Notes under the pieces: model-generated | Told to the model about the DNA's origin: nothing | The model's input: only the letters and a program-made list of their open reading frames with translations | Database searches by the model: none | Position numbers and translations under genes: made by a program | In this document: one piece after another, positions 1-5,880 of the stretch | Layout of the letters: each line of letters begins with the position of its first letter | How positions within the stretch are numbered: the stretch's first letter is position 1 | DNA from: a virus | Lineage: Duplodnaviria > Heunggongvirae > Uroviricota > Caudoviricetes | Length of the DNA: 5,880 nucleotides | IMG/VR virus record: IMGVR_UViG_2711768167_000003 | Coordinates: 1-5,880 of that record | Reading direction: 5' to 3' (one strand)

Positions 1-600
1 CGACGGATGCCAGCCATCGGCCATCGGAAATTTCCCGATGGGTTCACTCATGCCGTCCAGATATCCGGGCTCCGTTGCCTGCGATGGCGTACCGTTCGAC
101 TCACTGGTCGGAGCACTCTCTCTCGCGCGCGCGTTATGTGTGGGGTTTAATTCTTTATCTGTATCTTTATTAGTTGCCTTTGTGTTTGCGTCATGTTCAA
201 ACACCACACCAATATTTGTTTGAACACCTGTTAAATCTCTCTCTTGTTTTGTTTGAACATCTGCTTCCTTTCTGCTTCTTCTGGCCTGAACAGATGCTTT
301 TCCGGCGGCTGATTTTTTGGTTAATTTTTCCCTGACTGATGCCAGATCTTCCTCAATTCGAAGATGCACCCATTCATCGCCGTTATCGTGAAAAAACTCC
401 CGCAAGGATGGCTCCACATCAGCCCATCGCTCATTAGTCAGACGGGCAATTTTTGCCAGCCTGTTTTTAGGTATTGGCTTTCCTGTTTGCCAGTAATTGA
501 ACATCAGCAACAAATATGCACCGTGCTCCTCTGCTGATAAATGCATGGTGTCAGCCAGGTAATCAGCGATGTACAGTTGCATGTATGGTAATGCGGCCAT
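1..600 (-). CDS. ydaU: DUF1376-family phage protein (YdaU-like), N-terminal 200 codons only; C-terminus lies beyond the left edge of the window
   Basis: Minus-strand ATG at 600..598 with no stop through position 1 (200 codons by manual translation); absent from the ORF track because there is no in-window stop. N-terminus MAALPYMQLYIADYLADTMHLSAEEHGAYLLLMFNYWQTGKPIP fits the DUF1376/YdaU signature as I recall it. AGAGG RBS (rc of 606..610) sits 5 nt upstream. Position directly downstream of the ydaT-like gene matches Rac order ydaS-ydaT-ydaU. Confidence 0.6.
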   Translation of the reverse strand, partial: MAALPYMQLYIADYLADTMHLSAEEHGAYLLLMFNYWQTGKPIPKNRLAKIARLTNERWADVEPSLREFFHDNGDEWVHLRIEEDLASVREKLTKKSAAGKASVQARRSRKEADVQTKQERDLTGVQTNIGVVFEHDANTKATNKDTDKELNPTHNARARESAPTSESNGTPSQATEPGYLDGMSEPIGKFPMADGWHPS

Positions 601-670
601 AATTGCCTCTTCTGATACCGAATTCCTTAATCACGTACTACCGAAAGCGATCCGGTATAACTATTGCCAG

Positions 671-1096
671 TCAGTGCATCACCACAGCATTACCCGCCGG
701 GCCACCACGATTCATCTGATTGAAACCGGCGATTGCCACTGCGATAAAATCATCAGCGTCTCTCACCAGCCGTTCTCGTGTCTCCAGCAGCTCCCTGAAA
801 TAGGCTGAGCTGTGGCTACGCATTCTGGCCACCAGCAAAGGCGGCATTGCCTTTTCGATCGCTGGTAGTAACGCCTGAATTTTTTCAACCGCATCAGGGG
901 TGTCTTTCTCCACCCAGCGGAAAATTTTCTGGGTATTACGGGCCAGGGCTTCCGGATGGCTGTCGTCATACAGTTCCGGAAACGTCATACCCAGCTCAAA
1001 ATAAGCCCGGGTTATTTCAGCTGCCGGAACTTTTTCACCATCCGGACGCGACCAGGCATTCATCGCCATGCGGATATGCTCATGCTTGATTTTCAT
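671..1096 (-). CDS. ydaT: YdaT-like protein (Rac prophage YdaT family, proposed CII-like regulator, toxic on overexpression), 141 aa
   Basis: ORF in track; N-terminus MKIKHEHI matches the start of E. coli YdaT as recalled, and length is about the same. GGGAGGG RBS (rc of 1102..1108) upstream. Start codon overlaps the stop of the upstream ydaS-like gene (ATGA on the minus strand at 1096..1093), implying translational coupling. Confidence 0.72.
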   Translation of the reverse strand: MKIKHEHIRMAMNAWSRPDGEKVPAAEITRAYFELGMTFPELYDDSHPEALARNTQKIFRWVEKDTPDAVEKIQALLPAIEKAMPPLLVARMRSHSSAYFRELLETRERLVRDADDFIAVAIAGFNQMNRGGPAGNAVVMH

Positions 1097-1353
1097 GAAT
1101 CACCCTCCCGAGCATATGCAGTGTTAGCCTTATATCCAGCAGGCAAGCCATCGGTGGGATTAGGGTATTTATCAGGGCGCAATTCATGCGGAGTCACTCC
1201 CCACTCAAGCGCCGCACATGCTGGAATAACCTCCTCCGCCGGAACTCGTTTTTTAAACCACACACTTATAGTTTGTGGCGTTTTACCAAGACGACGCCCT
1301 AATTCTGACTGACTCATTATCGACAGGATTTTTACTTGAGTACTTTTTTGCAT
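1093..1353 (-). CDS. ydaS: Cro-like HTH protein of the YdaS/DicC family, 86 aa
   Basis: ORF in track; HTH segment SQSELGRRLGKTPQTISVWFKK followed by VTPHELRPDKYP, resembling the YdaS-type Cro-like family. Strong GGAGGG RBS (rc of 1358..1363) 4 nt upstream of the ATG. Transcribed divergently from the repressor gene. Confidence 0.7.
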   Translation of the reverse strand: MQKSTQVKILSIMSQSELGRRLGKTPQTISVWFKKRVPAEEVIPACAALEWGVTPHELRPDKYPNPTDGLPAGYKANTAYAREGDS

Positions 1354-1473
1354 GCTTCCCTCCAGATTTTACGATGGCACCGATAATTACAAATTTAAAC
1401 TTAAATTTCAACTTCTATTTGTAATGTCACTTATCATTTTTTTCTGTAGGATTGCGGGACTAGTTTACGAGGT
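1354..1473. promoter_or_regulatory. Divergent promoter/operator region between the Cro-like (ydaS-like) and repressor (dicA-like) genes
   Basis: 120-bp AT-rich intergenic region between divergent genes. Perfect palindrome AAATTTAA-ac-TTAAATTT at 1391..1408, and a 9-bp inverted repeat ATTACAAAT (1386..1394) / ATTTGTAAT (1417..1425). Exact -35/-10 elements could not be assigned confidently by eye. Confidence 0.55.
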
Positions 1474-1872
1474 GTGGTGATGATCTTTGTAAAACGCCTT
1501 CAGCAGGTGTTGCAGGAATTGAATATAAACCAGTCAGAGCTGGGAAGACGTCTTGGTGTAAAACCCCAATCCGTGCAAGGTTGGTTGAAAGGCGTGATGC
1601 CAAGAATGGATAAACTGGAAAAATTAGCAGAGCTCTCACAACATCCCGTCCATTGGTTCTTTATGGAAGAAGAAACTCTCGGCGATAGGATGGCTGTATC
1701 CAGCAATGACAACCAACCACAACTTACAGAACAACAAAAAAAAATCATATCGCTTTTAGATGAGTTACCTCAAAGCGACGCAGAGCAGATCATTCGAGAA
1801 ATGGAGCAAAAACGCGATTTCTATAAACGAAAACTTGAAGAGTTACTGCGGCAGAAAAACAAAACTGCCTGA
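1474..1872 (+). CDS. dicA: DicA-like XRE-family HTH repressor (phage immunity repressor analogue), 132 aa if GTG 1474 is used, 130 aa from ATG 1480
   Basis: ORF in track; N-terminal HTH NINQSELGRRLGVKPQSVQGWLKG; C-terminal helical region (KKIISLLDELPQSDAEQIIREMEQKRDFYKRKLEELLRQ) resembles the DicA C-terminus as recalled. No LexA-like peptidase domain. GAGGTG (1468..1473) is better placed as an RBS for ATG 1480 than for GTG 1474, so the true start is probably 1480. Confidence 0.7.
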   Translation: MVMIFVKRLQQVLQELNINQSELGRRLGVKPQSVQGWLKGVMPRMDKLEKLAELSQHPVHWFFMEEETLGDRMAVSSNDNQPQLTEQQKKIISLLDELPQSDAEQIIREMEQKRDFYKRKLEELLRQKNKTA

Positions 1873-1903
1873 TGCGTTTCTTTTCTGGAACGAGCATCAG
1901 GCA
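1866..1903. terminator. Candidate bidirectional hairpin terminator between the convergent dicA-like and higA genes
   Basis: 10-bp perfect inverted repeat TGCCTGATGC (1866..1875) / GCATCAGGCA (1894..1903) with an 18-nt loop. On the minus strand the stem is followed by GTTTTGTTTTT (rc of 1853..1865), fitting a Rho-independent terminator for higBA. No T-run follows on the plus strand. The left arm overlaps the last codons and stop of the dicA-like gene. Confidence 0.4.
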
Positions 1904-1918
1904 AATGACTAGCGGATG

Positions 1919-2278
1919 TTATAATCCCACCAAGCTTTCCAGGGGGATTCCAAATTGATTATGAAGACGTCGAATCATTGGTAACGTAAGGCTTCTGGTG
2001 CCATTCAACACCTCGTAAACCCGATTTTTTTTCCCAATTGCGGGCTCCAAATCTTTCACAGTCAGACCCTGCTGTTCCATACGAAATCTTATAGCTTCAA
2101 TTGGGGATGGTGGTTCAATGGGATAATGTTTTTTTTCATATTCCTCTATTAGCAAACACATCACCTCAAAGAAATCCCCCTCAGGCGTGTTAATTTCCGG
2201 TTCATTGTCGAACATGGGCTCAACAGCACGCAACGCTGCTTCATAATCTTGCTCTGTACGAATAGGTTTGATGTTCAT
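1919..2278 (-). CDS. higA: HigA-family antitoxin (type II TA antitoxin with C-terminal XRE HTH), 119 aa
   Basis: ORF in track; C-terminal HTH LTVKDLEPAIGKKNRVYEVLNGTRSLTLPMIRRLHNQFGIPLESL resembles the C-terminal HTH of E. coli HigA as recalled. Lies immediately downstream of the higB-like gene with a 2-nt gap, the toxin-first order typical of higBA. Confidence 0.8.
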   Translation of the reverse strand: MNIKPIRTEQDYEAALRAVEPMFDNEPEINTPEGDFFEVMCLLIEEYEKKHYPIEPPSPIEAIRFRMEQQGLTVKDLEPAIGKKNRVYEVLNGTRSLTLPMIRRLHNQFGIPLESLVGL

Positions 2279-2280
2279 GC

Positions 2281-2583
2281 TTACTCCAGTTCGATGGTAT
2301 CAGCATCAATGGCATCGTATTCCTTGTGGTTTCCAATGAATTTAACAAACACCCATCCTCGCTGATACGCAATTGAAACAATTAAACGGTAATGATTACC
2401 TTTTATGTTGAATACCACGCGCCGGTTTTTCAATATACTGGCCGTTCGGTATTGAGCCTTAATGTCTGCCGGGCTTTTCCAGTCAGCTTTTGCTGTCTCA
2501 TCCACCCATGCCCTTAGCGGTTGTTCTGCATCGGGATTCTTCGCCCAAAAATCCCTGAGTGTTTTAACTGAGATAATCTTCAT
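2281..2583 (-). CDS. higB: HigB-family toxin (RelE/ParE superfamily ribosome-dependent mRNA interferase), 100 aa
   Basis: ORF in track; segment RRVVFNIKGNHYRLIVSIAYQRGWVFVKFIGNHKEYD aligns by eye with the HigB segment HYVFNVGGNELRVVAMVFFESQKCYIREVMTHKEYD, including the HKEYD motif. Toxin-upstream, antitoxin-downstream arrangement. Confidence 0.8.
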   Translation of the reverse strand: MKIISVKTLRDFWAKNPDAEQPLRAWVDETAKADWKSPADIKAQYRTASILKNRRVVFNIKGNHYRLIVSIAYQRGWVFVKFIGNHKEYDAIDADTIELE

Positions 2584-2700
2584 AGCTGCATATTAGTCCC
2601 GTTTTGGGACCAATGCAACTACCAGAAATTACAATTTTAATGATAAATATATTGACCAATTAAATTTTAATTTGTAGATTGTATTCACCAACCCTCCCCG
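2584..2700. promoter_or_regulatory. AT-rich regulatory region upstream of higB (minus strand) containing a candidate plus-strand promoter for the dicB operon and operator-like repeats
   Basis: Candidate sigma70 promoter on the plus strand: -35 TTGACC (2652..2657), 17-nt spacer, -10 TAGATT (2675..2680). AT-rich repeats AATTACAATTTTAA (2627..2640) and ATTAAATTTTAATTTGTA (2659..2676) resemble the motifs in the 1354..1473 operator region. Small hairpin GTCCC-gtttt-GGGAC at 2596..2610 lies in the probable higB 5' UTR. The higB promoter itself was not resolved. Confidence 0.45.
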
Positions 2701-2866
2701 CCCCACAGAACGCAGGGCAATACTTCGAGTTACCAGGCAGTGGTCAGGGGTTAAGTAGCCAGCCCGAGGCGTATGAACATGACGGCAGGGTTTAACCTTA
2801 ACTATGCAGCAGGTTTTTGTTCCGCTACTCCGGCGTTAAGGGGAAACAGCACTGGGAGAAATCAGT

Positions 2867-3085
2867 ATGCAGAAGCGAGAACCCGTCATCATCGCGCCAG
2901 ACTATACCGATGATGAACTTTATGAGTGGATGCGCCAGAAAATTAAGGCAGCGCAGGACCTGAAATGGGCCAATGAAGCCAGGGCTAAGCAGGCTGAAAA
3001 TCTGTCCGCTCTGGAGCAGGATATCACCAATCTGGAAAAAGCAGCGGCATTAAGCATTGCCAGAATGATTACATACCCGCGTTAA
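2867..3085 (+). CDS. ydfC: YdfC-like small protein, first gene of the dicB-type operon, 72 aa, function unknown
   Basis: ORF in track; GGAG about 10 nt upstream of the ATG. Length and position (upstream of dicF and dicB, same strand) match Qin ydfC. The protein has a predicted helical, coiled-coil-like C-terminal half. The homology call rests on synteny and recalled similarity, not a search. Confidence 0.55.
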   Translation: MQKREPVIIAPDYTDDELYEWMRQKIKAAQDLKWANEARAKQAENLSALEQDITNLEKAAALSIARMITYPR

Positions 3086-3421
3086 TAGCTAACCAACGAA
3101 GCTAAGGTTGGTAATTAAGGAGTTCTCCACGGGTAAGGTGGAGTACGTGCGCCGGACACGGGTGAGCATCCGGCACTGACAGTTTACTGAAAGGATATTT
3201 CCCTGAAAAGTCAGACCATAACGCGAAAGCGCACGGCGAGGTAGCTGGTTCATAGATAGTCTGTCGTTAAATTTTCGTCGACCGTGCGCTTCCGGTTGTG
3301 GCACTCCGCGAAATGGCGCGGCGTAATCATGGCGGGGTACCCTTCCCCTTGAGGACACCGGGTTGTCAGGCTGACCATGCGCCTGAGTGACAACCCCGCT
3401 GCAACGCCCTCTGTTATCAAT

Positions 3422-3474
3422 TTTCTGGTGACGTTTGGCGGTATCAGTTTTACTCCGTGACTGCTCTGCCGCCC
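3422..3474 (+). ncRNA. dicF: DicF small regulatory RNA (Hfq-dependent sRNA that represses ftsZ translation)
   Basis: Sequence TTTCTGGTGACGTTTGGCGGTATCAGTTTTACTCCGTGACTGCTCTGCCGCCC followed by TTTTT matches the DicF sRNA as I recall it (about 53 nt). Sits between ydfC-like and dicB on the same strand, as in Qin. No protein-coding potential in this stretch. Confidence 0.85.
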
Positions 3475-3480
3475 TTTTTA
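3437..3480 (+). terminator. Rho-independent terminator forming the DicF 3' end
   Basis: GC-rich stem GGCGGTA (3437..3443) / TGCCGCC (3467..3473) with an internal CAGT/ACTG sub-stem, followed by T-run TTTTT (3475..3479). Confidence 0.6.
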
Positions 3481-3483
3481 AAG

Positions 3484-3631
3484 TGAATTTTGTGATGTGG
3501 TGAATGCGGCTGAGCGCACGTGGAACAGTTAAAACCAAAAACAGTGTTATGGGTGGATTCTCTGTATCCGGCGTTAATTGTTAACTGGTTAACGTCACCT
3601 GGAGGCACCAGGCACCGCATCACAAAATTCA
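3484..3631. repeat. 14-bp perfect inverted repeat bracketing the dicF-dicB spacer; tandem GTTAAC palindromes inside
   Basis: TGAATTTTGTGATG at 3484..3497 and its exact reverse complement CATCACAAAATTCA at 3618..3631; partial extension GGTG/CACC inward. Internal GTTAAC-tg-GTTAAC at 3580..3593. The right arm ends 5 nt before the dicB RBS (AGGA 3638..3641). Confidence 0.8.
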
Positions 3632-3648
3632 TTGTTTAGGACGCGATA

Positions 3649-3831
3649 ATGGAAACGTTATTACCAAACGTCAATACGTCTGAAGGTTGTTTTGAAATTG
3701 GTGTCAGAATCAGTAACCCTGTATTTACTGAAGATGCCATTAATAAGAGAAAACACGAACGGGAGCTATTAAATCAAATATGCATTGTTTCAATGCTGGC
3801 CCGTTTACGCCTGATGCAAAAAGGACGCTGA
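3649..3831 (+). CDS. dicB: DicB cell-division inhibitor (acts with MinC to block FtsZ ring formation), 60 aa
   Basis: ORF in track; METLLPNVNTSEGCFEIGVRISNPVFTEDAINKRKHERELLNQICIVSMLARLRLMQKGR closely matches E. coli DicB as recalled. AGGA RBS (3638..3641) 7 nt upstream. Immediately downstream of dicF. Confidence 0.88.
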   Translation: METLLPNVNTSEGCFEIGVRISNPVFTEDAINKRKHERELLNQICIVSMLARLRLMQKGR

Positions 3832-3833
3832 CA

Positions 3834-4025
3834 ATGAATACAGCATTTGCACTCGTTCTGACAGTTTTTCTTAATACAGGCGAACCAGTCGATCTTGTTA
3901 TTGGTATACATGACTCAATGAAAGAATGCATGGCTGCCGCAGCGGAACAGAAAATTCCCGGCAACTGTTATCCGGTTGATAAAGTTATTCGCATGGACAA
4001 TAACGAAATCCCGGCTGGTCTTTAA
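3834..4025 (+). CDS. ydfD: YdfD-like DUF1482 small protein (Qin YdfD causes lysis when overexpressed), 63 aa
   Basis: Internal ATG 3834 of track ORF 3780..4025, chosen because AAGGA (3821..3825) lies 8 nt upstream and it starts 2 nt after the dicB stop. MNTAFALVLTVFLNTGEPVDLVIGIHDSMKECMAAAAEQKIPGNCYPVDKVI fits the DUF1482 pattern (hydrophobic FALVL N-terminus, two conserved Cys, GxCYP). Confidence 0.72.
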   Translation: MNTAFALVLTVFLNTGEPVDLVIGIHDSMKECMAAAAEQKIPGNCYPVDKVIRMDNNEIPAGL

Positions 4026-4117
4026 AACAGTTCCGTAATAAACATCCGATTTCATTCTTATATGCCAGCAATGGCAGGGATTTGTTCACCCTTAAATCTG
4101 TAATGAGGTAAAACAAA

Positions 4118-5880
4118 ATGAGTAAAGTCTTTATTTGCGCCGCCATTCCGGACGAACAGGCAATAAAGGAAGAAGGTGCAGTTGCTGTAGCCACTGCCAT
4201 TGAAGCCGGTGATGAACGTCGCGCCCGCGCAAAATTTCACTGGCAATTCCTGGAACATTATCCGGCTGCTCAGGACTGCGCTTATAAATTTCTTGTTTGC
4301 GAGGATAAACCCGGTATACCCCGCCCTGCCCTCGATTCCTGGGATGCTGAATATATGCAGGAAAACCGCTGGGATGAGGAGTCTGCTTCCTTTGTCCCTG
4401 TTGAGACTGAATCAGATCCGATGAACGCCACTTTTGACAAGCTGGCCCCTGAAGTACAGAACGCTGTCATGGTTAGGTTCGACGCATGTAAAAACATCAC
4501 CGTTGATATGGTGATTAGCGCGCAGGAATTGTTGCAGGAAGACATGGCAACATTCGACGGACATATCGTTGAAGCGTTGATGAAAATGCCAGAAGTTAAC
4601 GCCATGTATCCGGAGCTTAAGCTGCATGCCATCGGGTGGGTTAAACATAAATGTAAGCCGGGTGCAAAATGGCCTGAGATCCAGACAGAATTACGCACAT
4701 GGAAAAAACGTCGCGAAGCCGAACGCAAAGAAACCGGGAAATACACGTCTGTTGTAGATCTCGCCCGCGCCAGAGTCAACCTACAGCACACTGAAAACTC
4801 AGCAGAAAAAATCCACCCTGTCACTGCAGTCATTCGTCGCGAATATAAGCAGACGTGGAAAACACTGGATGATGAACTGGCCTACGCTCTGTGGCCTGGT
4901 GACATTGATGCCGGAAACATTGACGGCAGCATCCATCGCTGGGCAAAAAATGAAGTTATCGACAACGACCGCGAAGACTGGAAGCGTATCTCGGCATCAA
5001 TGCGCAAACAGCCTGATGCCCTTCGCTACGACCGCCAGACTATTTTTGGCCTTGTCCGTGAACGTCCGATCGACATTCACAAAGACCCTGTGGCACTGAA
5101 CAAATACATTACTGAATACCTGACTACAAAGGGCGTGTTTGAAGATGAAGGAACAAATCAGAGCGCAACTGATACTCTCTCGTCGCCAGTACCAGAAACT
5201 GATGCAGTGGAAACGGCAATTCCGGACAACGAAAAAACCGAATGCAAAGTGGAAGTCGAACCATCTGTAGAGCGTGAGGGGCCGTTCTACTTCCTCTTCA
5301 CCGACAAGGATGGCGAAAAATACGGTCGCGCAAACAAACTTTCTGGTCTGGATAAGGCGCTGGCTGCCGGGGCTACTGAAATCACGAAAGAAGAATATTT
5401 CGCCCGCAAAAACGGTACATACTCAGGTTCACAACAAAATACTGGTGCATCTGACACGACCGCACAACCAGAGCCGGTAAAAGTTACAGCTGACGAAGTA
5501 AGCAAAATTATGCAGGCAGCCAATATCAGCCAGCCTGACGCCGATAAGTTGCTTGCGGCCTCTCGCGGTGAATTTGTTGCAGGGATTAGCGATCCGAATG
5601 ATCCGAAATGGGTGAAGGGGATTGAAACCCGCGATTCTGTGAACCAGAATCAGCAAGAAACGGAACAGAACGACCAGAAAGCGGAACAAAACAGCCCAAA
5701 TGTGCAACGAAAAGAGCCAAAAGCGAAACAATCCGAACCAGTAGCACAACAGGAACCGGAAAAAGTCTGCACCGTCTGCGGTCAGAGCGGTGTCGACAAC
5801 TGTCCTGATTGTGGCGTGGTGATGGGCGACGCAACATACCAGGAAATGTTCGATGAAGAGAATCAGCCTGAAGTTCAGGA
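4118..5880 (+). CDS. recE: RecE/YdfE-family exodeoxyribonuclease VIII-like protein, N-terminal 587 codons; continues beyond the right edge of the window
   Basis: ATG 4118 with GAGG RBS (4105..4108); manual translation shows no stop in this frame through 5878, so the ORF is missing from the supplied track. Contains DKLLAASRGEFVAGISDPNDPKWVKGIETRD, which matches a segment I recall from E. coli RecE. The N-terminus MSKVFICAAIPDEQ resembles the Qin YdfE fragment. The many short ORFs listed in 4200..5840 are in other frames and overlap this gene. Confidence 0.7.
   Translation, partial: MSKVFICAAIPDEQAIKEEGAVAVATAIEAGDERRARAKFHWQFLEHYPAAQDCAYKFLVCEDKPGIPRPALDSWDAEYMQENRWDEESASFVPVETESDPMNATFDKLAPEVQNAVMVRFDACKNITVDMVISAQELLQEDMATFDGHIVEALMKMPEVNAMYPELKLHAIGWVKHKCKPGAKWPEIQTELRTWKKRREAERKETGKYTSVVDLARARVNLQHTENSAEKIHPVTAVIRREYKQTWKTLDDELAYALWPGDIDAGNIDGSIHRWAKNEVIDNDREDWKRISASMRKQPDALRYDRQTIFGLVRERPIDIHKDPVALNKYITEYLTTKGVFEDEGTNQSATDTLSSPVPETDAVETAIPDNEKTECKVEVEPSVEREGPFYFLFTDKDGEKYGRANKLSGLDKALAAGATEITKEEYFARKNGTYSGSQQNTGASDTTAQPEPVKVTADEVSKIMQAANISQPDADKLLAASRGEFVAGISDPNDPKWVKGIETRDSVNQNQQETEQNDQKAEQNSPNVQRKEPKAKQSEPVAQQEPEKVCTVCGQSGVDNCPDCGVVMGDATYQEMFDEENQPEVQ

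What the first reader, a model, noticed from the sequence alone, without database searches (positions are those of the whole stretch)
1919..2700. higBA toxin-antitoxin cassette embedded between the prophage repressor and the dicB operon
In the Qin layout I recall, dicA is followed on the same strand by ydfA, ydfB, ydfC, dicF and dicB. Here the ydfA/ydfB position is occupied by an oppositely oriented higB-higA pair. Its upstream region (2584..2700) is the same AT-rich stretch that carries the best candidate promoter for the dicB operon and operator-like repeats. That suggests a TA module acquired into the immunity region, possibly under shared control with the kil-type operon and possibly acting as prophage stabilisation or abortive-infection defence.
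Basis: partly seen in the sequence, partly recalled or inferred. Interest (0 to 1): 0.55.

Follow-up and report, generated by a model that had tools for sequence, protein, structure and literature searches.

The report
HigBA toxin-antitoxin in prophage immunity region
A real, intact two-gene HigB/HigA toxin-antitoxin cassette sits between the repressor gene and the early-left promoter of a Qin/CP-933P-like E. coli prophage. This slot is already known to hold such cargo, so it is a well-supported but fairly ordinary new example.

Summary
higB (2281-2583, minus) has a HigB_toxin domain (113 bits). higA (1919-2278, minus) is an Xre-HTH antitoxin. Both are full-length homologues of E. coli K-12 HigB/HigA and are under strong purifying selection.

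The cassette lies between a DicA/PaaR2-type repressor gene (1480-1872) and a PL-like promoter (2652-2680) that drives ydfC-DicF-dicB.

higBA does not replace ydfA/ydfB: relatives with the same repressor and the same higBA also carry ydfA-ydfB downstream of the promoter. The window has a separate clean ydfAB deletion.

Every prophage found with this repressor carries higBA at the same spot: 148/148 complete E. coli genomes and 22/22 IMG/VR contigs. It is fixed cargo of one immunity type, not a recent insertion.

In other immunity types the same slot is empty, or holds paaA2-parE2 (CP-933P), or holds a HigB-HigA-SecB-like module (H-19B/BP-4795).

higBA brings its own promoter with a palindrome between -35 and -10, conserved in plasmid copies, and probably makes a leaderless mRNA. 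Shared control with the dicB operon is not supported.

Verdict: a new member of a known kind, of modest interest.

The parts
671..1096 (-). ydaT-like gene (CII-equivalent regulator), the conserved left flank of the exchangeable immunity module
   Evidence: PF06254 YdaT_toxin. 84% aa identity to YdaT of the CP-933P-type prophage in L008. Function as a CII analogue comes from PMC8630535.
1093..1353 (-). cro-like / dicC-like HTH regulator (YdaS family)
   Evidence: PF15943 and HTH_3; phrog_35. No detectable similarity to CP-933P YdaS, so it is immunity-specific.
1354..1479 (.). OR-like divergent control region with operator-like repeats (TTACAAATTTAA at 1387-1398, inverted copy at 1413-1424)
   Evidence: (I4, D2, D3, I5). 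A minus-strand promoter-like site TTGAAA-17-AATTAT lies at 1411-1383.
1480..1872 (+). prophage repressor, DicA/PaaR2-like (130 aa, HTH plus a C-terminal helical region, no S24 peptidase)
   Evidence: HTH_3. NF007257 DicA at 52 bits, below its cut-off. 22% identity to K-12 DicA over 125 aa. Weak C-terminal similarity to PaaR2. Called as 130 aa in public assemblies.
1866..1903 (.). hairpin between the convergent repressor and higA genes; on the minus strand a U-rich run follows it (likely higBA terminator)
   Evidence: Perfect 10-bp arms (I22). Plus-strand fold -25 kcal/mol, z=-5.0. On the minus strand the stem is followed by GUUUUGUUUUUCUG. Terminator function is inferred.
1919..2278 (-). higA antitoxin (119 aa, N-terminal domain plus C-terminal Xre HTH)
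   Evidence: HTH_3. K-12 HigA 5IFG_B/5YCL_A, E~2e-9, residues 6-112. 10 synonymous and 0 non-synonymous differences from L001. A GGAG Shine-Dalgarno lies inside the end of higB, with a 2-nt gap between the genes.
2281..2583 (-). higB toxin (100 aa, RelE-fold HigB_toxin family)
   Evidence: PF09907 112.9 bits. K-12 HigB 5IFG_A E=9e-8, full length. PADLOC PD-Lambda-2_A 1.6e-40. dN/dS 0.05-0.21.
2590..2618 (-). higBA promoter carried by the cassette: -35 TTGCAT (2618-2613), 17-nt spacer holding the palindrome GTCCCnnnnnGGGAC (2596-2610, putative HigA operator), -10 TAATAT (2595-2590). The A of the higB ATG (2583) is 7 nt after the -10, so the mRNA is predicted to be leaderless.
   Evidence: Coordinates. 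The palindrome is unique in the window. The same TTGnnn / AGTCCCA-N3-TGGGACT / TAnnAT layout is conserved in six other copies in other contexts: a relative prophage, a copy after gene Q, and four plasmids. It is also conserved in 35 loci of this prophage type. Function is inferred; autoregulation through promoter palindromes is shown for K-12 HigBA (PMC2814082, PMC11980606).
2619..2628 (.). non-conserved joint between the cassette promoter and the phage operator/PL region
   Evidence: It is the only unconserved block in the intergenic alignment of 15 distinct sequences from 35 loci. Homology with plasmid copies ends here.
2629..2680 (+). OL/PL-like region: operator-like repeats (2629-2640, 2666-2677) and promoter TTGACC-17-TAGATT (2652-2680) for the ydfC-DicF-dicB operon
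   Evidence: Nearly invariant across 35 loci. Same position relative to the shared leader as the likely PL933P promoter downstream of parE2 in L008; the paper places PL933P there but its sequence was not checked (PL933P repression by PaaR2 and YdaS in PMC8630535).
2687..2866 (+). conserved leader of the early-left operon, shared by prophages with different immunity regions; contains the ydfA-ydfB deletion junction at 2840-2852
   Evidence: 4,056 of 5,426 E. coli genomes match the 1400-3200 query, mostly only from about window 2683-2696 onward. Alignments. No better-than-random RNA fold.
2867..3085 (+). ydfC
   Evidence: Annotated as YdfC in relatives; phrog_1744.
3423..3474 (+). DicF small RNA
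   Evidence: Rfam RF00039, 76.7 bits, E=3e-16.
3649..3831 (+). dicB cell-division inhibitor
   Evidence: PF05358 127.5 bits; NF049927 126.5 bits.
3834..4025 (+). ydfD-like DUF1482 gene
   Evidence: PF07358, 81 bits.

Best explanation
The feature is an autonomous, functional type II toxin-antitoxin cassette of the E. coli K-12 HigBA (YgjN/YgjM, Pfam PF09907) family.

**How the cassette probably works**
- HigB is most likely a ribosome-dependent mRNA endonuclease.
- HigA neutralises it and, through its C-terminal HTH, represses the cassette's own promoter. It would do so by binding the GTCCC-N5-GGGAC palindrome that sits between the -35 and -10 elements.
- Transcription probably starts at or next to the higB AUG, giving a leaderless mRNA. 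higA is translationally coupled to higB.
- The transcript probably ends at the hairpin that overlaps the 3' end of the repressor gene.

**Where it sits**
- The cassette lies, in inverted orientation, in the variable cargo slot between the prophage repressor gene and the OL/PL-like control region. That region drives the ydfC-DicF-dicB-exonuclease operon of a Qin/CP-933P-like lambdoid prophage.
- This position corresponds to rexAB in phage lambda.
- It is part of the exchangeable immunity module (cro-like gene, repressor, operators, TA) and is inherited with that one immunity specificity.
- The absence of ydfA/ydfB is an unrelated deletion downstream of the promoter.

**Most likely biological role**
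- Addiction: it keeps this immunity module and prophage from being lost or swapped.
- It may also give abortive-infection protection against superinfecting phages.

**Shown versus inferred**
- Shown here: gene identities, homology, selection, linkage, slot alternation and promoter/operator conservation.
- Inferred: toxicity, autoregulation, leaderless start, termination and biological role.
For: **Family identity**
- PF09907 at 112.9 bits and HTH_3.
- Full-length homology of both proteins to solved K-12 HigB/HigA.
- K-12 HigB cleaves translated mRNA. HigA neutralises it and autoregulates through promoter palindromes (PMC2814082, PMC11980606).

**The genes are functional**
- dN/dS is 0.05-0.21 for higB.
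- higA shows 10 synonymous and 0 non-synonymous changes against L001.
- Synonymous sites are saturated while aa identity stays at 82-95% against plasmid copies.
- Both ORFs are intact in 33 of 34 loci.

**Own promoter and operator**
- The TTGnnn / AGTCCCA-N3-TGGGACT / TAnnAT layout is conserved in copies on IncX4, IncF and MOBF plasmids, on a plasmid carrying phage tail genes, and after gene Q of another prophage.
- It is also conserved in 35 loci of this prophage type.
- The ATG lies 6-7 nt after the -10 in 5 of 7 diverged copies.

**Fixed linkage to this immunity type**
- 148 genomes carry the repressor, and the same number, 148, carry repressor plus higBA together.
- 22/22 IMG/VR contigs and 10/10 exact-protein places also show the pair.

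**The slot alternates between prophages**
- Empty in K-12 Qin, S88 and 042.
- PaaA2-ParE2 in the CP-933P type and in strain 08-00022.
- HigB plus a HigA-like protein plus a SecB-like protein in H-19B, BP-4795 and ST2-8624.

**The TA lies inside the swappable module**
- YdaT is 84% identical to CP-933P YdaT and the leader is conserved.
- The cro-like gene, repressor, operators and TA all differ.

**Precedents for the role**
- paaA2-parE2 in this slot is addictive and stabilises a plasmid (PMC8630535).
- HigBAC, in the 'variable defence locus downstream of cI', aborts lambda-vir infection (bioRxiv 10.1101/2024.02.24.581848).
- PD-lambda-2 has the best PADLOC matches here (HigB 1.6e-40, HigA 1.3e-42) and defends against lambda-vir (PMC9519451).
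Against: - No experiment on this cassette exists in the searched literature.
- Toxicity, neutralisation, autoregulation, transcription start and terminator use are all inferred.
- In PD-lambda-2 the roles were unexpected: the B protein was toxic and the HigB-like A protein rescued it (PMC9519451). 'HigB = toxin' is therefore not guaranteed for every close relative, although B's toxicity there may come from the peptidase domain that is missing here.
- The two-gene form has no obvious phage sensor (no chaperone, peptidase or third gene), which weakens the defence reading.
- Perfect linkage with the repressor could reflect simple physical proximity in a young, clonal module rather than selection. 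Repressor and higBA are about 96% identical across carriers.
- A phage operator half-site (2629-2640) lies only 10 bp upstream of the higB -35, so some influence of the phage repressor cannot be excluded.
Confidence: 0.8

Rival explanations
1. The cassette is primarily a prophage-encoded abortive-infection or superinfection-exclusion system. Infection by another phage would shut off host transcription or titrate HigA, labile HigA would decay, and freed HigB would cleave mRNAs and abort the infection. This would protect lysogen kin as RexAB does for lambda.
For: - The slot downstream of the repressor is described as a variable defence locus that holds rexAB in lambda and HigBAC in lambdoid prophages. 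HigBAC defends against lambda-vir and Bas25 (bioRxiv 10.1101/2024.02.24.581848, read).
- The best PADLOC matches of both proteins are to PD-lambda-2 A and B, a validated anti-lambda Abi system.
- A HigB-family module recurs at the same slot in H-19B-type Stx phages.
Against: - The parts that sense phage or are required for defence in those systems are absent: no SecB-like chaperone or ChAD tail, no M78 peptidase domain, and no PF14350 third gene. PD-lambda-2C was required for defence (PMC9519451).
- Near-identical two-gene cassettes sit on conjugative plasmids, where the classical role is stabilisation.
- No phage-challenge data exist.
Confidence: 0.35
2. higBA expression is wired into the lysis-lysogeny switch. 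The phage repressor or the cro-like protein, bound at the operators between the back-to-back promoters, would control higB as well as PL. Toxin level would then change on induction or establishment.
For: - The two -35 elements are only 33 bp apart, and an operator-like half-site (2629-2640) starts 10 bp upstream of the higB -35.
- Plasmid copies carry a second upstream palindrome that the prophage copy lacks. Phage operator DNA takes its place, so some regulatory input was replaced.
- In CP-933P the TA in this slot is indeed under repressor/Cro/CII control (PMC8630535).
Against: - In CP-933P that control exists because the TA is co-transcribed with the repressor. Here the cassette is on the opposite strand with its own complete promoter and operator, conserved in non-phage contexts.
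- The 10 bp between the cassette promoter and the phage operator are unconserved in sequence, which suggests abutting rather than interleaved modules.
- No operator-like repeat overlaps the higB -35, spacer or -10.
Confidence: 0.15
3. The cassette is a selfish passenger with no benefit to phage or host. It persists only through its own addiction property and its tight physical linkage to the repressor gene.
For: - Perfect linkage over only about 50 bp from the repressor.
- The same cassette spreads across unrelated replicons, as expected of a selfish module.
- Many chromosomal type II TAs have no demonstrated function (PMC8138530 title and abstract, listed).
Against: - This cannot be distinguished from the stabilisation role by sequence alone.
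- The repeated, independent recruitment of different TA modules to this same slot in sister prophages suggests the location is favoured, not accidental.
Confidence: 0.2

Closest known systems
E. coli K-12 HigBA (YgjN/YgjM), Pfam PF09907 HigB_toxin family; structures 5IFG, 5YCL, 6KML
   Same: - Toxin-first gene order.
- About 100-aa HigB_toxin protein, followed by an antitoxin with an N-terminal domain plus a C-terminal Xre HTH.
- Both proteins align over their full length.
- A palindrome lies in the promoter region, as described for K-12 autoregulation (PMC2814082, PMC11980606).
   Different: - Only distantly related in sequence (about 36 and 41 bits).
- HigA is shorter (119 vs 138 aa).
- It is located in a prophage immunity region rather than at the chromosomal ygjNM locus.
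- The promoter is predicted to give a leaderless higB mRNA. This was not checked for K-12.
paaR2-paaA2-parE2 of cryptic prophage CP-933P / Sp12 (E. coli O157:H7)
   Same: - Same prophage architecture: ydaT (84% identical), a cro-like gene, a CI-like repressor without a peptidase domain, a TA module, an OL/PL-like promoter, the conserved leader, ydfC, dicB and an exonuclease.
- The TA lies inside the immunity region.
- It has been shown experimentally to be addictive and was proposed to protect the immunity region from replacement (PMC8630535).
   Different: - Unrelated toxin and antitoxin: a ParE-family toxin (family members include both gyrase inhibitors and mRNases, PMC11980606) plus PaaA2, which lacks a DNA-binding domain, against a RelE-fold RNase plus an HTH antitoxin.
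- paaA2-parE2 is co-transcribed with, and regulated by, the repressor. higBA here is on the opposite strand with its own promoter and operator.
HigBAC toxin-antitoxin-chaperone systems of lambdoid prophages (E. coli NT1F31). Apparently the same type sits between cI and N in Stx phages H-19B, BP-4795 and ST2-8624.
   Same: - A HigB_toxin family toxin (43% aa identity to the H-19B-type copy; PF09907).
- A HigA-like HTH partner.
- The same slot downstream of the repressor (bioRxiv 10.1101/2024.02.24.581848).
   Different: - HigBAC has a longer antitoxin (218 aa) and a third, SecB-like gene (PD-T4-9_C match 3e-11), and is co-oriented with cI.
- The window has neither an extension nor a third gene, and is inverted.
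- Identity of the H-19B-type module with NT1F31 HigBAC was not checked by sequence.
PD-lambda-2 anti-phage system (ECOR42; Vassallo et al. 2022)
   Same: These are the best defence-database matches. HigB matches PD-Lambda-2_A over 1-96 of 97 positions (1.6e-40). HigA matches the first 119 positions of PD-Lambda-2_B (1.3e-42).
   Different: - PD-lambda-2B is about 400 aa with a C-terminal M78/ImmA-IrrE peptidase (PF06114).
- A third gene (PF14350) is required for defence.
- B, not A, was the toxic part (PMC9519451; supplement read).
- All three of these features are missing or untested here.
Phage lambda rexA-rexB
   Same: - Positional analogue: accessory genes between the repressor gene and OL/PL.
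- Expressed in the lysogen, with an exclusion function (established knowledge; also stated in the preprint read).
   Different: Unrelated proteins and mechanism. rexAB are co-transcribed with cI.

Membership tests
Type II TA, HigBA of the K-12 YgjN/YgjM type (PF09907) | Toxin carries the HigB_toxin (RelE-fold) domain | tested here: met
   PF09907 E=8e-33, 112.9 bits, model positions 1-74 of 74. Full-length alignment to 5IFG_A.
Type II TA, HigBA of the K-12 YgjN/YgjM type (PF09907) | Toxin gene first, immediately followed by an Xre-HTH antitoxin homologous to HigA | tested here: met
   higB 2281-2583, then higA 1919-2278 on the same strand with a 2-nt gap. HigA vs 5IFG_B E=2e-9 over residues 6-112.
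Type II TA, HigBA of the K-12 YgjN/YgjM type (PF09907) | Promoter with palindromic operator(s) bound by HigA/HigBA (autoregulation) | tested here: inconclusive
   The palindrome at 2596-2610, between -35 and -10, is conserved in 7 diverged copies and 35 loci. Binding and repression were not tested.
Type II TA, HigBA of the K-12 YgjN/YgjM type (PF09907) | HigB is toxic (cleaves translated mRNA) and HigA neutralises it | not testable with these tools
   Only indirect support: strong purifying selection on both genes and co-retention in 33 of 34 loci.
PD-lambda-2 defence system | Component A: HigB-like protein | tested here: met
   PDLC03979, 1.6e-40.
PD-lambda-2 defence system | Component B: HigA-like HTH fused to a C-terminal M78/ImmA-IrrE peptidase (PF06114) | tested here: not met
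   HigA is 119 aa and matches only positions 1-119 of the 402-position B model. There is no peptidase hit. Only 46 bp separate the higA stop from the repressor stop.
PD-lambda-2 defence system | Component C (PF14350), required for defence | tested here: not met
   There is no third gene. Eight ORFs flanking the cassette (671-4025) are assigned to other families; the two window-end ORFs were not scanned. Definition from PMC9519451 and its supplement.
Toxin-antitoxin-chaperone (HigBAC) systems | SecB-like chaperone gene, and an antitoxin with a C-terminal chaperone-addiction extension | tested here: not met
   There is no third gene, and HigA ends right after its HTH. By contrast, the H-19B-type module has a 218-aa antitoxin and a PD-T4-9_C-like gene.
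paaR-paaA-parE three-component systems | ParE-family toxin with PaaA2 antitoxin, co-transcribed with the CI-like regulator | tested here: not met
   The toxin is HigB_toxin, not ParE, and the antitoxin is HTH, not PaaA2. The cassette is on the strand opposite to the repressor.
paaR-paaA-parE three-component systems | Location in the ydaS/ydaT-type prophage immunity region, between the repressor and a PL-like promoter | tested here: met
   YdaT 84% identical. Leader and promoter position are homologous.
Qin-type dicB operon | ydfA-ydfB-ydfC-DicF-dicB-ydfD in this order downstream of the repressor | tested here: not met
   ydfC, DicF, dicB and a ydfD-like gene are present. ydfA and ydfB are absent from the window, although present in relatives with the same higBA.

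The most novel reading that the evidence does not exclude
The inverted two-gene HigBA would be a minimal, sensor-less relative of PD-lambda-2/HigBAC that still works as a prophage defence or induction-coupled switch.

- Its distal HigA operator has been replaced by phage operator DNA, and it sits back-to-back with PL.
- Repressor occupancy in the lysogen, and PL firing or repressor loss on induction or superinfection, would then change higBA transcription or the toxin/antitoxin balance.
- That would link the prophage's immunity state directly to HigB activation.

The recurrent capture of different TA modules by this one slot would then reflect a general 'immunity-module guard' function.
Probability: 0.15. 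Interest if true: 0.55.

Novelty: new member of a known kind. Interest (0 to 1): 0.27.

Why it matters
- **A third TA type in one slot.** The interval between the repressor gene and PL in Qin/Rac/CP-933P-like E. coli prophages now has a third, differently organised TA type: inverted, self-promoted HigBA. The other two are paaA2-parE2 and HigBAC.
- **Linkage with immunity type.** A TA can be inherited in perfect linkage with one immunity specificity. This supports the published idea that TAs in immunity regions guard those regions against loss or replacement.
- **An experimental contrast.** It offers a natural comparison between a TA co-transcribed with the repressor and one that is autonomous and divergent from PL.
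- **Annotation.** ydfA/ydfB loss and higBA presence are independent events.
- **Limits.** The cassette is already annotated as HigB-family by the standard pipeline and belongs to well-known families, so the gain is incremental.

Tried and rejected
- **'higBA replaces ydfA/ydfB': rejected.** Relatives carry both. The window's junction matches the ydfB-ydfC boundary of those relatives, not the ECs_2282 variant of O157.
- **'Recent insertion into this prophage type': rejected.** No empty site exists among 148 genomes or 22 viral contigs.
- **Membership in PD-lambda-2 or TAC: considered and rejected.** This followed the strong PADLOC hits. The peptidase domain, the third gene and the chaperone are all missing.
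- **Base composition:** it does not mark the cassette as foreign. higBA is 43% GC and the repressor 42%.
- **Genome-contig scan with the repressor:** no confirmed relative.
- **Near-identity DNA search of the INPHARED phage records:** only the leader matched, not the cassette.
- **NCBIfam:** no model hits for HigB or HigA.
- **Repressor operators:** I could not define them precisely. Only a half-site-like 12-mer is enriched, and the larger palindromes differ in span between OR and OL.
- **Conserved leader 2687-2866:** folding gave no stable structure (z=+1.6), and Rfam found nothing there.
- **Not done:** I did not run structure prediction or the large protein-database searches. The Pfam, PDB and PADLOC matches already settle family identity.
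Full report
**1. What is in the window**

The window is a complete 5,880-bp contig of a public draft assembly (JYEF01000018.1, recovered as L019). It covers the early regulatory region of a lambdoid prophage of the Qin/Rac/CP-933P kind. From left to right it holds:

- a ydaT-like gene, 671-1096, minus strand (PF06254)
- a cro/dicC-like HTH gene, 1093-1353, minus strand (PF15943)
- a 126-bp divergent control region
- a 130-aa DicA/PaaR2-like repressor gene, 1480-1872, plus strand
- higA, 1919-2278, minus strand
- higB, 2281-2583, minus strand
- an AT-rich control region
- a conserved leader
- ydfC, 2867-3085
- DicF RNA, 3423-3474 (Rfam 76.7 bits against a gathering score of 48)
- dicB, 3649-3831
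- a DUF1482/ydfD-like gene, 3834-4025
- the start of a RecE/YdfE-type exonuclease gene

**2.

HigB matches Pfam HigB_toxin (PF09907) over the whole model, at E=8e-33 and 112.9 bits against a cut-off of 27. HigA has an Xre-type HTH at residues 63-115.

Both proteins align end to end with the solved HigB and HigA of E. coli K-12 and Shigella (5IFG, 5YCL, 6KML), at E about 1e-7 and 2e-9. For that family, translation-dependent mRNA cleavage by HigB, neutralisation by HigA and autoregulation through promoter palindromes are experimentally established (PMC2814082; summarised in PMC11980606).

The genes are not decaying:

- Against a 96%-identical relative, higA has 10 synonymous and 0 non-synonymous differences, and higB has dN/dS 0.21.
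- Against copies with saturated synonymous sites, higB dN/dS is 0.05-0.07 and the proteins stay 78-95% identical.
- Both ORFs are full length in 33 of 34 loci examined.

**3. higBA does not stand in for ydfA/ydfB**

The best E. coli matches (strains VL7S7 and RMDEC332) have the same repressor and the same inverted higA-higB pair. They then have the same AT-rich region and leader, followed by ydfA (DUF1391), ydfB and ydfC. Several IMG/VR contigs show the same arrangement.

The three-way alignment shows that the window is collinear with these relatives except for a clean loss of about 310 bp. The loss runs from just before the ydfA Shine-Dalgarno to just before the ydfC Shine-Dalgarno. The junction is GGGGAAA|CAGCAC at 2840-2852.

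So there are two separate variable slots. One lies upstream of the promoter, between the repressor and PL, and here holds higBA. The other lies downstream of the leader and holds ydfA-ydfB, or an oppositely oriented ECs_2282-family gene, or nothing.

**4. higBA is fixed in this immunity type but is cargo in the wider family**

Among 5,426 complete E. coli genomes:

- The repressor with its control region (1354-1872) occurs in 148.
- A place covering at least 80% of 1400-3200 also occurs in 148. This is only possible if both the repressor and higBA are present.
- higBA alone occurs in 152.

All 22 IMG/VR contigs that encode this repressor have higA and higB at the same offsets. So do all 10 places that encode the exact HigB protein. 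No empty site was found.

At a deeper level the cassette is clearly mobile:

- An 80%-identical copy lies directly after the Q antiterminator gene of another prophage, which is the Stx/moron position.
- Copies 73-80% identical lie among the tail genes of a non-mobilizable E. coli plasmid and on IncX4, IncF and MOBF conjugative plasmids of Salmonella, Enterobacter and Serratia.

In sister prophages that share the ydaT gene and the leader but have other repressors, the same interval is occupied differently:

- It is empty in K-12 Qin, S88 and 042.
- It holds PaaA2-ParE2 in the O157:H7 CP-933P type. The toxin there is essentially identical to PDB 5CW7.
- It holds a second PaaA2-ParE pair behind a different repressor in strain 08-00022.

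In Stx phages H-19B, BP-4795 and ST2-8624, a 43%-identical HigB_toxin gene lies between cI and N, co-oriented with cI. It is followed by a 218-aa HigA-like gene and a gene resembling a SecB-like chaperone.

The TA therefore lies inside the exchangeable immunity module. YdaT is 84% identical to that of CP-933P and the leader is conserved. The cro-like protein is unrelated and the repressor only weakly related.

**5. Control region**

*Plus strand.* TTGACC-17-TAGATT (2652-2680) is the only good sigma-70 match in this intergenic region. It lies at the same position, relative to the shared leader, as the promoters of the other immunity types. These include the element downstream of parE2 in the CP-933P type. 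The literature describes that element as PL933P and shows it to be repressed by PaaR2 and YdaS (PMC8630535).

Most E. coli genomes match the window only from about 2687 onward, which is the predicted transcript start. Operator-like repeats link this region to the cro/repressor intergenic region.

*Minus strand.* The sequence reads TTGCAT (2618-2613), then a 17-nt spacer, then TAATAT (2595-2590). The spacer contains the palindrome GTCCCnnnnnGGGAC (2596-2610), which is unique in the window.

The same layout (TTGnnn, then AGTCCCA-N3-TGGGACT, then TAnnAT) is conserved upstream of higB in the plasmid copies and in the copy after gene Q. It is also conserved across 15 distinct sequences from 35 loci of this prophage type. 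It therefore belongs to the cassette and is the likely HigA operator.

The A of the higB ATG is 7 nt after the -10, and no Shine-Dalgarno sequence is present. Five of the seven diverged copies keep a 6-7-nt distance, so a leaderless higB mRNA is predicted. This is an inference; leaderless translation of the repressor is documented in CP-933P (PMC8630535). higA has a GGAG inside the end of higB.

Plasmid copies carry a second palindrome about 30 bp further upstream. The prophage copy lacks it and has phage operator DNA in its place. Between the cassette's -35 and the first phage operator repeat lie 10 bp (2619-2628) that are not conserved in sequence. This looks like the seam between two abutting modules.

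A strong hairpin (1866-1903) overlaps the repressor's stop codon. On the minus strand it is followed by a U-rich run, so it is a plausible higBA terminator.

**6. Mechanism and role**

*Most likely mechanism (confidence about 0.8 for the molecular description).* This is an autonomous, autoregulated HigBA module. HigB is a ribosome-dependent RNase held in check by HigA. HigA or the HigBA complex represses the cassette promoter at the palindrome.

*The biological role is less certain.*

- Addiction and stabilisation of the immunity module is supported by three lines. One is the perfect linkage found here. The second is the plasmid distribution of the same cassette. The third is the demonstrated addictiveness of paaA2-parE2 in the same slot (PMC8630535).
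[quoted passage not shown] HigBAC there aborts lambda-vir (bioRxiv 10.1101/2024.02.24.581848). It is also supported by the strong PADLOC matches to PD-lambda-2 A and B (PMC9519451).
- Against the defence reading, the sensing and accessory parts of those systems are absent here.
- Control shared with PL is possible in geometric terms but has no positive support.

**7. Comparison and novelty**

The cassette is a member of the PF09907 HigBA family. Domain, gene order and antitoxin homology are met. The operator is present but unproven, and toxicity is untestable here.

It is not a PD-lambda-2 system (no peptidase domain, no third gene). It is not a TAC (no chaperone, no extension). It is not a paaR-paaA-parE system.

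The standard annotation pipeline already labels it a 'HigB family toxin'. No paper in the searched library describes this particular cassette or its placement.

I rate it a new member of a known kind. The particular features are:

- inverted orientation, back-to-back with PL
- a cassette-borne, probably leaderless promoter
- loss of the distal operator
- complete linkage with one immunity specificity

Interest is modest.

Noticed in passing
window 2687-2866: The roughly 165-180-nt leader after the PL-like promoter matches in most E. coli genomes (4,056 of 5,426 match the 1400-3200 query, mostly only from about 2683-2696 onward). It is conserved across prophages with unrelated repressors, operators and cargo. 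It shows no Rfam match, no better-than-random fold (z=+1.6), and only short mechanical ORFs. These prophages show no N-like gene between PL and ydfA, so a cis-acting role such as antitermination might be worth testing.
   Followed up: partly
window 2840-2852; L001 5440-5775; L008 3270-3605: The slot between the leader and ydfC is itself variable. It holds ydfA-ydfB, or an oppositely oriented ECs_2282-family zinc-binding gene (O157 and several IMG/VR contigs), or nothing (the window and its closest relatives)..
   Followed up: yes
L004 3501-4842; L005 3501-4842 (Stx phages ST2-8624, BP-4795; also H-19B and many Stx1a phages): Between cI and N these Stx phages carry three genes: a HigB_toxin gene, a 218-aa HigA-like gene and a gene matching the SecB-like PD-T4-9_C model. 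This is a toxin-antitoxin-chaperone layout. In most deposited records the HigB ORF is unannotated or 'hypothetical'.
   Followed up: partly
L003 4994-5659: An 80%-identical copy of the same higBA cassette sits 27 bp after the Q antiterminator gene of another E. coli prophage, which is the position used by stx and other morons. Here a Shine-Dalgarno-bearing 24-nt insert separates the -10 from the ATG.
   Followed up: partly
L021-L024, upstream of higB: Plasmid-borne copies carry two copies of the AGTCCCA-N3-TGGGACT palindrome, one in the promoter spacer and one about 30 bp upstream. The prophage immunity-region copies keep only the promoter-proximal one.
   Followed up: partly
L021 278-849 and 2494-3159: A 90-kb non-mobilizable E. 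coli plasmid carries this higBA among tail and baseplate genes. It also carries a second RelE/ParE-HigA pair about 2 kb away.
   Followed up: no
L040 about 2396-3056: One IMG/VR contig has an intact higB but a higA reading frame cut to 62 aa. The C-terminal 71 codons are still 100% identical in another frame. This is either a frameshift or a sequencing error.
   Followed up: no
window 3476-3669: The DicF-dicB spacer gives a sub-threshold match to Rfam STnc100 (37.2 bits against a gathering score of 47; E=1.5e-5).
   Followed up: no
window 1093-1353 compared with L025-L046: Among loci that share a 96-98% identical repressor and higBA, the cro-like protein is only 85-91% identical to the window's. 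The two arms of the switch therefore diverge at different rates or recombine.
   Followed up: no
L011 4230-5348: One relative with an identical repressor and higBA has Rha/Ash-family and KilR genes in place of DicF-dicB-ydfD downstream of ydfC. This shows further mosaicism of the early-left operon.
   Followed up: no

Follow-up and report, generated by a model that had tools for sequence, protein, structure and literature searches.

What lies in the few hundred nucleotides between ydfC and DicF? DicF, a small RNA that blocks cell division, is one of the earliest known sRNAs of bacteria, and few genetic elements have been studied as much as Qin and P1. The 137 nt that the 190-nt form of DicF carries in addition have so far counted as a leader to be discarded; our analysis shows that most of them belong to a covarying RNA built around a four-way junction, with a pseudoknot. 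The window analysed here is the whole stretch of 5,880 nt, positions 1 to 5,880 of the IMG/VR virus record IMGVR_UViG_2711768167_000003. An initial annotation, made from the letters alone, had described the gap as structured, GC-rich and free of credible ORFs, and had proposed that it might be the DicF precursor region with processing structures, or might hold a further small RNA.

The window covers the immunity and early-left region of a Qin-like lambdoid prophage, in which the following features frame the gap.

671-1096, minus strand: YdaT gene
1093-1353, minus strand: YdaS-type Cro gene
1474-1872, plus strand: DicA/CI-type repressor gene
1919-2278, minus strand: gene for HigA of a HigB/HigA toxin-antitoxin pair
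2281-2583, minus strand: gene for HigB of the HigB/HigA pair
2652..2680, plus strand: early-left (dicBp/pL-type) promoter-like site, TTGACC-17-TAGATT
2867..3085, plus strand: ydfC-like ORF of 72 aa, called 'protein YdfC' in E. coli records
3423..3474, plus strand: DicF sRNA (Rfam RF00039, 76.7 bits)
3649-3831, plus strand: dicB (Pfam DicB, 127 bits), with other genes downstream

The interval 3086..3422, a ydfC 3'UTR or non-coding spacer of about 337 nt that runs up to DicF, is the untranslated pre-DicF leader of the early-left (dicBF) operon of this Qin-like prophage. In K-12 the order ydfC-dicF-dicB is identical, the 340-nt ydfC-dicF gap carries no annotation, and the interval can be aligned to it over its full length. 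The dicBF operon is transcribed from dicBp, which has been called pL-like (PMC10448788), and the transcript that carries the interval would presumably originate at the promoter-like site at 2652..2680, whose K-12 counterpart reads TTGACC-17-TAATCT.

The view that nothing here is translated held up. Neither the 149-aa minus-strand ORF at 3089..3538 nor the two smaller ORFs matched Pfam, and a PHROGs search of these three overlapping ORFs returned only noise. A protein-coding gene was rejected on these grounds and on the character of the substitutions, which are compensatory in the manner of an RNA, with G.U pairs on the plus strand. A structured RNA explains the spurious 'hypothetical protein' calls made over this region in several phage records. 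The gap (3086..3422) is indeed rich in hairpins, non-coding and enriched in GC (54.7% in the interval and 63.7% in the core defined below, against 47% in the whole window). All four inverted repeats named in the initial annotation exist, and three had been placed correctly: ACCAAC 3092-3097 / GTTGGT 3107-3112, GGGTTGTCA 3360-3368 / TGACAACCC 3388-3396, and a perfect 10-mer that is part of CGAAAGCGCACGG 3224-3236 / CCGTGCGCTTCCG 3282-3294. The fourth, GCCGGA/TCCGGC, was placed 10 nt off and lies at 3151-3156 / 3169-3174 rather than at 3161-3166 / 3179-3184. Compared with 1000 dinucleotide shuffles, the longest perfect arm (10 nt) has p ~0.009 and the occurrence of three 9-nt perfect inverted-repeat windows p ~0.002. 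The region as a whole folds with an MFE z of -2.75, and 0 of 100 shuffles fold as well, an excess which is present on both strands, so that folding energy is uninformative as to the strand.

In similarity searches the conservation of the interval is highly uneven, and comparison between lineages divides it into four parts, namely a spacer (3086-3202), a hairpin that we call H0 (3215-3300), a core (3295-3407) and a linker (3408-3422). H0 with its RNase III site and the linker with its RNase E site are already described; as an RNA domain, the core appears to be undescribed. These parts and their 3' surroundings are as follows.

3086..3202, plus strand: lineage-specific spacer with three small hairpins
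3215..3300, plus strand: long hairpin H0, lower stem CGAAAGCGCACGGCGA / UCGACCGUGCGCUUCCG
3295..3407, plus strand: conserved core of about 113 nt, four-way junction with a pseudoknot
3408..3422, plus strand: linker between core and DicF, different in sequence between lineages
3422/3423, plus strand: RNase E cut that makes the 5' end of 53-nt DicF, AU-rich, between UAUCAAU and UUUCUGG
3476..3648, plus strand: structured DicF-dicB spacer with a closing helix of about 25 bp (~3476-3502 with ~3616-3640)

The 190-nt DicF species arises by an RNase III cut at +813/814 and is converted by RNase E to the 53-nt sRNA, whose formation is RNase E-dependent; cells in stationary phase build up both forms, and the study found no internal promoter (PMC10448788). 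We mapped the RNase III cut through K-12 in two ways, 190 nt back from the DicF 3' end (1649245) and 813 nt on from the promoter (~1649249), and by alignment these place the published cut at about 3288-3294 of the window, in the 3' arm of H0. Judged from sequence and alignment, H0 is the predicted RNase III processing hairpin, which would supply a double-stranded substrate at the mapped 5' end of the 190-nt species, and that end lies at most about 7 nt from the closing helix of the core. The proposal of a DicF precursor with processing structures was therefore correct and had already been published: pre-DicF of 190 nt (Faubladier 1990; Ragunathan 2023, PMC10448788) is the same RNA from the same locus, the 3' two-thirds of our interval are its 5' part, and the strongest hairpin of the initial annotation holds the RNase III site. 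The accessible papers take the extra 137 nt as a processing intermediate, and none of them reports a conserved fold, covariation within it or its presence in P1 and in cdtI/Stx2c-type phages that lack canonical DicF. A description of the core fold was likewise not found in the accessible literature, with the qualification that Faubladier & Bouche 1994 may note part of the upstream conservation.

In Qin-type lineages the lower stem of H0 is nearly invariant and its apex hypervariable. The hairpin has been rebuilt by compensatory change in L155, L179 and L154, where GCGCAUUCC/GGAAUGCGC replaces GCGCACGG/CCGUGCGC, and the F1055/Erwinia/Izhakiella, V054 and L158 lineages have an H0-equivalent hairpin with a different paired sequence in each. 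In all of these (Qin, L155, F1055/Erwinia/Izhakiella, V054 and L158) the 3' arm of the hairpin adjoins the core. The same 5' flank of the core can also be drawn as a long-range helix with AGCGCACG or AAGAGCAU 3' of the terminator; this pairing is marginal in each of the two main lineages (p 0.007-0.15) and fails in Trabulsiella, Citrobacter and P1, and on the sequences compared the upstream partner appears the better supported of the two. An apparent upstream hairpin partner of the core in P1 was rejected: the sequence is the C1 operator, and because transcription starts only downstream of it, it cannot form an RNA hairpin.

Alignment of the window with K-12, P1, cdtI and Salmonella phage F1055 delimits the core as a sharply bounded block of about 110 nt, whose elements in the window are these.

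3295-3302 / 3400-3407, plus strand: closing helix P1, GUUGUGGC/GCUGCAAC
3306-3310 / 3317-3321, plus strand: helix P2, CCGCG/CGCGG
3323-3324 / 3356-3357, plus strand: base helix of P3, GGU/ACC in the family, GU/AC in the window, where a G is deleted
3333-3336 / 3344-3347, plus strand: variable hairpin B of P3, GGGG/CCCC
3360-3371 / 3381-3383 plus 3388-3396, plus strand: helix P4, GGGUUGUCAGGC/GCC...UGACAACCC
3327-3331 with 3375-3379, plus strand: pseudoknot, CAUGG with CCAUG

In the family the pseudoknot comprises six pairs, formed by GUAUGG in the 5' internal loop of P3 with CCAUAC in the loop of P4. Among 23 MAFFT-aligned representatives, 93% of cells pair in this fold, compared with 35-57% in slid controls. 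A larger set of 50 distinct model-aligned sequences, which includes the most diverged members, gives 95.1% against 34-52%; the alignment of this set was fitted to the model and its sequences are related, two points that the slid controls and the MAFFT set address. In these 50 sequences compensatory change is seen in 20 of 39 pairs (5-11 when slid) and in 102 cells, and on each of five measures 0 of 500 shuffles come up to what is observed. No helix is free of compensatory change, and the pseudoknot has one covarying position (U-A 43, C-G 5, U.G 2). The frequent G.U pairs in the covarying helices identify the plus strand, sense to the operon, as the functional one. The covariance model, R1, scores 129.7 bits on the window core, and the MFE structure of that core recovers P1, P2 and P4. 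Its folding energy is ordinary for its composition (z = -0.13); exceptional stability is thus not demonstrated, and the case rests on covariation. The unpaired nucleotides of the junction are not conserved. We conclude from this pattern of substitution that the core is almost certainly a real, conserved and structured sense-strand RNA.

This outcome bears on the remaining proposals made from the letters. Compensatory change across lineages, which a covariance analysis had been suggested to look for, is present in the stems of H0 and of 3295-3407. The idea of a further small RNA was right in part only: the GGGTTGTCA/TGACAACCC repeat turns out to be helix P4 of the conserved covarying RNA. A search with Rfam models, also suggested, returned DicF at 3423..3474, outside 3089..3421 (76.7 bits on a 52-nt model with a gathering score of 48), with no match inside 3089..3421. 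Rfam cmscan at E<=1 on the window and eight related loci found nothing overlapping the core, and the core sequences provide a ready seed alignment for a new RNA family.

With the K-12 form as the query, 4,315 of 5,426 complete E. coli genomes (~80%) proved to carry the core, at 8,966 places in all, with at most 8 copies per genome and almost never annotated; for canonical DicF the figures are 6,700 places and 3,975 genomes. Of the two the core is the more widespread, and it is also met where canonical DicF is missing. It extends to other Enterobacterales: scans for its pattern in species-representative genomes and viral contigs located it in Escherichia, Shigella, Citrobacter, Trabulsiella, Erwinia and Izhakiella as well as in many viral contigs, and a few matches in MAGs resemble bin contamination or chance. 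Each phage genome has one copy, on the sense strand of an early operon. The complete genomes of cdtI and Tritos have their single copy in the left operon only, and no second copy was found in the right operon of cdtI or Tritos or in the right-operon part of the window. The cdtI, 2H10 and Stx2c phages carry the core after the repressor gene, about 285 nt past a near-consensus promoter, and have no N-type gene near it. About 25 nt separate the core from the start site of the C1-controlled Pban in P1 and P1-like plasmids, where it overlaps an annotated 'dicF-like region' and lies ahead of tRNA genes and ban. Across these settings the sequence around the core varies throughout but the fold and the pseudoknot are kept, and none of the phage protein genes was found to accompany the core across lineages. 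The window core itself is an unusual variant, and megablast searches with it under-count the E. coli copies.

A GGCGG...CCGCC hairpin with a U-run, which gives a defined 3' end, follows 35-125 nt 3' of the core in nearly all lineages, as canonical DicF or as one of at least five diverged variants; in the window it is the intrinsic terminator of DicF (GGCGGUAUCAG.../...CUGCUCUGCCGCC followed by U5, fold -15.9 kcal/mol). Linker and 'seed' sequences are unrelated between lineages, and the linker ranges from about 12 to about 90 nt. The L154/L158/L189/L215 lineage has a core with no DicF-like terminator, which runs into GC-rich non-coding sequence, and this shows that the core is not merely an appendage of DicF. 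Beyond DicF, the DicF-dicB spacer (3476..3648) folds with z = -4.98 and has a sub-threshold STnc100 match. RNase III is known to make the 3' end of a 72-nt DicF form (PMC5069750), and the 25-bp helix of the spacer is a likely substrate for it, the assignment of that cut to this helix being inferred; as such a substrate, it would set the 3' bound of the excised unit.

The core raises the questions of why the 190-nt DicF form accumulates, how phages that have no N express dicB and the genes downstream past the DicF terminator, and whether temperate phages share an early RNA module that works with host machinery. The reading we prefer, with a probability of roughly 45%, is that its main role is in scaffolding and biogenesis: the core would form the folded main part of a separate early phage RNA, both ends of which are deliberately set. 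Its 5' end would come from RNase III cleavage of H0, or in P1 from transcription initiation, and the 3' end from the intrinsic terminator or the second RNase III helix. The compact fold might stabilise the ~190-nt Hfq-associated species and set the position of the RNase E cut that frees a variable DicF-type sRNA, and the core, once freed as a piece of about 134 nt, may also serve some separate purpose. [quoted passage not shown] A review (PMC9438474) lists DicF as the first example of the 3'UTR-derived sRNAs released by RNase E, and work cited there has stem-loops guiding precise RNase E processing of MicL, another 3'UTR-derived sRNA, which provides a precedent. MicL, CpxQ and SroC (PMC9438474) resemble DicF as sRNAs from mRNA ends that are freed by RNase E, with upstream structure defining the cut. 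Their precursors, however, have simple stem-loops, whereas the core is a junction with a pseudoknot that recurs across unrelated phage types, and at its locus an RNase III hairpin also defines the 5' end of the precursor. Such an architecture, near-invariant from Erwinia to P1, seems over-elaborate for a scaffold when set against other RNase E-processed sRNAs, and the terminator-free cores of the L154/L158/L189/L215 lineage indicate that sRNA biogenesis is not the sole role. The ordinary folding energy of the core also counts against this proposal, as does the lack of any mention, in the accessible papers, of a stable species of about 134 nt.

The main alternative, which we consider less likely, is that the core is a processive antiterminator in the manner of put or EAR, its nascent fold modifying RNA polymerase alone or together with Nus factors. 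Polymerase so modified might then, at the same modest odds, read through DicF-type and later terminators into dicB, the recombination genes, xis and int, or into ban in P1. The placement of the core fits this proposal: it heads early operons in the sense orientation (after pL in cdtI, 2H10 and Stx2c phages, after Pban in P1), the lambdoids that bear it have no N at the canonical position and carry the core where nutL-N or putL would sit, and there are genes beyond the intrinsic terminator. We calculate that the published 1,146-nt transcript extends some 148 nt beyond the DicF terminator, a sign of considerable read-through. The core is also constant where the distance (35-125 nt) and sequence of the terminator vary, with some cores having no adjacent terminator, and this suits an element that acts from a distance better than one with an overlapping expression platform. 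Like HK022 put, the core is a sense-strand structured RNA with a precise conserved fold that heads the early-left operon of N-less lambdoids, 5' of terminators. put, however, is factor-independent, about 70 nt long, made of two stem-loops and a short triplex, and present in two copies (putL and putR), whereas the core has about 113 nt, a four-way junction with a pseudoknot and one copy per phage, with none in the right operon, unlike both putL/putR and nutL/nutR. R1 run on the whole HK022 genome with filters off gave a best score of 11.2 bits, on a trivial hairpin, so membership in put was rejected and the likeness is one of analogy only.

EAR (eps-associated RNA) of the Bacillales, which is among the Rfam families, is a conserved structured RNA of about 120 nt that acts as an intra-operon processive antiterminator. 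The core is similar to it in being a conserved structured RNA of about that size between genes inside an operon; it differs in its unrelated hosts and in having no sequence or model similarity to it (no Rfam match). With lambda nut (boxA plus boxB) the core shares a position in the early-left transcript and, in several lineages, a boxA-like string (CGCUCUUUU, UGCUCUUUC) immediately on its 5' side, but it has no N gene and no boxB-type hairpin, and the string has diverged to UGCGCUU in the Qin type. That string is the 3' arm of H0 and covaries with its upstream partner, which counts against antitermination and led us to reject a nut reading of the 5' flank. A lambda-type nut site was likewise rejected, there being no N-sized ORF from promoter to core and no arginine-rich product among the first ORFs, and YfdP was rejected as an N-like protein, since it is not arginine-rich and has an acidic N-terminus. 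Antitermination has no need of the conserved RNase III site that directly precedes the core. We give a limited chance to the reading in which the core founds a class of processive antiterminators of its own, akin to HK022 put in neither sequence nor fold, and replaces N/nut. If this were true, one antiterminator would serve the early-left operon of many N-less lambdoids and the ban operon of P1, and one transcription unit would yield a terminated sRNA and also the downstream division, recombination and replication genes.

It is more doubtful that the released core of about 134 nt acts in trans, as a stable ncRNA that binds or decoys a conserved host macromolecule. The candidate partners, each no less doubtful, would be an RNase, Hfq, or a defence nuclease directed against tRNA-like RNAs, and the early operon would make this RNA before anything else. 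In its favour, mapped or conserved processing sites create both ends of the core, its fold and tertiary contact are kept where its neighbours vary and where no phage protein gene co-occurs, one lineage has it with no DicF-like partner, tRNA genes lie in the same operon in P1-like elements, and the Hfq-enriched interval noted above (PMC4152368) would also suit such a role. Against it, the accessible literature has no report of any released core fragment, and ARAGORN found neither a tRNA nor a tmRNA in the window. As the unpaired junction nucleotides are not conserved, no target or partner can be inferred. A tRNA-like identity for the core itself was rejected on the ARAGORN result and on NCCA-like tails after P1 that are inconsistent among lineages.

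A ligand-sensing riboswitch or attenuator, in which the core as aptamer would act on the downstream terminator, is very unlikely. The complexity of the core equals that of known four-way-junction aptamers, and an intrinsic terminator comes next in most lineages; but the 3' strand of P1 has no conserved alternative pairing to the terminator, there is no association with metabolic genes and no Rfam riboswitch match, and the linkers, which vary in length and sequence as described and lead to no adjacent terminator in one lineage, have no common expression platform. Least credible is that the interval is a generic structured spacer against Rho loading or exonucleases, or a decayed gene, with no specific fold: the stretch from ydfC to dicB is indeed about 560 nt of untranslated, GC-rich sequence, but such a view does not lead one to expect compensatory change in all helices, a pseudoknot that covaries and conservation that stops sharply, and the overlapping ORFs have no protein-family support.

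The 5' third of the interval does behave as a dispensable spacer, and it is here that the initial annotation's expectation of conserved stems failed, the three 5'-most small hairpins being lineage-specific and partly deletable and the other stems conserved. Its small elements are the following.

3092-3097 / 3107-3112, plus strand: hairpin 1
3122-3130 / 3138-3146, plus strand: hairpin 2
3151-3156 / 3169-3174, plus strand: hairpin 3
3203..3218, plus strand: small hairpin, CCCUGAAAAGUCAGGG in most Qin-type relatives

The segment 3086-3202 is common to close relatives only and is missing in the cdtI, P1, F1055 and L158 lineages. Hairpin 1 shows one compensatory C-G to U-A change, and other lineages have an unrelated hairpin in its place; a 29-nt deletion between direct repeats removes hairpin 2 and half of hairpin 3 in two lineages. 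Judged by such losses, the small hairpins of 3086-3202 appear to be dispensable. The hairpin at 3203..3218 is weakened in the window (CUGA/UCAG).

The window's copy of the core, the conserved four-way-junction RNA with a pseudoknot that lies 5' of DicF, is an unusual variant, with at most 96.5% identity to any complete E. coli genome. It carries two sequence changes:

Window 3322-3331 stretch: 1-nt deletion at the P3 base, which reads GGC-GUAA.
Window 3322-3331 and 3375-3380: U-to-C change in the pseudoknot, with a matching A-to-G change in the P4 loop.

The resulting C/G pseudoknot pair is identical to the pair in phage P1.

Downstream of the core, other lineages carry at least five diverged DicF-like hairpins (L003, L004, L007, L008, L018, L025-L028, L054 and L155), which have UUUGGCGG...CCGCCCUUUUU in common and whose loops are pyrimidine-rich. 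Their scores do not reach the Rfam threshold for DicF (37.6 bits in L155, for example), and the breadth of the DicF family probably goes well beyond what RF00039 covers.

The interval between DicF and dicB is itself structured:

Window 3476-3648: DicF-dicB spacer, z = -4.98, with a closing helix of about 25 bp formed by strands at ~3476-3502 and ~3616-3640.

The sequence of this helix is altered in L155 and L179, by changes that are apparently compensatory. The Rfam STnc100 model matches the spacer below threshold (37 bits versus a gathering score of 47), and P1, L155 and L174 give matches of comparable weakness. The 3' end of the 72-nt form of DicF is made by RNase III (PMC5069750), and the position of that end would fall inside the ~25-bp helix. 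A '1,146-nt ydfABC-dicF' transcript has also been published for K-12 (PMC10448788). [quoted passage not shown] With such an end, the major wild-type band would have to come from read-through followed by processing.

On the 5' side of the core, direct repeats of CACGGGT[A/G]AG (within window ~3129-3167) lie on both sides of a 29-nt segment that is precisely lost in two related viral contigs, L027 and L142. This loss is a natural deletion polymorphism, and it takes out two of the hairpins that the initial annotation had noted in the spacer after ydfC. A different element adjoins the core in P1:

L002 (phage P1) 2474-2490: GATTTATAGAGCGAT, directly 5' of the P1 core, resembling the inverted C1 operator consensus.

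This element may be a degenerate third operator beside Op72.

Further RNA matches lie near the core or in the immunity region of other loci:

L155 4506-4632, minus strand: Rfam tRNA-model match, 127 nt, 40 bits versus a gathering score of 29.
L003 (phage cdtI) 40-228, minus strand in the locus: adjacent Rfam matches to C4 antisense RNA (68 bits) and isrK (60 bits).

The L155 match, which lies upstream of the core at a distance of ~150-270 nt, exceeds the length of a normal tRNA; it may be either an interrupted tRNA or an element that resembles one. The cdtI matches are on the right-operon side of the immunity region. In the viral lineage of L158, L154, L189 and L215, the core sits within about 1.4 kb that is poor in ORFs (~4400-5825 in L158). 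On its 3' side, a GC-rich stretch of ~130 nt is kept across contigs of this lineage and has no match in Rfam, so further structured RNA may be present.

The window has an inserted toxin-antitoxin gene pair, with the DicA-like repressor gene on one side and the early-left promoter on the other:

Window 1919-2583, minus strand: HigB toxin gene (PF09907, 113 bits) and HigA-like HTH antitoxin gene.

The window lacks both ydfA and ydfB, whereas K-12 and phage Tritos have them.

Follow-up and report, generated by a model that had tools for sequence, protein, structure and literature searches.

DicF and DicB are toxic division inhibitors that are produced from one prophage transcript, and how the two products are separated and dosed is still being worked out. 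According to two later papers that cite Faubladier 1990, a DicF species of 72 nt owes its 3' end to RNase III, which cleaves the full-length mRNA that reads through the terminator, and a review lists the dicF-dicB intergenic region among the substrates of this enzyme. A 2023 study that detected no internal promoter in the operon discussed RNase III cleavage only upstream of DicF, where it concerns a 190-nt species, and not the downstream cut. Other described prophage RNAs include STnc100 and its relative PasD, which are sRNAs of Salmonella and pathogenic E. coli, and KilS (E. coli K-12 b4833), which may have its own promoter according to the paper that named it, a paper that makes no mention of DicF (PMC8175672).

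We analysed a 5,880-nt stretch of viral DNA (hereafter, the window), which is a segment of a Qin-like lambdoid prophage (Table 1). Downstream of a HigB/HigA-like pair, the + strand carries, in this order, ydfC, DicF, a 174-nt spacer, dicB and a DUF1482 (ydfD-like) gene. The HigB/HigA-like pair itself sits between the DicA-like repressor gene and ydfC; such a pair is not known at the matching position of Qin in K-12, and it may be an insertion. DicF scored 76.7 bits against Rfam RF00039 (cut-off 48) at 3423-3474, and window positions 3422-3474 are identical to K-12 dicF b1574 (1649382-1649434; window position = K-12 coordinate - 1645960). The dicB ORF matched PF05358 DicB (E=1.5e-37) and NF049927 (E=2.6e-37). 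Over 3400-3660, the window and E. coli K-12 MG1655 share 98% identity and differ at 3522, 3616, 3637 and 3652. A simple scan of 3250-3900, which missed the DicF terminator too, found no promoter-like or terminator-like site on the + strand. Given that no promoter-like site was found there, dicB would depend on read-through RNA that necessarily contains the helix described below, in line with the 2023 study.

Table 1. Coordinates (window numbering) of genes, RNA helices and signals at the DicF-dicB locus and of neighbouring genes
Feature	Positions	Strand	Remarks
YdaT-like and Cro/YdaS-like proteins		-	
DicA-like HTH repressor		+	
HigB toxin (PF09907, E=8e-33) and HTH antitoxin pair, HigB/HigA-like	1919-2583	-	
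DicF sRNA, 53-nt form with intrinsic terminator hairpin	3422-3474	+	T-run 3475-3479 follows
P1 5' arm	3482-3502	+	Holds the 14-nt arm 3484-3497 and the putative RNase III cut after 3493
Hairpin H1	3505-3508 / 3515-3518	+	MFE; RNAalifold hairpin in slightly different register
Hypervariable middle segment	3519-3569	+	Imperfect hairpin in the window
Hairpin H3, 10 bp	3570-3579 / 3587-3596	+	Carries both GTTAAC hexamers
Hairpin H4, CCUGG-AGGCA-CCAGG	3598-3612	+	Directly abuts the P1 3' arm
P1 3' arm	3613-3633	+	Holds the arm 3618-3631 and the putative partner cut between 3623 and 3624
dicB Shine-Dalgarno (SD) AGGA	3638-3641	+	7 nt before ATG, direct sequence reading
dicB, cell-division inhibitor, 60 aa	3649-3831	+	ORF

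P1 is a very stable, conserved and strand-specific RNA helix

An initial annotation of the window had pointed to a 14-bp perfect inverted repeat around the spacer, with a partial extension and about 120 nt between the arms. All of this was borne out: 3484-3497 (TGAATTTTGTGATG) is the exact reverse complement of 3618-3631, and a repeat search extended the arms to 19 nt (3484-3502 / 3613-3631, 95% complementary, with 110 nt between them). The only mismatch of the extended arms, T3498 / G3617, is a U·G wobble in + strand RNA, and the minimum free energy (MFE) structure appends G3483·U3632 and A3482-U3633, resulting in a 21-bp helix, P1, that includes two G·U pairs. The 14-bp arms enclose about 120 nt, and the 21-bp arms 110 nt. 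The same annotation had listed tandem GTTAAC palindromes within the enclosed segment; both copies are present, at 3580 and 3588, but as the loop and 3' strand of hairpin H3 rather than as an independent feature. None of 300 dinucleotide-preserving shuffles of the whole window contained a perfect inverted repeat of 14 bp at a spacing of up to 300 nt (longest, 8-13 bp), which places the repeat beyond chance.

When positions 3400-3660 were folded, the check that the initial annotation had proposed, the arms paired in both the MFE and the centroid structure (-90.3 kcal/mol, z = -4.2, with none of 200 shuffles as good). They likewise paired in the K-12 sequence (z = -4.9), in which position 3616 is a T instead of the C of the window, changing a G-C pair to G·U. 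In four contexts of 261 to 1171 nt, 20 of the 21 P1 pairs had probabilities of 0.94-1.00 and the terminal pair 0.69-0.80. H1, H3 and H4 all form inside P1 without competing for its arms. Folding is more stable for the + strand than for the - strand (-62.6 versus -50.8 kcal/mol; arm duplex alone, -30.2 versus -25.2 kcal/mol) because the wobble pairs turn into A·C on the - strand. This predicted asymmetry points to a feature of the + strand RNA and not of the DNA.

We searched for homologues using the invariant core of H4 and the start of the 3' arm, and found hundreds of loci in IMG/VR, metagenomes and ten GTDB genomes, the latter including Shigella, E. albertii, E. ruysiae, Citrobacter, Pantoea and Erwinia. 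From these sources, 111 distinct dicF-type spacers were aligned. P1 positions were paired in 94.5% of the cells of this alignment, compared to 35-40% when the partners were slid by 1-3 columns. Both sides had changed at 8 of the 21 pairs, with an observed covariation score that none of 500 shuffles matched, although the homologues are closely related and these compensatory changes represent few independent events. For example, the pair 3498:3617 is C-G in 91, U·G in 15 and U-A in 2 sequences; 3495:3620 is A-U in 95 and G-C, U-A and U·G in 5 each; and 3484:3631 is U-A in 91, C-G in 5 and U·G in 6. When folded individually, all 101 distinct long-arm sequences had at least 20 P1 pairs in their own MFE structures, and a duplex of 20-26 bp was kept in all 35 distinct long-arm haplotypes (dG -24 to -36 kcal/mol). 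RNAalifold recovered only the inner 8 P1 pairs from the 111-sequence alignment because the outer part is interrupted by a bulge column and by the ten sequences with short arms; this outer part was therefore judged by direct pair counts and per-sequence folding. Covariation was also found in H3, at two pairs (GC102/UA6/AU1 and UA97/GC7/GU5). The initial annotation had looked to folding and to covariation across homologues as checks of the repeat; compensatory changes in P1 are present, and neither check spoke against the proposed pairing.

Nearly all copies of the long-arm form lay immediately after a DicF-like terminator and ahead of a division-inhibitor gene, dicB in Qin and kilR in Rac. A DicF-like hairpin lay immediately upstream in 190 of the 202 long-arm loci with enough flank, and the first downstream ORF on the same strand was DicB-like or KilR-like (NF008465, 'FtsZ inhibitor protein') and rarely YdaE-like. 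Further long-arm examples are Rac-SA53 and Stx phage 75/02.

These data also bear on whether the repeat is a feature of the DNA, such as the terminal inverted repeats of a small mobile element, a site of recombination or a site of protein binding, or a chance match. The occurrence of STnc100-like modules in many phage contexts, sometimes as tandem arrays, would suit a DNA-level origin, as would the boundary between dicB-type and kilR-type leaders, which lies just past the 3' arm. However, pairing is kept via G·U and U·G, neither of which would match in DNA or on the opposite strand; insertions and deletions fall inside the element and not at its ends; and the genes on both sides, as described above, are nearly constant. 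An origin at the DNA level or by chance, which we consider highly improbable, is effectively excluded by the shuffle test, by the asymmetry of the strands and by covariation that preserves the wobble pairs. P1 is a very stable, conserved and strand-specific RNA helix of 21 bp, and it is formed only in read-through transcripts.

Probable RNase III processing and the dicB leader

The initial annotation had regarded the stem as a plausible RNase III substrate, and published data agree with this idea. With a length of 72 nt, as quoted by two later papers, the 3' end of DicF maps to 3493 (3422 + 71), in the 5' arm of P1, with 12 bp of the helix below it and 9 bp above. The RNase III site of Faubladier 1990 would probably be this helix: the operon and the intergenic region are the same, and site and helix are matched through the 72-nt length that the two later papers quote. 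In addition, a delta-rnc RNA-seq table (PMC5371410) contains K-12 position 1649470, flagged as known, with 26 reads in delta-rnc and 0/0 in the wild type. This position corresponds to 3510 in the window, inside the enclosed segment; the counts are very low, and the dicF-dicB row is one of many comparable low-count rows, including kilR-sieB and ydfB, which makes this weak evidence.

The dimensions of P1 are also consistent with known properties of RNase III substrates. Intramolecular substrates of double cleavage have a helix of about two turns (~22 bp), and P1 has 21 bp, with 20-26 bp in homologues. In vivo, both positions that separate the staggered cuts are base-paired, in most cases with a G-C pair among them. 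From the rule of a 2-nt 3' overhang, the partner of the cut after 3493 would fall between 3623 and 3624; with cuts at these predicted positions, the pairs between them would be G3492-C3623 and U3493-A3622, in agreement with the in vivo rule.

We consider it probable that P1 is an RNase III substrate whose cleavage trims read-through RNA, with predicted staggered cuts after 3493 and 3623. The RNase III dependence and the 72-nt product are taken from the literature, and the helix, its stability, strand specificity, conservation, covariation and position from the present analysis. In the proposed mechanism, read-through of the DicF terminator would allow 3482-3502 to pair with 3613-3633, and P1 would then close a four-hairpin STnc100-related domain and, at about two helical turns, would be long enough for double-strand cleavage. 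A cut after 3493 would trim the read-through RNA to the 72-nt DicF, cuts after both 3493 and 3623 would excise a folded spacer of ~130 nt, and the cut after 3623 would give rise to a dicB mRNA starting about 25 nt before the AUG. Cleavage may uncouple or alter the expression of dicB (and kilR); the initial annotation had likewise envisaged a possible coupling of DicF processing to dicB translation. The RNase III reading is essentially a rediscovery of the processing site reported in 1990 and is mostly already known; what P1 adds is a physical basis for the cut downstream of DicF, with predicted ends at 3493 and 3624 (K-12 1649453 and 1649584).

A second long, imperfect stem was observed upstream of DicF, at ~3216-3240 / 3276-3301 (core arms 3224-3236 / 3282-3294). 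The start of the RNase III-dependent 190-nt DicF species (2023 preprint) maps to ~3285, in the 3' arm of this stem, so that RNase III-type helices appear to flank DicF on both sides.

As the initial annotation had noted, the stem stops just short of the dicB ribosome-binding site: P1 ends at 3633, 4-6 nt upstream of the SD, which starts at 3638. Such a stable stem so close to the SD might act uncleaved, as a translational or stability element of dicB that hinders 30S binding or protects the 5' end, an explanation that we regard as unlikely. The SD is outside P1 in the window. Most homologues have a weak extension of P1 into the SD: in the commonest dicB leaders (TTGAGG, including that of K-12; TTGAGGAC), five weak pairs follow a 1-nt bulge (3477-3481 / 3634-3639), giving 25-26 pairs in total and reaching A3638 and G3639 of the SD. 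In contrast, the window has a T at 3637 instead of G, and the extension is weakened or lost. The dicB AUG (3649-3651) is itself predicted to lie in a 7-bp hairpin (3645-3651 / 3656-3662, GAUAAUG-GAAA-CGUUAUU; probability 0.8-0.99 in every context), which would fit an uncleaved element as well. However, kilR-type leaders retain the long helix, yet have the SD further downstream, and the predicted accessibility of the SD does not clearly change, or improve, after the putative cut.

In the lambda N leader, translation is limited by a stem that adjoins the SD and is sensitive to RNase III, which offers a precedent for an uncleaved P1 that controls dicB. The two stems are alike in that both are long, RNase III-sensitive (putatively so for P1), located in a lambdoid early operon and placed just upstream of the SD of the downstream gene. 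The likeness is one of arrangement between unrelated sequences and does not imply an effect of cleavage on dicB translation. Cleavage of P1 by RNase III remains our preferred explanation.

The 5' region of DicF (3416-3430, AATTTTCTGGTG) resembles the 5' arm (3486-3497, AATTTTGTGATG; 83% over 12 nt), and the 3' arm (3618-3632) is 80% complementary to the start of DicF, which may be due to chance. Judging from this complementarity, DicF could pair with the dicB leader via the 3' arm.

The enclosed domain and its kinship with STnc100

P1 closes a multi-hairpin domain of roughly 150 nt, which is distantly similar to STnc100. The spacer (3476-3669) matched Rfam STnc100 RF02076 over the whole model (positions 1-206) with 37.2 bits and E=1.5e-5, which is below the gathering cut-off of 47 bits. 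Scores were 28-44 bits for dicF-type and kilR-type copies and 52-132 bits for canonical copies. The order of helices is common to both: a closing helix, H1, a variable hairpin, H3 and H4. The closing helix, H3 and H4 align with the model, so that the consensus architecture and the conserved core are both found in the spacer; in the STnc100 register, H1 has two non-canonical pairs in the window. Spacer and STnc100 also share GGUGAAU after the 5' arm and the 22-nt core UCACCNGGAGGCACCNGGCACC, which was found in more than 120 viral contigs, and both STnc100/PasD and the spacer occur in lambdoid prophages.

Several differences were observed as well. H4 is invariant within the dicF-type set but differs from the canonical CCGGG...CCCGG by a double change from G-C to U-A at its third pair. 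The closing helix has 21 bp in the spacer compared to 6-8 bp in canonical STnc100: among 64 distinct canonical copies it was ~6-8 bp long, with pairing at background level beyond 8 bp, and P1-like phages P7 and D6 likewise have the core with a short closing helix. The canonical helix covaries too, for example with A-U in 31, G-C in 20 and G·U in 6 copies at one position; being covarying and only 6-8 bp long, it suggests that the 21-bp P1 is a lengthened version of an ancestral closing helix. Finally, STnc100 genes stand alone and have a promoter and a terminator of their own, whereas the spacer forms part of an operon, where it separates the DicF terminator from the dicB SD, and is not a free-standing sRNA gene. 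By sequence and model comparison, the spacer may be described as a diverged STnc100-class domain with a lengthened closing helix, which is a modest new point of annotation.

The middle segment of the domain is hypervariable. At alignment columns ~57-118, 57 distinct versions of 25-61 nt were found among the 111 distinct homologues, and the flanks, CAGTTAAAA ... CCGGCGTTAATTGTTAAC, are nearly invariant. Such a segment resembles a cassette replacement or a specificity region.

Canonical STnc100 copies were observed in varied contexts. Six IMG/VR contigs have tandem arrays of 2-6 adjoining phage tRNA genes, and loci with the 22-nt core that score 52-132 bits often form arrays of 3-5 copies at such genes. 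The C1-controlled ban operon of phages P7 (72453-72568) and D6 has a copy with tRNA genes on one side and terB on the other. In some cases a TTGACA-17-TAAATT promoter directly precedes the copy, and transcription from it would start at the closing helix. Nearly all listed phage records have no feature under the STnc100 match, and two show a hypothetical protein.

Other identities were also considered for the element and its arms. The put antiterminator RNA of HK022 came into question in view of the STnc100 copies that lie immediately behind a promoter; put is ~70 nt long and has two stem-loops. A tRNA-like element was dismissed after ARAGORN found none in the window, and the arms were dismissed as an intrinsic terminator or internal promoter after the simple scan found no such + strand site in 3250-3900.

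The kinship with STnc100 raises the possibility that the main role of P1 is to close an autonomous STnc100/PasD-class RNA, folding and insulating its domain, with the RNase III cut being a release step or a side reaction. We consider this explanation possible but not the favoured one, and it is compatible with the RNase III explanation. It is consistent with the end-to-end match and similar helix order, with the 22-nt core that the spacer has in common with copies scoring 52-132 bits, and with covariation both of H3 and of the closing helix of canonical copies. The hypervariable middle between invariant flanks is what would be expected of a specificity or seed region, and PasD is an Hfq-bound sRNA that has been seen on Northern blots. 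On the other hand, the score is below the cut-off, no promoter or terminator of its own was found for the spacer in 3250-3900, and we found no established function of STnc100 in the literature. The absence of wild-type reads at K-12 1649470, compared to 26 in delta-rnc, suggests, at these very low counts, that an excised piece does not accumulate.

A bolder proposal, which we regard as speculative, is that the ~130-nt piece which RNase III would excise (about 3494-3623) is itself a functional, diverged STnc100/PasD-class RNA with a hypervariable central hairpin, either a trans-acting sRNA or a cis-acting gate on the toxic division inhibitor, and that it forms the third part of a conserved DicF/KilS-RNA-dicB/kilR module in which lengthening of the helix recruited RNase III. 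If this is true, lambdoid prophages carry a three-part module composed of an ftsZ-targeting sRNA (DicF/KilS), a structured RNA and an FtsZ-inhibitor gene (dicB/kilR), and lineage-specific growth of the closing helix from ~8 to ~21 bp drew in RNase III to separate the three products.

Distribution of the spacer and comparison with the Rac prophage

The spacer (3476-3641) is widespread in E. coli: it was detected in 4642 of 5426 complete genomes (86%). The copy number per genome has a median of 2 and a maximum of 9, and 144 of the places are on plasmids. Among the 30 records listed, no feature is annotated under the spacer match, with the exception of one partial match under a hypothetical protein.

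The K-12 Rac prophage (NC_000913.3 1418229-1418502, - strand) contains a closely similar arrangement of KilS, a long-stem spacer and kilR. The annotated sRNA KilS (PMC8175672) is a DicF paralogue (Rfam DicF, 39 bits) and ends at a T-run, as in the layout of DicF. The unannotated spacer between KilS and kilR matched STnc100 with 28 bits (E=0.0012); in its 3' arm, one A is bulged and one pair is G·U. In both prophages the downstream gene encodes an FtsZ inhibitor, kilR in Rac and dicB in the window. On the basis of these sequence similarities, DicF-dicB of Qin and KilS-kilR of Rac are probably best viewed as one module, a modest new point of annotation; among the records listed, its gain is a widespread and essentially unannotated spacer that links the Qin and Rac loci.
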